This document shows, piece by piece, positions 1 through 64,000 of a stretch of 64,000 nucleotides of DNA; positions within the stretch are counted from its first letter, which is position 1, and each line of letters starts with the position of its first letter. A program made the translations under genes and the position numbers. Source of the DNA: Brevundimonas sp. (GTDB lineage Bacteria > Pseudomonadota > Alphaproteobacteria > Caulobacterales > Caulobacteraceae); NCBI RefSeq assembly GCF_013912065.1, contig NZ_JACESA010000017.1, positions 835 through 64,834 of the forward strand. The letters run 5' to 3'. Below the pieces are notes generated by a model, which saw only the letters and a list, made by a program, of their open reading frames with translations, was not told the origin of the DNA and searched no databases.

Positions 1-14
1 TCCCTTAGCCATGC

Positions 15-352
15 TCAGTTCGCCGGAGCGACGGTCGGCGCCCAGGTCTTCATTTCGGCGATCTCGCGCGTCCGGGTGTCGATGATCCTCTGGGCCATGC
101 GCCGGATTTCCGGATCGCGGCTGTCGCGCAGGGCGACCCGGGCCGTGGCGACGGCGCCTTCGTGGTGGGCGATCATCTTGGCGACATAGGCCTGATCCGC
201 GGTCTGGGCCGCCGCCTGCATCTCGGCCGTGGTGCGGGTCGCGGCCGCTTGATGGGCGGCCGACGCTTCACGCAGCGCCTGCTGCACAGGGTCGCCGCCG
301 CCGTCGCAGGCCGCCAGCAGGACGAGCAGCGCGACAGGCGGGGCGGCGCGGA

Positions 353-356
<4 letters not shown>
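15..356 (-). CDS. DUF305-family (ferritin-like) lipoprotein
   Basis: Lipobox LAAC; MIAHHEGAV and [12 protein letters not shown] motifs typical of DUF305; ATGA overlap with purL stop. Confidence 0.75.
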
Positions 357-2569
<2,213 letters not shown>

Positions 2570-2607
2570 GGGCGGCGCTTCTAGCGGGTGAACGCCCGAT
2601 AGGCTAT

Positions 2608-2638
2608 ATTCTAGACAGCATTTTGGGAGTTCTAGAAT
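2608..2638. promoter_or_regulatory. Inverted-repeat operator (ATTCTAGA ... TCTAGAAT) of vapBC, with GCTATA -10-like box at 2603-2608
   Basis: 2608-2615 and 2631-2638 are exact reverse complements; a further TTCTAG lies at 2579-2584; TA autorepression at such operators is established. Confidence 0.5.
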
Positions 2639-2897
2639 GGGCCTCAGCATCAAGCGCGCGGAGACGGAGCGCAAGGCCCGCGCCGTCGCCGAGCGGATGG
2701 GGGTCAGCCTGACCGAGGCGATCGACATCGCCCTTGACCGCACCTGGAAGGAGCTGACCGCCGACGAGGGGGCCGCCGAGCGGGCGCGCAGGCGCGAGGC
2801 CCTGTTCGCCTATCTGCGAACCCTGCCGCCCGGCAATGGCAAGAGTCTGCAGGAAATCGACGACGAGATGTATGGGGAGGGGGGCGAGCCCATCTGA
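2637..2897 (+). CDS. vapB: VapB-type antitoxin (Rv0623-like transcription factor)
   Basis: 86 aa, N-terminal [19 protein letters not shown] pattern, TGATG coupling to PIN toxin. Confidence 0.8.
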
Positions 2898-3283
2898 TGG
2901 TCGTGGATACATCCGCCTTCGTCGCGATCATTCTAAGGGAGCCCGAGGCGGCTACCTACGACGAGCATATTCGCTCGGCGGCGATGCGCAGGGTCAGCAT
3001 GGCGACCTGGGTCGAACTCGCCACCGTCCTGACGTCACGCCTCGAGATGGACGCGAGGCCGATCCTTGATCGTCTCGAAGCGGACTATGGCCTCGATCTG
3101 ATCCCCGTCGATCGGGAGCAGATGCGGATCGCCTGCGACGCCATGATCCGGTACGGCAAGGGGCGGCATCCGGCGCGTCTGAACTATGGCGATTGTTTCG
3201 CCTATGCCCTGAGCCGCAGCAGCGGCGAGCCCCTGTTGTTCAAGGGCCAGGATTTCTCGAAGACGGACGTGGCGGCGATCTGA
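2897..3283 (+). CDS. vapC: VapC PIN-domain ribonuclease toxin
   Basis: MVVDTSA, E, LNYGDCFAYA, PLLFKGQDF PIN motifs. Confidence 0.93.
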   Translation: MVVDTSAFVAIILREPEAATYDEHIRSAAMRRVSMATWVELATVLTSRLEMDARPILDRLEADYGLDLIPVDREQMRIACDAMIRYGKGRHPARLNYGDCFAYALSRSSGEPLLFKGQDFSKTDVAAI

Positions 3284-3292
3284 GCGCGCGAT

Positions 3293-3317
3293 GGAACTCC
3301 CGCGACCGCCCTTCATT
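3293..3317 (+). promoter_or_regulatory. Candidate sigmaT/EcfG general-stress promoter
   Basis: GGAAC-N16-CATT (consensus GGAAC-N16/17-CGTT), 28 nt upstream of ATG 3346. Confidence 0.5.
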
Positions 3318-3345
3318 GCAGGAGGAACGACCACGGAGTTTCGCC

Positions 3346-3522
3346 ATGACCGATTCCCCCATCGATCCCGCCGCCACGCCCGAAGAGGAAAATCTGCCCG
3401 AGATCGCGGCCGACGACGCCGGCGCCTCGGCCTTCGCCGAACAGGCCGGACAGGCGGCGGACGAGCCCGACGACGACCCTGACCCCAGCCCTGACCCCAG
3501 CCCTGACCAGGGAGAGGTCTGA
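3346..3522 (+). CDS. Small acidic, probably disordered protein (58 aa)
   Basis: ATG 3346 preceded by GGAG; GC3-rich codons; D/E/P-rich; no recognised family. Confidence 0.6.
   Translation: MTDSPIDPAATPEEENLPEIAADDAGASAFAEQAGQAADEPDDDPDPSPDPSPDQGEV
3477..3508 (+). repeat. 12-bp tandem repeat CCCTGACCCCAG x2.7 (encodes DPDPSPDPSPD)
   Basis: Units at 3477-3488, 3489-3500, partial 3501-3508. Confidence 0.85.
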
Positions 3523-3764
3523 TGGGGGCCGGCGTTCCCACCGAAACCACCCCCGCGACCGGCCAGCAGATGGACCGGTCGAACGATCGGGAGACGACGC
3601 GGAAGATGGATATAGCCGCGCCCAAGGCCGCGATGATCAGCCGACGCCAGCGACTGACCGGCGAGGCGACGGGCGTCGGCAGCGTCGGATTTCAGGAAGA
3701 CGGCGCCTTCGACGTCGGCGCCGGCGAGGGCGCGATCCCCGATAAGGGCGACACGCAGCCCTGA
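3522..3764 (+). CDS. Small hypothetical protein (80 aa)
   Basis: TGATG coupling to the previous ORF with GGAG upstream; fills the gap to the convergent gene. Confidence 0.5.
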   Translation: MGAGVPTETTPATGQQMDRSNDRETTRKMDIAAPKAAMISRRQRLTGEATGVGSVGFQEDGAFDVGAGEGAIPDKGDTQP

Positions 3765-3768
3765 TCCA

Positions 3769-4566
3769 TCAGGCGAGCCGCTCGACGCTGGGCCTCAGCC
3801 GGAGGGCCAGCACCAGTCCGCCGACCAACAGGACTACGGCCCCGGCCAGTGCTGTGAAGGCGACCGCCGGCTTGTCCGCCTGTTCGGCCACGAAGGCGCC
3901 CAGCAGGCCCCAGGCGGTCGGCAGGGGATAGACCAGGGTCCGCAGGAGCGAGGTCACGCCCAGCGCGACCGCGGTCGTCGCGACAATGGCGAAGATGGCC
4001 CATAGGCTCGGCGCCAGAAAGTCCGGCAGCGCCTGGAAGGCGGTCAGGGTGGTGATCAGGTTCAGGGGAGCGGCGACGGTCAACCAGCCGGCCAAGGCGG
4101 CTAGAGGCCAAACCAAAAGCATTCGATCGCGCTCGAATCGGCCCCGGTCGCGGACGGAGGCGGAATAGGTCAGCAAAGGCGCCAGCAGGGCGATCAGAGA
4201 GGCGAAGATCACGATCACGCTCGCCGCCTTCAGGTTCAGGGCCGCGACGATGATCCAGAGGCCGATGCCGAAGAAGGTCACTGCCGAAGGCCAGCCCATC
4301 CGGTTGATCAGCCGGCTCTCCCCGGTCTGGGGCAGGACCTGACGCACGGCATAGGCCAGCAGGCCGAGATAGATCAGCCCCCAAATCGAAAAGGCGTACC
4401 CCGCCACCCGCAGGGTGCTGTTTCCATCCGCCGCGAACTCGGCCTGGGTCAGGCCCAAGCCTGCCAGATTCTGAACAAGGGGAACCGCCACCGCGAAGAT
4501 GGCGGCTGCAAACACCACAAGTCGCCGTGTGCGCTGTGCGGGGTTGGGGCGAAGGATCGTGGACAT
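3769..4566 (-). CDS. TspO/MBR-like tryptophan-rich integral membrane protein
   Basis: Multiple TM helices; AGYAFSIWGLIY, W-rich segments and Y.L...WGL pattern; start reset to MSTILRP. Confidence 0.65.
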   Translation of the reverse strand: MSTILRPNPAQRTRRLVVFAAAIFAVAVPLVQNLAGLGLTQAEFAADGNSTLRVAGYAFSIWGLIYLGLLAYAVRQVLPQTGESRLINRMGWPSAVTFFGIGLWIIVAALNLKAASVIVIFASLIALLAPLLTYSASVRDRGRFERDRMLLVWPLAALAGWLTVAAPLNLITTLTAFQALPDFLAPSLWAIFAIVATTAVALGVTSLLRTLVYPLPTAWGLLGAFVAEQADKPAVAFTALAGAVVLLVGGLVLALRLRPSVERLA

Positions 4567-4603
4567 GGAGCTTCCGTGGCGGCGATGTTCAGCTCCATTG
4601 TAC

Positions 4604-4768
4604 GTGTTGGGGAGCTTCGAGACCGACGAGGTCGAGGCCAACCGGGCGATTAAGAACGGCCAGGGCGTCGGCGCCCAGGAACTGGCGGCGCAACGGGATC
4701 CCGGAGGGGTGGAGACGGCGGACGAAGACGACAGCTTCGACAATGGAAAGGCCGTCCCAAAGGGCTGA
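4604..4768 (+). CDS. Candidate small acidic ORF (54 aa) or 5'-eroded remnant
   Basis: Coding-like GC3 bias from GTG 4604 to TGA 4768; no clear RBS; acidic C-terminus ETADEDDSFDN. Confidence 0.35.
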   Translation: MLGSFETDEVEANRAIKNGQGVGAQELAAQRDPGGVETADEDDSFDNGKAVPKG

Positions 4769-4832
4769 TTAATCGGCGACGGTCAAGGCGACGGACTTGA
4801 CCGCGTCTTGAGTTGCGGTGTTCGTGGAACGG

Positions 4833-5912
4833 ATGAATTCCGACGACGCCTCATCCCTCGACCAGCAGATCAGGCTCGGACTGGAGGCGCGTGCGCGTGG
4901 CGATCACCGCGCTAGCCTCGCGGCGGCCGATGCTCTTCTGGCGCGGGATGGCCGCGACATCTGGGCGCTGATCCTGAAGGGAGACGCCCTGGTCGGGCTG
5001 GGTGACCTGCGCTCCGCCTCCAGTTTTTACGGCGCCGCCTTGGCGCAGGCTCAGCCGGGACGAGTGACGCCGGCCCTGGCTCCGGAGTTGCGACGCGCGC
5101 ATCAGGCCCGCGCGGACCTGGCCCGTCGGTTCGAGGAAGACCTGCTGGCCGGCGTCAGGGAGCGGGGGTTCGATCCCGATCGGTCCAGCGAGCGGTTCGC
5201 CCTGTCGCTGGACCTGCTGACCGGGCGTAAGTCGCTGTACCTGCAGCAGCCGAAATTCTACCTGTTCCCCGGCCTGCCGCAAATCCAGCACCAGCCCCGC
5301 GCCGATACGCCGTGGCTGGCCCAGGTCGAGGCGGCGACGGCGGACATTCGCGCCGAACTTCAGGCCATGCTGGCCGACCCCCCCCTGTTCGCCCCCTATG
5401 TCGAGGATCGCGCCAATCGACCGCGCAACGATCAGGCGGGGATGCTAGCTAATGCCGACTGGAGCGCGGTCTTTCTGTGGAAGGACGGAGTGGAGGTTCC
5501 CGAGATCGCCTCGCGTTGTCCGGCGACCATGAAGGCGCTCGAGGCCGCGCCGCTGAGCCGTATTCCGGGGCGCTCGCCGTCGATCCTGTTCTCGAAACTG
5601 TCGGCTGGGGCTCGGATTCCGCCCCATCACGGCCTGATCAACGCGAGGCTCATCTGCCACCTGCCGCTGATCGCGCCGCCCGGGTCCTGGTTGCGCGTGG
5701 GATCGGACGTGCGTCAGTGGGAGGAGGGACGCGCCTGGGCCTTCGACGACACGATCGAACACGAGGCCTGGAACGACAGCGATCAGGACCGCACCATCCT
5801 GATCTTCGACGTCTGGAAGCCGGAGATCACCGAGGAGGAACAGGGACTGATCCGCGCCCTTTTCGACGCCATCGACGCCGGCGGCGGACGGACCCCGGCG
5901 CTGGGGACCTGA
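4833..5912 (+). CDS. TPR-containing aspartyl/asparaginyl beta-hydroxylase family 2OG-Fe(II) oxygenase
   Basis: IPPHHG, HLPLI, FDDTIEHEAWN, R.ILIFDVWKP motifs; helical TPR-like N-terminus; alternative GTG start at 4818. Confidence 0.85.
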   Translation: MNSDDASSLDQQIRLGLEARARGDHRASLAAADALLARDGRDIWALILKGDALVGLGDLRSASSFYGAALAQAQPGRVTPALAPELRRAHQARADLARRFEEDLLAGVRERGFDPDRSSERFALSLDLLTGRKSLYLQQPKFYLFPGLPQIQHQPRADTPWLAQVEAATADIRAELQAMLADPPLFAPYVEDRANRPRNDQAGMLANADWSAVFLWKDGVEVPEIASRCPATMKALEAAPLSRIPGRSPSILFSKLSAGARIPPHHGLINARLICHLPLIAPPGSWLRVGSDVRQWEEGRAWAFDDTIEHEAWNDSDQDRTILIFDVWKPEITEEEQGLIRALFDAIDAGGGRTPALGT

Positions 5913-5929
5913 CGTCCTTTTGGGTGCGT

Positions 5930-6907
5930 CTATTCCAACCCGAACTCGACCCACAGCGGATAGTGATCGCTGATCCGCCAGGAAAGCTGGGTGCGGGTCA
6001 GGTGGGTCAGGACTACGCCCTGGAAATTCAGCCCGCCTGACTGTCTGAACGCCAGCGACAGATAGGGTTTGCCGTCGCGGCGGCGCTCGAACCAGGCGAT
6101 CTGATCGAAGAAGCTGGCCAGATCGGGCTTTTCGACTGATGAACTGAGGGTCCGGGGCACCTTCTCCAGGCCGGGCGCCGTGACCAGGCCCGTGGAGGTG
6201 AAGGCCTGCCAGAGCGGGTCGCCGTGGCGGTCGATGTTGAAGTCGCCCATGCAGATCAGGTTCTGGCCATAGTCGTCCATCGACTCGGCCCAGTTCCGCA
6301 GCCACTTGGCGATCGCGGTCAGTTCGGCGACGCGGTCCGCGCCCTTCTCGCCATAGACGATATGCAGGGTCACGAGGACGAAGGTCTTGCCGGAGGCGTT
6401 GAAACTGACGGCGTATGGGGTGCGTACGAACTGGCGCTGAAAGGCGTTGGCGGGGGTGGCGTAGGGGGTATCCAGGTCCTCGGGCACCACCAACTCGCAG
6501 GCCAGGCCCGAGGGCTTCAGCCGTCGGCTGTCGTAGATATAGGCCAGACGTTCGTCGTTGCCGGGATCGCCGTAGGTGACGTCGGTCATCAGGAACCCGT
6601 AGTCGGGCCCCAGCTTCTTCAGCACATGACGCAGGGCGCGCAGATTGGCCTTCACCTCCTGCACAGCGATGACGTCGAACCGATCCAGCACGGCGGCGAT
6701 CAGGACGGCGGCATGCAGATCGCGACGGGGGCTGTCGCCGTCCTGGCTTTCCCATTTCTCGGTCAGGCTGCCGAAGCCCCGGATGTTCCAGGTGGCCATC
6801 AGCAGATTGTCGCCCGTCGACTTGGGCGGCACGGCGTCTAGCAGGAGGTTCAGCCGGTCGAGATCGTCGCGCACGGCCTGAGGCGGATGATCGAGAATGG
6901 AAGCCAT
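5930..6907 (-). CDS. Endonuclease/exonuclease/phosphatase (DNase I-like) family protein
   Basis: TWNIR, AVQEV, MGDFN, SDHYP catalytic motifs; no signal peptide. Confidence 0.85.
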   Translation of the reverse strand: MASILDHPPQAVRDDLDRLNLLLDAVPPKSTGDNLLMATWNIRGFGSLTEKWESQDGDSPRRDLHAAVLIAAVLDRFDVIAVQEVKANLRALRHVLKKLGPDYGFLMTDVTYGDPGNDERLAYIYDSRRLKPSGLACELVVPEDLDTPYATPANAFQRQFVRTPYAVSFNASGKTFVLVTLHIVYGEKGADRVAELTAIAKWLRNWAESMDDYGQNLICMGDFNIDRHGDPLWQAFTSTGLVTAPGLEKVPRTLSSSVEKPDLASFFDQIAWFERRRDGKPYLSLAFRQSGGLNFQGVVLTHLTRTQLSWRISDHYPLWVEFGLE

Positions 6908-6997
6908 GATTGTCCCCGCGACGCCGATACGACCGCAGGTTATCAAAAAACGACGTTCGCTAGAGTCACAAGGCTGCGAGCATGCGAGCTGGAGCGA

Positions 6998-7660
6998 TCA
7001 GGCCGCTGCGTAGATGCTCTGGAACAGAACCGCGCCGTCGGCCGAGCCCAGTTCGGCCTCGAAGGCGCGGTCGGGATGCGGCATCATGCCCAGGACATTG
7101 CCGCGAGCGTTCTGCAGCCCGGCGATATCGTTGACCGAACCGTTCGGGTTTTCGACATAGCGGAACACCACCTGGCCCTCGCCCTCGATCCGGGCCAGGG
7201 TTTCGGCGTCGGCGAAGAAGTTTCCATCGCCGTTGCCCTGGGTCATCGTCACCTCGCGCTGTCCCTGATAGCCGGCGGTGAAACGGGTCTGGCCGTTGGC
7301 GATGGTCAGGGCGATGGGCTTGCAGACGTATTTCAGTCCCTTGTTGCGCAGCAGGGCGCCCGGCAGCATTCCGGCCTCGCACAGAATCTGGAAGCCGTTG
7401 CAGATGCCGACCACGGCGACGCCGTCGTCCGCCGCCTTCTTCACCGCCTGCATCACCGGCGACTGGGCCGCCATGGCGCCGCAGCGCAGATAGTCGCCGT
7501 AGGAGAAGCCGCCGGGGATGACGATTAGATCCAGACCCTGGGGCAGTTCGGTCTCGGCGTGCCACACCATCGAGACGGGCTCGTTGGTGGAGCGTTCGAT
7601 GGCGACCTTGCAGTCGCGATCACAGTTGGAACCGGGGAAGACGATGACGGCTGCGCTCAT
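6998..7660 (-). CDS. purQ: FGAM synthase glutaminase subunit PurQ
   Basis: [33 protein letters not shown]. Confidence 0.97.
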
Positions 7661-7668
7661 GGCGCGGG

Positions 7669-7697
7669 CCTCTAGCACCGTTTTCGGGAAATGTCAG
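7669..7697 (-). promoter_or_regulatory. sigma70-type promoter of purQ, leaderless geometry
   Basis: CTGACA-N17-TAGAGG with the -10 ending 8 nt before the ATG; no Shine-Dalgarno. Confidence 0.55.
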
Positions 7698-7766
7698 TGC
7701 GCGGGTTGGATTTGACCCGGACCAGTCTCGATCTGGCCCACGCATGCGTCGTGCCGGCGCAATCGC

Positions 7767-8984
7767 TCAGATCGACGCCCGGGGCCGGCCCATCGCCCAA
7801 GCGACGACGAAGATGGCGAAACCGCCCAGCGACAGGGCGACGCCGACCCAGGCGGTCGAGGTCCAGCCATAGCCGGCCGCGATGGCCATGCCGCCCAGCA
7901 GGGGGCCAATGGCGTTGGCGGTGTTGAAAGCCGAGTGGTTCAGGGCGGCGGCCAAGATCTGAGCGTCGCCGGCGACATCCATCAGCCGGGTCTGCAGCAC
8001 CGAACCCAGTCCGCCGCCGCCGCCGATCAGGAAGACCACCCCCATCATGGCCCACAGGTTCGAGGCCGCGAACGGATAGAGGGCCAGGGCGGCGGCGCTC
8101 CACAGCAACAGACCGCCCGCCGCCGGGAAGCCGACCCGGTCGGCCGCCCAAGCGCCCAGGATATTGCCCAGGAACATGCCCACGCCGAAGACGGCGAAAA
8201 CCCAGGGCAGGATCTCCGGGCCGACGCCGGTCACGGCTGCGAGGGTCGAGGCCAGATAGGCGTAGACGGCGAACATGCCGCCGAAGCCCACGGCGCCCAC
8301 GCCCAGGGTCAGCCAGACCTGGCCCCGTTTCAGCGCGCCCAACTCCCGCAGGGGACTGGCGTCCGCATGGGCTGGATCGCGCGGGGCGAACAGGGCGACC
8401 AGGACCATGGTGGTCACGGCCAGCAGGCTGACGATGGCGAAGGTCCAGCGCCAGCCGAAGGCGTGGCTGATCATATTGGCGAAGGGCACGCCGATGACGG
8501 TCGCCACCGTCAAACCCATCAGCACGGTCGAGACGGCGCGGGTGCGCAGGTGCAGCGGCACGGTCGAGGCCGCGACCAGGGCGGCGACGCCGAAATAGGC
8601 TCCGTGCGGCACGCCGCTGAGGAAGCGGAAGACCAGCATCCACTCATAGGTCGGGGCCAGGGCGGACAGGCCGTTGCCGATCGCGAACAGGGCCATGAAG
8701 CCGATCAGCAGCAGCCAGCGCGGCGCCCGCGCCCCCAGCACCGCCAGTATGGGCGCGCCCACGACGACGCCGGCGGCATAGGCGCTGATCACATGGCCCG
8801 CGGTCGGGGCGTCGATTCCCAGTCCGGCGGCGAAGTCCGGCAGTATGCTCATCGCTGCGAACTCGGTCACGCCGATCGCGAACCCGCCCATGGCTAGGGC
8901 GATCAGGACCAGGGCCACCTTGTCGGCGGCCATGGGTTGTCGGGTCACGATGTCGGAGTCGACGACGGCGCCGCTGGAAGCCAT
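7767..8984 (-). CDS. MFS transporter, DHA1/AraJ-like
   Basis: FAIGVTEFA, G.V.GAP, RFLSGVPHG, GLTVATVIGVP motifs; about 12 TM; start uncertain. Confidence 0.88.
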   Translation of the reverse strand: MASSGAVVDSDIVTRQPMAADKVALVLIALAMGGFAIGVTEFAAMSILPDFAAGLGIDAPTAGHVISAYAAGVVVGAPILAVLGARAPRWLLLIGFMALFAIGNGLSALAPTYEWMLVFRFLSGVPHGAYFGVAALVAASTVPLHLRTRAVSTVLMGLTVATVIGVPFANMISHAFGWRWTFAIVSLLAVTTMVLVALFAPRDPAHADASPLRELGALKRGQVWLTLGVGAVGFGGMFAVYAYLASTLAAVTGVGPEILPWVFAVFGVGMFLGNILGAWAADRVGFPAAGGLLLWSAAALALYPFAASNLWAMMGVVFLIGGGGGLGSVLQTRLMDVAGDAQILAAALNHSAFNTANAIGPLLGGMAIAAGYGWTSTAWVGVALSLGGFAIFVVAWAMGRPRASI

Positions 8985-9009
8985 GGCGAAGGATCCGGGA
9001 AGGGAGGGA

Positions 9010-9026
9010 ATGTTGCGCTGCAACAT
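9010..9026. promoter_or_regulatory. Perfect 7-3-7 palindrome ATGTTGC-GCT-GCAACAT upstream of the MFS gene
   Basis: Seen directly; TGC-N3-GCA core resembles PhaR/AniA-type sites (inference). Confidence 0.5.
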
Positions 9027-9054
9027 AGGCGCCCTTCCCGGACGATCAACCGTA

Positions 9055-9534
9055 TCAGCCGTGGTTTTCGTAGGTCGCCGTGATCGAGGCCTTGGCCAGG
9101 GTATGGAAATGCAGGTTGAAGCCGAAGACGGCGCCGGAGTTGTCGGCGGTCACGTCCAACCGATCCACGTCCACGGCGAAGACGGTGAAGATATAGCGGT
9201 GCGGACCGTGGCCCGGAGGCGGCGCGGCGCCGCCGAAACCGGGCTGGCCATAGTCGGTGCGGCCCTGGATCGCGCCCTGTGGCATGTCCCCGCCCGGAGA
9301 GCCGGCGCCGGTCGCCAGCTCGGTCACGTCGGCGGGAATATTGGCGACGGTCCAGTGCCAGAACCCCGACCCTGTCGGCGCGTCGGGGTCGTAGCAGGTG
9401 ACCGCATAGCTCTTGGTCCCTTCGGGTGCTCCGCTCCAGGTGAGGTGGGGAGAGGTGTTGCCTTTGGCGTGGACCTGGGCGTCGGGCAGGAAGCCGCCGT
9501 CCTGAACATCATTGGAGGTAAGGGTGAAGGTCAT
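9055..9534 (-). CDS. YbhB/YbcL family Raf-kinase-inhibitor-like (PEBP) protein
   Basis: SPHLTWS, DPDAPTGSGFWHW, GAAPPPGHGPHRY. Confidence 0.92.
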   Translation of the reverse strand: MTFTLTSNDVQDGGFLPDAQVHAKGNTSPHLTWSGAPEGTKSYAVTCYDPDAPTGSGFWHWTVANIPADVTELATGAGSPGGDMPQGAIQGRTDYGQPGFGGAAPPPGHGPHRYIFTVFAVDVDRLDVTADNSGAVFGFNLHFHTLAKASITATYENHG

Positions 9535-9584
9535 TGGCGTCTCTCCGTTTCGTGATCACCAGTTAAAGGGCATCGACCGATGAG

Positions 9585-9601
9585 GCGTTGCACTGCGACA
9601 T
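9585..9601. promoter_or_regulatory. Degenerate copy of the 7-3-7 palindrome (GCGTTGC-ACT-GCGACAT)
   Basis: Lies between divergent ybhB-like and cfa-like genes. Confidence 0.35.
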
Positions 9602-9647
9602 TCTGTCCCTAGCTGTGTAGTCGATACGGTCAAGCCAACGAGGGCCC

Positions 9648-10811
9648 ATGCTTCAATCCCTCCTCGACAGGACGTTCCGGACACGAGCCATCGCCGTGCG
9701 CCTTCCTGACGGCCGCACGCTGAGAGCCGGTCCCGGAGAGCCCGAACTGACCGCCGTCATCGAAGATGCGCGAACAGTCGTGGCCATAGCGACGAACCCG
9801 GAGTTGAAGCTGGGAGAGGCTTATATGTCCGGCGCGTTTCGGATCGAGGGCGGCTCCATCTACGACTTTCTCGCTTTGGCCGCCTCGCAACTGGCCCGAT
9901 CTCCGCGGCGGCTCGGGCCGGGCTGGCGTCTTCGTCGGGCGATCGAACAGGCCAATGACCGCGCCCACGCCCGGGCGAACGTGCGTCATCACTATGACCT
10001 GACGGTGGACTTCTACCGGCTCTTCCTGGACGCCGACCTGCAATACTCCTGCGCCTATTTCGAAAGGCCGGAGGCGACGTTGGAACAGGCGCAGATCGCC
10101 AAGAAGCAGCGGCTGATCGACAAATTGGTTCTTTCGCCGGGGCAGCGGGCGTTGGATATCGGTTGCGGCTGGGGCGGCCTGGGCCTGTCGCTGGCCGAGG
10201 CGGGGGCGAGGGTCACCGGCGTCACCCTGTCGACCGAACAACACCGCACCGCCAATGCGCGTGCAGCCGAGCGGTGTCTGTCTGATCAGGCCGATTTCCG
10301 ATTGCAGGACTATCGCGACCTGAACGAACCGTTCGACCGGATCGTCTCGGTCGGCATGTTCGAACACGTCGGAGCGCCGAGTTATCAGGAATATTTCGAC
10401 ACGGTGGCGCGGTTGCTGACCGACGACGGGGTGGCGGTGATCCATTCCATCGGCCGCAAGGGGCCGCCCAGCCGCACCCAGCCTTGGATCCGCAAATATA
10501 TCTTTCCAGGCGGCTACATCCCCGCCCTGTCCGAGGTCCTGCCGGCCATCGAGCGCGCAGGCCTGTGGGTGACGGACATGGAGGTGCTGCGTCTCCACTA
10601 CGCCGAGACGCTGCGGGCGTGGCGTACCCGATTCCTGGCGCGACGGTCGGAAGCGCTGGCCATGTATGACGAGCGCTTCTGCCGGATGTGGGAGTTCTAC
10701 CTCGCCGTCAGCGAGGTCGCCTTCCGCGAACTGGGCCAGATGGTGTTCCAACTCCAGCTGACGAAACGGCCAGACGCCGTTCCATTGACGCGGGATTACC
10801 TGTGCCGTTGA
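9648..10811 (+). CDS. cfa: Cyclopropane-fatty-acyl-phospholipid synthase family SAM methyltransferase
   Basis: HHYDL, YSCAYF, LDIGCGWGG, IVSVGMFEHVG, KYIFPGG, HYAETL. Confidence 0.85.
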   Translation: MLQSLLDRTFRTRAIAVRLPDGRTLRAGPGEPELTAVIEDARTVVAIATNPELKLGEAYMSGAFRIEGGSIYDFLALAASQLARSPRRLGPGWRLRRAIEQANDRAHARANVRHHYDLTVDFYRLFLDADLQYSCAYFERPEATLEQAQIAKKQRLIDKLVLSPGQRALDIGCGWGGLGLSLAEAGARVTGVTLSTEQHRTANARAAERCLSDQADFRLQDYRDLNEPFDRIVSVGMFEHVGAPSYQEYFDTVARLLTDDGVAVIHSIGRKGPPSRTQPWIRKYIFPGGYIPALSEVLPAIERAGLWVTDMEVLRLHYAETLRAWRTRFLARRSEALAMYDERFCRMWEFYLAVSEVAFRELGQMVFQLQLTKRPDAVPLTRDYLCR

Positions 10812-10818
10812 GGCAGGC

Positions 10819-11055
10819 TTACGCCGCCTCGATGCGGTAGCCTTCGATCACCGTATTGGCGAGCAGTTGCTCGCACATCTTCTTGGCCTCGGCTTGCGGA
10901 TCTTCAGCGCCGGCCAGATCGAACTCGATCAGCTTGCCGACACGGGCGTTCGAGACGCCCGCCCAGCCCAAACCCTGAAGCGCCCCTTCGACGGCCTTGC
11001 CCTGGACGTCCAGCACGCCGGGCTTGAGGAAGACATGAACCTTGATCTTGGCCAT
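10819..11055 (-). CDS. purS: FGAM synthase subunit PurS
   Basis: KPGVLDVQGKAV, LLANTVIE.Y; ATG overlaps purC stop (TAATG); embedded in a longer spurious track ORF. Confidence 0.93.
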   Translation of the reverse strand: MAKIKVHVFLKPGVLDVQGKAVEGALQGLGWAGVSNARVGKLIEFDLAGAEDPQAEAKKMCEQLLANTVIEGYRIEAA

Positions 11056-11813
11056 TAGTGCAGCCCCCCCTGGATCACCGTCGGCATGCCCTTCATGATG
11101 CCCAGACGCCGGGCGACCTCGGTGTAGCTTTCGATCACATTGCCCAGGTCGCGGCGGAAGCGGTCCTTGTCCATCTTCTCGCCGGTCGCGGCGTCCCACA
11201 GGCGGCAGCTGTCCGGGCTGATCTCGTCGGCCAGGATGACGCGGCTGAAGTCGTTTTCCCAGATGCGGCCGAACTCGATCTTGAAATCGACCAGGGTGAT
11301 GCCGACGGCGCCGAACATGCCCGACAGATAGTCGTTCACCCGCACCGTCATCGCCAGGATGTCGTCCAGTTCCTGGGTCGAGGCCCAGTTGAAGGCGGTG
11401 ATATGCTCTTCGGTGACCATCGGGTCGTTGAGCTCGTCCTTCTTGTAGTAGAATTCGATGATCGAGCGGGGCAGGGGCGTGCCTTCCTCGATGCCCAGGC
11501 GCTGGCTCATCGAACCCGCGACGATGTTGCGGCAGACGACTTCCAGCGGAATGATCTCGACTTCGCGGATCAGCTGTTCGCGCAGGTTCAGCCGCTTGAT
11601 GAAGTGGTTGGTCACGCCGATGCCGTTCAGACGCGACATGATGAATTCGCTGATCTGGTTGTTGACCACGCCCTTGCCTTCGAGGACGGCCTTCTTCTGC
11701 GCGTTGAACGCGGTGGCGTCGTCCTTGAAATACTGGATCAGGGTGCCGGGCTCGGGTCCTTCGTACAGGATCTTGGCCTTGCCTTCGTAAATCTTCTTGC
11801 GCTTGTTGTTCAT
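11055..11813 (-). CDS. purC: SAICAR synthase PurC
   Basis: [44 protein letters not shown]. Confidence 0.97.
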
Positions 11814-12014
11814 ATCCGTCCCGCCTTACGGGCGCCCTCCAGAAACAAAAATCGCGCAGCCATGGTGGAGGGGAAGACCCAGTCCTGGCGGCGCGTTTCG
11901 GAATCGCTCGGGCAGTCAATCTCGTTCGGGGTCTCCTTAGCCGAACGCGGCCCCCGATACAAATGAGGCGAGCCGGAAACCGCAGCGTTGGATGCGAGTG
12001 CGACGGAAGTCATG

Positions 12015-12042
12015 TTGCGTTCAGGCACGGTCGGGCTATAGA
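12015..12042 (+). promoter_or_regulatory. sigma70-type promoter of the zeta-subunit gene
   Basis: TTGCGT-N16-TATAGA (GCTATAGA matches the Caulobacter GCTANAWC -10). Confidence 0.5.
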
Positions 12043-12091
12043 CGGCGCTTGTCCCGAGGTAAGCGGGGCGTGCGGAGCTGTGCTGAGCGAC

Positions 12092-12415
12092 ATGACGACC
12101 TTCGACGATCGGGAAAAGGCCTTCGAGGCCAAGTTCGCCCTCGATCAGGAGCAGGAATTCAAGGCCATCGCCCGCCGCAACAAGATGTTGGGCCTGTGGG
12201 CGGCCGAAAAAATGGGCCTTTCGGCCGAGAGCGGCGAACAATACGCCGCCGCCGTCGTGCGCGCCGATATGGAACAACCCGGCGACGAGGATGTGTTCCG
12301 CAAGGTCGCCGGAGATTTCAAGGGCTCGGGTCTGTCGGTTTCGGAAGGCGAGATTCGCTCGAAGATCGACGAACTGGCCTCGATCGCTCGCGAGCAGATC
12401 CGCTCGGGCGAATAA
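12092..12415 (+). CDS. DUF1476 protein, F1Fo-ATPase inhibitor zeta subunit
   Basis: MTTFDDREKAFEAKF and ARRNKMLGLWAAE signature. Confidence 0.88.
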   Translation: MTTFDDREKAFEAKFALDQEQEFKAIARRNKMLGLWAAEKMGLSAESGEQYAAAVVRADMEQPGDEDVFRKVAGDFKGSGLSVSEGEIRSKIDELASIAREQIRSGE

Positions 12416-12449
12416 GAGTTTTATCCGCGTTCGTCAGAACCGGGCCTCT

Positions 12450-12498
12450 AAAAAGTCGAAAGGGCCGCACCCGGGGGAAAGTGCGGCCCTTTCTTTTT
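12450..12498. terminator. Bidirectional rho-independent terminator
   Basis: 13-bp stem GAAAGGGCCGCAC/GTGCGGCCCTTTC with T tract on the right and A tract on the left, between convergent genes. Confidence 0.8.
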
Positions 12499-12611
12499 GC
12501 CGGGGACGTTGGGGGATGTCTCACCCGGCCTACTGTGCGTCTCGCGCCCCTGAAGAACACGGCGACGCACAATTGGTTTCAGTCGGTTCCCGGCCTCGAC
12601 CGAAAATTCTT

Positions 12612-13238
12612 TTACGGCATCAGCACCGTGTCGATGACGTGAACCACGCCGTTCGACTGGGCCACATCGGCCTGGGTGATAGTGGATGTTCCGCCCTTGG
12701 CGTCTGTGATGATCCAGGTGTTGTTCGGACCGGCGGAAACCTTGAGTTCCTCGCCTTGCACGGTCTGAAGCGTGGCGTTTCCGCCGTTGGCCTGGGCCTG
12801 AGCCGCGATGTCGGCGGCCGTCAGGCGACCGGAGACGACGTGATAGGTCAGGATCTTGGTCAGATCATCCTTCATCGCCGGCTGCATCAGACCATTGCGT
12901 GTGGCTTCGGGAATTTTTTCGAAAGCGGCGTTGTCGGGGGCGAAGACGGTGAAGGGGCCAGGACCCTGTAGCGTCTCGACCAGATCGGCGGCTTGCACGG
13001 CGGCCACCAGGGTGGAGAGGTTCGACGCCTTGGAGGCGTTGACGACGATGGTGTCATTGGGGCTCATGGCGGCGCCGCCAACCATGGTCTCGGAGGTCAT
13101 CGGCGACATCGCCGCTCCCTCGGCCGGCGCCATGGCGGTTGATTCAGCGGGCGCCGTTTCGTTGTTGTTGCAGGCGCCTAGCGCCATCAGAGCGGCGCCG
13201 GACGCCGCGACGAGCATTAGATTCCGAATATGAGCCAT
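12612..13238 (-). CDS. Fasciclin (FAS1) domain lipoprotein
   Basis: Lipobox LGAC; STLVAAVQAA, GPFTVFAPDN, ILTYHVV, NGVVHVIDTVL. Confidence 0.92.
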   Translation of the reverse strand: MAHIRNLMLVAASGAALMALGACNNNETAPAESTAMAPAEGAAMSPMTSETMVGGAAMSPNDTIVVNASKASNLSTLVAAVQAADLVETLQGPGPFTVFAPDNAAFEKIPEATRNGLMQPAMKDDLTKILTYHVVSGRLTAADIAAQAQANGGNATLQTVQGEELKVSAGPNNTWIITDAKGGTSTITQADVAQSNGVVHVIDTVLMP

Positions 13239-13344
13239 GGTTTTCGTTCCCTATTGTTCCGCGCATTCGGCGGCTGCCACAAGGTTACGTCCAGATAGCC
13301 ACAATGGATGCGCGGGGCGCGACGAGATGGCGCAGGTCTCGTGC

Positions 13345-14187
13345 TTAGTCTTCGAAAACAACTGTCTTTGTGCCGTGCAGCAAAACGCGGTCTTCGAGGT
13401 GTCTTCGCACTGCACGCGCCAGAACCCGTCGCTCAATATCACGACCCTTACGGATCAAATCCTGCGGCATGTCACGGTGACTGATCCGTTCCACATCCTG
13501 CTCGATGATGGGGCCCTCATCCAGCTCAGGGGTGACATAGTGTGCGGTGGCGCCGATGACTTTCACCCCCCGCGCATGGGCCTGGTGATAGGGGCGGGCG
13601 CCTTTGAAGCCCGGCAGGAAGGAGTGATGGATATTGATGCAACGCCCCTGAAGCCTACGGCTGAGGTCGTCAGACAGGATCTGCATGTAGCGGGCGAGTA
13701 CGACCAGTTCAGTTCCTGTCGTCGCGATCAGCCGCACAAGTTCGGCTTCCTGGGCCAGTTTGTCGGTCGCGCTGACCGGCAGATAGTGAAACGGTAGATC
13801 GCCCAGATCGACATGGCCGATCAGTTCGCGCGGATGGTTGGACACTACAGCCGTCACCTGCATCGGCAGTTCGTCTATCCGCCAGCGATAGAGCAGGTCA
13901 GCCAGGCAGTGGTCGAACCTGGACGTCAGGATCATCACCTTGCGAGGTTCCGGACCTCGCAAGGTCCAGTCCATCCCGAACCTTTGGGCCAGCGAGGCGA
14001 AAGCCTCTCGAATGGCGGCCTCCATATCTCCTTCGACGGGCTCAAACACCACCCGCATGAAGAAGGTGGCGGTGGAGGCGTCGCCGAACTGCTGGGCGTC
14101 GGAGATGTTGGCGTCCCGCTCCAGCAGAAAGGTGGACACGGCGGCGACGATGCCGTGGCGGTCGGGGCAGGAAAGGGTCAGGATCAT
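13345..14187 (-). CDS. purU: Formyltetrahydrofolate deformylase
   Basis: ACT domain CPDRHGIV; [35 protein letters not shown]. Confidence 0.95.
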
Positions 14188-14699
14188 CAGGCGGCAGGCT
14201 TATCTAGCAGGAAGTCACCCAGTATGGCCCAGCTGGCCGACTTTGCCGACAAGGATATTGCATGGGCGGGGCTGGACGACGGCAAATCGACCAGAGCGAT
14301 CTTGTTCAGATTCCCCAGGAACCGTCGCCCCATCTTCGCCGCCAGTCCGCCGTTGAAGGCTACTGCGCGTAGTTCGGGCAGACCTTCGATCAGGCCTCGC
14401 AGGTCGGCGGCTTCAGGCGACCGGATCGCCGCATCCAGGCTGCCGGACCGTTCGGCCGAGGCGATCACGTCCCACAGGCCGACGCCGCGCGCCCTCAACC
14501 GCTCCAGCCGCGCGTCATAGGGGAGTGCGGCGACCGCCTCGCCCAGCACGCCGCCGATCAACGCCCAGAAACCGTTGCGGGGATGAGCATAGTATTGGGC
14601 CGCCTTCAGCGAGGCGTCGCCGGGCAGGCTGCCGAGGATCAGCAGCCGCGTGCGCGCATCGACGACGGGGGTGAAGCCGATGCGGCGGGCGTCGCTCAC
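14187..14699 (-). CDS. UDG superfamily family-6 hypoxanthine (deoxyinosine) DNA glycosylase
   Basis: [27 protein letters not shown]; GTGA overlap with purB, TGATG overlap with purU. Confidence 0.82.
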
Positions 14700-15997
14700 C
14701 CCTCGCCGAACACCCGTTTGAACACCACGTCCACGTTCTTGGTATGATAGCCTAGGTCGAACAGGGCCTCGAGCTGTTCGGCGGGCAGGGTGACCCGCTC
14801 GTCCGCCTTCAGGAAGTCCAGGAACACCCCCTCGCAGCGCCAGACCTTCATGGCGTTCTCCTGCACGGCGGCATAGGCGGCCTCACGCGAGATTCCGGCC
14901 TGGGTCAGGGCCAACATGACCCGTTGCGAGTGAACCAGACCGCCCAGACGGTCGATGTTCGCCTGCATGTTCTCGGGATAGACGTTCAGCCGCTCGACCA
15001 CGCTGGCCAACCTTTGGAGGGCGAAGTCCAGGTGGATGGTGGCGTCGGGGCCGATGCCGCGCTCGACCGACGAATGGCTGATGTCCCGTTCGTGCCACAG
15101 GGCGACGTTTTCCATCGCCGGGGTCACGGCCGAACGGACCAGACGGGCTAGGCCGGTCAGGTTCTCGGTCAGGATCGGGTTGCGCTTGTGCGGCATGGCC
15201 GACGAGCCCTTCTGGCCCTTGTCGAAGAATTCTTCGGCCTCCAACACCTCGGTGCGCTGCAGGTGTCGGATTTCGACGGCCAGGCGTTCGACCGAGCTGG
15301 CGACCACGCCCAGAGCGGCGAAGAAGGCGGCGTGGCGATCACGCGGGATGACCTGGGTCGAGACCGGTTCGACCTGCAGGCCCATCTTGTCGGCCACATA
15401 CTGCTCGACCGCCGGATCGACGTTGGCGAAGGTGCCGACGGCGCCCGAGATGGCGCAGGTGGCGATCTCTTCCTTGGCGGTGATCAGGCGACGTTTGGCG
15501 CGCTGGAACTCTGCGTGATAGCCGGCCAGCTTCAGGCCGAAGGTCACCGGCTCGGCGTGGATGCCGTGCGAACGCCCGACGGTCGGGGTGTATTTATGCT
15601 CCTTGGCGCGCTTTTCCAGCGCGGCCAGGACGCGGTCGACGCCGTCGATCAGCAGGTCCGACGACCGGGCCAGCTGAACCGCGAAACAGGTGTCCAGCAC
15701 GTCCGACGAGGTCATACCCTGGTGCAGGAAGCGCGCCTCGTCGCCGACGATCTCGGCGACATGGGTCAGGAAGGCGATGACATCGTGCTTGGTGGTGCGT
15801 TCGATCTCGTCGATGCGGTCGGCGTCGAAGCTCGCATCCTTGCCCTTGGCCCAGATGGCCTCGGCCGCCTCGGTCGGGATGACGCCCAGTTCGGCCATCT
15901 TGGTCGCGGCATGGGCCTCGATCTCGAACCAGATCTTGTACTTGGTCTCCTGCGACCAGATGGCGGCGGCGTCGGGGCGGGAATAGCGCGTGATCAT
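14696..15997 (-). CDS. purB: Adenylosuccinate lyase
   Basis: MITRYSR, HDVIAF, GRSHGIHAEP, GSSAMPHKRNP. Confidence 0.97.
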   Translation of the reverse strand: MITRYSRPDAAAIWSQETKYKIWFEIEAHAATKMAELGVIPTEAAEAIWAKGKDASFDADRIDEIERTTKHDVIAFLTHVAEIVGDEARFLHQGMTSSDVLDTCFAVQLARSSDLLIDGVDRVLAALEKRAKEHKYTPTVGRSHGIHAEPVTFGLKLAGYHAEFQRAKRRLITAKEEIATCAISGAVGTFANVDPAVEQYVADKMGLQVEPVSTQVIPRDRHAAFFAALGVVASSVERLAVEIRHLQRTEVLEAEEFFDKGQKGSSAMPHKRNPILTENLTGLARLVRSAVTPAMENVALWHERDISHSSVERGIGPDATIHLDFALQRLASVVERLNVYPENMQANIDRLGGLVHSQRVMLALTQAGISREAAYAAVQENAMKVWRCEGVFLDFLKADERVTLPAEQLEALFDLGYHTKNVDVVFKRVFGEG

Positions 15998-16058
15998 GGG
16001 CCGGTCCTGTCGGTCCGCGACGGCCCGGAGTCAAGGTCGCCTGGTCGGATTGGAGGCG

Positions 16059-17429
16059 CTAGTCGAATGAAGGCAGAGCGCGTTTGCGCCGTGAGCGCGG
16101 GCGTGACTTGGAAGAAGACGAAGGCAAGCGTTTTCCGGTGGCGACCTCCGTAAGCGCCAGGGTGATCAGTAGGAACGCCCAAACAATGACGTCGCGGTCG
16201 AACAGGCCCGACTCGGTCATGTTGTGACCGACGCAGAAGATGATCATCCCAATCAGCAGAGCGCCGCGCCAGCGCGAAACAGATTGACTGGAAAGCAGCT
16301 TGTATAAGGGCATCACGAAGGCCGCGACGACCGCCAGGATCAGGCCGGGGATGCCCACCTGCGCGGCGAGGTCGAGATAGCCGTTATGTCCGCTGGCGAT
16401 GGTCGTCACCCAAGTCTTCGAATAGGTGAAAATCGGACTCTCGTCGCCGATGTTCCAGAAAGCGCCATATCCAGAGCCGTTCAGCGGATGATCCCGGATA
16501 TATGAGATGAGGTGAGGCCAGATCTGCACACGCCCGGTAAACGCGGTTGGCTTGGCAAACGGGCCGACAGATTCTACCCAGCTGTCGGCCCAGAACAGCA
16601 TTACAGCCATGCCCGCCAACGCGGCGAACGGGACCGCGATCATCCTGGCGCGGGGGCTGAGAAACAGGAACATGGCGCCGCCCAACAGGCCCATGGCGGC
16701 CATGCCCATTGAGGTCTTCGACTCTGTTTTAAAAAGGAAAAAGGCGGCCGCCAGCACCACAACTGTTCGGATCGCTACGCCTACGATCAGTTCTCGTGGG
16801 ACTTTGGCCTTGGTGTCTGACTGCGTCTTGCGAGGCAGCTTTGGCGGGGCAAAGGTGAAGAACAGGATTGTGAAGGCGCAAAACTCACCGGTGAAATTCT
16901 TTTGCGGCAATACCCCTCGCCAGTCACCGATCAGACCACGATCTTCACCTGCCGTAAAATGATGGATCGCGGTTGCCGGCGACACAGCCACAGCAATGAA
17001 ATTGATGAAAAGTAGAACCGCAAGGCCCACCATAATCGTCTTGACGGTACGGTCGTAACCGCAATCGTCAACCGCCAAGAATACGATCCAGATGATGATG
17101 GTGGTCAGCAGGACGCGCCGTACGCTGATCATCGGCACATCCGACCATGCCACGCTGATCCAGCACCAGGCTACAGCCGCCATTAGGATAATCGGCAGGC
17201 TGAGCAGCTTAGACGGCTTCTTGAAGACTCCGGCCGCCCACATTGTGCCGAGAAGAAGGGCCGTAAAGATGGCCTGCCGCAGAATGTTGCCGCTCGGAGG
17301 CCCGCCATTCGTCATGGCCGGTCCCAGAACCACGAGGACGAACAGCGCGATCAGGGTCGCAACCGCCGGGACGAAGAGGGGGCGGCCACCAGATTTTCGG
17401 GCTGGAATGTCGTTCGCCGTGGCGGTCAT
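16059..17429 (-). CDS. Wzy/O-antigen ligase family protein (ExoQ-like polymerase), paralog 1
   Basis: About 10-12 TM; WRGVLPQKN, TGRVQIW, GSGYGAFW, HNGYLD. Confidence 0.8.
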   Translation of the reverse strand: MTATANDIPARKSGGRPLFVPAVATLIALFVLVVLGPAMTNGGPPSGNILRQAIFTALLLGTMWAAGVFKKPSKLLSLPIILMAAVAWCWISVAWSDVPMISVRRVLLTTIIIWIVFLAVDDCGYDRTVKTIMVGLAVLLFINFIAVAVSPATAIHHFTAGEDRGLIGDWRGVLPQKNFTGEFCAFTILFFTFAPPKLPRKTQSDTKAKVPRELIVGVAIRTVVVLAAAFFLFKTESKTSMGMAAMGLLGGAMFLFLSPRARMIAVPFAALAGMAVMLFWADSWVESVGPFAKPTAFTGRVQIWPHLISYIRDHPLNGSGYGAFWNIGDESPIFTYSKTWVTTIASGHNGYLDLAAQVGIPGLILAVVAAFVMPLYKLLSSQSVSRWRGALLIGMIIFCVGHNMTESGLFDRDVIVWAFLLITLALTEVATGKRLPSSSSKSRPRSRRKRALPSFD

Positions 17430-18850
17430 GCCTTGGATTCTCCGTCTTGGCTTGGCGCGAGGCGGCTATTGGGTAGCGGCTTGAACCTGCCGGTCCAGGC
17501 GAAATAGAGCGGCCCCGGCGCTTCTGGAGGCTGACGGGTCGAGATGGTGATCAGGGCCAAGGTCATCATGAAGAAGACCTGAACAATAGCGTCGCGATCC
17601 ATCACGCTGCTTTCGGTAAAATTATGACCGATGCAGAAGATCAGCATGGAGATCAGCAAGGCGCCGCTTCTCCGACTGATCGTTCGACTCCAGAGCAGCC
17701 GAGACAGCGGCGCTACGACAAGGGCCAGAACAGTCAGCAACAGGCCGATGACACCGACCGTGACCAGTATGTCCAGGTAGCCGTTGTGGCCGGTTCCCAA
17801 TAGGCGAACCCACGTGGAGGTGTAGTAGTAGACAGGACTGTTTACGCCGATATTCCAGAAGGAGCCGTACCCAGTGCCCAGCAGCCAGTGGTCGTTGGCA
17901 TAGGATATTAGAACGCCCCAAATCGTACCACGCCCAGTAAGGGCGCTGCCTTGACTGAGAGTGTATATGGCGTCCATCCAATAAAACTGCCCAAACAGGA
18001 CAGCCAGTCCGACTGTAATGACTGTGGCTGGGATCAAAAGCGCTCTAAATTTTGGATCGTAGGAGAGGTACAGACCTCCCAGAACCAGACTTCCGAACGT
18101 CAGCGCCAGCGATGTCTTTGATCCGGTCTTGTAGAGGAAGAATACGGTTGCGATTATTGAAATCAGGCGAAGGTAAGGTTGAAGCCAGCCGCCTGCGAAG
18201 ATGAGCAATAGGATTGTTATCGCGCAAACGGCGCCCGCAAAATTTTTCTGAGGCAACGCTCCTTTCCAGTCGCCAACCAGACCAGCATCGAGCACTTCAC
18301 GCGCCTGGTGGATACCGGCGTGAGGAAACAGCACGACCATGACGTAGTTGATCAGGAGCACCGCCAGAAGAGTAAGCAGGGCTGTCCTCACGGCCCGCTC
18401 ATAGCCTGTGCGCTCGACGATCATGAAGACAGTCCAGATAATGATCGTTGTCAGGAGTAGTCGGCGAAAGGCGATCGACGGCTCGAGAGACCACGACAGA
18501 CTGATCCAGCACCAGGCGATCAGGATCCATAGGGTAAGGGGCGGGCTCAGAAATATGCGGGGGGTCTGCAAGGCCTTGGCCGAGACGATGACGAAGCCGA
18601 AAACGAGGATATAGAGAGCTTGCCGAAAGATATTGCCATCGCCGGTGGACAGCATTGTCTTCTGGGCTTGAAGTGGCCCCAGGCCGACGATCACGATCAG
18701 CAGAAGACCAGCTAGAGCCCATCCGCAAAGTTTGGCGGACAGGTCATGGTTGGCGTCGACCGGGAGGGGGGCGGCAAGCATCATGTTTCCGTCCGCGAAT
18801 AGACTTCCGTATGACGGCTGCGCTGCAGGCTCAAGTGCGGAGCGGCTCAC
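17426..18850 (-). CDS. Wzy/O-antigen ligase family protein (ExoQ-like polymerase), paralog 2
   Basis: WKGALPQKN, TGRGTIW, GTGYGSFW, HNGYLD; ATGA overlap with paralog 1. Confidence 0.8.
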   Translation of the reverse strand: MSRSALEPAAQPSYGSLFADGNMMLAAPLPVDANHDLSAKLCGWALAGLLLIVIVGLGPLQAQKTMLSTGDGNIFRQALYILVFGFVIVSAKALQTPRIFLSPPLTLWILIAWCWISLSWSLEPSIAFRRLLLTTIIIWTVFMIVERTGYERAVRTALLTLLAVLLINYVMVVLFPHAGIHQAREVLDAGLVGDWKGALPQKNFAGAVCAITILLLIFAGGWLQPYLRLISIIATVFFLYKTGSKTSLALTFGSLVLGGLYLSYDPKFRALLIPATVITVGLAVLFGQFYWMDAIYTLSQGSALTGRGTIWGVLISYANDHWLLGTGYGSFWNIGVNSPVYYYTSTWVRLLGTGHNGYLDILVTVGVIGLLLTVLALVVAPLSRLLWSRTISRRSGALLISMLIFCIGHNFTESSVMDRDAIVQVFFMMTLALITISTRQPPEAPGPLYFAWTGRFKPLPNSRLAPSQDGESKA

Positions 18851-18862
18851 AATATCGATGGG

Positions 18863-20035
18863 TCAGACTAGGAGACGGGAGTAGGCGGTGAACATCCGGT
18901 CGTATGTCGCTTCTGAACCCAGTCGAGCGGCGCGCTGGGCATAATTGCTGTAGTGCGACGCATCTGTCAGAAGCGCCTTGAGTTCTCGCGCCAAGGCCTC
19001 GTGATCCAGTACGCCGACGACCACCCCGCATAGTTGTCCATCCGCTCCACTTATGCCTTCCACCTGGACCGGGACGTCCGACACGACCAAGGGCAAGCCC
19101 AACTGAGCCGCCTCAATGAGGGCGAGGCTGTGGCCCTCGAAAAGACTTGGCTGGACGAAGACATCACCTTCCGCCAGCAAGGCGAGGGTCTCATCTCGTG
19201 GATGAAATCCAACGAACTCGACTTTCTGTTGCACGCCCAACTGAGCCGCCAGCGCCTTGAGTTCGGCCTCGTCCGGGCCGGCGCCAAGAATCTTGATCTT
19301 GATGTTGCTGTCAAGGTGCTCCGCTGCGCGGATCAAGGTGGGGTAGTTTTTCTGTGGCACCAGACGACCAGCGGCGATTACAATCTGGCCTCGCGAAGAT
19401 TTTTGGGATCGCTCTGACGCCAGCATGCCAAGTTTCGCCTCTATTCGGGGCGGTAGGGCGTTAAGAATGGTTCTCAGCTTGGCGCGATAGGCGGCAGGTT
19501 TCTTTCGGTGCGACCGCGCCACGGTATTGGACACCGCTACGATATCGCTGACGGACGGCAGGGTGCCGGCCAAACCGTCGATTAGGTTGAGTAGCGGCGC
19601 ATAGGTTTCCGAGGGAGAGTGGTGCGAGGTAATCACCTTGGTGGGTGCGCCGGACAGCATCACTGCTATGGGCGCCAGTATGTTTGCTGCTGGAAGCGCC
19701 GTGATAACGGCGTCTGGACGCTCTCTGGCCAGGAAGCTCACGAAATTCTTCAACAGTCTGAACAACTCGAACGGAGAATGTGGTCGCCGCTCCGTCATAT
19801 GAGTCCAGAGCAATCCTTCGGGAGTCTTCAGCCGCGATTCATCCGACGGATAGAGCGCCGCGAGTGTGACTTGGTCTCCCCGCGCTTGGAAGCCTTCCGC
19901 GAGGTTGGACCAGATCTCCTGCGCGCCACCCGCATTGGAATGGGTCACCATGAATACGAGACGCCGAGCCACGGATTTTGAGACCGTCGCCGCACCAGTC
20001 GATTCGAGTGGCTCGGTGTCAGATTGGCCGGTCAT
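18863..20035 (-). CDS. GT4 family glycosyltransferase
   Basis: GGAQ N-terminal loop, AGRLVPQKNY, PSLFEGHSLALIEA (EX7E); start uncertain. Confidence 0.88.
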   Translation of the reverse strand: MTGQSDTEPLESTGAATVSKSVARRLVFMVTHSNAGGAQEIWSNLAEGFQARGDQVTLAALYPSDESRLKTPEGLLWTHMTERRPHSPFELFRLLKNFVSFLARERPDAVITALPAANILAPIAVMLSGAPTKVITSHHSPSETYAPLLNLIDGLAGTLPSVSDIVAVSNTVARSHRKKPAAYRAKLRTILNALPPRIEAKLGMLASERSQKSSRGQIVIAAGRLVPQKNYPTLIRAAEHLDSNIKIKILGAGPDEAELKALAAQLGVQQKVEFVGFHPRDETLALLAEGDVFVQPSLFEGHSLALIEAAQLGLPLVVSDVPVQVEGISGADGQLCGVVVGVLDHEALARELKALLTDASHYSNYAQRAARLGSEATYDRMFTAYSRLLV

Positions 20036-20873
20036 CGACAGGGGCGTCCTCATTGGTCGTGTGCAATTTCGTTCGTGCGATGCGGACGTCTTCCTGTCGG
20101 TCCGTGGTCTGGGTGAGCAGATAATAAATTGCGGGCAGATTGGTCGCCATATACCGTCGCCCCAATCTGATCGGTTCGTTCAGGGCTCTATGGAGCCATT
20201 CTAGGCCGATGCTCTGCATCCAGACCGGCGCGCGCCTGAACTTTCCCGAATAGTGGTCGAACATGCCGCCGCAGGTCCGAAGCCATGCCAGTCCCTGAAG
20301 ATGATGCTGATTGCGAAGGGCGAAGGATTCCTGAAGGGGGCTGCCCAAGCCGATCCAGAGGACATCCGCGCCCGAGGCGCGAATCTCGTCGCAAATATCA
20401 ATCTCGTCCTCGGCGTTGAAATATCCGTGTCGCACTCCGACAATCTGCAGATCAGGGTGAAGTGCTCGGAAATGCGTGGCGGCCGTGTCTGCAACACCTG
20501 GTTTGGCGCCCAGGAAGTAAAAGCGGATTCCCTCTTTCGCCGCGGCCTCGGCGGCGTCGTTGATGAAGTCGGTGGTCGCCACGCGTTCTTCCAGCGGTTC
20601 CTGACAGAACAGACGGGTGGCCATGACCAGGGGCATGCCGTCAGCATCGATCACATCCGCCTTCAGCAAGATATTGCGGAAGCTGGCGTCGCGGTGAAAA
20701 TCGGCGATTACGGCGCCATTGGATGAGACGACGAGGCGAGGCAGCCGCTCGGGGTCGGCTCGAGTTCGCCGACAGTCGTCGATCATCAACAGGGCCAATT
20801 CTGCGCGGGTGATCCGCGTCGTGGGGACGCCGCCGACGAGAACGGTAGGGAAAGTACCGAGGCCTTCAGTCAT
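20019..20873 (-). CDS. WecB/TagA/CpsF family glycosyltransferase (GT26)
   Basis: ADGMPLV, ERVATTD, FYFLGA, HGYF, GLGSPLQE, GLEWLHR; start at MTEG with GAGG RBS. Confidence 0.88.
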   Translation of the reverse strand: MTEGLGTFPTVLVGGVPTTRITRAELALLMIDDCRRTRADPERLPRLVVSSNGAVIADFHRDASFRNILLKADVIDADGMPLVMATRLFCQEPLEERVATTDFINDAAEAAAKEGIRFYFLGAKPGVADTAATHFRALHPDLQIVGVRHGYFNAEDEIDICDEIRASGADVLWIGLGSPLQESFALRNQHHLQGLAWLRTCGGMFDHYSGKFRRAPVWMQSIGLEWLHRALNEPIRLGRRYMATNLPAIYYLLTQTTDRQEDVRIARTKLHTTNEDAPVDDRPI

Positions 20874-20979
20874 GACGCCTCGAACGCGATTGTGATGGCT
20901 CTGGTCCATGCACGCGCCGAGGCGCAAGACTGCCAATCCCCAGCGTAAATAGAGCGCACAGCGGAATTCAGTCCCCTCT

Positions 20980-21018
20980 CGCCTTGCGGCGCACACACGC
21001 CTTTGCGGCGCTCACACA
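20980..21018. repeat. Imperfect tandem direct repeat CGCCT(T)TGCGGCGC(T)CACACA x2
   Basis: Units 20980-20997 and 20998-21018; a third TTGCGGC at 21057-21063. Confidence 0.7.
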
Positions 21019-21128
21019 GTACCTCGGCGTAATGGTATTTGTCTTACCGGAAAATGTTGCGGCTGCGAAATAGATCAAAGAACCGGCTAACTTCCCGACA
21101 AAATAAAAGACGCATGGGACCTTTAGGT

Positions 21129-22535
21129 TCACTTCCCGGCTCGAGCCTTGCCATATGAAAACTGCAAGCCGAGCAAATACGCCCAGAAGGCCGCTATGGA
21201 CGGCACCTGCAACGCATAGTCGGTAGTTCCATGCAGGAGCACCACCAGATTGGCGGCGATCAATCCCCGTTGAATCGCTCCGCCAGGCGCCTGATGCGAA
21301 CGTCGGAGGCCGCCGCCGATCAGGACTGCTATCAAACCGAACATCGGCAGGGCGCCGAACACCCCCGCCTCCTCCAACCACTGGATATAGACATTATGGG
21401 CGGCCCGGATCGAACGCAGCGCGCCGTAATTTTCAGGTGTCATCTGCTGGGCGTTGACCGCGCTGAAACTGCCGAGTCCATGTCCGAACAGGGGTGCATC
21501 CAAAAAGGCGCGCCAATGGGCCGTAAAAATGACGCTGCGGTTCGCCGCGTCCGCGTCGAGAGTGTCGAACCGCGCCCACAGAGTGTCCGCGCCTGCGATG
21601 CCAATCAGCCCAACGAGTGCGCCGGCCACGGTTAGGCCAATGGTTCGTTTAGACAGGCTGTCTTTCCGGCTGAGAGCCTCCCAGACGAGAAAAACGATCA
21701 CAGCCAGGGACGTGGCCGCCAGGCCCATACGAGAGGCGGTGGCCAACAGGCAGCCAACAAACAGCATGACGCAGAAAACGGATGCACCGAACGCGACGAG
21801 ACGGCCGAATGTGCGGCCAAGGCGCAGGCTGCGGCTGGCTCTCGCCAGTACCGCTAAGGAAAGGACCAGCAGAATGCCGTAGACGGTGGCGCCGCTGTTC
21901 GCGCTCAGGAACCCGCCGGTGAGACGTCCATCTTGGCGAACCTGCAAGTCCGCGATGAACATCACGATCCCAACAACCGCCCAAATGGCTCCGATGGTGA
22001 TGACTGTGCGGACCGCGCCGGCTACGCGACGGGTTCTGACGCCTTCAAAACAGCCGAGTAAGAAAACTCCAGCCAGAGCGCAAAGCTTGATGATCTCAAC
22101 GAGTGTCGCCGATCTGTCCAGGGAGATGGCGCTTTGCCCATGGATCGCCGCCCAAGGGGAGTTCGTACCGGAAGCGGGGGCGAGCAGAGTCCAGACGGCT
22201 AAGCCGAGCACGGCAACAAACAGCATGACCGCAGTGCGGCCTGGCCAGATCAGGGACAACTCGCCCTTGCGGCCCGCTAACAAAACCATAGCCGGCAGAA
22301 GGAGTACGATCGCCGCCGCGAACCAGAGCGCCGCCGTCGGTTGAGCGCCGCCGCCGAGCAGATGAACGATGCTGAACAGCGCGATCGGGCCGCTCAGGAG
22401 CAGATAGTCCGCAAGTCTGAGGCTGCGGGCGCGGCGGTTGGACAACGATCGGGCCGAAGGTGGCCGACCACGCGCGCGCCGCCTTGTGGCGGCGAGAGGG
22501 GCTGGCTGCTGCTCGACCCCGGGGTCGGCGTTCAT
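21129..22535 (-). CDS. O-antigen ligase / O-oligosaccharyltransferase-like protein (divergent from the two paralogs)
   Basis: RLTGGFLSAN, TASRMG, GHGLGSF, AHNVYIQWL.E.G, LHGTTDYALQVP. Confidence 0.75.
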   Translation of the reverse strand: MNADPGVEQQPAPLAATRRRARGRPPSARSLSNRRARSLRLADYLLLSGPIALFSIVHLLGGGAQPTAALWFAAAIVLLLPAMVLLAGRKGELSLIWPGRTAVMLFVAVLGLAVWTLLAPASGTNSPWAAIHGQSAISLDRSATLVEIIKLCALAGVFLLGCFEGVRTRRVAGAVRTVITIGAIWAVVGIVMFIADLQVRQDGRLTGGFLSANSGATVYGILLVLSLAVLARASRSLRLGRTFGRLVAFGASVFCVMLFVGCLLATASRMGLAATSLAVIVFLVWEALSRKDSLSKRTIGLTVAGALVGLIGIAGADTLWARFDTLDADAANRSVIFTAHWRAFLDAPLFGHGLGSFSAVNAQQMTPENYGALRSIRAAHNVYIQWLEEAGVFGALPMFGLIAVLIGGGLRRSHQAPGGAIQRGLIAANLVVLLHGTTDYALQVPSIAAFWAYLLGLQFSYGKARAGK

Positions 22536-22554
22536 ATGACGTAGCCTGTGGGCG

Positions 22555-23871
22555 TCAGAACTGGGCGACGAGAGAAACGTACATTCTCATAACATCGTAA
22601 TTCGGCCCAGAAAGAGCGCCGTCGGAAGCCTGGTCGATATAGGCCAGGGTAGTGGTTACGCCATAGTGGCGATTGATTAGGTACGTGCCGGAAACAGAGG
22701 CGTTCAGCCGCTGATCGTCGCGGTCGATGCCATTGTAATCGTCTTCGCTGTAGGTCACCTGGGCCGTGAGGATAAGATTGCGCAGCAGTTCATGATCGAT
22801 CTTGCCGCCGACCTCAGTACTCAGATAACCGGCGGCGCCGATAATTCCCGCATCCTGAACCGTGCGTGACACGGACGCCGTGACGGTAGTCAGTTCCGTC
22901 GGGAACCATTCCAGTTGCGCCCGTCCACCGAAGCCGTCGATATCGGTATAGGCGGCGTCATCGAAGCTCTGACTGATATAGCCTGCGGCGATTTCTCCGC
23001 GGCTGACCGCGCCCAGTTCGAAGTTGACGCCGACTAGGGCTTCATAACCTGAGGAGTCGCGTGCAGGCGTGGTGCTGCTCGCGTCACTGTCATAGTCCCT
23101 TTCATTGAGCGACACCTGACCGAAAACAGCGGTCGCAGGGCTGATGGCATAGTCCATACGACCCGCGACATTGAAGATGCTGCGGTCACGATCGCTTTGG
23201 TCGATCACTGCGCCGGCGGTCGTCCGGCCGTCCTCGTAGTCAAACGATCTTACGTCGGCGCGACCGGAGAGACGTACACGGCCTTTAGAGCGCACAGCGC
23301 CGACATAAGCAGAGGCCATGTCGAATTCGATTGGATTTTCCGCAGTCTGGGCGGTGTTCGTCGAGGTGCGAGGTTCCGTAACATGGGCGAACTCGGCGCC
23401 GCCGGTCAGGTTTGAGCCCCGTACGATGTCGAGACGACCCGTCGTGCCCACCGTCCAGTCGGTCGTGTTTTCGCTGTCGAAGTCGACGTTCTGGCTGATG
23501 GTGCTGCGGCCATAGGCCTGGATGTAGTGGCGAGACCAATCGGATTGGGCCACTATTTCCGGGCGGATACGGAAGACGACATCGTCCTGCTTGTCCGTGT
23601 CCACAGCGAAGATGTTGTCGTTATACTCCGCATCCACCTGAAGCTTCGGGAAAATGACGAACCCCCCCGAAGGGATGCCGAGCGCCTCATAATCCGGCCG
23701 GGGGCGTTCACGTACGCCTACGCCACGATCACGCGCGAACATGTCGGCGGATCGGTCCTGAGCAGCTCTGACGGACTGGGCTGCGGCGTCTGTCGAGACG
23801 GCGGCTGCACCCACAATCACGAACGAAGCTGCGCTGGCCAGCAGGAATACCTGGCTGCTCTTGTTGCGCAT
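22555..23871 (-). CDS. Polysaccharide-locus outer-membrane beta-barrel protein (BBP2/EpsX/Wzp-like)
   Basis: Signal peptide; RPRPDYEALGI, YNDNIFA; alternating beta-strands; C-terminal beta-signal SLVAQF. Confidence 0.78.
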   Translation of the reverse strand: MRNKSSQVFLLASAASFVIVGAAAVSTDAAAQSVRAAQDRSADMFARDRGVGVRERPRPDYEALGIPSGGFVIFPKLQVDAEYNDNIFAVDTDKQDDVVFRIRPEIVAQSDWSRHYIQAYGRSTISQNVDFDSENTTDWTVGTTGRLDIVRGSNLTGGAEFAHVTEPRTSTNTAQTAENPIEFDMASAYVGAVRSKGRVRLSGRADVRSFDYEDGRTTAGAVIDQSDRDRSIFNVAGRMDYAISPATAVFGQVSLNERDYDSDASSTTPARDSSGYEALVGVNFELGAVSRGEIAAGYISQSFDDAAYTDIDGFGGRAQLEWFPTELTTVTASVSRTVQDAGIIGAAGYLSTEVGGKIDHELLRNLILTAQVTYSEDDYNGIDRDDQRLNASVSGTYLINRHYGVTTTLAYIDQASDGALSGPNYDVMRMYVSLVAQF

Positions 23872-23948
23872 GATCTGACAGTCCTTGAAAACGCTTATCG
23901 GGGAGTGTGCGGCAGGGGCGGTTCTGATCGCCTTAGCCAGGCGATATA

Positions 23949-24458
23949 CTAGGCTGCAGTGTCGTAGTCTGGCCCGCCGCCGCCGGAACCAGAGACCGGC
24001 GGCGCGCCGAACGCGGGTGCGCCCGTGTCGGCGCCTGTCGCGGCCGGAGCGTCCTGCTCCAGAGTTTGGCGAATCCGATCAATGACCTGATTGATGGCGG
24101 CTTCGGCAGGCGCTGACAAGGTTCCGGCCGCCTTCATCTGATCTCTCGCAGCGATCAAAGCGTCGATCGCGACCTGAGGCGCGGCGCCGCTGGCTATGAT
24201 TGCCCCCTCGAGTGCTGTGACATAGACGGCCTGGGCTTCAGCTGGCGTCAGCGCCTGGCCGGCGAGCGTATTGGCTGTTTGGGTGACCGTCGCCTTGACT
24301 TGGATAGTCAGGGCAGCCGTCGATTCAGCGGAGGGTGCGGGCTCTTGAGCCTCAGCCAAGCGCCAGATGGCGGCTGTGACCGGGCCCGCCGCCAGCGTCA
24401 AAACCGCTGCAGCAATCGCGACCCGTCCAGTAGAACGCCCAAGCTTGAACTGTTTCAT
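23949..24458 (-). CDS. Exported Ala/Thr/Pro-rich protein with Gly-rich C-terminus (GSGGGGPDYDTAA)
   Basis: Signal-peptide-like N-terminus; AGGGGA RBS before ATG 24458; no recognised family. Confidence 0.75.
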   Translation of the reverse strand: MKQFKLGRSTGRVAIAAAVLTLAAGPVTAAIWRLAEAQEPAPSAESTAALTIQVKATVTQTANTLAGQALTPAEAQAVYVTALEGAIIASGAAPQVAIDALIAARDQMKAAGTLSAPAEAAINQVIDRIRQTLEQDAPAATGADTGAPAFGAPPVSGSGGGGPDYDTAA

Positions 24459-24556
24459 GGTCAATCCCCTTTCACGGCAGTCGTGGAACGATCTCCGTGT
24501 GTCTGTCAGTAAATATACGGCTTATGTTGGTTAAAAGCCAGAGTTAAAGAGCGTTG

Positions 24557-25201
24557 TTATGTTGTGACGCGTCGAACCTCTTGGGCCAACGCGTCGTCGG
24601 ACCCGGTGGCCGCGATATTCATGTAGACGTTCCGAACTGTAAGCTTGGCCGCTAGGCGACCCGCTGGGTCGGCGATGGAGTCCACCAAGGCGCCGCTGCC
24701 CTTATGATAGGTGGCGAATACCCGAAGTTCGTTCAGAGCCGCAACGCGTATGGCGGGTGTGACCGACTGCCAGTTTTCAAACACGAAACGAAGTCGCCAC
24801 CGGCTCACGCCAGGGCCCAATGGAGCGACCCGGTATGAAATCTCAAGGTTGCGCAGGCTTTCGGCGTCAAGCGAACCTGTCTCCTCCTTGCGGATATAGG
24901 CTGCGCGCAACCATGCGCTTGCAGTAAACGGCGAAGACTCAAGAGTTTTGTCATTCTCGCGAGCGGCGCGATCAAGATCGTGAGCCGAAACCTGCTCCGA
25001 TCTCAGAGCGAGATCCGCACGTTTTTCATGATGGGCTGCCAGGCTCAGAGGAGCGGCAAGCGCTGGCCAGGTCAGGCCCGACGCAAGAATGATCGCCGAG
25101 ATTGAGGTGGCTCCGCTCAAGGCCAGAACCATCGGCGTGAACAAGCGGCGTCCGTCATATACGGATCGTCTCTTCGACCTTTTTTTCGACCTCTGTAACA
25201 T
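24557..25201 (-). CDS. Membrane-anchored, TPR-like helical hypothetical protein
   Basis: Basic N-terminus plus TM helix, then SPFTASAWLRAAY and APLGPGVSRWRL; alternative start 25132. Confidence 0.65.
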   Translation of the reverse strand: MLQRSKKRSKRRSVYDGRRLFTPMVLALSGATSISAIILASGLTWPALAAPLSLAAHHEKRADLALRSEQVSAHDLDRAARENDKTLESSPFTASAWLRAAYIRKEETGSLDAESLRNLEISYRVAPLGPGVSRWRLRFVFENWQSVTPAIRVAALNELRVFATYHKGSGALVDSIADPAGRLAAKLTVRNVYMNIAATGSDDALAQEVRRVTT

Positions 25202-25302
25202 TTTGGCACATTCTAGGCGGGAGCGCCTGATTTCGCCATAGTGTTTCAAGACCTGCGCCAACCTCCGGTCCCTTTTGAAGAAGTGTGAGGCGCGGGGCGG
25301 CT

Positions 25303-26232
25303 TTAGAGCTGGCCCATAGTATTGTCGTGATCGACCGCCTGCCGTTTCAGCCAGTTGGCGAAGGCCGTTGCGCTGGGTGAGGGCGGGCGGTCGCGGGGCT
25401 GGACGACGTAATAGGCGAAGCCGACCGCCTCCGACCCGTCGGGGAAGGGGGCGACCAGCCGGCCGGAGGCGAGGTCGGCCTGGGCCAGGGTGCGTTTGGC
25501 AAGCGCCACGCCGCGGCCGGCGATGGCGGCCTCGATCAACAGGCCTGACTGGTTGAAACGCGAGCCCCGGCGCGGGTCGGGGTGGCGCACGCCGCGCGCC
25601 TTCAGCCACATGGCCCAGTCGGGACGGCTGGGGTCGCCGTCGTTCGACATGTCGTGCAGCAGGGTGTGGCCCACGAGGTCGGCCGGTTTGCGGATGGGCT
25701 GTTCGCCGACCATCAGCGCCGGGGCGCAGACCGGCAGGACCGTCTCGGTCATCAGCCGATCCACGGTCAGGCCGGGATAGTCGCCGGGGCCGTAACGAAC
25801 CGCAAGATCGACCTTGCCCTCGGTCAGGTCGGCCGGCTCCATGTCGGCCGAGATCCACAGCTCGATCTCGGGATGGGCGGTGTGGAAGTCGTCCATGCGC
25901 GGCATCAGCCATTTGGAGGCGAAGCCGGGGGCGACGCTGATCGACACCTGTTTACGGCGCGGCGGTTCACGCAGCAGGGCCGAGGCGTCCATCAGCCGCT
26001 CGAAGCCTTCGCGCAGCAGGGGCACGGAGGATCGGCCGAGGTCGGTCAACTGCAGGCCGCGCGCCTCGCGCACGAACAGGGGGCCGCCGACAATGTCTTC
26101 CAGCAGGCGGATCTGCTGGCTGACGGCGCCCGGCGTCACGGCCAGTTCATCGGCGGCGCGCGAGAAGTTCAGGTGACGTGCGGCGGCCTCGAAGGCGCGC
26201 AGGGCGTTGAGCGGGAGCAGGGAACGGGCCAT
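25303..26232 (-). CDS. LysR-family regulator, GcvA/TrpI/AmpR subgroup
   Basis: LPLNALRAFEAAARHLNFSRAADEL.VTPGAVSQQI; WLMPR; AAIAGRGVAL. Confidence 0.93.
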   Translation of the reverse strand: MARSLLPLNALRAFEAAARHLNFSRAADELAVTPGAVSQQIRLLEDIVGGPLFVREARGLQLTDLGRSSVPLLREGFERLMDASALLREPPRRKQVSISVAPGFASKWLMPRMDDFHTAHPEIELWISADMEPADLTEGKVDLAVRYGPGDYPGLTVDRLMTETVLPVCAPALMVGEQPIRKPADLVGHTLLHDMSNDGDPSRPDWAMWLKARGVRHPDPRRGSRFNQSGLLIEAAIAGRGVALAKRTLAQADLASGRLVAPFPDGSEAVGFAYYVVQPRDRPPSPSATAFANWLKRQAVDHDNTMGQL

Positions 26233-26236
26233 CGCC

Positions 26237-26251
26237 GTTAGAAATCCTATC
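26237..26251. promoter_or_regulatory. Candidate LysR recognition site GTTAG-N5-CTATC
   Basis: Imperfect palindrome just upstream of the LysR start, in the divergent LysR/cysG gap. Confidence 0.45.
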
Positions 26252-26356
26252 AGCGCGCCAAAGGCAATCTGGTTTGCGGCCCTGGGCGGGGAGGCCGAAG
26301 GTTCGTGACCTGAAGTCGTCCCTTCTTCCCCTCCCGACGGCCCTGAAAGCAAGACG

Positions 26357-27742
26357 ATGCGTGTATTTCTCGCCTCCATTCCGCTGGAGGCCGCCAAGAT
26401 CGTGATCATCGGCGGCGGTGAGCCCGCCCTGGCAAAGCTGCGACTGTTTCTCAACACGCCGGCGCAACTGCTGTGGTTCGCGCCGGACGGGCCGCCGCCC
26501 CGGATGGAAATCCCGCTGAGCGCGCCCGAGCCGGTGCTGCGCACGCCTGAGGCTGAGGATCTGGCGGGTGCGCGGCTGGTCTTCATGGCCTTGGACGACC
26601 CCGATGCGCTGACGCGGCTGGGCGCCCTGGCGCGGGCGGCTGGGGCCCAGGTCAATGTGGTGGACAAGCCGCATCTGAGCGACTTCCAGACCCCGGCCCT
26701 GATCGACCGTGACGAGGTGGTGATCGGGGTTGCGACCGGCGGATCGGCCCCCATTCTGGCGCGCGACGTCCGCTCGCGGATCGAGGGCGTGCTGCCGGCG
26801 GGCCTGACCCATGTGGCCCGACTGGCGCGCGAGCTGCGCGATACGGTCAAGGCCAGCGTGCCGGACTTCATGGCGCGCCGTCGGTTCTGGGAGAAGGCCT
26901 TCCGGGGCCCGGCGGCCGACCTGGCCGCCGCCGGGCGCACGGCCGAGGCGCGGCGCGAGATGCTGCGCCTGTTGAACGTCGCCGCGCCGGAACAGGGCGT
27001 GGTCCATATTGTCGGGGCAGGACCGGGCGACCCGGAACTGCTGACGCTGAAGGCGCTGCGGGTGCTGCAGGACGCCGATGTCATCATCCACGATCGGCTG
27101 GTGCCGGATGCGGTGCTGGAGCGGGCGCGGCGCGACGCCAAACGCCTGTATGTCGGCAAGGCGCGCGGCGAGCATTCGGTGCCTCAGGACCAGATCGAGG
27201 CCCTGATGATCGAAGAGGCCAAGGCGGGTCATCGGGTCGTGCGGCTTAAGGGCGGCGATCCCTTCGTGTTCGGACGCGGGGGCGAGGAACTGAACGCGAT
27301 GCGGGCGGCCGGCGTGGCGGTCTTCGTTGTGCCGGGCGTGACGGCGGCCCTGGCTTGCGCCGCCTCGGCGGGGATCCCGCTGACCCATCGCGACCACGCC
27401 CAGGCGGTCACCTTCGTGACGGCCCAGGCCAAGCCGGGCGGGGGCGACGCGGACTGGTCGAAGCTGGCGGCGCCCAATCATACGCTGGCTATCTATATGG
27501 GGGTGGACCGGGCCGAGGAGACGGCGGCCAAGCTGATGGCGGCCGGGCGTCTGGGCTCGACCCCCGTGGCCATCGTCGAGAACGGCAGCCGGCCGGACGA
27601 GCGGGTTCTGACCGGCCGACTGGACGAACTGGGCGCCCTGGTGCGGGGCGCGGACCTGACCGGGCCGGCCCTGCTGTTCGTCGGCGAGACGGCGGCGTTT
27701 TCTGCGGCGCAGCTCGACGTGCGGGCCGAGGTGGCGGCATGA
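26357..27742 (+). CDS. cysG: Siroheme synthase
   Basis: N-terminal dehydrogenase/chelatase (VNVVDKP, ATGGSAP) plus methyltransferase (GAGPGDPELLTLKA, RLKGGDPFVFGRGGEE). Confidence 0.95.
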   Translation: MRVFLASIPLEAAKIVIIGGGEPALAKLRLFLNTPAQLLWFAPDGPPPRMEIPLSAPEPVLRTPEAEDLAGARLVFMALDDPDALTRLGALARAAGAQVNVVDKPHLSDFQTPALIDRDEVVIGVATGGSAPILARDVRSRIEGVLPAGLTHVARLARELRDTVKASVPDFMARRRFWEKAFRGPAADLAAAGRTAEARREMLRLLNVAAPEQGVVHIVGAGPGDPELLTLKALRVLQDADVIIHDRLVPDAVLERARRDAKRLYVGKARGEHSVPQDQIEALMIEEAKAGHRVVRLKGGDPFVFGRGGEELNAMRAAGVAVFVVPGVTAALACAASAGIPLTHRDHAQAVTFVTAQAKPGGGDADWSKLAAPNHTLAIYMGVDRAEETAAKLMAAGRLGSTPVAIVENGSRPDERVLTGRLDELGALVRGADLTGPALLFVGETAAFSAAQLDVRAEVAA

Positions 27743-28014
27743 AGATCGTCACCGCCAACCGCCTGTCGGACGGCCGCGTGATCTACGCGGGCATCGACAA
27801 TCAGCCGGTCGAGGGCATCGACCAGGCGTCCGTCCTGGATGAGGCGACGGCAGAGATCGTGCTGGCCGAGGTCGCCTCTCGACCCGACATCTTCGTGAAC
27901 CCCTATCTGTTCGAGGTTGAGGACCACGCGCCTTCTGGCCGGGACCGCCTGAAGGAGCGTATCCGCGCGACTGGACCGACCGTGGGCAACAGCCTGGTGC
28001 GGGAGCCCGCCTGA
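27739..28014 (+). CDS. DUF2849 family protein
   Basis: TANRL.DG.V.Y and RERIRATGPT signature; coupled to cysG and cysI. Confidence 0.8.
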   Translation: MKIVTANRLSDGRVIYAGIDNQPVEGIDQASVLDEATAEIVLAEVASRPDIFVNPYLFEVEDHAPSGRDRLKERIRATGPTVGNSLVREPA

Positions 28015-29684
28015 TGTATCGCTATGACGAGTTTGACCACGCCCTGGTGCGTGAACGGGTCGAGGAGTTTTCCGACCAGGTGGCGCGCCGCGCCTCGGGC
28101 GCCTTGAGCGAGGACGAGTTCAAGCCGCTGCGGCTGATGAACGGCGTCTATCTGCAACTGCACGCCTATATGCTGCGGGTCGCCATTCCCTATGGGACGT
28201 TCAACAGCCGCCAGATGCGCCGGCTGGCCCATATCGCCCGCACCTATGACAAGGGCTACGGCCATTTCACCACGCGGACGAACATCCAGTACAACTGGCC
28301 GGCCCTGACCGATCTGCCGGCGATCCTGAGCGATCTGGCCGAGGTCGAGATGCACGCCATCCAGACCTCGGGCAACTGCATCCGCAACACCACGACCGAC
28401 GTCTTCGCCGGGGCGGCGGATGACGAGATCGAGGATCCCCGTCCCTGGTGCGAGATCATCCGCCAGTGGTCGACGATCCACCCGGAGTTCAGCTTCCTGC
28501 CGCGCAAGTTCAAGATCGCGGTGATCGGGGCCGAGAAGGATCGGGCGGCGATCCGGACCCATGACGTGGGCTTGCAGATCGTGCGCGGCGCCGACGGCGG
28601 GACGGCTTTCCGCGTCTTCGTCGGCGGCGGGCAGGGGCGTCTGCCCCATATCGGCCAGGAGATCGCTTCGGCCGTGCCGGCGGCGGAGCTTCTGGCCTAT
28701 CTGACGGCCATCCTGCGGGCGTGGAACCTGCTGGGACGGCGCGACAATATCCATAAGGCGCGGATCAAGATCCTGGTCGCCTCGGTCGGGCTGGAGGCCT
28801 TCCGCGAGGAAGTGGACAGGCACTACGCCACCCTGCGCCACGAAGACCTGCGGATCCCCGAGGACGAGGCTGAGCGGATCAAAGCCTATTTCGCCCCGCC
28901 GCCGTTCGATGATCTGCCCAAGGCCAGCGCCCCGTTTGACCGCGCCCTGCTGGCCGATCCGGACTTCGCCCGGTTTGCGCGCAACAATGTGCGACGTCAC
29001 CGCCAGGCGGGCTATGCCTCGGTGGTGGTGTCGTTGAAGCCGGTCGGCGGCGTGCCGGGCGACATTACGGCGGATCAGATGGACGCGGTGGCCGACCTGG
29101 CCGAACGCTACGCCTTCGATGAACTGCGCGCCGCCTATGAGCAGAACCTGGTCCTGCCGCATGTGAAGCTGGACGACGTGCCGACGCTGTGGCGGGCGCT
29201 GCGCGAGGCGGGGCTGGCGACGGCCAACGCCGATCTGGCGACGGACGTCATCGCCTGTCCGGGGCTAGATTATTGCAGCCTGGCCAACGCCCGGTCGATC
29301 CCGGTGGCCCAGGCCCTGTCCAAACGTCTGGCCGATATGGACTATCAGGAGAAGCTGGGGCCGGTCCGCATCAATATGAGCGGGTGTATCAACGCCTGCG
29401 GCCACCACCACGTCGGCCACATCGGTGTCTTGGGCGTCGATCGCAAGGGCGAGGAATATTACCAAATCACCGTCGGCGGTTCGCCCGACGAACAGGCCGC
29501 CCTGGGCGATATCGTCGGCAAGAGCCTGCCGGCCGAAGAGGTTGCGCCGGCGATCCAGCGGACCCTGGACCGCTATCTGCAAATCCGCGCCGAGGGCGAG
29601 CGGTTCATCGACACGGTGCGCCGCGTCGGTCCCGATCCCTTCCGTGACGCCATCTATGAGACGCTCGATGCTGCAAACGCTTGA
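28014..29684 (+). CDS. cysI: Sulfite reductase hemoprotein (nitrite/sulfite reductase family)
   Basis: HFTTRTNIQ, TSGNCIRN, LPRKFKIA, ACPGLDYC and SGCINACG siroheme/4Fe-4S cysteines. Confidence 0.93.
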   Translation: MYRYDEFDHALVRERVEEFSDQVARRASGALSEDEFKPLRLMNGVYLQLHAYMLRVAIPYGTFNSRQMRRLAHIARTYDKGYGHFTTRTNIQYNWPALTDLPAILSDLAEVEMHAIQTSGNCIRNTTTDVFAGAADDEIEDPRPWCEIIRQWSTIHPEFSFLPRKFKIAVIGAEKDRAAIRTHDVGLQIVRGADGGTAFRVFVGGGQGRLPHIGQEIASAVPAAELLAYLTAILRAWNLLGRRDNIHKARIKILVASVGLEAFREEVDRHYATLRHEDLRIPEDEAERIKAYFAPPPFDDLPKASAPFDRALLADPDFARFARNNVRRHRQAGYASVVVSLKPVGGVPGDITADQMDAVADLAERYAFDELRAAYEQNLVLPHVKLDDVPTLWRALREAGLATANADLATDVIACPGLDYCSLANARSIPVAQALSKRLADMDYQEKLGPVRINMSGCINACGHHHVGHIGVLGVDRKGEEYYQITVGGSPDEQAALGDIVGKSLPAEEVAPAIQRTLDRYLQIRAEGERFIDTVRRVGPDPFRDAIYETLDAANA

Positions 29685-30747
29685 GGGGGTTCAGAACGGA
29701 CCGCGCCTGTCGGTGACGACGCCGCTGGAAGAGGTCGAGGCCGCCGCGGCTGCGACCGACGTCCTGGTGCTGGAGTTCGACGCCTTTCGCGACGGGCGCG
29801 GCTTCTCGCTGGCGGCGGTGCTGCGTGAGCGGGGCTATGCCGGGCGTCTGATCGCGGCGGGCAAGGTCTTGCCGGATCAGGCGCGACACCTGCGACGCTC
29901 GGGCTTCGACGCGGTGGAGCTGGCGCCGGGGGCGGACACGGCGGCCTGGGCGCGGATGGACCAGGCCTTCAGCGGATCCTATCAGCCGGCGGTCGATCCG
30001 GGGCCGACCATCTGGCAAAGGCGGCGGGCGGCGTCGAACGACCCTGATCTGCAAGCCCTGGCCGACCGGCTGAACCGCGAGACCGAAGGCAAGGACGCGT
30101 CCGAGATCCTGAAGGCGGCGCTGGACCCGGCCCTGGGGCTGAGGGTCGGCGCCATATCCTCGTTCGGGGCGGAGTCGGCGGCCCTGCTGCACATTGTCGC
30201 CGAGACGGACCGGGACGTGCCGGTGGTGTTTCTGGAGACCGGCCAGCATTTCCTCCAGACCCTGTCCTATCGCACTCAGTTGACCAAGGCCCTGGGTCTG
30301 ACCGACGTGCGGCTGGTCACGCCGGATGCGGACGAGAAGGCCAGGCTGGACGCCCGCGACGACCTGTGGCGGACCGACGCCGACGCCTGCTGCGATCTGC
30401 GCAAGGTGCGGCCGCTGGCCCGCGCGACGGTCGGGTTCAACGCCGTAATCACCGGGCGCAAACGCTATCAGGCCGCGACGCGGGCCGAGCTGAAGCCGTT
30501 CGAGGTGCTGGACGGGGTGCTGCGGATCAATCCGCTGGCCGACTGGGACGCCGATGATGTCGAAACCTGGCTGGAGGCGCACGACCTGCCGCGTCACCCC
30601 CTGGTCGAGCAGGGCTATCGCTCCATCGGCTGCTGGCCGTGCACGCGTGCGGTTCAGGATGACGAAGAGGCGCGGGCCGGACGCTGGTCGGGGATGGACA
30701 AGGTCGAGTGCGGCATCCACCTAGGGCGACGTCAGGTCGCGGCCTGA
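29668..30747 (+). CDS. cysH: Fusion of DUF934 and APS/PAPS reductase (CysH)
   Basis: N-part F..FRDGRGFS, GYAGRL, VLPDQ, RSGFD, YQPA (DUF934); C-part SSFGAES, CCDLRKV, GYRSIGCWPCT, ECGIH; no stop between them. Confidence 0.88.
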   Translation: MLQTLEGVQNGPRLSVTTPLEEVEAAAAATDVLVLEFDAFRDGRGFSLAAVLRERGYAGRLIAAGKVLPDQARHLRRSGFDAVELAPGADTAAWARMDQAFSGSYQPAVDPGPTIWQRRRAASNDPDLQALADRLNRETEGKDASEILKAALDPALGLRVGAISSFGAESAALLHIVAETDRDVPVVFLETGQHFLQTLSYRTQLTKALGLTDVRLVTPDADEKARLDARDDLWRTDADACCDLRKVRPLARATVGFNAVITGRKRYQAATRAELKPFEVLDGVLRINPLADWDADDVETWLEAHDLPRHPLVEQGYRSIGCWPCTRAVQDDEEARAGRWSGMDKVECGIHLGRRQVAA

Positions 30748-30785
30748 TCTGCCCCTTTCGTTCGACCTCGCCTGAAAGCTGAACC

Positions 30786-31784
30786 GTGTCTGTCACACCG
30801 TCCGTTATCGACCTGATCGGCCATACGCCGCTGGTCCGCCTGAACCGCCTGTCTGATGAGACGGGCTGCGAAATCCTGGGCAAGGCCGAGTTCATGAACC
30901 CCGGCGGCTCGATCAAGGACCGCGCCGCCCTGTCGATCGTTCAGGGCGCCCGTGCGTCGGGCGCGCTGAAGCCCGGCGGGACCATCGTCGAGGGCACGGC
31001 GGGCAACACCGGCATCGGCCTGGCTCTGGTCGGCGCCGCCCTGGGCCATCCGGTGGTCATCGTCATTCCCCGCACCCAGTCGGAAGAGAAGAAGTCGGCC
31101 ATCCGCTCGCTGGGCGCGCGCCTGGTCGAGGTGGACGCCGCCCCCTTCTCCAGCCCCAACCATTTCGTCCATTATTCGGGGCGTCTGGCGACCGAGCTGA
31201 ACGAGAGCGAAGAGGCTGGCGCCATTTGGGCCAATCAGTTCGACAACACCGCCAACCGCGACGCCCACTATACGACCACGGCGCCGGAAATCTGGGAGCA
31301 GACCGGTGGCAAGATCGACGCTTTCGTCTCGGCCGTCGGCTCGGGCGGCACCATCTCGGGCGTCGCCGCCTATCTGCGTGAGAAGAAGCCCGAGGTGACC
31401 ATCGCCCTGGCCGATCCGGCCGGCGCGGCCATGTTCAACTGGTTCACCAAGGGGGAGATGACGGGCGAGGGCTCGTCGATCACCGAGGGGATCGGGGTGG
31501 CGCGGATCACCGGCAACCTCGAGGGGTTCAAGCCGGATCATGCCTATCGGATCGAGGACGCCGAGTTCCTGCCCATCCTGTTCGACCTGGTGAAGCACGA
31601 AGGTCTGTCGCTGGGCGGATCGGCGGGCGTGAATATCGCCGGGGCCGTGCGGCTGGCGCGCGAGATCGGACCGGGCAAGACCATCGTCACCTGCCTGTGC
31701 GATCCGGGTTCGCGCTATGCGTCGAAGCTGTTCAATCCGGAATTCCTGACGTCCAAGGGCCTGCCGGTTCCGGAGTGGGCTTGA
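30786..31784 (+). CDS. cysK: Cysteine synthase (O-acetylserine sulfhydrylase)
   Basis: KAEFMNPGGSIKDR (PLP Lys), TAGNTG, GSGGT, TEGIG. Confidence 0.93.
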   Translation: MSVTPSVIDLIGHTPLVRLNRLSDETGCEILGKAEFMNPGGSIKDRAALSIVQGARASGALKPGGTIVEGTAGNTGIGLALVGAALGHPVVIVIPRTQSEEKKSAIRSLGARLVEVDAAPFSSPNHFVHYSGRLATELNESEEAGAIWANQFDNTANRDAHYTTTAPEIWEQTGGKIDAFVSAVGSGGTISGVAAYLREKKPEVTIALADPAGAAMFNWFTKGEMTGEGSSITEGIGVARITGNLEGFKPDHAYRIEDAEFLPILFDLVKHEGLSLGGSAGVNIAGAVRLAREIGPGKTIVTCLCDPGSRYASKLFNPEFLTSKGLPVPEWA

Positions 31785-31791
31785 AGCGCCC

Positions 31792-31941
31792 GTCTCCTCC
31801 CCGCGCAGCGGGGAGGGGGACCGCGCGAAGCGTGGTGGAGGGGTTCTGGACGCCCCACAGGCGCTGGTGATGCGGAAAGAACCCCTCCGTCACGGCGCTG
31901 AAGAAGCGCCGCGCCACCTCCCCGCGAAGCGGGGAGGAGAC
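31792..31941. repeat. 150-bp palindromic intergenic repeat (REP/RIME/MITE-like)
   Basis: 13-bp terminal inverted repeats GTCTCCTCCCCGC/GCGGGGAGGAGAC; inner IR GGAGGGGTTCT (31837-31847)/AGAACCCCTCC (31878-31888); each arm has a CCTCCCCGC-N3-GCGGGGAGG hairpin. Confidence 0.85.
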
Positions 31942-31949
31942 TTTGTCGC

Positions 31950-33737
31950 TTACTTCGCCTTCTCCTCCGCGATCCACGCATCCATACGCTGGTCCAGCAG
32001 CGCCAGCGGCAACGGCCCCTCCGTCAGCAGCGCGTCGTGGAAGGTGCGGACGTTGAACTTGGGTCCCAGTTCGCGTTCGGCCCTGGCGCGGATCTCGCGC
32101 AGGCGGATCTCGCCGATCTTGTAGGCCGTGGCCTGGCCCGGCCAGCCGATGTAGCGCTGAAGCTCGGTTTCGATATTGTGGGGCGCCAGGGCCGAGTTGT
32201 CGCGGAAACAGGCGCGGGCCTGTTCCTCACTCCAGCCCATCCAGTGCAGCCCGGTGTCGGCCACCAGACGGCAGGCGCGCCACATTTCGTAGGACAGCCG
32301 CCCGAACCGCTCATACGGCGTGCGATAGAAGCCCATCTCCTCGCCCAGATATTCGGCATAGAGGCCCCACCCCTCGGTGAAGGCGGTGACATTGGCCTGG
32401 CGACGGAAATAGGGCTGGCCTTCGGCTTCCTGTTGCAGGGCGATCTGCAGGTGGTGGCCGGGAACCGCCTCGTGCAGGGTCAGGGCCGGCAGTTCGTACA
32501 GAGGCCGCTGGTCCAGTTTCGACGTGTTGACGACATAGTGGCCGGCGACGCCGTTCTGCATCGAACCGCCGTTATAACGGCCGGTGGTGTAGTTTTCCTC
32601 GATCTGGGGCGGGACCGGCTGAACATCATAGGTCAGGCGGGGCAGGGTGGCGAACAGGGGCGGCAGGCCGCCGTCCGCGCGCTTGGCCATTTCCGACGCC
32701 TTCTCCAACAGCTGCTCTCGGCTCGTGGCGTAGAATTGCGGGTCGGTGCGCAGGAAGGTCAGGAAGCCGGCGAAGTCGCCGGTCCAGCCCGCGGCCTTCA
32801 TCTCCACATCCATGCGGGCGCGGATGCGGGCGACCTCGTCGAGGCCGATCTGGTGGATCTGGTCCGGCGTCAGGTCGGTGGTGGTGTGGCCGCGCACCAG
32901 ATAGGCGTAGATGTCCTTGCCGCCCGGACGGTTGCCCAGGCCGGGCTCGACCGGCGTATGGGGCAGGTATTCGGTCGCGAGGAAGTCCAGCCAGGCCTGC
33001 CGAGCCGGGACGATGGTCGCGGCGATCGCGCTAGAGGCGTCGGCCTTCAACCGCTCCCGCTCGGTCTGGGACACGTTAGAGGGCAGGGTGGAAAAGGGTT
33101 TCAGCAGGGGCTCGGCGTCCGGCGTGATCGCCACGTCGTTGCGGGCGCCGGCCAGGGCGCTCTCTGTCACCGAGCGAGCCTGAACCAGGCCGGTCGCCAG
33201 CCCGCGCCGGGCGTTGGTCGTGGTCTGGGCGTAGATGTCGCCGAAGCCCCGTATGCGGCGGATGTAGGCCTCGGCCTCCGCCACCGAGTTCAGGCGCGTG
33301 CCGCCGCCGATATAAAGGGCCCATGTCCCCGGTCCGCCCTCGCTGTCGAACGCCAGACGCGAGGTGTCGTAGTCCAATCCTTCCAGGCCGCGGTTCAGGC
33401 TGTACAGCAGGAAGGCATGGTTGATGCCGCCGCCGTGGGAAAGACCTGCCGGGTCTATCGCCTGGAGCCGAGCTACAAAGGCCTCAAGCGGCGCGCGCTG
33501 GGCCAGTTCGAATTCGCGCGAGAGGTCCGGCACGCGGCCCATGGCCTCCACGTCGCCTTCACCGCCGGCTGAGAAGGGGTCGATCGACTTCAGATAGGTT
33601 TCGTAGTCCGCGATCACGGCGTCGAGGGCCGCTTGCGCCGGTGCGGGCGCGACGGCCGTCGGCGACGTCTGGGCGACGACCGCCGACGGCGCGGCCACGG
33701 CCAGAACAGCCGCGATGGCCAGATAGGAAATATTCAT
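31950..33737 (-). CDS. DUF885 family exported protein (putative metallopeptidase)
   Basis: Signal peptide from MNISYL; HEAVPGHHLQ, EGWGLYAE, E..RY..WPGQATAYKIG. Confidence 0.9.
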   Translation of the reverse strand: MNISYLAIAAVLAVAAPSAVVAQTSPTAVAPAPAQAALDAVIADYETYLKSIDPFSAGGEGDVEAMGRVPDLSREFELAQRAPLEAFVARLQAIDPAGLSHGGGINHAFLLYSLNRGLEGLDYDTSRLAFDSEGGPGTWALYIGGGTRLNSVAEAEAYIRRIRGFGDIYAQTTTNARRGLATGLVQARSVTESALAGARNDVAITPDAEPLLKPFSTLPSNVSQTERERLKADASSAIAATIVPARQAWLDFLATEYLPHTPVEPGLGNRPGGKDIYAYLVRGHTTTDLTPDQIHQIGLDEVARIRARMDVEMKAAGWTGDFAGFLTFLRTDPQFYATSREQLLEKASEMAKRADGGLPPLFATLPRLTYDVQPVPPQIEENYTTGRYNGGSMQNGVAGHYVVNTSKLDQRPLYELPALTLHEAVPGHHLQIALQQEAEGQPYFRRQANVTAFTEGWGLYAEYLGEEMGFYRTPYERFGRLSYEMWRACRLVADTGLHWMGWSEEQARACFRDNSALAPHNIETELQRYIGWPGQATAYKIGEIRLREIRARAERELGPKFNVRTFHDALLTEGPLPLALLDQRMDAWIAEEKAK

Positions 33738-33798
33738 GAGCCCCCTCCAAGAGATCCGCAGGCAAGCGGACCGGGAGGAGGCCGTCAAGTCGCCGCGA

Positions 33799-34293
33799 TC
33801 AGTCGCAGGCGACGAAGAAGCGTTCGATATCGGCCCGGGATTGCGGATGGGCGGCGTACGCCCGGCGTTCCTCGCCTTCCCAGAGGGCGATCCAGCCCAA
33901 GCGGCGGAAGCGCTGGAAGACGGGATCCTTGGTGCGGGCCTGAGCCTCGGCATAGTGGCCCGACGTAAGGCCGGCGGGTTCCGACACGGCCGGATAGGTT
34001 TCCATGTCGCCGCCGGATTCCAGACGCAAGCGCGACGTGGGCTTGTCCAGCACCGCGGCGAGATCGAGCACGCCCGACGCCGTGGAACAGGACAGTTTCA
34101 GCTTCACCTCGTCGCTGTTGGCGAGACCATAGGTAAGGCTGTTCTCTCGGGGCTCCTGATGCAGAAACCAGTCATAGCCCGCGACCGGAGCCGGGCTCAG
34201 GCCCGCCGGCGGCGCGGAGACCGGGGCGGGGGTGGCGCATGCGGCGAGCGCCGACAGGGCCAGCAGGGGCGGGAAGAGCTTCAGCAGACGCAT
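33799..34293 (-). CDS. Hypothetical lipoprotein, paralog A of tandem triplet
   Basis: Lipobox LAAC; W..., LTYGLANSD, LSC, DPVF..F...G.I, C-terminal FFVAC. Confidence 0.8.
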   Translation of the reverse strand: MRLLKLFPPLLALSALAACATPAPVSAPPAGLSPAPVAGYDWFLHQEPRENSLTYGLANSDEVKLKLSCSTASGVLDLAAVLDKPTSRLRLESGGDMETYPAVSEPAGLTSGHYAEAQARTKDPVFQRFRRLGWIALWEGEERRAYAAHPQSRADIERFFVACD

Positions 34294-34305
34294 GGATCGA
34301 GACTC

Positions 34306-34755
34306 CTATCCAGAGCAACGGTCGGCGAATCGTCGAAGCTTGGCAAGATGAGGCCGTTCGACCTTGACCGCGCCGGTCCGTTCCCCCGTCATGATCGATA
34401 TGTCGCCGGAACCGACGAAGGCCGCGAACAGGGGATGGTCGGTGCGCAGGGTAACTTCCACCCGTCCGCCCCTGCCTATGCGGGCCTCACTGGTCGCCGA
34501 GGCGCCGCCGGAAGTCAGGCGCGCAAAGCCAGACCGGGGCGTGGGCTCCGCGTGGGCGTCATATATGGTGATGTCCACCAGGCTTGATTGGGCGTCGCAC
34601 TGAAGCGTCGCGCGGAGGTTCGGGGTGTCGGGAATTTCATTGGCCAGGACGACCGGGCCCTCGCCGTCATACAGCGTCCAGGTCCAGGCCGGCGTAGCCT
34701 GCGGGCCGGCCGCCTGAGCGCCGAGCGCCAGCGCGGCCGCGAGAATGAGGTTCAT
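34306..34755 (-). CDS. Hypothetical exported protein, paralog B of tandem triplet
   Basis: Signal peptide; WTL, LQC, DHPLFAAF..SG.I, C-terminal FADRC. Confidence 0.75.
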   Translation of the reverse strand: MNLILAAALALGAQAAGPQATPAWTWTLYDGEGPVVLANEIPDTPNLRATLQCDAQSSLVDITIYDAHAEPTPRSGFARLTSGGASATSEARIGRGGRVEVTLRTDHPLFAAFVGSGDISIMTGERTGAVKVERPHLAKLRRFADRCSG

Positions 34756-34805
34756 CGATCAGCCCCGCCGACAGCGGACGCACGGCGCGCCCCCGTCTCA
34801 TTTCG

Positions 34806-35288
34806 TCAAGCGCGCGACGATCCGCAATAGGCAAGAAAGCCCGCGATCATTCGCCGCTCGGCGGAGGTGGCGCTGAGATTGAACCGTCCTGCTTCGCCCT
34901 GGACCAGCATCGAGCCCCGGGAAGCCAGCCCCGTCAGGCTCGCGTCATGTAGGGAAAGGCGGGTCTCGACCGCGTCTCCGCCGCTCATGGGATCGAGCGG
35001 GGCGGGTCCCTGAGAGGCCGCGATCAGGCGCGCCGAGGCCGGTTGAACGTCGCCGTAGACGACTGCGGTCGAATCGCCCGGCGAGCAGGTGACCATCAGG
35101 GCCAGTTGATCGGAGTTGGCGACGCCGTAGGCCAGTTTGGCCATCGACGCCTCGTGGCTGAGATGCCACGCCATAGCCGGGGCCTCGGACGCCGCCTGCA
35201 TCGGCATGACCGAGTCGAGCGGCTGGGTCCTGGCGGCGAAGGCGACCAGGGCGATTGAGGCGGCGGCGGGAATCAGAACCTTGAACAT
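34806..35288 (-). CDS. Hypothetical exported protein, paralog C of tandem triplet
   Basis: Signal peptide from MFKVL; WHL, LAYGVANSD, VTC, C-terminal FLAYC. Confidence 0.75.
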   Translation of the reverse strand: MFKVLIPAAASIALVAFAARTQPLDSVMPMQAASEAPAMAWHLSHEASMAKLAYGVANSDQLALMVTCSPGDSTAVVYGDVQPASARLIAASQGPAPLDPMSGGDAVETRLSLHDASLTGLASRGSMLVQGEAGRFNLSATSAERRMIAGFLAYCGSSRA

Positions 35289-35390
35289 GTCGGTACTCGC
35301 GTCTGACTGGCAAACGCGGGTACGCATTAACGGTTCACGGCTCCGCTTTAACGATTACGGTCTGTGGCGCTCCTGCATCAGGTGTGTTGC

Positions 35391-36125
35391 CTAGAAGGGG
35401 CTGAAGCGCTCAACCAGGCTTTGTGCGGCCGGGGTGGCCTGCATCCGGCTGATGTCGCCGCGGCCGCCGTAGGAGATGCGGGCTTCGGCGATTTGGGCGT
35501 GGTCGATCGAATTGGCCGACGAGATGTCCTCGGGCCTCACGATGCCGGCGACGGTCAGTTCGCGGACCTCGCGATTGGTGCGCACTTCCTGCCGACCCTG
35601 GATCACCATATTGCCGTTGGCCAGTACCTCGGTGACGACGGCGGCGATCGTGAGGGAGACTTTTTCCGATCGGGTCACCGAACCGGAGCCCGAGGCGTTG
35701 GATTCGCCTTCCAGCCCAACCATGCTGGCGGGGTCGAAACCGCCGGGGAAGGCGCGGCCCAGGCTGTTCTCCAGGCCGAAGAAGTTCGTGACCCCGGTCG
35801 ACGAATCGTTCGAGCGGGCCCTTTGCGTCGAGTTCTGGGTCTGGGCGCTGTCGTCAATGTCGATCTTGACGGTCAGAATGTCGCCGACGCGCCGCGCGCG
35901 CTGGTCGCCGAAGAAGGTGCGGGCGCCGACGCGCCACAGACTGTTGGCGCTGGCCGGCGTCGCTTCCGTTCGCTGGGACGGAGCGGCCATATAGGCCTGC
36001 TGGACCGGCACCAGGGCGGCGGGATAGCCGATGGGCGCCAGTTGCGGGCCGCGTACGGCCTCGACTGCGGTCGAACAGGCGCCGAGAGACGCGGCGGCGG
36101 CGGCGATGAGCAGGGTTTTACGCAT
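35391..36125 (-). CDS. flgH: Flagellar L-ring protein
   Basis: Lipobox LGAC; FFGDQRARRVGDILTV, ARISYGGRG. Confidence 0.96.
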   Translation of the reverse strand: MRKTLLIAAAAASLGACSTAVEAVRGPQLAPIGYPAALVPVQQAYMAAPSQRTEATPASANSLWRVGARTFFGDQRARRVGDILTVKIDIDDSAQTQNSTQRARSNDSSTGVTNFFGLENSLGRAFPGGFDPASMVGLEGESNASGSGSVTRSEKVSLTIAAVVTEVLANGNMVIQGRQEVRTNREVRELTVAGIVRPEDISSANSIDHAQIAEARISYGGRGDISRMQATPAAQSLVERFSPF

Positions 36126-36137
36126 GACTGGATTTCC

Positions 36138-36740
36138 CTAGCGAGCGGCGAACTGTTGGGGGTCGGCGCGGGCGATTTCGGCGGCCGGACCGGCGACCGC
36201 CTGTCCCGGACCGGACGCGACGGCGTCGATGACGCGGTTGGAGTTGGTGTTGAGCACGGCGACGGGTTCGCCCAGGTTGGCGTTGCGCATGGCCTTGCCC
36301 ATCACGCTCAGATTGACGCCGCCGACCTGATAGGTGACGCGCACCATGTCGTTGCGGGCGATGACCTGTTGGGCGGCGCCGACGGGGCGAGAGATCGCGC
36401 GGGGCTGGACGGCCGGGGCCTCGACGCGGGTCACGGCCTCGACCGGCCCGGTCGAGCGACGAACGGCGACGCGCCGCAGGCCGGTGGGATTATCCCAGTC
36501 CAGCCCGGCTTGGCGGGCCTGGGCCTGGAGCTGGCGAGCCTCCAGCACGACCGAAGGCCCGACACGCCGGGCCACCACGACCCCGGCCGCGGAGCCCGCG
36601 CCGTCGAAGATGTCGCCCAGGGTGACGTCGCCGTCGTCGTCGACTGGGTTCGACTTCAGCGAGACGGGCGCAGCCATGGCGGCGCCGGCGAAGGCGCAGA
36701 AGGCGGCGGCGAGGAAGAGTGTGCGGCGGATCGCGGTCAT
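36138..36740 (-). CDS. flgA: Flagellar P-ring formation chaperone
   Basis: VTLGDIF, VIARNDMV, GKA..NA..GEPV.V.N..S.R; position between flgG and flgH. Confidence 0.88.
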   Translation of the reverse strand: MTAIRRTLFLAAAFCAFAGAAMAAPVSLKSNPVDDDGDVTLGDIFDGAGSAAGVVVARRVGPSVVLEARQLQAQARQAGLDWDNPTGLRRVAVRRSTGPVEAVTRVEAPAVQPRAISRPVGAAQQVIARNDMVRVTYQVGGVNLSVMGKAMRNANLGEPVAVLNTNSNRVIDAVASGPGQAVAGPAAEIARADPQQFAAR

Positions 36741-36743
36741 GGC

Positions 36744-37532
36744 TTAGCCTTTCACCTGGGCGGTCACCGACAGCATCTCGTCGGCGGTGGAGATGACCTT
36801 CGAGTTCATCTCATAGGCGCGCTGGGCGATGATCAGCGCACTGATCTCGGCCACGGAATCGACGTTCGAGGCTTCGGTATAGCCCTGCATGATCTGGCCG
36901 AAGCCGACGTCGCCCGGCGTGCCGACATTGGCGGCGCCGGATGCGGCGGTCTCCAGCAGCAGGTTATCGCCGATGGCCTCCAGGCCGGCCTCGTTGAAGA
37001 AGGTGGCCAGTTCGATCTGACCGACCGTGGTCGGCGCGGTCTGTCCAGCCTGGGTCACCTGCACCAGACCCGACTTGGAGATGGTGACGTCGGTGGCGTC
37101 CTGGGGGATGGTGATGGCCGGTTCCAGCGCATAGCCATCGTCGGTGACGATCTGGCCTTCCTGGTTGACCTGCAGGTTGCCGGCGCGGGTATAGCCGATC
37201 TCGCCCGAGGGCAGGGTGATCTGGAAATAGCCCTTGCCGTCGATGGCCATGTCGTAGTCGTTGCCGGTCTGCTGCGGCGTACCCTGTTCGGTCACGCGAT
37301 AGACGGCTCCAGCCTTGACGCCCGCGCCGATCTGGATGCCGGTGGGGACGACGGTGCCCTGGCTGGACGACTGCGCGCCCATCCGTTCGACGTTCTGATA
37401 GAGCAAGTCCTGGAACTCGGCGCGCTGCTTCTTGAAGCCCACCGTGTTCATGTTGGCGATGTTATTGGAGATGACCTCCACGTTCAGCTGCTGGGCGGCC
37501 ATGCCCGAGGCTGCGGTTCTGAGCGCGCGCAT
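36744..37532 (-). CDS. flgG: Flagellar distal rod protein
   Basis: ISNNIANMNTVGFK, DLLYQ, YTRAG, LETAASG, SNV...EI..LI.AQRAYE. Confidence 0.97.
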   Translation of the reverse strand: MRALRTAASGMAAQQLNVEVISNNIANMNTVGFKKQRAEFQDLLYQNVERMGAQSSSQGTVVPTGIQIGAGVKAGAVYRVTEQGTPQQTGNDYDMAIDGKGYFQITLPSGEIGYTRAGNLQVNQEGQIVTDDGYALEPAITIPQDATDVTISKSGLVQVTQAGQTAPTTVGQIELATFFNEAGLEAIGDNLLLETAASGAANVGTPGDVGFGQIMQGYTEASNVDSVAEISALIIAQRAYEMNSKVISTADEMLSVTAQVKG

Positions 37533-37546
37533 GTCCGGGGCTCCCT

Positions 37547-38287
37547 TTACGCGGCCTTGCCGAGGCGCTCGACGGCGCGACGGCTCAGGTCGTTGGTGTT
37601 CTCGATCATCCGCGTGACGCTCTCATAGGCGCGGCTGATCTCGATGAGATTGGTGATTTCCATCAGCGGGTTGACGTTCGACGCCTCCAGCGAGCCCTGA
37701 TGGATCTGGGCGTCGTTCGCCTCGACCGGCTGGACGTTGGAGCCGTTGCGATAAAGGCCGTCGCCGCCCTTTTCGAGCACGCCGAGCGTATCGAACCGAA
37801 CGACGGACAGGCGGCCGGTGATCTGGCCGTCCTGAGTGATGGTTCCGTCGGCGCCGACCGAAACCGGGCCGAGGTTCGGGTCGAGCACGATCTCGGCCCC
37901 GCCGCCCAGCACGGCCTGGCCCTGTTTGGTGGTCAGGCGACCTTCCGGAGCCATGGTGAAGGCGCCGTCGCGGGTGTAGGCTTCGCCTGCGGCCCCGTCG
38001 CGCACCGTGAAGAAGGCGCCTTCGCCGGCGATGGCGAAATCCAGGACGCGGCCGGTCTCGGACATCGATCCCTGGCCGAAATCGCGGCCGACGCCGTTGT
38101 CCATCACGAAACTGGCCGAAGGGCGGATGGCGTCGTTGCGGGCGCGCTTGCCCACCTCGGCGCTGACCATCAGCTGCTCGACCTTGAAGCCGGTGGTGTC
38201 GGCGTTGGCGACGTTGTTGGCCACGATGTCGAGCTCGCGGCGCAGCGTCATCTGACGGGACAATCCGATATAGGCGGCGTTTTCCAC
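37547..38287 (-). CDS. flgF: Flagellar proximal rod protein
   Basis: ANNVANADTTGFK, YTRDGAF, LEASNVN. Confidence 0.95.
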   Translation of the reverse strand: MENAAYIGLSRQMTLRRELDIVANNVANADTTGFKVEQLMVSAEVGKRARNDAIRPSASFVMDNGVGRDFGQGSMSETGRVLDFAIAGEGAFFTVRDGAAGEAYTRDGAFTMAPEGRLTTKQGQAVLGGGAEIVLDPNLGPVSVGADGTITQDGQITGRLSVVRFDTLGVLEKGGDGLYRNGSNVQPVEANDAQIHQGSLEASNVNPLMEITNLIEISRAYESVTRMIENTNDLSRRAVERLGKAA

Positions 38288-38317
38288 GGGTGGCGTGCTC
38301 CTTCGCCCTTCCCCCTC

Positions 38318-38332
38318 GCAACAGGCGTGCCA
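38318..38332 (-). promoter_or_regulatory. sigma54 -24/-12 promoter of flgFGAH
   Basis: TGGCAC-GCCTG-TTGC on the minus strand, exact consensus spacing. Confidence 0.85.
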
Positions 38333-38384
38333 ACAGGGTTAATCTAGGCGGGGCAGCGGTTTCAGGGTTTTGGACGTCGGCTCG

Positions 38385-38401
38385 CCCGGCAAAATCTGCC
38401 G
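38385..38401. promoter_or_regulatory. ftr-like enhancer (FlbD site)
   Basis: CCCGGCAAAATCTGCCG with CGGCA-N5-TGCCG dyad, about 53 bp upstream of the sigma54 -24 box. Confidence 0.7.
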
Positions 38402-38405
38402 TTTG

Positions 38406-38421
38406 TAAACGGGGCGTTAAC
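38406..38421 (+). promoter_or_regulatory. CtrA-type site of class II fliL promoter
   Basis: TAAA-N7-TTAAC, one mismatch to TTAA-N7-TTAAC. Confidence 0.7.
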
Positions 38422-38465
38422 CAAGCTCGGTCGATCTTCCCCATCAGAATCTCCGGGGCGAGCGC

Positions 38466-39146
38466 ATGTTGAAGCTAGGCAAGAAGAAGGGCGATCCGAA
38501 CGCCGAAGCCGCCGCGCCGGAAGGGGACGCCGCCGAAGGCGAGGAGGGCGCGCCGAAGAAAAAGAAGCTGCCGATCCTGTTCATCATCGCTCCGGTCGCC
38601 CTACTGGTGCTGGGCGGGGGCGGCGCCGCGGCCTTCTTCATGATGAAGCCCAAGCCCGCCGAGGCGCACGGTGAAGCCGCTGCGGACGGTCACGGCGAAG
38701 ACGCCGAGGCCGGTCATGGCGAGGAGAAGGCCGAGGGCGGAGGTCACGGCAAGGAAGAGAAGGGAGGCGGCGGTCACGGCGCTCCCGCCGAAGGCGGCGA
38801 GCCCGATCCGTCGCTGGGCAAGATTTCGGAAGGCCCCGACGGCGTGACCTTCTACACCCTGCCGGACATGGTCATGAATATTCAGTCCACGAGCGGGCGG
38901 GCGACCTTCCTGAAACTGAAGCTGACGCTGGAAATGCATGACGCCAAAGTGGCGACGCAGCTCCAGTCCGAGATGCCGCGCCTGCAGGACATGTTCACCG
39001 GCTTCGTGCGCGAGCTGCGGCCCGAGGATCTGAGCGGCTCGGCCGGCACCTATCAGCTGCGCGCCGAGATTCTGCGCCGCGTCAATCTGATCGCCGCGCC
39101 CGGCAAGGTCGACGCGGTTCTGATCGAAGAAATGCTGGTGCAGTAG
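38466..39146 (+). CDS. fliL: Flagellar basal-body-associated protein FliL
   Basis: N-terminal TM; LPDMVMN, FLKLKL.LE, MPRLQD, VDAVLIEEMLVQ. Confidence 0.93.
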   Translation: MLKLGKKKGDPNAEAAAPEGDAAEGEEGAPKKKKLPILFIIAPVALLVLGGGGAAAFFMMKPKPAEAHGEAAADGHGEDAEAGHGEEKAEGGGHGKEEKGGGGHGAPAEGGEPDPSLGKISEGPDGVTFYTLPDMVMNIQSTSGRATFLKLKLTLEMHDAKVATQLQSEMPRLQDMFTGFVRELRPEDLSGSAGTYQLRAEILRRVNLIAAPGKVDAVLIEEMLVQ

Positions 39147-39148
39147 GT

Positions 39149-40189
39149 ATGACCGACGCTCCGCTCGATGCTTTCGGAGGCCTGGGCGATTCTGCGGACC
39201 CCATGTCCGAACGCGTCCTCAATCAGGATGAGATCGACAGCCTGCTGGGCTTTGATCTGGGCGACGACGACGGTTCCGAAAGATCCGGCATTCGCGCCAT
39301 CATCAACTCGGCGCTCGTCTCGTACGAACGTCTGCCGATGCTGGAGATCGTGTTCGACCGCCTGGTGCGGTTGATGACGACCAGCCTGCGCAACTTCACC
39401 TCCGACAACGTCGAGGTGTCGCTGGACAATATCTCCTCGATCCGGTTCGGCGACTATCTGAACTCGATCCCCCTGCCGGCGATCCTGGCGGTGTTCAGGG
39501 CCGAGGAACTGGACAACTACGGCCTGCTGACGGTCGATTCCAATCTGATCTATTCGATCGTCGACGTCCTGCTGGGCGGGCGTCGCGGCACGGCGGCGCT
39601 GCGGATCGAGGGTCGTCCCTACACCACCATCGAGCGGGTGCTGGTCCAGCGGATGGTCGAGGTGGTGCTGAACGACGCCCGTCAGGCCTTCGAACCTCTG
39701 ACGCCGGTGACCTTCAACCTGGACCGGCTGGAGACCAATCCCCGTTTCGCCGCCATCGCGCGTCCTGCCAACGCCGCCATCCTGATCAAGCTGCGGATCG
39801 ACATGGAAGACCGCGGCGGTCGGATCGAACTGCTGCTGCCCTATGCGACGCTGGAACCGATCCGCAAGATGCTGCTGCAGCAGTTCATGGGCGAGAAGTT
39901 CGGTCGCGACAACATCTGGGAAGGCCACTTGGCCACCGAGATCTGGACCACCGAGACCGAGGTGCGCGCGGTGCTGGACGAACAGACCATGCCGCTTTCC
40001 AGCGTGTTGAATCTGAAGGTCGGCGATACGATGATGCTGAACGCCACGCCAGATTCGGAAGTTTCGATTCGGGCCGGCTCCATTCCGCTGACCACCGGCC
40101 GGATGGGCCGCAAGGGGCAGCACATCGCCGTGCGGGTCGAGGGGCCGATCAATCCCGAGGTCGCCGCCCGTATCAAAGGACCTCGCTGA
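39149..40189 (+). CDS. fliM: Flagellar motor switch protein
   Basis: VLNQDEIDSLL, YERLPMLEIVFDR, ETNPRFA, C-terminal SpoA domain. Confidence 0.96.
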   Translation: MTDAPLDAFGGLGDSADPMSERVLNQDEIDSLLGFDLGDDDGSERSGIRAIINSALVSYERLPMLEIVFDRLVRLMTTSLRNFTSDNVEVSLDNISSIRFGDYLNSIPLPAILAVFRAEELDNYGLLTVDSNLIYSIVDVLLGGRRGTAALRIEGRPYTTIERVLVQRMVEVVLNDARQAFEPLTPVTFNLDRLETNPRFAAIARPANAAILIKLRIDMEDRGGRIELLLPYATLEPIRKMLLQQFMGEKFGRDNIWEGHLATEIWTTETEVRAVLDEQTMPLSSVLNLKVGDTMMLNATPDSEVSIRAGSIPLTTGRMGRKGQHIAVRVEGPINPEVAARIKGPR

Positions 40190-40779
40190 TGGCCGGCATG
40201 ATCATGGACGGGGTGCTGATGGCGCTGCTGATCGCGGCGATCGGTTATGGGATCAAGCTGGAACGCAAGCTGGCGGCCCTGCGCGCCGGACAGATGGCCT
40301 TCGCCCAGGCGGTGACCGAGCTGAACGCCGCCGCCGGCCGCGCCGAGGCCGCGCTGGCGACGCTGCGCGCCTCCGGCCAGGAAACCGATCTTCTTCACGA
40401 TCGCATCATCAAGGCCCGCGAGGTCAAGCAACAGCTGGAAGTCCTGATCGCACGCGGGCCGGTCGCCGCGCCCGTTCACGTCCAACAGGAGGCGCCCGCC
40501 CGCGCCGAGGTCGTTCGCCCGCCCGTCGCCGTAGCGGCTTCGCCCGCCGCAGTGGTCAATGACGATGACGAACGCGCCCGCCGCATGGCCACCCTGGCCC
40601 AGCGTATCCAGGGCATGTCGGCGCCCGCCGCCGCCCCGCGCGCGGGCATCCCCGCAGGTCGCGACAACGTCGCCGCCATCGTCCAGGCCCTGACGGCGGC
40701 CGGATCCGCTAACCAAATCGCCAAACAAAACCTCAACGCCGCGCGTCGTAATCTCGACGACGACCTGTTCGCCGCCTGA
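40189..40779 (+). CDS. DUF6468-like flagellar-cluster membrane protein
   Basis: N-terminal TM, Y..KLERKL..LR, coiled coil; coupled to fliM. Confidence 0.65.
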   Translation: MAGMIMDGVLMALLIAAIGYGIKLERKLAALRAGQMAFAQAVTELNAAAGRAEAALATLRASGQETDLLHDRIIKAREVKQQLEVLIARGPVAAPVHVQQEAPARAEVVRPPVAVAASPAAVVNDDDERARRMATLAQRIQGMSAPAAAPRAGIPAGRDNVAAIVQALTAAGSANQIAKQNLNAARRNLDDDLFAA

Positions 40780-40796
40780 GTTCGGAACCCCAGTCC

Positions 40797-41687
40797 ATGG
40801 CCCGCATCCCCCGTATCCTGCCCTTGATCGCCGTCGCCATCGGCGGCGTCGTCGCGGTGCGCGCCATCGGCGTCGCGCCGGGCCTGTTCGAGGGCGCCAA
40901 AGCCTGGGCTGAGGAGGCCCCCGCCGCCGCTGCGGGGGCTCCACCCAAGCCGGCCCTGCCGGGCACCTGCGCCCTGTCGCCGGAACAATTGGCGCAACAG
41001 GCCGGAATCTCGCCGGCCGAGCTGAAGATCATTCAGTCGCTGTCGCAGCGTCGCACCGAGCTGGACGCCCGCGATCAGGACTTCGCCACCACCCTGCCGC
41101 TGATGGTCGCCGCCGAACAGAAGCTGGACGCCAAGGTCAAGGCGCTGGAGGCGTTGAAGGCCGAGATGAAACAGATGCTGGGTCAGGTGGACGAGCGCGA
41201 GAAGGCCGAGATCGATCGCCTGGTCCAGGTCTATTCGGCCATGCGGCCCAAGGAGGCCGCGCCGGTCATGGCTTCGCTGGAGGACCGGGTTCGTCTGCCC
41301 GTCGCCGCCGCCATGCGTCCGCGCACCCTGGCCGCCATCATGGCCCAGATGACGCCGCCCCAGGCCAAGGAGCTGACCGAAAAGCTTGCGGCGCGGTTCC
41401 AGGCCCAGCAGATGGCCGCCCGCGCCGCCGCCGCCGAGGCTACGCCGCCGCCCGCCGCTCCCGTGGCCGCCGCTCCCGCCCCGGCCGCTGAACAGGCCGC
41501 CGCCCCGGCGCCCCAGCCGACTCCGGCGGTCGCAACACCGGCCCCCGCGCGTCAGACGCCGCGTCCCGCCGCCCGGCGTCCCGCGCGACGCCCGACGACC
41601 CCTGCGGCGGTTCCGGCCGCCGCCGGCCCCACGCCCTATCAGCCCTCCGGCGCCGCCAACGCCCAGCCGCGCCAGACCGTGCAGTAA
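40797..41687 (+). CDS. MotE-family flagellar protein with Pro/Ala-rich tail
   Basis: L.QSL..RR.ELD.R, LVQVYSAMRPKEAA, LAAIMAQM.P..A..LT. Confidence 0.75.
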   Translation: MARIPRILPLIAVAIGGVVAVRAIGVAPGLFEGAKAWAEEAPAAAAGAPPKPALPGTCALSPEQLAQQAGISPAELKIIQSLSQRRTELDARDQDFATTLPLMVAAEQKLDAKVKALEALKAEMKQMLGQVDEREKAEIDRLVQVYSAMRPKEAAPVMASLEDRVRLPVAAAMRPRTLAAIMAQMTPPQAKELTEKLAARFQAQQMAARAAAAEATPPPAAPVAAAPAPAAEQAAAPAPQPTPAVATPAPARQTPRPAARRPARRPTTPAAVPAAAGPTPYQPSGAANAQPRQTVQ

Positions 41688-41792
41688 CCGCATCCGGATT
41701 CATCCGTAGCGGGACCAGGCTGATATAATAACTATTCCAGCCGATCATTCCCCTGCGCTCGATCGACGGGCGAAGGCACAGGATGATCCGCC

Positions 41793-41909
41793 GTGGTCGG
41801 CGAACTTCTTTACATCGCGCACCGTCTTAGGCGCGTTTTGATCCTCGGCGCGGCCGCGACGACGCTCGGGCTCGCCGCCCTGATCGTCCAGCGCAGCCTG
41901 ACCTTCTGA
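41793..41909 (+). CDS. Candidate 38-aa single-pass membrane small protein (not in ORF track)
   Basis: GTG 41793 with AGGA 9 nt upstream; MVGELLYIAHRLRRVLILGAAATTLGLAALIVQRSLTF. Confidence 0.4.
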   Translation: MVGELLYIAHRLRRVLILGAAATTLGLAALIVQRSLTF

Positions 41910-41985
41910 TCGGCGGTTTCGGTTGGCATTGGGGCCGGGCGCGGCTATCACCGCGCCTTTCCGATAGTCGAGCCGCCGAACGATC

Positions 41986-42225
41986 ATGTCCGACACGCCC
42001 CCCGACCGCCTCTCCGTCGATCCGTCCAGCCCGCATCATGATGCGGAGGTTCTGCAACGCGGCGTCGGCATTCGCTTCAAGGGCGAGGAAAAGACCAATG
42101 TCGAGGAATACTGCGTTTCCGAGGGTTGGGTGCGTCTGGCCCTGGGCAATCGCGTCGATCGCAAGGGCAAGGCCCTGACCGTCAAGCTGCAGGGCCTGGT
42201 CGAACCCTATTTCCAGAACGGCTGA
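41986..42225 (+). CDS. DUF3297 family protein
   Basis: PDRLSVDPSSP, GIRFKG.EKTNVEEYCVSEGWVR. Confidence 0.85.
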   Translation: MSDTPPDRLSVDPSSPHHDAEVLQRGVGIRFKGEEKTNVEEYCVSEGWVRLALGNRVDRKGKALTVKLQGLVEPYFQNG

Positions 42226-42266
42226 CTCTTTCTAGGGTCCGGGCTTTCCGAGTCTGGAGCCTGCCG

Positions 42267-43712
42267 ATGTCCCTTCGTCTGCTGACCGCGAGCGCGATCG
42301 CGCTTGGTCTCGCCGCCTTCGCTCCCGTAGCGACGGCTCAGGATGCGGCGACGGTGCTGCAGGCGATCGTCATCCGCGATGCGGCGATGCGGTCGAATAT
42401 CGCCCTCGACTATGTCACCCAACTGACGACGCGGTTCGGCGCCCGCCCGGCGGGCTCGCGGTCCGAGCAGGACGCCGCCGCCTGGGCCGCCGACTATCTG
42501 CGCGCTCACGGTTTCCAGAACGTCCGTATCGAACAATTCCCTCTGATCGGTTGGGAGCGGGGCGAAAGCTCCGCCGCCATCGTCGGCGATCACGCCCAGG
42601 CTTTGGTCGCCGCCGCCCTGGGCCATTCGCCGGCCACGCCGCGTGGCGGGGTCGAGGCCGAGGTGGTGCGTTTCGCCTCGATGGAGGACCTGCAGGCCGC
42701 GCCTGACGCCGCCGTGCGCGGCAAGGTCGTCTATGTCGACCTGGGCCAGATGCAGCCGATGCAGGACGGCTCAGGCTATGGCCCCCAGACCCGCGTACGC
42801 GGCGCTGGGCCGGGCGTGGCGGCGGCCAAGGGCGCGGCGGCCTTCGTCATGCGTTCAGTCGGCTCGGACGAGGATCGGATGCCCCATACCGGAACGACCC
42901 GTTACGTCGATGGTAAGCCGACGGTTCCGTCCTTCGCCCTGGCGGCGCCCGACGCCGATCAGGTCAGCCGTCTGGTGGCGATGGGCCAGCCGGTGCGGAT
43001 GCGCCTGACCTCGACGGCCCATACCTATGAGACCCACAGCCAGAACGTCATCGGCGACCTGCCGGGCGCGACCCGACCGGACGAGATCATCGTTCTGGGC
43101 TCGCACATGGACAGCTGGGATCTGGGCACCGGCGCCATCGACGATGGAGCCGGCGGCGCCATCACCGTCGCGGCGGCCAAGGCCATCGCCGACAGCGGCC
43201 GGCGCCCCGCCCGCACCATCCGGGTCATCTTCTACGGCTCAGAGGAGGTGGCCCAGCCGACGTCCCAGACCGGCAACGGCGGCGGCGTCTACGCCCGCAA
43301 CCAGGGCGCCGCCCTGGACAAGCACATCATCGCCGGCGAGAGCGACTTCGGCGCCGACCGGGTCTATGCGCTGCGTCTGCCGGCCGGCGCCCAGGGCTCG
43401 GACTTCCAGAAGGCGGCAACGCGCGTCCTCTATCCGATCGGCGTCCTGGCGTCGGATCGGATCGAGACCGAGGGCGGGGTCGATGTCGGCCCGATGGGAC
43501 CGCACGGCGTGCCCTTCTTCGGCCTGGCGCAGGATGGAACCCGCTATTTCGACCTGCACCACACCGCCAACGACACCCTGGACAAGATCGATCCGGCCCA
43601 ACTGAGCCAGAATGTCGCCGCCTGGGCCGGCCTTGTCTGGCTGATCGCCGATTCCGACGTCGACTTCCGCGCCATGCGTCCCGCGACCGCCACGGCGGCT
43701 CCCGCTCACTGA
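42267..43712 (+). CDS. Exported M28-family Zn peptidase (carboxypeptidase Q-like) with PA domain
   Basis: Signal peptide; GSHMDSWD, GAIDDGAG, SEEV, ESD, HHTANDT. Confidence 0.88.
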   Translation: MSLRLLTASAIALGLAAFAPVATAQDAATVLQAIVIRDAAMRSNIALDYVTQLTTRFGARPAGSRSEQDAAAWAADYLRAHGFQNVRIEQFPLIGWERGESSAAIVGDHAQALVAAALGHSPATPRGGVEAEVVRFASMEDLQAAPDAAVRGKVVYVDLGQMQPMQDGSGYGPQTRVRGAGPGVAAAKGAAAFVMRSVGSDEDRMPHTGTTRYVDGKPTVPSFALAAPDADQVSRLVAMGQPVRMRLTSTAHTYETHSQNVIGDLPGATRPDEIIVLGSHMDSWDLGTGAIDDGAGGAITVAAAKAIADSGRRPARTIRVIFYGSEEVAQPTSQTGNGGGVYARNQGAALDKHIIAGESDFGADRVYALRLPAGAQGSDFQKAATRVLYPIGVLASDRIETEGGVDVGPMGPHGVPFFGLAQDGTRYFDLHHTANDTLDKIDPAQLSQNVAAWAGLVWLIADSDVDFRAMRPATATAAPAH

Positions 43713-43760
43713 GCGGCTTGGCCCCGCGCGCCGGTTCTGGCTATAGAGCCGGACCGGCTC

Positions 43761-43847
43761 GCGGGCGTGGCGAAACTGGTAGACGCAGCAGACTTAAAAT
43801 CTGCCGGGCGCAAGCCCTTGCCGGTTCGACCCCGGCCGCCCGCACCA
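43761..43847 (+). tRNA. tRNA-Leu(TAA), CCA encoded
   Basis: Acceptor GCGGGCG/CGCCCGC, D-loop CTGGTA, anticodon stem GCAGA/TCTGC with loop CTTAAAA, long variable arm, GGTTCGA T-loop, discriminator A plus CCA; GCTATAGA -10 at 43740-43747. Confidence 0.97.
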
Positions 43848-43883
43848 ACAGTCGCATGAGGCCCAAGATTTGGACGCGGTCTC

Positions 43884-45293
43884 TCAGAACGGGAAGAAGA
43901 CCGGGATCGCCACCATGGCGGCGAGCCAGGTGATCAGGTTCAGCGGCAGGCCGACGCGAACGAAGTCCATGTAGCTGTAGCCCGCCATGTTGAAGACCAG
44001 CACATTGGTCTGATAGCCGAATGGCGTGGCGAAGGCGGCGGAGGCGGCCATCATGACGCAGACCAGGAAGGGACGCGGATCGACGCCCAGGCTCTCGGCC
44101 AGGGCCACGGCGATGGGGGTGATCAAAACCGCCACCGTGGCGTTCGACAGCAGTTCGGTCGCGAACAGGGTCACGCCGTAGAGCACGATCAGGGCGCCCA
44201 GCGGCCCCATGGGCCGGATGACGTCGATCAGCCGCTCGGCGCCGGCCGAGGCCAGGCCAGTCACCTCGATCGCCGTGCCCACCACCACCATCCCGGCGAT
44301 CAGCAGCAGGATTTCGGGCCTCAGCCCGGCATAGGCCTCTTCCGGGGTGATGACCCGCAGCAGGATCAAGGCGACCGCCCCGGCGAAGGCCGAGGCCGCG
44401 ATCGGCGCCCAGCCCAGGCCGGCGGAGGCGATCACCAGGACGAAGACGAGGAGGGAAATCGTCGCAGGTCTCAGGCGGAAGGGTCGGTCCGCCGCTCCAT
44501 ACAGTTCGACGTCCCCCAGATGGGCGTCCCCCGATCCGTCCGACTGGTTGCGGGATTCGCCGAGGCGAGGCAGGCCGAAGGGAATCAGCCGCAGTCGCCG
44601 TTTCGCCGCCTCCGCCGCAGGCCGCCGCTGCGCCGCTTCCATCTCGGCTAGACGCGCCGCTTCCGCCTCGTCCTTGGCCACCGACTTGCCCAGCTGCCGG
44701 GCCCCGACGAAATACAGCCACAGGCCGCCGACCACGGCGATGAACAGGCCTACAGGCGTGATCTCGAACAGGCCGAACACCGGCTGGCCCGCGTTGCGCG
44801 CCATGTCGTTGACCAGCAGATTGGTCGAGGTGCCGATCAGGGTCAGCAGGCCGCCCAACACCGTCACATGGCTGAGCGGCATCAGAAAACGTTTCGGCGA
44901 CAGACGCAGCGACTGCGCCACGTCCCGGATCACCGGCGCCGCCAGCACCACCACCGGCGTATTGTTCAGAAAGCCGCCGACCGCGCCGCACAGGCCGATG
45001 ACGATCCACAGTCCCGTCGCCCCGACCCGCGCCGCAAGCCGGGTGGCCTGGCGGATCAACAGGCCCAGCAGGCCCGACAGCTCGATGGCGTAGGCGATGA
45101 CGAACAGGCCGGCCAGGGCGATGACGGCGGGACTGGCGAAGGCGCCCTGAACCTCGACAGGCCGCACGACGCCCAGCAACAGCAGGACGGCGGCGCCGGT
45201 CAGGGCGACGACATCGGCGCGGATCTTGCCGTGGATCAGCACGCCGACCACGCCGATGAGCACCGCCAGAGCGGCGATCTGATCGAAGGTCAT
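43884..45293 (-). CDS. SLC13-family (DASS) anion permease lacking TrkA-C domains
   Basis: GFLNNTPVV, LTLIGTSTNLL, TELLSNAT, ATPFGYQTN; start reset to MTFDQ. Confidence 0.88.
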   Translation of the reverse strand: MTFDQIAALAVLIGVVGVLIHGKIRADVVALTGAAVLLLLGVVRPVEVQGAFASPAVIALAGLFVIAYAIELSGLLGLLIRQATRLAARVGATGLWIVIGLCGAVGGFLNNTPVVVLAAPVIRDVAQSLRLSPKRFLMPLSHVTVLGGLLTLIGTSTNLLVNDMARNAGQPVFGLFEITPVGLFIAVVGGLWLYFVGARQLGKSVAKDEAEAARLAEMEAAQRRPAAEAAKRRLRLIPFGLPRLGESRNQSDGSGDAHLGDVELYGAADRPFRLRPATISLLVFVLVIASAGLGWAPIAASAFAGAVALILLRVITPEEAYAGLRPEILLLIAGMVVVGTAIEVTGLASAGAERLIDVIRPMGPLGALIVLYGVTLFATELLSNATVAVLITPIAVALAESLGVDPRPFLVCVMMAASAAFATPFGYQTNVLVFNMAGYSYMDFVRVGLPLNLITWLAAMVAIPVFFPF

Positions 45294-45381
45294 GGGGCTT
45301 GCAGACCGCTCCTCGGCGCTCGCGTCAACCTTTTTCCGAGGTCGGTCCCCCAAACCGCCAACCCCATGCTAGGGTGTTTTC

Positions 45382-46215
45382 ATGTTGGAACCGACCGTGT
45401 CGCCTCGCCCGTCGGTCGTCGCGCTGGCGGCGTCCATTCTTCTCCTCGCCGGATGTGAGCGCGAGGCGGCTCAGACGCCTCCGCCCCCCGCTCCCGCCCC
45501 TGACGAAACCCCGGTCGTCGTCGTCGGGCCCACGCCCGTGCTGGATCGCGCGGGTCTGCTTCAGGCCATGGATGTCGCGGCCTCGGCCTATGCGGCAGGC
45601 AAGGATCCGGGCGGCGCTGGTCTGGCGGGGCGTCGGTTCGTCATCCGCCAGGCCTTCGGCTGCAGCGGCCCGACGCCGCCGCCCGCCGAGACGACGCCGG
45701 GCGACGGCTTGGCTGCTTGGTCCTGGGGCGAACGTCGCCAGGGCCTGAACCTCACCCTGGCGCCGGGAGACTGGACGGAGTCCTCTCTTCTGGCGGGCGG
45801 CGCCGAAAGCTGGGAGGCGGCCGAGGGCTTCTGGCTGCCCCGACCCTGGCTGCGAGCCGACGGCTGCCCCGGCGTTTCCGGCGATCCCCTGGCCAGCGGA
45901 CCGGTCGCGCCGTCGCCCCAGACCGTCGGCCTGGCCGCCGTATTCGAGGAAGACGGGTCGCGGCTCGGCCGCCGCAACGGCCGGGCCTATACATTCACCG
46001 TGCGCGGCGAAGGCGACCAGCCCCCTGTCGCGCCGGCCGACGGCTATCGTCTGGTTCTGGAGGGGCGGATGACCGCCTTCGCCAACGGTCGTGCGATCCG
46101 TTGCCGCGCCGCCAGTCCCGATCAGAGGCCGGTCTGTATCGGCGCCGTCCAACTGGACCGCGTCGCCTTCGAAGACTCAGGCGGCCGCGCCCTGAGCGAA
46201 TGGCGTCTCGGGTAG
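45382..46215 (+). CDS. Hypothetical lipoprotein
   Basis: Lipobox LAGC, Pro-rich tether, globular domain with four Cys. Confidence 0.75.
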   Translation: MLEPTVSPRPSVVALAASILLLAGCEREAAQTPPPPAPAPDETPVVVVGPTPVLDRAGLLQAMDVAASAYAAGKDPGGAGLAGRRFVIRQAFGCSGPTPPPAETTPGDGLAAWSWGERRQGLNLTLAPGDWTESSLLAGGAESWEAAEGFWLPRPWLRADGCPGVSGDPLASGPVAPSPQTVGLAAVFEEDGSRLGRRNGRAYTFTVRGEGDQPPVAPADGYRLVLEGRMTAFANGRAIRCRAASPDQRPVCIGAVQLDRVAFEDSGGRALSEWRLG

Positions 46216-46256
46216 TCGCCACTCGGGACAGAGCGGTCGGCGACCGGCTCGCGGGT

Positions 46257-46721
46257 TCAGGACGTCTCGCCGTGCGGCGGCGTCCGCACCGACATCATCG
46301 TCGCCAGACGGTCGGCCGCCGCCGCCATGATCTCGCGATCCGCCTGCGTCAAATCGTTGAACTGGGACGTGAAGTCCTCGCCCAGCAGACCCGGCGAGGC
46401 CGCCAGGGCGCCGCGCCCCTCGTCGGTCAGACGGGCGTGCACCACGCGTCGGTCCACGGTGGAGCGATAGCGAACGACCATCCCCTTGGCCTCCAGCTTG
46501 TCCAGCACGGCCACCACGGTCGGGGCCGACATGGAAGCGTCGCGAGAGATGGCGCTGGTGCTGACCTCGCCCAAGGCTCGGATGGATTGCAGCACCAGCA
46601 GCTGCGGCAGGGTCAGGCCCGTCAGTCGCGCGATCTCGCGCGATCGCACATCGATCGCCTGGGCGATCCGCCGCACCGACCGGAGCAGGGATGGGGACAG
46701 GTCGGGAGAAATCTCGCTCAT
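46257..46721 (-). CDS. MarR-family regulator, EctR/CosR-like
   Basis: RRI..AID..SR......GLT.PQLLVL, TV..VLDKLE..G.V.R.RS..DRR.V. Confidence 0.88.
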   Translation of the reverse strand: MSEISPDLSPSLLRSVRRIAQAIDVRSREIARLTGLTLPQLLVLQSIRALGEVSTSAISRDASMSAPTVVAVLDKLEAKGMVVRYRSTVDRRVVHARLTDEGRGALAASPGLLGEDFTSQFNDLTQADREIMAAAADRLATMMSVRTPPHGETS

Positions 46722-46734
46722 CGGGTTGAACTCT

Positions 46735-46746
46735 TTCGTGCACGAA
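46735..46746. promoter_or_regulatory. Perfect 12-bp palindrome TTCGTGCACGAA, candidate MarR operator
   Basis: Centred in the 64-bp gap between the MarR gene and the NAGGN operon. Confidence 0.6.
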
Positions 46747-46785
46747 CCATTTGTAAGCGCTGCTTCAACAATTCAAGGAGGACCC

Positions 46786-48561
46786 ATGTGCGGTCTTAGC
46801 GGCGAGATCAATTTCGACGGGCGGCCGGCCGACGCCGGCGCCGTTCAGCGCATGACGGACGCGCTCTCGCCTCGTGGACCGGACGGGTCCGGCATAGTGA
46901 TGCGCGGCCCGGTGGGGCTGGGCCATCGGCGTCTGAAGATCATCGACCTGACCGAGGCCGCGCAGCAGCCGATGGTCGACGCCGACCTGGGCGTGACCCT
47001 GGCCTTCAACGGCTGCATCTATAACTACCCCGAACTGCGCGAAGAGCTGCAGGGCATGGGGTTCCGCTTCTTCTCGCACGGCGACACCGAGGTCATCATC
47101 AAGGCCTGGAAGGCCTGGGGCGAGGCCTGCGTCGAGCGGTTCAAGGGTATGTTCGCCTTCGTCCTGCACGAGCGCGATACGGGCCGCACCGTGATCGCCC
47201 GCGACCGGTTCGGCATCAAGCCGCTGTATCTGGCCGAGAGCGGGAAACGCCTGCGCTTCGCCTCCAGCCTGCCGGCCCTGCTGGCGGCGGGCGACGTGGA
47301 CAAGACCATCGATCCGGTCGGCCTGCACCACTACATGACCTTCCACGCCGTGGTGCCGCCGCCGCACACCATACTGAAGGGCGTGAAGAAGTTTCCGCCG
47401 GCGACTATCCGCGTGATCGAGGCGGACGGCACGGCGAAGGATCGGCTTTACTGGCAGCCGGACATGACCCGCCACGCCGAGGACGCCGCCCTGACCGCCG
47501 AGGACTGGCGCGACCGGGTGCTGGACAGCCTGCGCGAGGCCGTGAAGCGCCGTATGGTCGCCGACGTGCCGGTCGGGGTCCTGCTGTCGGGCGGGGTGGA
47601 TTCCAGCCTGATCGTCGGCCTGCTGGCCGAACTGGGCCAGAAGGACCTGATGACCTTCTCCGTCGGCTTCGAAGAGGCCAATGGCGAGAAGGGGGACGAG
47701 TTCGTCTATTCCGACCTGATCGCCAAACATTACGGCACCAAGCACCACCAGATCTTCGTGCCGCACCAGCGGCTGATGGAGGCCCTGCCGGGCACCATCG
47801 GCGCCATGTCGGAGCCGATGGTCAGCTATGATAATGTCGGCTTCTATCTGCTGAGCCAGGAAGTCTCGAAACATATCAAGGTGGTGCAGTCGGGGCAGGG
47901 GGCGGACGAGGTCTTCGCCGGCTACCACTGGTACCCGCCCATGCTGGAGACGACCGACCCGGTCGAAACCTACGCCAAGGCCTTCTTCGACCGCAGCCAT
48001 GCGACGCTGAAGACCCAGTTGAACGGCGCCTATATGGCCAACACCGACGTCAGCCGCGCCCTGGTCGAGGCCCATTTCGCGCAAGGGCGCGCCGCCACCC
48101 CGGTCGACCAGGCTTTGCGTCTGGACAGCCAGGTCATGCTGGTCGACGATCCGGTGAAGCGGGTCGACAATATGACCATGGCCTGGGGACTGGAGGCGCG
48201 GGTGCCCTTCCTGGATCACGAACTGGTCGAACTGGCCGGGCGTATCCCGCCCGAGCATAAGCTGGCCCAGGGCGGCAAGGGGGTGCTGAAGGAGGCGGCG
48301 CGCCTGGTCATCCCGCCCGAAGTCATCGACCGCAAGAAGGGCTATTTCCCCGTGCCGGCCCTGAAATACATCCAGGGGCCTTATCTGGACATGGTCCGCG
48401 AGGCTCTGACCAACCAGGCGGCGCGCGACCGCGGCCTGTTCGAGTCCGCCTATCTGGACACCCTGTTCGCCAATCCGACCGAGCGCATCACGCCGTTGCG
48501 CGGGTCCGAACTGTGGCAGGTGGCCGTGCTCGAGATGTGGATGCAACAGCATGGCGTCTGA
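46786..48561 (+). CDS. N-acetylglutaminylglutamine amidotransferase (asparagine-synthase-like)
   Basis: MCG Ntn start with GGAGG RBS, RGPD, LLSGGVDSS, GQGADEVF, GLEARVPFLD; first gene of the NAGGN triad. Confidence 0.92.
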   Translation: MCGLSGEINFDGRPADAGAVQRMTDALSPRGPDGSGIVMRGPVGLGHRRLKIIDLTEAAQQPMVDADLGVTLAFNGCIYNYPELREELQGMGFRFFSHGDTEVIIKAWKAWGEACVERFKGMFAFVLHERDTGRTVIARDRFGIKPLYLAESGKRLRFASSLPALLAAGDVDKTIDPVGLHHYMTFHAVVPPPHTILKGVKKFPPATIRVIEADGTAKDRLYWQPDMTRHAEDAALTAEDWRDRVLDSLREAVKRRMVADVPVGVLLSGGVDSSLIVGLLAELGQKDLMTFSVGFEEANGEKGDEFVYSDLIAKHYGTKHHQIFVPHQRLMEALPGTIGAMSEPMVSYDNVGFYLLSQEVSKHIKVVQSGQGADEVFAGYHWYPPMLETTDPVETYAKAFFDRSHATLKTQLNGAYMANTDVSRALVEAHFAQGRAATPVDQALRLDSQVMLVDDPVKRVDNMTMAWGLEARVPFLDHELVELAGRIPPEHKLAQGGKGVLKEAARLVIPPEVIDRKKGYFPVPALKYIQGPYLDMVREALTNQAARDRGLFESAYLDTLFANPTERITPLRGSELWQVAVLEMWMQQHGV

Positions 48562-50320
48562 TCTTCGTCCGATCCGTCCCAAGGCCCACAGGCTGAAACG
48601 CCTGCGTCACGAGGGTCTGAAACCGGCGGTGAAGACCGGGCAGGGCCCTGCGCCTGACGCGGTCGTGGATTGCGGCTGGGGTCGGCTGCTGTTCGCCCAG
48701 ACCTTCGCGACGGCGGAACCCCTGGTCGAGGCCCTGCGCGCCGAAGGACCGGATCGGCGCGACATCGCCTTTTACGTCCGCAATCCGCACGTCCTGCTGG
48801 CCCAGGCGCCGCAGGAACTGTTCCTGGATCCGTCGCACACCTATCGGCTGGACCTGGCCACCTATCGCGCCGGCCGCCGCCAGCCGCGCGGTTTCACCGT
48901 GCGCCGCCTGACTTCCGAGATGGACGCCCAGGCGGTCAACGACATCTACGCCAAGCGCAAGATGGTGCCGGTGCCGCCCGACTTCTTCTGGTCGCGCCGC
49001 GACGACCGGACCATCACCTATTTCGTGGCCGAGGACACCACGACCGGGGCGGTGATCGGCACGGTGACCGGGGTCAATCATGTCCGCGCCTTCGACGATC
49101 CGGAATGCGGTTCATCCCTATGGTGCCTCGCCGTCGACCCCCAGGCGACCCAGCCGGGCATAGGCGAGGCCCTGGTCCGGCGCCTGGCCGAGCATTTCAA
49201 GACTCAAGGTTTGGCGCACATGGACCTGTCGGTCATGCACGACAACGACCAGGCCATCGCCCTGTACGAAAAGCTGGGCTTCCGGCGGGTCTCCTTCTTC
49301 GGGGTCAAGCGCAAGAACCCGATCAACGAGGCCCTGTTCGTCGGCCCAACCGACGACCACGACCTGAACCCCTATGCCCGGATCATCGTCAACGAGGCGC
49401 GCCGGCGCGGCATCCATACCGAGATCATCGACGCCGAGGGCGGCCTGTTCCGCCTGAACTGGGGCGGCCGGTCGGTGCGGTGTCGCGAAAGCCTGTCGGA
49501 ACTGACGTCCGCCGTGTCGCTCAGCATCTGCGACGACAAGCGGATGACGCGTCGGATCGTCGAGGCCGCAGGCGTGCGCGTGCCCGAGCGGATCGACGCC
49601 GACAGTCCCTCTGACATCGACGCCGCCCTGGCCCGATTCAGCGCCCTGGTGGTCAAGCCGGCGCGGGGCGAGCAGGGGCAGGGCGTCGCCGTCGGCCTGA
49701 CGACCATGAGAGAAGTGCAGGCGGCCCTGGTCCGGGCGCGTCGCATATGTTCCGAGGTGCTGATCGAGGAACAGGTCCAGGGCGAGGACCTGCGCCTCGT
49801 GGTGATCGACTACAAGGTCGTGGCCTGCGCCCTGCGCCGTCCGCCACGCGTGATCGGCGACGGGCGAACCTCCTTGCGGTCCTTGATCGAGCACCAGAGC
49901 CGGCGCCGCGCCGCCGCGACCGGCGGGGAATCGACCATTCCCGTCGACGACGAGACCGAACGCACCCTGGCCGAGGCCGGCTATCGTCTGGACGACGTGG
50001 CTCCGGAAGGGACCGAAGTCCTGGTGCGCAAGGCGGCCAATCTGCATCTGGGCGGCACCATCCACGATGTGACGGAAGAGGTGCATCCCACCCTGATCCG
50101 CGCCGCCATCGCCGCCGCCCGCGCCATCGACATCCCGGTCACCGGCATCGACCTGATGGTGCGTTCGCCGCGCGAGCCGGAATACGCCTTCATCGAGGCC
50201 AACGAACGTCCCGGCCTGGCCAATCACGAACCCCAGCCGACCGCCGAGCGTTTCGTCGATCTGCTGTTCCCCCTGTCCGCCCCGACCTCGGCGCGGACGG
50301 CCCCGAGATCCGAAGCCTGA
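48551..50320 (+). CDS. ngg: N-acetylglutaminylglutamine synthetase (GNAT plus ATP-grasp)
   Basis: DCGWGRLLFAQT, GNAT core, VVKPARGEQG.GV, GIDL, FIEANERPGLANH. Confidence 0.92.
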   Translation: MASDLRPIRPKAHRLKRLRHEGLKPAVKTGQGPAPDAVVDCGWGRLLFAQTFATAEPLVEALRAEGPDRRDIAFYVRNPHVLLAQAPQELFLDPSHTYRLDLATYRAGRRQPRGFTVRRLTSEMDAQAVNDIYAKRKMVPVPPDFFWSRRDDRTITYFVAEDTTTGAVIGTVTGVNHVRAFDDPECGSSLWCLAVDPQATQPGIGEALVRRLAEHFKTQGLAHMDLSVMHDNDQAIALYEKLGFRRVSFFGVKRKNPINEALFVGPTDDHDLNPYARIIVNEARRRGIHTEIIDAEGGLFRLNWGGRSVRCRESLSELTSAVSLSICDDKRMTRRIVEAAGVRVPERIDADSPSDIDAALARFSALVVKPARGEQGQGVAVGLTTMREVQAALVRARRICSEVLIEEQVQGEDLRLVVIDYKVVACALRRPPRVIGDGRTSLRSLIEHQSRRRAAATGGESTIPVDDETERTLAEAGYRLDDVAPEGTEVLVRKAANLHLGGTIHDVTEEVHPTLIRAAIAAARAIDIPVTGIDLMVRSPREPEYAFIEANERPGLANHEPQPTAERFVDLLFPLSAPTSARTAPRSEA

Positions 50321-50330
50321 AGGAGGCCCC

Positions 50331-51455
50331 TTGGCCCGCCCCGAGATAGACCTCGACTACCTGAAGGCCCGCTTGGCCGACCTGCTGAACACCCCCAGCC
50401 CCACCGGCTACACCGACGAAGCGGTCTGGATGCTGTGCCGTGAGCTGGAACGGCTGGGCCTCGATTATGAGATGACCCGTCGCGGCGCCATTCGCGCGCG
50501 CCTGCCGGGGCGCGACGCCAGCCCGGCCCGCGCCCTGGTCGCCCACGTCGACACCCTGGGCGCCCAGGTCAAACAGGTGAAGGACAACGGCCGGCTCGAA
50601 CTGGTGGCCATCGGCCACTGGTCGTCGCGCTTCGCGGAGGGCGCGCGCGCGACGATCTTCTCCGAGGGCGGGGCCTGGCGCGGCACCATCCTGCCGCTGA
50701 AGGCCTCGGGCCACACCTTCAACGAGGAGGTGGACACCCAGCCGGTCAGCTGGCGCCAGGTCGAACTGCGGATCGACGCCGTCACCCACGGGCGCGACGA
50801 CACCCTGGCCCTGGGCGTGGACGTCGGCGACATCGTCGCCATCGACCCCCAGCCCGAGTTCATGGACACCGGCTTCATCGTGTCGCGCCATCTGGACGAC
50901 AAGGCGGGGGTGGCCACCCTGCTTGCGGCGCTGGAATGTCTGATCCGCGAAGGCCGCACCCCGACCGTCGACACCTGGTGGCTGTTCACCATCGCCGAGG
51001 AGGTGGGGCTAGGCGCTTCGTCCGTCCTGGTGCCCGACGTGGCGGCCATGGTCACGGTCGACAACGGCACCACCGCGCCGGGCCAGAACTCGTCGGAGTT
51101 CGGCGTCACCATCGCCATGGCTGACCAGACCGGCCCGTTCGACTGGCACCTGTCGCGCAAACTGGTCCAGCTGGCGCGCGATCACGAGATCCCGCACCAG
51201 AAGGACGTCTTCCGCTACTACCGCTCCGACTCGGCCTCGGCCCTGGAGTCCGGCGCCGACATCCGCACCGCCCTGGTCACCTTCGGCATCGACGCCAGCC
51301 ACGGTTACGAACGGATCCACGAGACCGCTCTGGCGGATCTGGCGCGGCTGCTGATCGCCTATGCCGAAAGCGAGGTCGAGATCGAGCGCGACGCCAAACC
51401 CATGAGCAGCGCCAAGGGCTTCACCCACCAGCCGATCGACGAACAGCACGACTGA
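50331..51455 (+). CDS. NAGGN-system M42 family peptidase
   Basis: PSPTGYT, AHVDTLG, RHLDDKAG, AEEVG, DASHGYERIH; TTG start with AGGAGG. Confidence 0.9.
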   Translation: MARPEIDLDYLKARLADLLNTPSPTGYTDEAVWMLCRELERLGLDYEMTRRGAIRARLPGRDASPARALVAHVDTLGAQVKQVKDNGRLELVAIGHWSSRFAEGARATIFSEGGAWRGTILPLKASGHTFNEEVDTQPVSWRQVELRIDAVTHGRDDTLALGVDVGDIVAIDPQPEFMDTGFIVSRHLDDKAGVATLLAALECLIREGRTPTVDTWWLFTIAEEVGLGASSVLVPDVAAMVTVDNGTTAPGQNSSEFGVTIAMADQTGPFDWHLSRKLVQLARDHEIPHQKDVFRYYRSDSASALESGADIRTALVTFGIDASHGYERIHETALADLARLLIAYAESEVEIERDAKPMSSAKGFTHQPIDEQHD

Positions 51456-51510
51456 GGGCGCGCTGGCGATGCGTCGAGCGAGCGGCGTTAAATCCATCGC
51501 GCAAGTCATA

Positions 51511-51544
51511 CTGTGCAGTTTGTGTCACAGCCGGCTTCTAAGAG
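51511..51544 (+). promoter_or_regulatory. Weak Pho-box-like direct repeat plus -10
   Basis: CTGTGCA-N4-GTGTCAC followed 10 nt later by TAAGAG; degenerate versus CTGTCAT-N4-CTGTCAT. Confidence 0.3.
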
Positions 51545-51574
51545 GGAGCGGTTCCAGCACACTACGGACTCGCT

Positions 51575-53593
51575 ATGCCCCAGATCGATCGCCGCGGCCT
51601 GTTGGCCGGCCTGGCCGCCGCCGCGGCCTTTCCGTCCCTCGCTCGGGCGCTGAGCATCGCGCCCCGCGTTCGCACGGGCACGATCCAGGACGTCGAACAT
51701 GTGGTGATCCTGATGCAGGAAAACCGGTCGTTCGATCATTATTTCGGCACGATGAACGGTGTGAGGGGCTATTCCGACCCCCATCCGGCGCCGGCGCCCA
51801 GCATCGACAGTCGCCAGCGCGACCTCCTGCTGCAGTATGACGGTTCGGGCGAGGGGCCGGCCTGGCTGGCGCCCTTCGCGCTGAACACCCGCCAGACCTT
51901 CGCCCATATGCGGGTCGAGGGCACGCCCCACAGCTGGTCCAACGCCCAGGCGGCTTGGGACGAGGGGCGAATGGGGCGCTGGCCCGAGGCCAAACATCCC
52001 CATTCCATGGGTTACTACGAGCGGGCGGACATCCCCTTCCAGTACGCTATGGCCGACGCCTTCACCCTGTGCGACGCCTATTTCTGCTCGCTTCAGACCG
52101 GCACCAATCCGAACCGCGTCATGCTGTGGTCGGGGACGAACGACGGCTCGGGCGAGCGGGGCGGGCCGTGCATCGGCAATTCCCACGACAGCCTGCCGCG
52201 CGACGGGGGCGCCGAGGAGCCGTATCGCTGGACCACCTATGTCGAGCGGCTGCAGGCGGCGGGGATCGACTGGCGCGTCTATCAGGACATGGCCGATAAT
52301 TTCACCGACAACCCCCTGGTCGGTTTCGAGGCCTTCCAGCGAGCGGTCGCCGGCGCGCCGGGGTCCGATCCGGCCCTGGTCGAACGGGGCCTGACCACTC
52401 GGGCGCTGGACGGGCTGAAGGCCGACGTCCTTGCCGGGCGGCTGCCCCAGGTCTCCTACGTCATCGCCACGGCCGGCGGGTCCGAACATCCCGGACCGTC
52501 CAGCCCGGCCCAGGGCGCCGACTATACGGCCCAGGTGATCGACGCCCTGACCGCCGATCCAGAGGTCTGGGCCCGCACTGTCCTGCTGGTGAATTTCGAC
52601 GAGAATGACGGCTTCTTCGATCATGTGCCGCCGCCGGCGCCGCCCGCCCGCGGCCCTGACGGCGCGCTGCGGGGCGGATCCACCGTCGATCTGACTGGCG
52701 AGCATCATCTGCGACCCAGCCCGGCCGATGCCGATCTGGATCTGCCGGAATATCGCGGCCGGCCCTACGGCCTGGGGCCGCGCGTGCCCATGTATGTGCT
52801 GTCGCCGTGGAGCCGGGGCGGTCGGGTCAATTCGGAGGTCTTCGACCACACCTCGGTGATCCGCTTCCTGGAGACCCGGTTCGGGGTGATGGAGCACAAT
52901 ATCTCGCCCTGGCGCCGCGCCGTCTGCGGGGATCTGACGTCCTGCCTCGACTTCACCGGCGCGGATGCGCGGATCGTGCCCCTGCCTTCGACCCGGGCGG
53001 ACGCCGTCCGGGCCGCAGCCTTGGAAGGTCGCACCACCCCGCCTATCCCGACCCAGCCGTCGCGCCCCGAACAAGCCCTGGGTTTCCGCCCTGCCTGCCC
53101 CAGCGTCTATGCGCTGGACTGCACGCTCGAGACGGCGGCCGAGAGCGTGCGACTGGACTTCATCAACACGGGATCGCGCGCGGCGGTCTTCCATGTCTAT
53201 GACCGGCATAACCTGGAGGCCGGGCCTCGGCGCTATACGGTGGAGGGCGGTCGGCGGCTTCAGGATGTCTGGACCGGCGGCGGCGTCGATCTTCAGGTCA
53301 TGGGACCGGACGGATTCCACCGGCGTTTCGTCGGCGCAGACGCGGGCGGGGATGCAGTGGCCGCGCGCCTGGACTGGCGGGACGGGGCGCCGCTCCTGGT
53401 GCTGACCGGAACAGGCACGGCGCGCGTCAGCCTCGGCGACGACGACCGTTCAATCGCCGTCGCGGGCGAACACAGGCTCCAGATCGACTGGATCGACGCC
53501 AACCAGACCTATGATCTGGCCGTGGAAGCCGGCGGCTGGCGACGCGAGTTCGCCGGCCGGGCGCCGAAGATCGACGGTCTCGACGCCCTATAG
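51575..53593 (+). CDS. Tat-exported phosphocholine-specific phospholipase C
   Basis: DRRGLL Tat motif; MQENRSFDHYFG, TNPNR, SEHP, DENDGFFDH, GLGPRVP, DHTS. Confidence 0.9.
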   Translation: MPQIDRRGLLAGLAAAAAFPSLARALSIAPRVRTGTIQDVEHVVILMQENRSFDHYFGTMNGVRGYSDPHPAPAPSIDSRQRDLLLQYDGSGEGPAWLAPFALNTRQTFAHMRVEGTPHSWSNAQAAWDEGRMGRWPEAKHPHSMGYYERADIPFQYAMADAFTLCDAYFCSLQTGTNPNRVMLWSGTNDGSGERGGPCIGNSHDSLPRDGGAEEPYRWTTYVERLQAAGIDWRVYQDMADNFTDNPLVGFEAFQRAVAGAPGSDPALVERGLTTRALDGLKADVLAGRLPQVSYVIATAGGSEHPGPSSPAQGADYTAQVIDALTADPEVWARTVLLVNFDENDGFFDHVPPPAPPARGPDGALRGGSTVDLTGEHHLRPSPADADLDLPEYRGRPYGLGPRVPMYVLSPWSRGGRVNSEVFDHTSVIRFLETRFGVMEHNISPWRRAVCGDLTSCLDFTGADARIVPLPSTRADAVRAAALEGRTTPPIPTQPSRPEQALGFRPACPSVYALDCTLETAAESVRLDFINTGSRAAVFHVYDRHNLEAGPRRYTVEGGRRLQDVWTGGGVDLQVMGPDGFHRRFVGADAGGDAVAARLDWRDGAPLLVLTGTGTARVSLGDDDRSIAVAGEHRLQIDWIDANQTYDLAVEAGGWRREFAGRAPKIDGLDAL

Positions 53594-53616
53594 ACCTCTG
53601 GCCCGGACGGACGCGG

Positions 53617-54060
53617 TCAATCGCCGCGTCCGGCGGCGATAAAGTCCGCGATCGTCGGCCAGGACCGGGCCTGGGGACGCATGTCCTCGCAGGCGAAGGA
53701 TTTGATCCCGCCATAGATTCCACCCGACGGAGTGTCGTCCCAGGCGCCGTCCTCCGCGATCCGGTCCGTTTCGGCGCCGTCCGGGCCGTACGTGACCATC
53801 GCGGTGGTGCGCGACTGACCGTCCGAGCAGCGGATCGCGAGTTCCTCGGTCTCGTGGCTCAGATCGGTCGCGTCGCCCTGGGCGGGGACGCGGGCGAAAC
53901 GGGCCGTGGCGACCCCGTCGACCGGCGTCAGGGTGTCCTGATCCACCAGATAGACGACGCGATCGCTGGCGGAAAACCGGGCCCAGTTCTCTGCTGCGGC
54001 GGGCGTCGCCGCCGCCAGGGCTACGACGCTGATGAGTGTGAGTTTGGCGATTCCGCGCAT
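53617..54060 (-). CDS. Exported hypothetical protein (surface-adhesin-E-like Cys pair)
   Basis: Signal peptide AAAENW; two Cys (IRC, FAC); family call tentative. Confidence 0.65.
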   Translation of the reverse strand: MRGIAKLTLISVVALAAATPAAAENWARFSASDRVVYLVDQDTLTPVDGVATARFARVPAQGDATDLSHETEELAIRCSDGQSRTTAMVTYGPDGAETDRIAEDGAWDDTPSGGIYGGIKSFACEDMRPQARSWPTIADFIAAGRGD

Positions 54061-54144
54061 GTGATCCTCCCCATGAAGGGGAAGATTTGATACCCGTGAT
54101 CGCCCGATTTCAACCCTGTCTCGCCCTACGGCCGAGACCGCAAG

Positions 54145-54558
54145 TCAGGGTCGCACGCGGTCGGGCAGAGCCGCGACTTCTTCTGCGTCGAGGGACTTGT
54201 TTACAAAGCCGCGGCAGACGCCCCGGCCCATCGACGCGTCCGGCACGAGAATGCGCACAGGGTCGCCGACACAGACCGTATCCGAGCCGCCTCCTGTCGG
54301 CAGCACGGCTATGGAGATCGCGGAATCAAGATCCGTGCAGCCGCCGCTGGTGTTGATGTGGAAGACGTCGCCGCGCAGCGATCGGATATAGAGATCGGTC
54401 GAGCGGTCGGCGCGGAAGTTGCGCACGCTGTCGGTGCGGAAGCAGCGCGCGACCTTGCCGTCTGTCGCCGTAGTGGTCGTGCTTGCGGCGGGAGCGCAGG
54501 CGGCCAGGGACGAGGCCGCCAGAACCGAAGCCGCTGCGGCGGCAAGTTTGGAATGCAT
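54145..54558 (-). CDS. DUF6491-like lipoprotein
   Basis: Lipobox LAAC; RCF...VRNF, GGC.DL, VC.GD, C pattern; start reset to MHSKL. Confidence 0.7.
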   Translation of the reverse strand: MHSKLAAAAASVLAASSLAACAPAASTTTTATDGKVARCFRTDSVRNFRADRSTDLYIRSLRGDVFHINTSGGCTDLDSAISIAVLPTGGGSDTVCVGDPVRILVPDASMGRGVCRGFVNKSLDAEEVAALPDRVRP

Positions 54559-54625
54559 CGAAATCTCCTCGCGGAATGGCTCGCCGACTAGGAACCGCCT
54601 CGCCTGAACACGGGATGAACGCCGT

Positions 54626-56401
54626 TCAGAGCGGCGAGAACCGGTCGGCATCGACCTTGGCGACGAAGGCTTCCGGCAGGGGCGACGGCGTTCCCGCAAT
54701 CAGCGAGACGACATGTTCGCCCAGCAGAGGCGCCGCGCAGAACCCGCGCGAGCCCAGCCCGGACAGCAGATAGACCCCGTCCGTCCGTCGGCCGGCCAAG
54801 GGCAGGCGATCAGGCGTGGTGGCGCGGATGGCGACTCGGCGGTTAGGTTCTCCGGCCTCCGCCTTTACTGCGAGCCGCGGCAGGCGCGCGCGCAGGGTTT
54901 CGAGATTCTGCACGCTCTCCGTGTCGCGTGGCTCCAGGCCGACATCGCCCCGCACATGGGTGGCGCCATACAGGAAGCCGGCGCTGGTCGGCGCGACATA
55001 GCCGCCCCAGGCGATGCCGGGGATGGACGGGCCGTCGCACCAGTCGGCCTGGCCCCGCACCGGCGACAGGCCCGCTCCATCCGGAAACAGGCCCGCCGCG
55101 CCCCAACCCGCGGCCACGACCACGGCGTCCGCCCGGACCAGAACCTGACCGGCCGCGTCCAGCACGATCCAGGCCTCGCCGTCCCGCTCGATCCGCGCCG
55201 CCTCGGCCGTGAGCCTCTCGACGCCGTCGAGCCAGGCGTCGAGGATGGCTGCGGGCTGAACCACCCGGGCGTCGGCCATCATCAGCCCGCCGTCGGCCGT
55301 CGGCTCTCCCAGCCGTTCCGACGCCGTCTCCGCATCGACGACCGACATGGCTCCGTCGCGCCACAGCGGCTGGGCGGCGATCTTGCCGAACCGGGCCGTG
55401 TCGCGCGGCGTTTGCGGCAGTTGCAGCACGCCCCGGCCCAGCACCGCGCCCGGCGTGGCGTCGTACAGGTCCCGCGCCCGCTCCAGGGCCTGGGCGTACA
55501 GGCCGGCGATGGCCTGGTCTCCGGCATCCAGTCGCGGCGTGACCAGGCCGGCGGGAAAGCCCGATCCGCCGGCGCCGGGCCGGGCCGTCTCGATGACGAC
55601 CGGCGTCATCCCCGAGGCGACGGCGGCGCGGGCGACGGATGCGCCGGCGATACCGGCCCCGATCACGGCGATCCTAAGCCTGGACTCTGGGGCGGGCGCG
55701 CCGTCCAGCCGTGCTTCCAGTCGTTCGCGCTTGCGGCCGTGGCCCGGCTTCTTCTCGACGATGAAGCCACGTTCGGACAGGCCGCGACGCACGGCCCCGG
55801 CCACGGTGAAGGTGGCGACCCGCGCGCCGGGCGCCGACAGGGCCGCGATCCGATCCATCACGGCGTCGGACCACATGCCGGGGTTCAGGGCAGGCGAGAA
55901 ACCGTCCAGGAACCAGGCGTCCGCCGGTCCCGACCACTGATCCAGAGCCCAGGCGGCGTCGCCGACGGCCAGGTCGAGGACGGCGTCGAACCCCGGCAGG
56001 TCGATCCGGTGGAAGCCGGGGGTGCGCGCCGGCCAGGCGTCGGTCAGCGCTCGCGCCGCCTCGGCCAGTTCAGGCCAGGCCCCCAGGGCGCGCCGCGCCT
56101 CGTCGGCGGCGAGAGGGAAACCCTCGATCGAAAATATGTTCAGACGCCCGCCCTCGGGCCGGGTCTCGCGCCACAGCGTCAGCAGGGCGGCGATGTTCAA
56201 TCCGGTGCCGAATCCCAGTTCCGCCACGCTGAACCGCCGGCGCCCAGCCCAGGCGTCGGGCAGGCCGCAGCCCTCCAGAAAGACCGCCCGCGTCTCGGCC
56301 AGACCGTCGTCGCGCGAAAAATAGACGTCGCCAAACCGGCCCGAGCGGGGCTCGCCGTCCTCCGTCCAGGTCAACTGCGGGGAAGTGTCATCGATCATCA
56401 T
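54626..56401 (-). CDS. mnmC: Bifunctional tRNA mnm5s2U34 synthesis protein
   Basis: FGDVYFS, ELGFGTGLN, WFLDGFSP..NP.MW (methyltransferase) plus IGAGIAG, GLGSRG (FAD oxidase). Confidence 0.92.
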   Translation of the reverse strand: MMIDDTSPQLTWTEDGEPRSGRFGDVYFSRDDGLAETRAVFLEGCGLPDAWAGRRRFSVAELGFGTGLNIAALLTLWRETRPEGGRLNIFSIEGFPLAADEARRALGAWPELAEAARALTDAWPARTPGFHRIDLPGFDAVLDLAVGDAAWALDQWSGPADAWFLDGFSPALNPGMWSDAVMDRIAALSAPGARVATFTVAGAVRRGLSERGFIVEKKPGHGRKRERLEARLDGAPAPESRLRIAVIGAGIAGASVARAAVASGMTPVVIETARPGAGGSGFPAGLVTPRLDAGDQAIAGLYAQALERARDLYDATPGAVLGRGVLQLPQTPRDTARFGKIAAQPLWRDGAMSVVDAETASERLGEPTADGGLMMADARVVQPAAILDAWLDGVERLTAEAARIERDGEAWIVLDAAGQVLVRADAVVVAAGWGAAGLFPDGAGLSPVRGQADWCDGPSIPGIAWGGYVAPTSAGFLYGATHVRGDVGLEPRDTESVQNLETLRARLPRLAVKAEAGEPNRRVAIRATTPDRLPLAGRRTDGVYLLSGLGSRGFCAAPLLGEHVVSLIAGTPSPLPEAFVAKVDADRFSPL

Positions 56402-56430
56402 GCGGGGCCTCTAGCACCTTGGCCGCCGAC

Positions 56431-56464
56431 AAGAAAAAGGGCCGCCCGCGAGGGACGGCCCTTT
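56431..56464 (-). terminator. Rho-independent terminator
   Basis: Minus strand AAAGGGCCGTCCC-TCGC-GGGCGGCCCTTT followed by TTCTT. Confidence 0.75.
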
Positions 56465-56481
56465 CCATGGTGGTGCGGGGT

Positions 56482-56802
56482 TCAGTGGCCGTCGTTGTGG
56501 GCCGGAGCGGGGTCGGCGGCCTTGGCCGGAGTGGTCGTCGCCGCGGCGTGCGTGGTGTCGGTTCCGCCGTGTGCGTCGCCGGAAGCGGTGGCCGTCGCGG
56601 CGTCGGCGTCCTGGGCGGCCTCATTGGCGGCGGCGGCGGCTTCGGCGGCGGCTTGGTCGGCGGTCAGGGCGGCTTCGGCGGCGGTGCCGGCGGCCTCCAC
56701 TGCATCGCTGGCGGCTTCCTGGGCCTTCTCCTCAGGCGCCTTCTGGCAGGCGGCCATGGCGAGGACGGCGGCCGTGGCGGCGACGAGGGCGGTGATGCGC
56801 AT
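56482..56802 (-). CDS. Small Ala-rich lipoprotein
   Basis: Lipobox MAAC; low-complexity A/E/D/T helix; start reset to MRITAL. Confidence 0.75.
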   Translation of the reverse strand: MRITALVAATAAVLAMAACQKAPEEKAQEAASDAVEAAGTAAEAALTADQAAAEAAAAANEAAQDADAATATASGDAHGGTDTTHAAATTTPAKAADPAPAHNDGH

Positions 56803-56913
56803 GAGAATCCTCCGGATGCTGCTTCTTGCGAGGTCGGAGCCTCGCGCTGAACGATAACGCCGCCGTGAAGCCGGGGGCAAGCCATGATCAAGGCTTGGCA
56901 GGCGTGGTTCGAC

Positions 56914-56938
56914 AACCCTTCGGCTGATCGGACGTTCC
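56914..56938 (-). promoter_or_regulatory. Candidate sigmaT/EcfG promoter
   Basis: GGAAC-N16-GGTT on the minus strand, about 110 nt upstream of the lipoprotein ATG. Confidence 0.45.
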
Positions 56939-56954
56939 GGCGCGCCTGTCGGCG

Positions 56955-57821
56955 TCAGTCGCTGCCGATGTTGTTCAGCACTTCTTCCATCTCGGCGAAC
57001 GAGGGCTGGGAGGAGGAGGGAATGTCGCCCCGGCCGATCTCGACCGAGATCTGGGCTGCATTGCCGTGCAGGTGGGCGATCAGCACCGACTGGATCATTT
57101 TATAATAGGCGGCTTCCTCGTTGATGATCGCCGTCAGCCGCGCGGCGAACGGTCCCACCAGGCCATAGGCCAGGAACACGCCCATGAAGGTGCCCACCAG
57201 GGCGCCGCCGATCATGCCGCCCAGGATTTCCGGCGGTTCGGTGATCGAGCCCATGGTCTTGATCACGCCCAGCACGGCCGCGACGATGCCCAGGGCGGGC
57301 AGGCCGTCGGCCAGGTTCTGCAGGGCATGGGCGTTCTCGAGATGCTCGTGGTGATGCTTTTCGAGTTGCTTCTCCATCGCGTCCTCGACCTGATGCGGAT
57401 CCTCCAGGTTCATCGTCATCATCCGCAGGGTGTCGCAGATGAAGTCGACGGCGAAATGGTCCTTCAGCACCTTGGGGTACTTCTGGAAGATGGTCGATTC
57501 TTTGGGCTTTTCGATATGGCTTTCCAGGGCCACGACGCCCTTGGACTTCATGGTCTTGGTCAGCTGGAACAGCAGGGACAGCAGGTCCTTGTAGTCCTGC
57601 TTCTTCCACTTCGGCCCGGCGAAGGTCTTGCCCAGGCCCGCCATGGAGCCCTTGATCACCGTCATCGAGTTGGAGATCAGGAAGGCCGCGATGCCGGCGC
57701 CGCCGATCGCCATCAGCTCGTGCGGCGCGGCGTGGATGATGACGTCGAACTTGCCGCCGGAGATGGCGTAACTGCCGAAGACGAGGCCGAACAGCAGCAC
57801 GATGCCGAGGATCTGAAACAT
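56955..57821 (-). CDS. motA: Flagellar stator protein MotA
   Basis: G..ALESHIE.P, FICDTLR, LPALGIVAAVLG, GTFMGVFLAYG, VEIGR. Confidence 0.95.
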   Translation of the reverse strand: MFQILGIVLLFGLVFGSYAISGGKFDVIIHAAPHELMAIGGAGIAAFLISNSMTVIKGSMAGLGKTFAGPKWKKQDYKDLLSLLFQLTKTMKSKGVVALESHIEKPKESTIFQKYPKVLKDHFAVDFICDTLRMMTMNLEDPHQVEDAMEKQLEKHHHEHLENAHALQNLADGLPALGIVAAVLGVIKTMGSITEPPEILGGMIGGALVGTFMGVFLAYGLVGPFAARLTAIINEEAAYYKMIQSVLIAHLHGNAAQISVEIGRGDIPSSSQPSFAEMEEVLNNIGSD

Positions 57822-57862
57822 GTGACGCGGTATCCTGACCGGAGAGGGGTCAAGAATGGCCG

Positions 57863-57884
57863 TTAATGATTAAGACGGCGTTTC
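57863..57884 (-). promoter_or_regulatory. CtrA-like half-site cluster upstream of motA
   Basis: Minus strand GAAA-N7-TTAATCATTAAC; two TTAA half-sites. Confidence 0.4.
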
Positions 57885-57905
57885 GCGAACGCCGTCCGTC
57901 TTGTC

Positions 57906-59705
57906 TCAGAGGCGGCCTTCGCCGTTCAGGATGGCGGTTCGCGCCGCGGCCGTCAGCTTCTGGTAGCCGGTCTTGCCCCCGCGCACATAGAGGGAAGCCC
58001 CCGTTTTTTCAGGATCGAAGCCGTCGGCGACCAGATCGGCCTTGCGATACTTGAACGTGCCGGTCGTCTCGGCCGCCGCGATCACCCGCAGGAAGACCGG
58101 TTGGGCGTAGGGCGGCAGTTTGCCTTCGACATGATCGGCCAGGACCTTGGCGTCGAACTTTCCGTCCAGAACCAGGGCCGCCATGCCCGCCTTGCCGTCC
58201 TGTCCCGGCACCGGCACCCCATAGACGATGGCCTCCGCGATCCCGGGCGCATCCATCAGCACCTGTTCGACCTCGGAGGTCGAGACGTTCTCGCCCTTCC
58301 AGCGGAAGGTGTCGCCCATCCGGTCGACGAAGTAGAAATAGCCTTCGGCGTCCTGTTTCATCAGGTCGCCGGTGCGGAACCAGCGGTCGCCCTTCTTGAA
58401 GACGTCGGTCAGGATCTTCTTCTGCGACGCCGCCTTGTCGGCATAGCCGGAGAAGTCGTGGCGAATGTCGTTGCCGATCTCGCCGATGGCCTCGCCGACC
58501 TCGCCGACGCGGGTCAGGCGACACAGGCCGTCGGTCCCGCGAATGGGTTGTTCGCTTTCGACGTCGAACTGGACCAGTCGGATATTGATCTGCTTCTTCA
58601 GATAGCTGGGCACGCGGCCGATGGCGCCCTGTTTGCCGTCGAAGTTGAACAGCGAGACATTGCCCTCGGTCGAGCCGTAGAATTCGAGCACGTCGGGGAT
58701 GTTGAACCGGCTCTGGAACTCGGGCCAGACGTCGGCGCGCAGGCCGTTGCCGAAGGCGAGGCGCAGCTTGTGCTTCTTCTCGTAGGCCTGGGGCGGGCAG
58801 TTCACCAGATAGCGGCACAGTTCGCCGATATAGACGAACATGGTGGCGCCTGACGCGACCACGTCGGGCCAGAAGCTGGAGGCGGAGAAGCGCTTGCGGA
58901 TGACCAGTCGCGCCCCGTTAAGCAGGGCCGCGCCGACGCCGACCAGCCCCCCGGTCGAATGGTACAGGGGCAGAACGTTGAAGACCCGGTCCTTCGGCGT
59001 CGATCGTGTCGCGCCGGCGAAGGCGCGCATATAGGTCCGCGCGCGGGAGTGGGGAATACGGGCCGCCTTGGGCAGGCCGGTGGTGCCGGAGGTATAGATA
59101 TAGAGGGCCGTGTCGCGATTGGTCAGGCCCTCGCGGACCGACTTGGCCGGCCGCACGGAGGAGGCGCCGCGCACGGGCTTGTCCAGGCCGCGTCGGTCGC
59201 TGGTCTCGTCATCGTCGTTCAGGCCCAGCACCCATAGCATCAGGCTGTGTGCGACCAGGGAACGGGTGTCTTCGATCTGGCGCCAGCAGTCTTCGTCCGC
59301 CACCACCTGGAAGGCGTTGGAAATGGTCAGGCAGTGGGCCAGCCCCTGGCCGCTGAGATTGGTGTTGATCAGGGCGGTGGCGATGCCGACCTTGGAAAAG
59401 CCGATCCAGGCCGCGAGATATTCGACGCGGTTGGTCATCATCAGGGCGATGGTGTCGCCGCGGTTCAGGCCTCGTCCCTTGGCCCAGTGCGCATAGCGGT
59501 TGGCCATGGCGTCCAGGTCGCGATAGGTCAGGCTGCGGCGTTCATCCTCCACCGCGACATTGTCGGGAAACTTGTCGACAGCCTCTTCGATGTCGTCACA
59601 CAGCAGAACGTCGCTATCCAGCTCGATCGGCTTGATGCGCTTGAGCAGACGGAACAGACCGCTCGCGAAGCGCACGTCCCTGCGGATATTGGCTACCAAA
59701 CCCAT
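57906..59705 (-). CDS. Long-chain acyl-CoA synthetase, FATP/VLACS type
   Basis: YIYTSGTTGLPK, YGSTEGN, WFRTGDL, DRMGDTFRWKGENVST; start reset to MGLVAN. Confidence 0.92.
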   Translation of the reverse strand: MGLVANIRRDVRFASGLFRLLKRIKPIELDSDVLLCDDIEEAVDKFPDNVAVEDERRSLTYRDLDAMANRYAHWAKGRGLNRGDTIALMMTNRVEYLAAWIGFSKVGIATALINTNLSGQGLAHCLTISNAFQVVADEDCWRQIEDTRSLVAHSLMLWVLGLNDDDETSDRRGLDKPVRGASSVRPAKSVREGLTNRDTALYIYTSGTTGLPKAARIPHSRARTYMRAFAGATRSTPKDRVFNVLPLYHSTGGLVGVGAALLNGARLVIRKRFSASSFWPDVVASGATMFVYIGELCRYLVNCPPQAYEKKHKLRLAFGNGLRADVWPEFQSRFNIPDVLEFYGSTEGNVSLFNFDGKQGAIGRVPSYLKKQINIRLVQFDVESEQPIRGTDGLCRLTRVGEVGEAIGEIGNDIRHDFSGYADKAASQKKILTDVFKKGDRWFRTGDLMKQDAEGYFYFVDRMGDTFRWKGENVSTSEVEQVLMDAPGIAEAIVYGVPVPGQDGKAGMAALVLDGKFDAKVLADHVEGKLPPYAQPVFLRVIAAAETTGTFKYRKADLVADGFDPEKTGASLYVRGGKTGYQKLTAAARTAILNGEGRL

Positions 59706-59975
59706 GCGCGCCGTTACTCCGGTCTCTGCGTGTTCCACCCATCCTCGTGATGAACGAAGGGAGGCCGTCCGGTCAACCGCGAGGCGATCAAACGCCAGAT
59801 AAACAATCGCGATCCACCCGAAGAAGCATCTCATTTCTTCGGGTGACGTCGGGGAAATCCATAGGCTGCCTGCGCTTTTTCGGCCTCAATTCGTGGATTT
59901 CACCCCGAAAAAGGTTCGGATGTCGCCTGATCTGGGGCCATCTCGGTATTTCTTGAAGGTCATTCGAGTCCAGCT

Positions 59976-60001
59976 GGAACGGGCGCGGACGACGGCGTGT
60001 T
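59976..60001 (+). promoter_or_regulatory. Candidate sigmaT/EcfG promoter
   Basis: GGAAC-N17-TGTT, about 30 nt before ATG 60031. Confidence 0.45.
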
Positions 60002-60030
60002 TTCCCGACCAATGTTATGGAGGACACATC

Positions 60031-60588
60031 ATGTCGATGACCTATGCAGACGCCGATCCCGCCATCGCCTCGACCGACACCGTCGGCCGGTCGGCTGATG
60101 GAGTCTTCGTGCCCCGCTATGCGCAGACCCGCCGCAAGAAGAAGCCGGTCAGAACCTGGATGATCGTCGCGCCCATCGGCGCCCTCGCGGTGGTCGGCAC
60201 GGCGGCGGCCCTGATGATGGGTGGCGAAGGGACCGCGCCGTCGCCCGCCGCCCCGTTGGAGACGAGGCAGGTCGCACCGTCGGCTCTTGACGCGGTCACG
60301 CCGACCCCGGCCCCGCTGGTCCAGGCGACGCCCGCCGCTCCCGTGCAGACGAGCCCGGCCCGGGCAGCGCCGTCAGCGCCGGCGGTCCGCACTGAGCAGG
60401 CCGCCACGCGCCGCGCCGCGCCGGTCACGACCGATCAGCCGGCCACGCGCGCCGAAACCCCAGTTGAACCTGCAGGACCGCGCCCTTACAGCGCCTCGCC
60501 CACTACGGTGACCGCCAGTGCGGCCGCGCCGGCGATACAGACGGCTCCGGTTCAGGCTCCCGCCATTCCGGTTCAGCCTCTGAACTGA
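60031..60588 (+). CDS. Single-pass membrane protein with Pro/Ala/Thr-rich periplasmic tail
   Basis: GGAGG RBS; PRYA, basic RRKKK then TM helix; low-complexity C-terminus. Confidence 0.75.
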   Translation: MSMTYADADPAIASTDTVGRSADGVFVPRYAQTRRKKKPVRTWMIVAPIGALAVVGTAAALMMGGEGTAPSPAAPLETRQVAPSALDAVTPTPAPLVQATPAAPVQTSPARAAPSAPAVRTEQAATRRAAPVTTDQPATRAETPVEPAGPRPYSASPTTVTASAAAPAIQTAPVQAPAIPVQPLN

Positions 60589-60595
60589 CCCACCA

Positions 60596-60625
60596 GAAGG
60601 CCCCGGCGAATCGTCGGGGCCTTTC
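60596..60625. terminator. Terminator hairpin between convergent genes
   Basis: AAGGCCCCGGCGA-A-TCGTCGGGGCCTT followed by TC. Confidence 0.65.
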
Positions 60626-60627
60626 GT

Positions 60628-61179
60628 CTATCGAGCGGGTTGTGCAGGATATTCCAACCGACTGACGTCATAGCCTAGGGCGCGCGCCCTGTCGGTCAGA
60701 GCCTGAACCTGGGCGGCGCTCGGGATGTCGCGCGTATAGATGAACAGCCGCTTGAACGTCGGATCGGTCGAGATGAACCAGCTGTAGTCGTCGGCCCGGT
60801 CCAGCACCCAGTAGTCCCAGGTCACCAGCCCGTACAGATAGCTGACCCGCAGCTTGGCGTTCATGCCCGGGTCCAGGATGCGGCCCCGACCCTCGATGGC
60901 CTTTTCTCGGCCTTCGGGCGAGCCGACCTGGCAGGTGTCGCGCACATCGACCCGGTCGCCTTCGCGGAGCGTGTAGATCGAGGCTCCGGCCACGCAGCCG
61001 TCGGTCAATCGGTCGGGCAGGCGCGCGATCTCGCGCCACCGCCCGGACCATAGACGATCGGCGTCTATGGCCTTGGCCGGCTGGGGCGCGCGATAGTCGG
61101 CGGGCGAGGGGGCGGTGACGCAGGCCGCCAATGAGGTGGACAGGGCGACGGCGACGGCGGCGGCGAGAAATGATTTCAT
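60628..61179 (-). CDS. blc: Outer-membrane lipocalin
   Basis: Lipobox LAAC; [23 protein letters not shown]. Confidence 0.88.
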
Positions 61180-61358
61180 CGGGGATCGGGACCTTCCGTT
61201 CTCGCCATCAAGCCGCGACGACCGGCCCCGGTTCCGTCATGGACGCGCGACGAGGGCGGGCGTCCGCCCTCAAATCTCTCAGCGGGCGCCAGTATCAATC
61301 GCTTGAAAGCCGTAGCACACTGGCGTTTGACGTCAGCGTTCGATGGAGACCTGACCCG

Positions 61359-62333
61359 GTGGACGCCGCTATCCTGACCGAAGATCCGACCCAATCCCGC
61401 CCCGCCCAGCCGAACGCCGTTCAGCCCGACCCCGCGCGTCTGACCCATCTTCAGCGCCTGGAGGCCGAGAGCATCCACATCATGCGCGAGGTGGCGGCCG
61501 AGGCCGAGCGTCCGGTCATGCTCTATTCGATCGGCAAGGATTCGGCCGTGATGCTGCACCTGGCGCGAAAGGCCTTCTACCCGTCCAGACCGCCTTTCCC
61601 CCTGCTTCACGTCGACACCACGTGGAAGTTCCGCGCCATGTACGCGATGCGCGAACAGGCCGCAGCCGACCTGGGCGTCGAATTGCTGGTCCACCAAAAC
61701 CCCGAGGCTGTCGCGCGCGGGATCAATCCGTTTGACCACGGCTCGGCCCTGCACACCGACCTGTGGAAGACCGAGGGGCTGAAACAGGCCCTGACCCTGC
61801 ACGGTTTTGACGCGGCCTTCGGCGGCGCCCGTCGCGACGAGGAGAAGTCGCGGGCCAAGGAACGGATATTCTCCTTCCGCACCGCCGAACATCGCTGGGA
61901 CCCCAAGAACCAGCGGCCGGAGCTCTGGCGGCTCTACAACACCCGCAAACGGCCGGGTGAGAGCATCCGCGTCTTCCCCATCTCCAACTGGACTGAGCTG
62001 GACGTCTGGCAATACATCCATCTGGAGCAGATCCCGATCGTGCCTCTGTATCTCGCCGCCGAACGGCCGGTGGTCGAGCGCGACGGCGCCCTGATCATGG
62101 TCGATGACGACCGGTTCCGGCTGCGCCCCGGCGAGACGCCGCAGATGAAGTCGGTCCGCTTCCGCACCCTGGGCTGCTACCCCCTGACCGGGGCGGTCGA
62201 GAGCACGGCCGCGACCCTGCCCGAGGTCATTCAGGAAATGCTGCTGACCACCACCTCGGAGCGTCAGGGCCGGATGATCGACCACGACCAGTCCGCCTCG
62301 ATGGAGAAGAAGAAGCAGGAGGGCTATTTCTGA
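61359..62333 (+). CDS. cysD: Sulfate adenylyltransferase subunit 2
   Basis: [43 protein letters not shown]; GTG start with GGAG RBS. Confidence 0.96.
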
Positions 62334-64000
62334 TGGCCCACCAATCGGATCTGATCGCCCGCGACATCGACGCCTATCTGGACGCCCACCAGCACAAAAG
62401 CCTGCTGCGTTTCATCACCTGCGGCAGTGTGGACGACGGCAAGTCCACCCTGATCGGCCGTCTGCTCTACGACTCCAAGATGATCTTTGAGGATCAGATG
62501 GCGGCGCTGGAGGCGGACAGCCGCCGCGTCGGCACCCAGGGCGGCGACATCGACTTCGCCCTGCTGGTCGACGGCCTGGCCGCCGAGCGCGAGCAGGGCA
62601 TCACCATCGACGTGGCCTATCGCTTCTTCTCGACCGAAAAGCGCAAATTCATCGTCGCCGACACCCCGGGGCACGAGCAGTACACCCGTAACATGGTCAC
62701 CGGCGCCTCGACCGCCGACGCCGCCGTCATCCTGATCGACGCCCGTCGCGGCGTCCTGACCCAGACCCGCCGCCACGCCTATCTGGTCAGCTTGCTGGGC
62801 ATCCGCCACGTCATCCTGGCGGTCAACAAGATGGACCTGATGGGCTGGTCGCAGTCTGTGTTCGACGCCATCGTCGCCGACTTCCGCGGTTTTGCCGATC
62901 AGATCGGGCTGAAGCGCTTCGACGCCATTCCGATGTCGGCCCTGCGCGGCGACAATATCACCGAGGCCAGCCCCCATTCGCCCTGGTACGCCGGTCCGCC
63001 GTTGATGAACCTGCTGGAGACGCTGGAGGTCGGGGACGATCTTCAGGCCGATCCGTTCCGCCTGCCGGTGCAATGGGTCAACCGGCCCAACCTCGACTTC
63101 CGCGGCTTCTCGGGCCAGATCGCCGCCGGGACCGTCCGTCCGGGCGACCCCGTCCGTGTCCTGCCGTCGGGCAAGACCTCGACCGTCGCCCGCATCGTCA
63201 CCGCCGACGGCGACTTGGGTTTGGCCGTCGCCGGCCAGTCCATCACCCTGACCCTGGCCGACGAGATCGACGTCTCGCGCGGCGATGTTCTGGCCAGCGC
63301 CGACGCCCCGCCCGAGGCCGCAGACCAGTTCGAGGCCACGGTGGTCTGGATGGACGACGAGCCCCTGCTGCCGGGCCGGCCCTATCTGCTCAAGATCGGC
63401 GCCAAACTGGTGGGCGCCACCATCACCGAGCCCAAGCACAAGGTGAACGTCAACACCCTGGAGCATCAGCCGGCCAAGCGGCTGGAGCTGAACGAGATCG
63501 GGGTCTGCAACCTGTCGCTGGACACCCCCGTCGCCTTCGCCCCCTATGGCGAGAACAAGGATCTGGGCGGCTTCATCCTGATCGACCGCATCTCGAACCG
63601 CACGGTCGGGGCGGGCCTGCTGAACTTTGCTCTGCGCCGCGCGCACAACATCCACTGGCAGGCCCTGTCGGTGGACAAGGCGGCGCGCGCCACGATCAAG
63701 AACCAGACGGGACGCGTCGTCTGGCTGACCGGCCTGTCCGGCGCCGGCAAGTCGACCATCGCCGACCTGGTGGAAAAGCGTCTGCACGCCGATGGCCGCC
63801 ACACCTATCTGCTGGACGGCGACAATGTCCGCCATGGCCTGAACCGCGACCTGGGCTTCACCGAGGAGGATCGGGTCGAGAACATCCGCCGCGTCGCCGA
63901 GGTGTCGAAACTGATGGTGGACGCCGGCCTGATCGTCCTGGTCAGCTTCATCTCCCCCTTCCGCGCCGAACGCCGCATGGCGCGCGACCTGATGGGGGAG
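62333..64000 (+). CDS. cysNC: Bifunctional sulfate adenylyltransferase subunit 1 / APS kinase (CysNC, NodQ-like), 3'-truncated by window end
   Basis: [27 protein letters not shown], then [10 protein letters not shown] and [10 protein letters not shown]; TGATG coupling to cysD; absent from ORF track because no stop is reached. Confidence 0.95.

Follow-up and report, generated by a model that had tools for sequence, protein, structure and literature searches.

The four genes at 21129-25201 of the window (the whole stretch of Brevundimonas sp. DNA that was analysed, 64,000 nucleotides) most probably encode the core that a Wzx/Wzy-dependent capsule or EPS pathway of the Caulobacteraceae has in the periplasm and outer membrane, with a translocon built from a class-3 OPX protein and a beta-barrel (probability roughly 0.78). 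Compared by sequence, the module is the orthologue of the Caulobacter crescentus capsule operon CCNA_00161-00164, part of the locus CCNA_00161-00168, and because its genes are the counterpart of this operon, sugar-coat machinery is more likely than a dedicated glycoprotein system. The glycoprotein module proposed in an earlier note on this DNA was not borne out as a self-standing system; in Caulobacter the barrel and the Wzy_C enzyme of the locus are needed for the capsule (PMC4241560). The best reading of the module is a capsule polymerisation and export core with two uncharacterised accessory parts. The region contains the following genes.

16059..18850, minus strand: tandem pair of Wzy_C proteins, 17426-18850 and 16059-17429 (PF04932)
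18863..20053, minus strand: GT4 glycosyltransferase (PF00534, E 6e-31)
20019..20870, minus strand: WecG/TagA/CpsF-family glycosyltransferase (PF03808, E 3e-56)
21129..22535, minus strand: WzyC_3, Wzy_C-superfamily (GT-C fold) membrane enzyme, 468 aa (PF04932, E 2.6e-17)
22555..23871, minus strand: BBP2_2 outer-membrane beta-barrel, orthologue of CCNA_00162 (PF10082, E 5.4e-117)
23949..24458, minus strand: p171, secreted 169-aa protein (ORF with a signal-type N-terminus)
24557..25201, minus strand: p214, 214 aa, detached C-terminal module of the Wzy_C enzyme by alignment to the fused orthologue
25303..26250, minus strand: LysR-family regulator (PF00126 and PF03466)

The four core ORFs are co-directional and lie where the earlier note had placed them, and its description of their kinds was accurate: a TM + TPR-like protein, a secreted 169-aa protein, a BBP2_2 barrel and a divergent third Wzy_C protein. 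In the co-occurrence check that it had suggested, exactly these four genes stand together in the relatives L020/G261 and L025, bounded by the same LysR and purB genes; the four genes are a conserved unit. The LysR gene is the conserved upstream flank of the island and also flanks it in relatives, and the GC content of the island (16-25 kb) is 58-63%, versus 65-70% in the flanks. The WecG-type, GT4 and paired Wzy_C genes are an accessory cassette attached to this core, and the WecG/TagA/CpsF gene is missing from both L020 and L025. The paired Wzy_C proteins are 43% identical to one another and both carry the PQKN and GHNGYLD motifs; against solved structures, their family profile matched WaaL (7tpg_B, E 9e-11) and gave no match to 9rmk.

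In Caulobacter vibrioides (locus L084), a p171-like ORF, a BBP2_2 barrel, a Wzc-like PCP and a 657-aa Wzy_C protein are encoded downstream of gyrB, followed by BTLCP (HvyA), a metallophosphatase and a short OPX, an order that agrees with the published CCNA_00162-00168 capsule locus; the p171-like ORF is equated with CCNA_00161 by position only. Capsulation of C. crescentus is abolished by deletion of CCNA_00162, 00163, 00164 or 00167 and by a transposon insertion in CCNA_00168, and CCNA_00161 is not among the insertions reported from the transposon screen for capsule-less mutants (PMC4241560). CCNA_00161-4 was reported as a single operon, over which the RNA read density is highest at the 5' genes and declines toward the 3' end (PMC4117421). 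The Brevundimonas genome shares with the NA1000 capsule locus the barrel, an orthologue about 41% identical to that of C. vibrioides, and the Wzy_C enzyme, likewise orthologous and equipped with a TPR-like C-domain. A p171-like gene holds the first position in both, and both have the accessory set of Wzc-like PCP, short OPX, metallophosphatase and HvyA-type BTLCP. The Brevundimonas version differs in that two genes, lying on either side of p171 and the barrel, make up the Wzy_C enzyme, the accessory genes are on other contigs, the WecG/GT4/two-Wzy_C cassette is attached, and the p171 tail reads GGGGPDY... instead of ...[FY]DPCAGVxAAYCG. The module is also rare in Brevundimonas, with eight barrel-positive genomes of the genus in the sample. 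The partner genes, each single-copy, were located as follows; in relatives, the OPX and PCP genes share the barrel locus.

C29:2663-4840: Wzc-like PCP (co-polymerase) with a C-terminal Tyr cluster
C2:57256-57849: short class-3 OPX lipoprotein (lipobox-like AACG; ends ERFF)
C2:57898-58659: metallophosphatase (Wzb-like phosphatase)
C2:56078-57097: HvyA-like protease gene (BTLCP)

Members of the Wzy_C superfamily (Wzy, WaaL and PglL) have a PF04932 domain in a protein of about 12 TM helices; WzyC_3 has this domain, and the model of its fused orthologue has a helical TM bundle. Aligned to CCNA_00164, WzyC_3 corresponds as an orthologue to the first ~470 residues, and it is 35-62% identical to orthologues in three genera. 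In public sources these orthologues are named 'O-antigen ligase family protein'. Where the pair has PQKN and GHNGYLD, WzyC_3 has AHNVYIQWLEEAG and LLHGTTDYALQVP, so the motif contrast drawn in the earlier note stands, with the spacing of its 'AHN..Q' and 'H..DY' one residue off. Similarity between WzyC_3 and the pair was not found by tblastn at E<1e-6, and by its motifs and profile WzyC_3 is in a different subfamily. The best and sole significant solved relative of its family profile (A4) is 9rmk_A, 'Oligosaccharyltransferase' (E 4e-8, covering profile positions 227-496), whereas WaaL 7tpg was not matched even at E<=10; of the former label 'WaaL/O-oligosaccharyltransferase-like', the second half holds by profile and the first does not. 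WzyC_3 is thus nearer in sequence to the solved O-oligosaccharyltransferase (O-OTase) than to WaaL, as expected of a PglL-type enzyme, but the PglL_A (PF15864) and Wzy_C_2 (PF11846) domains gave no match at E<=10 in WzyC_3, p214 or the fused orthologue. The Foldseek comparison with PglL and WaaL that had been suggested, run on a model of the fused orthologue, came out on the WaaL side, with 7tpg on top (E 1.9e-5). WzyC_3 does not fit the description of a WaaL (about 400 aa, no extra periplasmic C-domain, similarity to the solved WaaL); a TM+TPR C-domain belongs to the enzyme, whether joined to it or in trans. Six Wzy_C-domain genes are present in the genome, one of which adjoins a Wzx-like gene on the PCP contig, and therefore WzyC_3 need not be the polymerase. 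In addition, WzyC_3 is kept across genera and loci with differing glycosyltransferase sets, and this conservation, together with the O-OTase profile match, is easier to reconcile with a glycan-unspecific transferase than with a polymerase specific to one repeat unit. The activity of WzyC_3 may be polymerisation or terminal transfer.

p214 is predicted to have a basic cytoplasmic N-terminus, a single TM helix and a periplasmic TPR-like helical domain. As a single sequence it has no family match at E<0.01 and stays below the Pfam cut-offs; it aligns to residues 473-646 of the 657-aa fused C. vibrioides protein (E 2e-11), and the two parts are a single protein in Caulobacter, neighbouring genes in Phenylobacterium and genes set apart here. 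On this alignment, p214 is the C-terminal domain of the Wzy_C enzyme, encoded on its own, and not the fourth independent component that it had been taken for. The label 'TPR-like' was confirmed in both sequence signature and helical-repeat fold: the p214 family profile matched the OGT TPR domain (E 1e-5) and a consensus TPR (1.6e-8), and the AF2 model of the fused orthologue (pLDDT 85, pTM 0.86) has a WaaL-like TM part and a TPR-like C-domain of eight C-terminal helices, which matches TPR proteins in Foldseek. The p214-only profile had no independent match to 9rmk. The family comprises 1344 representative clusters at E<=1e-3, standalone as well as fused; in 12 distant alphaproteobacterial loci, the p214-like gene adjoins a PCP gene in 11, with a barrel nearby in 9 and an OPX in 8. 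In Rhizobium, the Wzy-type protein PssT depends on its C-terminal part to interact with the co-polymerase PssP (PMC4182512), and by analogy the p214 TPR domain may tie the enzyme to both the Wzc co-polymerase and the translocon.

The single-copy barrel gene encodes a signal peptide and a C-terminal ...VAQF, and the protein covers positions 1-378 of the 378 in the PF10082 profile, indicating that it is full-length; it also weakly matches EpsL TIGR03014 (E 4e-13). Its family alignment comprises 80 Caulobacteraceae loci (Brevundimonas, Caulobacter and Phenylobacterium) at 38-80% identity, C. vibrioides included. The barrel is a candidate Wzp/EpsX-type polysaccharide porin: the EpsX/Wzp likeness put forward earlier holds by family and genome context, as this BBP2_2 barrel shares the genome with a cognate short class-3 OPX bearing a C-terminal aromatic motif and with a Wzc-type PCP. 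The Myxococcus xanthus EpsX and WzpB translocons (PMC9601211, PMC9603273, PMC12819527) likewise have a separate outer-membrane barrel, a Wzc-type PCP and a short OPX lipoprotein without an outer-membrane helix. The class-3 OPX WzaB docks on the porin WzpB via a C-terminal Phe-Phe motif (Phe203-Phe204), to which the terminal ERFF here compares (PMC12819527). In contrast, the OPX gene is unlinked here, and the portions available of these three sources (PMC9601211, PMC9603273, PMC12819527) describe nothing that corresponds to p171 or to the TM+TPR partner. Like the module here, the synthase-dependent systems AlgK-AlgE, PelB, PgaA and BcsC pair a periplasmic TPR-like scaffold with a polysaccharide barrel, presumably of the same 18-strand type, but in Brevundimonas a single TM helix holds the TPR module in the inner membrane as part of a Wzy_C enzyme, and the pathway is Wzx/Wzy-dependent with OPX and PCP.

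The p171 ORF, with a GGGGA Shine-Dalgarno-like motif before its ATG at 24458, encodes a signal peptide, a four-helix bundle of Ala-rich helices and a disordered Gly/Pro/Ser/Thr tail (...GAPPVSGSGGGGPDYDTAA) ending ...GGGGPDYDTAA. In the AF2 model, residues 43-136 have a pLDDT of about 95-98 and the tail (137-169) about 56-65; the protein had no Pfam or NCBIfam match and its model no significant PDB match in Foldseek. The earlier picture of an exported protein with Ala/Ser/Thr/Pro-rich stretches and a distinctive GGGGPDY terminus is therefore correct. This end lies inside a block, P140-Y167, that is invariant among close relatives; no other part of the protein is as well conserved, so it is no chance stretch of low complexity. 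Iterated profile searches detected p171 in 74 of the 80 barrel loci, in all 74 directly upstream of the barrel on the same strand, wherever the Wzy and p214 genes sit. Its tail class tracks the barrel clade, and the tails of every clade are Ala/Pro/Gly-rich with Ser/Thr and a conserved Tyr/Phe. p171 appears to be restricted to the Caulobacteraceae, where the barrel is present in 55/56 p171-positive genomes; p171 was detected in 55/110 barrel-positive genomes, which suggests that it may be dispensable or may have diverged beyond detection. No p171 was detected in distant alphaproteobacterial loci with WzyC_3-like, p214-like, PCP, OPX and barrel genes.

Protein-glycosylating enzymes (PglL-type, TfpW, TMTCs) typically have an extra TM segment and a TPR-like periplasmic domain after their GT-C core. 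The resemblance of WzyC_3 and p214 to this architecture raises the alternative, which we consider unlikely, that together they form a PglL-like O-OTase placing an Und-PP-linked glycan or polymer on Ser, Thr or Tyr of the p171 tail, the glycoprotein then being exported, or threaded and anchored, through the barrel. The sole significant profile match, to 9rmk_A, with WaaL matched by the profile of the pair only, speaks for it, as do the composition of the disordered tails, the 35-62% identity of WzyC_3 across differing glycosyltransferase cassettes, and the availability of other Wzy_C genes as polymerases; p171 is also first in an operon whose Caulobacter counterpart has its RNA read density peak over the 5' genes (PMC4117421). 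Like 9rmk, the enzyme has a Wzy_C catalytic core with a conserved His-Asn loop motif, beyond which come one more TM segment and a periplasmic C-terminal region made of helices. However, the PglL-specific Pfam domains and an independent 9rmk match of the C-domain profile are missing, and the enzyme is encoded in a capsule export operon as two polypeptides. Moreover, distant Alphaproteobacteria keep the enzyme genes beside PCP, OPX and barrel without detectable p171, and therefore the enzyme must do something for which p171 is not required; p171 also escapes detection in half of the barrel-positive Caulobacteraceae genomes, and the capsule-less screen reported no CCNA_00161 insertion (PMC4241560).

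More improbable still is that WzyC_3 is a WaaL-type ligase transferring capsule or O-antigen polymer to lipid A-core as a K-LPS-like anchor, with the barrel and p171 serving an unrelated export. The Pfam family name ('O-antigen ligase'), the public naming of the orthologues and the top Foldseek match of the fused model agree with such a ligase, but the WzyC_3 profile misses the very structure that the profile of the neighbouring pair matches, and the gene lies within a set for capsule export rather than in a cluster for the LPS core. WaaL proteins are not known to have a C-terminal TPR domain, which also argues against it. In addition, the capsule mutations tested for it (pleC, hvyA and CCNA_00163; CCNA_00164 is not listed) left the release of the S-layer protein RsaA unchanged (PMC4241560).

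In the capsule pathway that we favour, Und-PP-linked repeat units would be made by the neighbouring WecG-type and GT4 transferases, with the priming and flipping enzymes encoded elsewhere. WzyC_3 would handle these units at the periplasmic face, working with p214, its own detached TM-anchored TPR-like domain, and p214 may be its link to co-polymerase and translocon. The polymer would leave through the Wzc co-polymerase (C29), the short OPX lipoprotein (C2, ...ERFF) and the BBP2_2 barrel. p171, a small secreted protein hitherto unstudied, would be a lineage-specific periplasmic accessory protein of the barrel, and its flexible tail, which has an aromatic motif at the end, most likely makes contact with the barrel or the translocon.

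An island of eight co-directional minus-strand genes is flanked by purB (14696-15997) and a LysR gene (25303-26250); its GC content of 58-63% contrasts with 65-70% in the surroundings.

Genes of the island, in order of transcription
24557-25201, minus strand: first, p214, a protein with a transmembrane (TM) helix and a TPR-like domain, without family match
23949-24458, minus strand: second, p171, a secreted 169-aa protein, without family match
22555-23871, minus strand: third, the barrel, a full-length BBP2_2 outer-membrane protein (PF10082, E 5e-117)
21129-22535, minus strand: fourth, WzyC_3, a divergent Wzy_C protein
20019-20870, minus strand: fifth, WecG-family glycosyltransferase
18863-20053, minus strand: sixth, GT4 glycosyltransferase
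17426-18850 and 16059-17429, minus strand: seventh and eighth, the tandem Wzy_C pair

In a scan for promoters and terminators, the number of sites did not exceed that in shuffled sequence. The earlier note had set the first four genes apart, and both the four ORFs and the motif contrast on which it relied were confirmed: the pair carries PQKN and GHNGYLD, WzyC_3 has AHNVYIQWLEEAG and LLHGTTDYALQVP in their place (the spacing described earlier was wrong by one residue), and tblastn detected no similarity between WzyC_3 and the pair (E<1e-6). Its interpretation as a protein glycosylation and export module stands only in part. The set belongs to a known kind, the capsule/EPS polymerisation-export cores, and its parts have been rearranged and dispersed in the present genome. 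Elsewhere in the window, a DUF934-PAPS reductase fusion (29668-30747) is a single gene of ~358 aa that is also found in two related contigs (L001, 3613-4689; L004, 3632-4711), and is therefore conserved rather than an artefact of this assembly.

Using a barrel-family alignment, we retrieved 80 related loci from Brevundimonas, Caulobacter and Phenylobacterium. All eight genes and the same flanks are kept in close metagenomic relatives, and two loci (L020, in the congeneric genome G261, and L025) have nothing but p214, p171, the barrel and WzyC_3 between LysR and purB. A group of Caulobacter sp. genomes combines the four genes with WecG, GT4 and only one Wzy_C gene of the pair type, where the window has two, and has a short gene for an OPX export lipoprotein divergently upstream of this set. 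The first four genes form one unit; the remaining island genes form a cassette. Few genomes of the genus have the module, eight in the sample being barrel-positive. Brevundimonas bacteroides DSM 4726 has two full p214-p171-barrel-co-polymerase-Wzy copies on different contigs of one genome (L029, L042).

Downstream of gyrB, C. vibrioides (L084) encodes an Ala-rich secreted ORF, a BBP2_2 barrel, a Wzc-like co-polymerase (PCP; Wzz, GNVR and P-loop domains), a 657-aa Wzy_C protein, a BTLCP protease, a metallophosphatase and a short OPX (Poly_export and SLBB domains). This gene set is the published capsule locus CCNA_00162-00168, and the published antigen boundaries, residues 51-422 of CCNA_00162 and 481-620 of CCNA_00164, fit the ORFs here (PMC4241560). 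Capsulation needs CCNA_00162, 00163, 00164 and 00167, as judged from in-frame deletions that were each complemented, and CCNA_00168, as judged from a complemented transposon insertion, while CCNA_00166 encodes HvyA, a factor that restricts the capsule (PMC4241560). CCNA_00161-4 are reported to be a single operon, with RNA read density dropping toward the 3' genes (PMC4117421); from its position, we infer that the p171-like ORF is CCNA_00161. A Wzx/Wzy capsule pathway that exports through a class-3 OPX/beta-barrel translocon is a known kind of system, and the Caulobacter capsule locus has been defined genetically. Two conserved, uncharacterised components, the TM-anchored TPR-like module and p171, are not described in the literature that we consulted.

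By tblastn, the partner genes of the unit were located on two other contigs, C2 and C29, each of them in a single copy in the genome.

Partner genes elsewhere in the genome
C29:2663-4840: PCP, whose C-terminus has a Tyr cluster and which shares 60% identity with the PCP that B. bacteroides encodes within the locus
C2:57256-57849: OPX lipoprotein, ending in GERFF
C2:57898-58659: metallophosphatase
C2:56078-57097: HvyA-like BTLCP protein

In Myxococcus, the class-3 OPX WzaB contacts the porin WzpB through its C-terminal Phe-Phe, without which secretion fails (PMC12819527). The genome holds three Bac_transf priming enzymes, three Wzx-like genes and six Wzy_C genes in total; one Wzy_C gene (at about 11.1 kb) and one Wzx-like gene (at about 12.6 kb) are on C29. 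This 15.4-kb contig also encodes a BNR/sialidase-like 805-aa protein, a UDP-glucose dehydrogenase and an epimerase, its PCP ends in the Tyr-rich tail ...GYYYSEYKKYYTA, and its genes probably account for biosynthesis in the same capsule pathway. C2:53587-58707 is a second capsule sub-locus, with a WecG-like glycosyltransferase, a SleB-like cell-wall hydrolase, the HvyA-like BTLCP, the class-3 OPX (ending in ERFF) and the metallophosphatase, which is Wzb-like; a SleB-like gene is near the module in 13 of the 80 related loci.

The origin of p214 can be read from the relatives. It matches residues 473-646 of a fused Caulobacter protein (E 2e-11): Wzy_C and p214 are fused in Caulobacter and C. segnis FS, split but adjacent (Wzy, then p214) in Phenylobacterium, and split with p171 and the barrel in between in Brevundimonas and the window, with the break point in the cytoplasmic loop after TM12. 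p214 is the C-terminal domain of the Wzy_C enzyme in detached form. Its N-terminus, a basic stretch followed by one TM helix, puts the helical domain on the periplasmic side. For the fused orthologue, AF2 gave a confident model (pLDDT 85, pTM 0.86), which led Foldseek to WaaL 7tpg for the TM part (E 1.9e-5) and to TPR proteins for the C-domain. p214 itself had no Pfam/NCBIfam match at E<0.01, and its orthologues gave only sub-threshold TPR matches at E<=10; the family profile matched the OGT TPR domain (E 1e-5) and consensus TPR proteins. Protein searches with the fused-enzyme C-domain and with a distant p214-like protein returned close relatives only, with uninformative names.

An exhaustive profile search (E<=1e-3) collected 1344 representative clusters of the p214 family, mostly standalone proteins of ~180-240 aa, some being C-terminal domains of 600-670-aa proteins. 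Homologues occurred in 21 genomes of other genera among 400 alphaproteobacterial genomes sampled. A co-polymerase gene adjoins the p214-like gene in 11 of 12 distant loci, and a barrel (9/12), an OPX (8/12) or a WzyC_3-like gene (6/12) lies within 10 kb; these counts make the TM+TPR module a widespread, undescribed companion of the export machinery. In the Wzy-type PssT of Rhizobium leguminosarum, the C-terminal part is required for interaction with the co-polymerase (PMC4182512), an analogy which suggests that the module may have a coupling role. Its fusion to, or split from, a Wzy_C enzyme near the co-polymerase gene in many alphaproteobacterial families is a Rosetta-stone clue to the way in which polymerisation or terminal transfer is coupled to export. 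PssO of R. leguminosarum, considered as an analogue of p171 or p214, was set aside, as its source paper holds no sequence-level information.

We evaluated the enzyme type of WzyC_3 by profile comparison. The orthologue profile had one significant solved relative, 9rmk_A, 'Oligosaccharyltransferase' (E 4e-8), and no WaaL match at E<=10, whereas the control profile of the pair (16059-18850) matched the WaaL ligase 7tpg as its only solved relative (E 9e-11) and not 9rmk. The aligned 9rmk fragments presumably resemble Neisseria PglL. PglL-specific Pfam domains were absent from WzyC_3, the C-domain profile alone failed to reach 9rmk, and single-sequence PDB searches with WzyC_3 and with the barrel gave nothing useful. 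The orthologues are 35-62% identical across loci that differ in glycosyltransferase content, and other Wzy_C genes could serve as polymerase, namely the pair and the C29 copy in this genome and CCNA_00470 in Caulobacter. Together with the 9rmk match, this favours a step that is not specific for one glycan, for example terminal transfer or ligation. As a rough split, the activity would be that of a polymerase (45%), a transferase (40%) or something else (15%).

The p171 family was found in 74 of the 80 barrel loci by an iterated profile, and in most of the six others the contig ends a short way upstream of the barrel. In 74/74 loci p171 is on the barrel strand, its stop codon ~57 bp (median) before the barrel's estimated start codon. 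This constant adjacency, wherever the enzyme genes lie, makes the barrel the most likely partner of p171. Among 301 sampled Caulobacteraceae genomes, p171 occurs in 56, of which 55 belong to the 110 barrel-positive ones; outside the family, 400 genomes yielded two weak matches only. All homologues start with a Sec-type signal peptide that ends in an AxA-Q-type motif. In the AF2 model, residues 43-136 fold into a compact bundle of four helices (pLDDT about 95-98) and the tail is disordered; Foldseek gave no match at E<=0.001, those listed being generic helical proteins, and no Pfam/NCBIfam model matched even at E<=10. The linker varies from about 30 to >150 residues. The tails are clade-specific, all with an aromatic residue near the end, often then x-Pro: G-rich ...[SP]DY(R)P.. 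in the Brevundimonas type, ...PAP[FY]DPCAGVxAAYCG in Caulobacter, and ...TxPIYVPPGATP and variants in Phenylobacterium. The tail class tracks the barrel tree. Three tandem p171-like domains occur in single open frames of 341-350 aa (G212:C16:548292-549221 and G222:C24:440-1366), and homologues of 246-319 aa with Pro-rich ends in L060 and L067, so the family tolerates large length changes. In L020, from a complete genome, the homologue (G261:C1:2742251-2742735) is in two frames near the Gly-rich tail, either by a frameshift or by an assembly error in the GGC-rich tract.

The acceptor role proposed earlier, in which WzyC_3 would glycosylate p171, is possible: the tail composition fits it, as do the O-oligosaccharyltransferase-like features of the enzyme, but the enzyme and its TPR partner are widespread without p171. 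A PEP-CTERM/exosortase system was rejected, since the tail has neither a TM segment nor a basic C-terminus, the barrel scores 49 bits against an EpsL cut-off of 275 bits, and WzyC_3 matches no NCBIfam model and hence no exosortase-associated ligase family. A LapG-type 'AAG' cleavage motif in p171 was also discarded as too weak: in the loop between helices 3 and 4, AAG is confined to the clade of the window, other clades having A/S-G.

In 61 of the 80 Caulobacteraceae loci, an HvyA-like BTLCP gene is found no more than 10 kb away, in many cases immediately before p214 or Wzy on the upstream side; the 12 distant loci have none. p171 and the in-cluster HvyA gene are Caulobacteraceae-specific additions to a widespread alphaproteobacterial core (barrel, OPX, PCP, TM-TPR and Wzy_C). 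To our knowledge, no substrate of HvyA has become known since 2014. Ardissone et al. checked HvyA-dependent changes for CCNA_00162, 00163, 00164, 00167 and 00168, a list that CCNA_00161 is outside (PMC4241560). This gap and the shared restriction of p171 and the HvyA gene led us to a speculative reading, to which we give, as a whole, roughly one chance in eight. p171 (the CCNA_00161 family) would be a periplasmic carrier or tether, its tail loaded with capsule polymer by a PglL-like two-piece enzyme (WzyC_3 and p214, equivalent to CCNA_00164) and threaded through the OPX/barrel while the bundle stays in the periplasm; HvyA would cut the tether, stripping or preventing the capsule, in parallel to LapG, which frees LapA from its outer-membrane pore. 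The p171-HvyA correlation is a lead, no more.

Taken together, p171, which immediately precedes the barrel gene wherever it was detected and which opens the capsule operon of a model organism, and p214 are concrete candidates for the release or anchoring of the Wzy-dependent capsule polymer at the surface and for the target of HvyA, and both roles are testable by standard genetics in C. crescentus NA1000. If the tether reading were true, p171 would be the missing link in Caulobacter capsule control.
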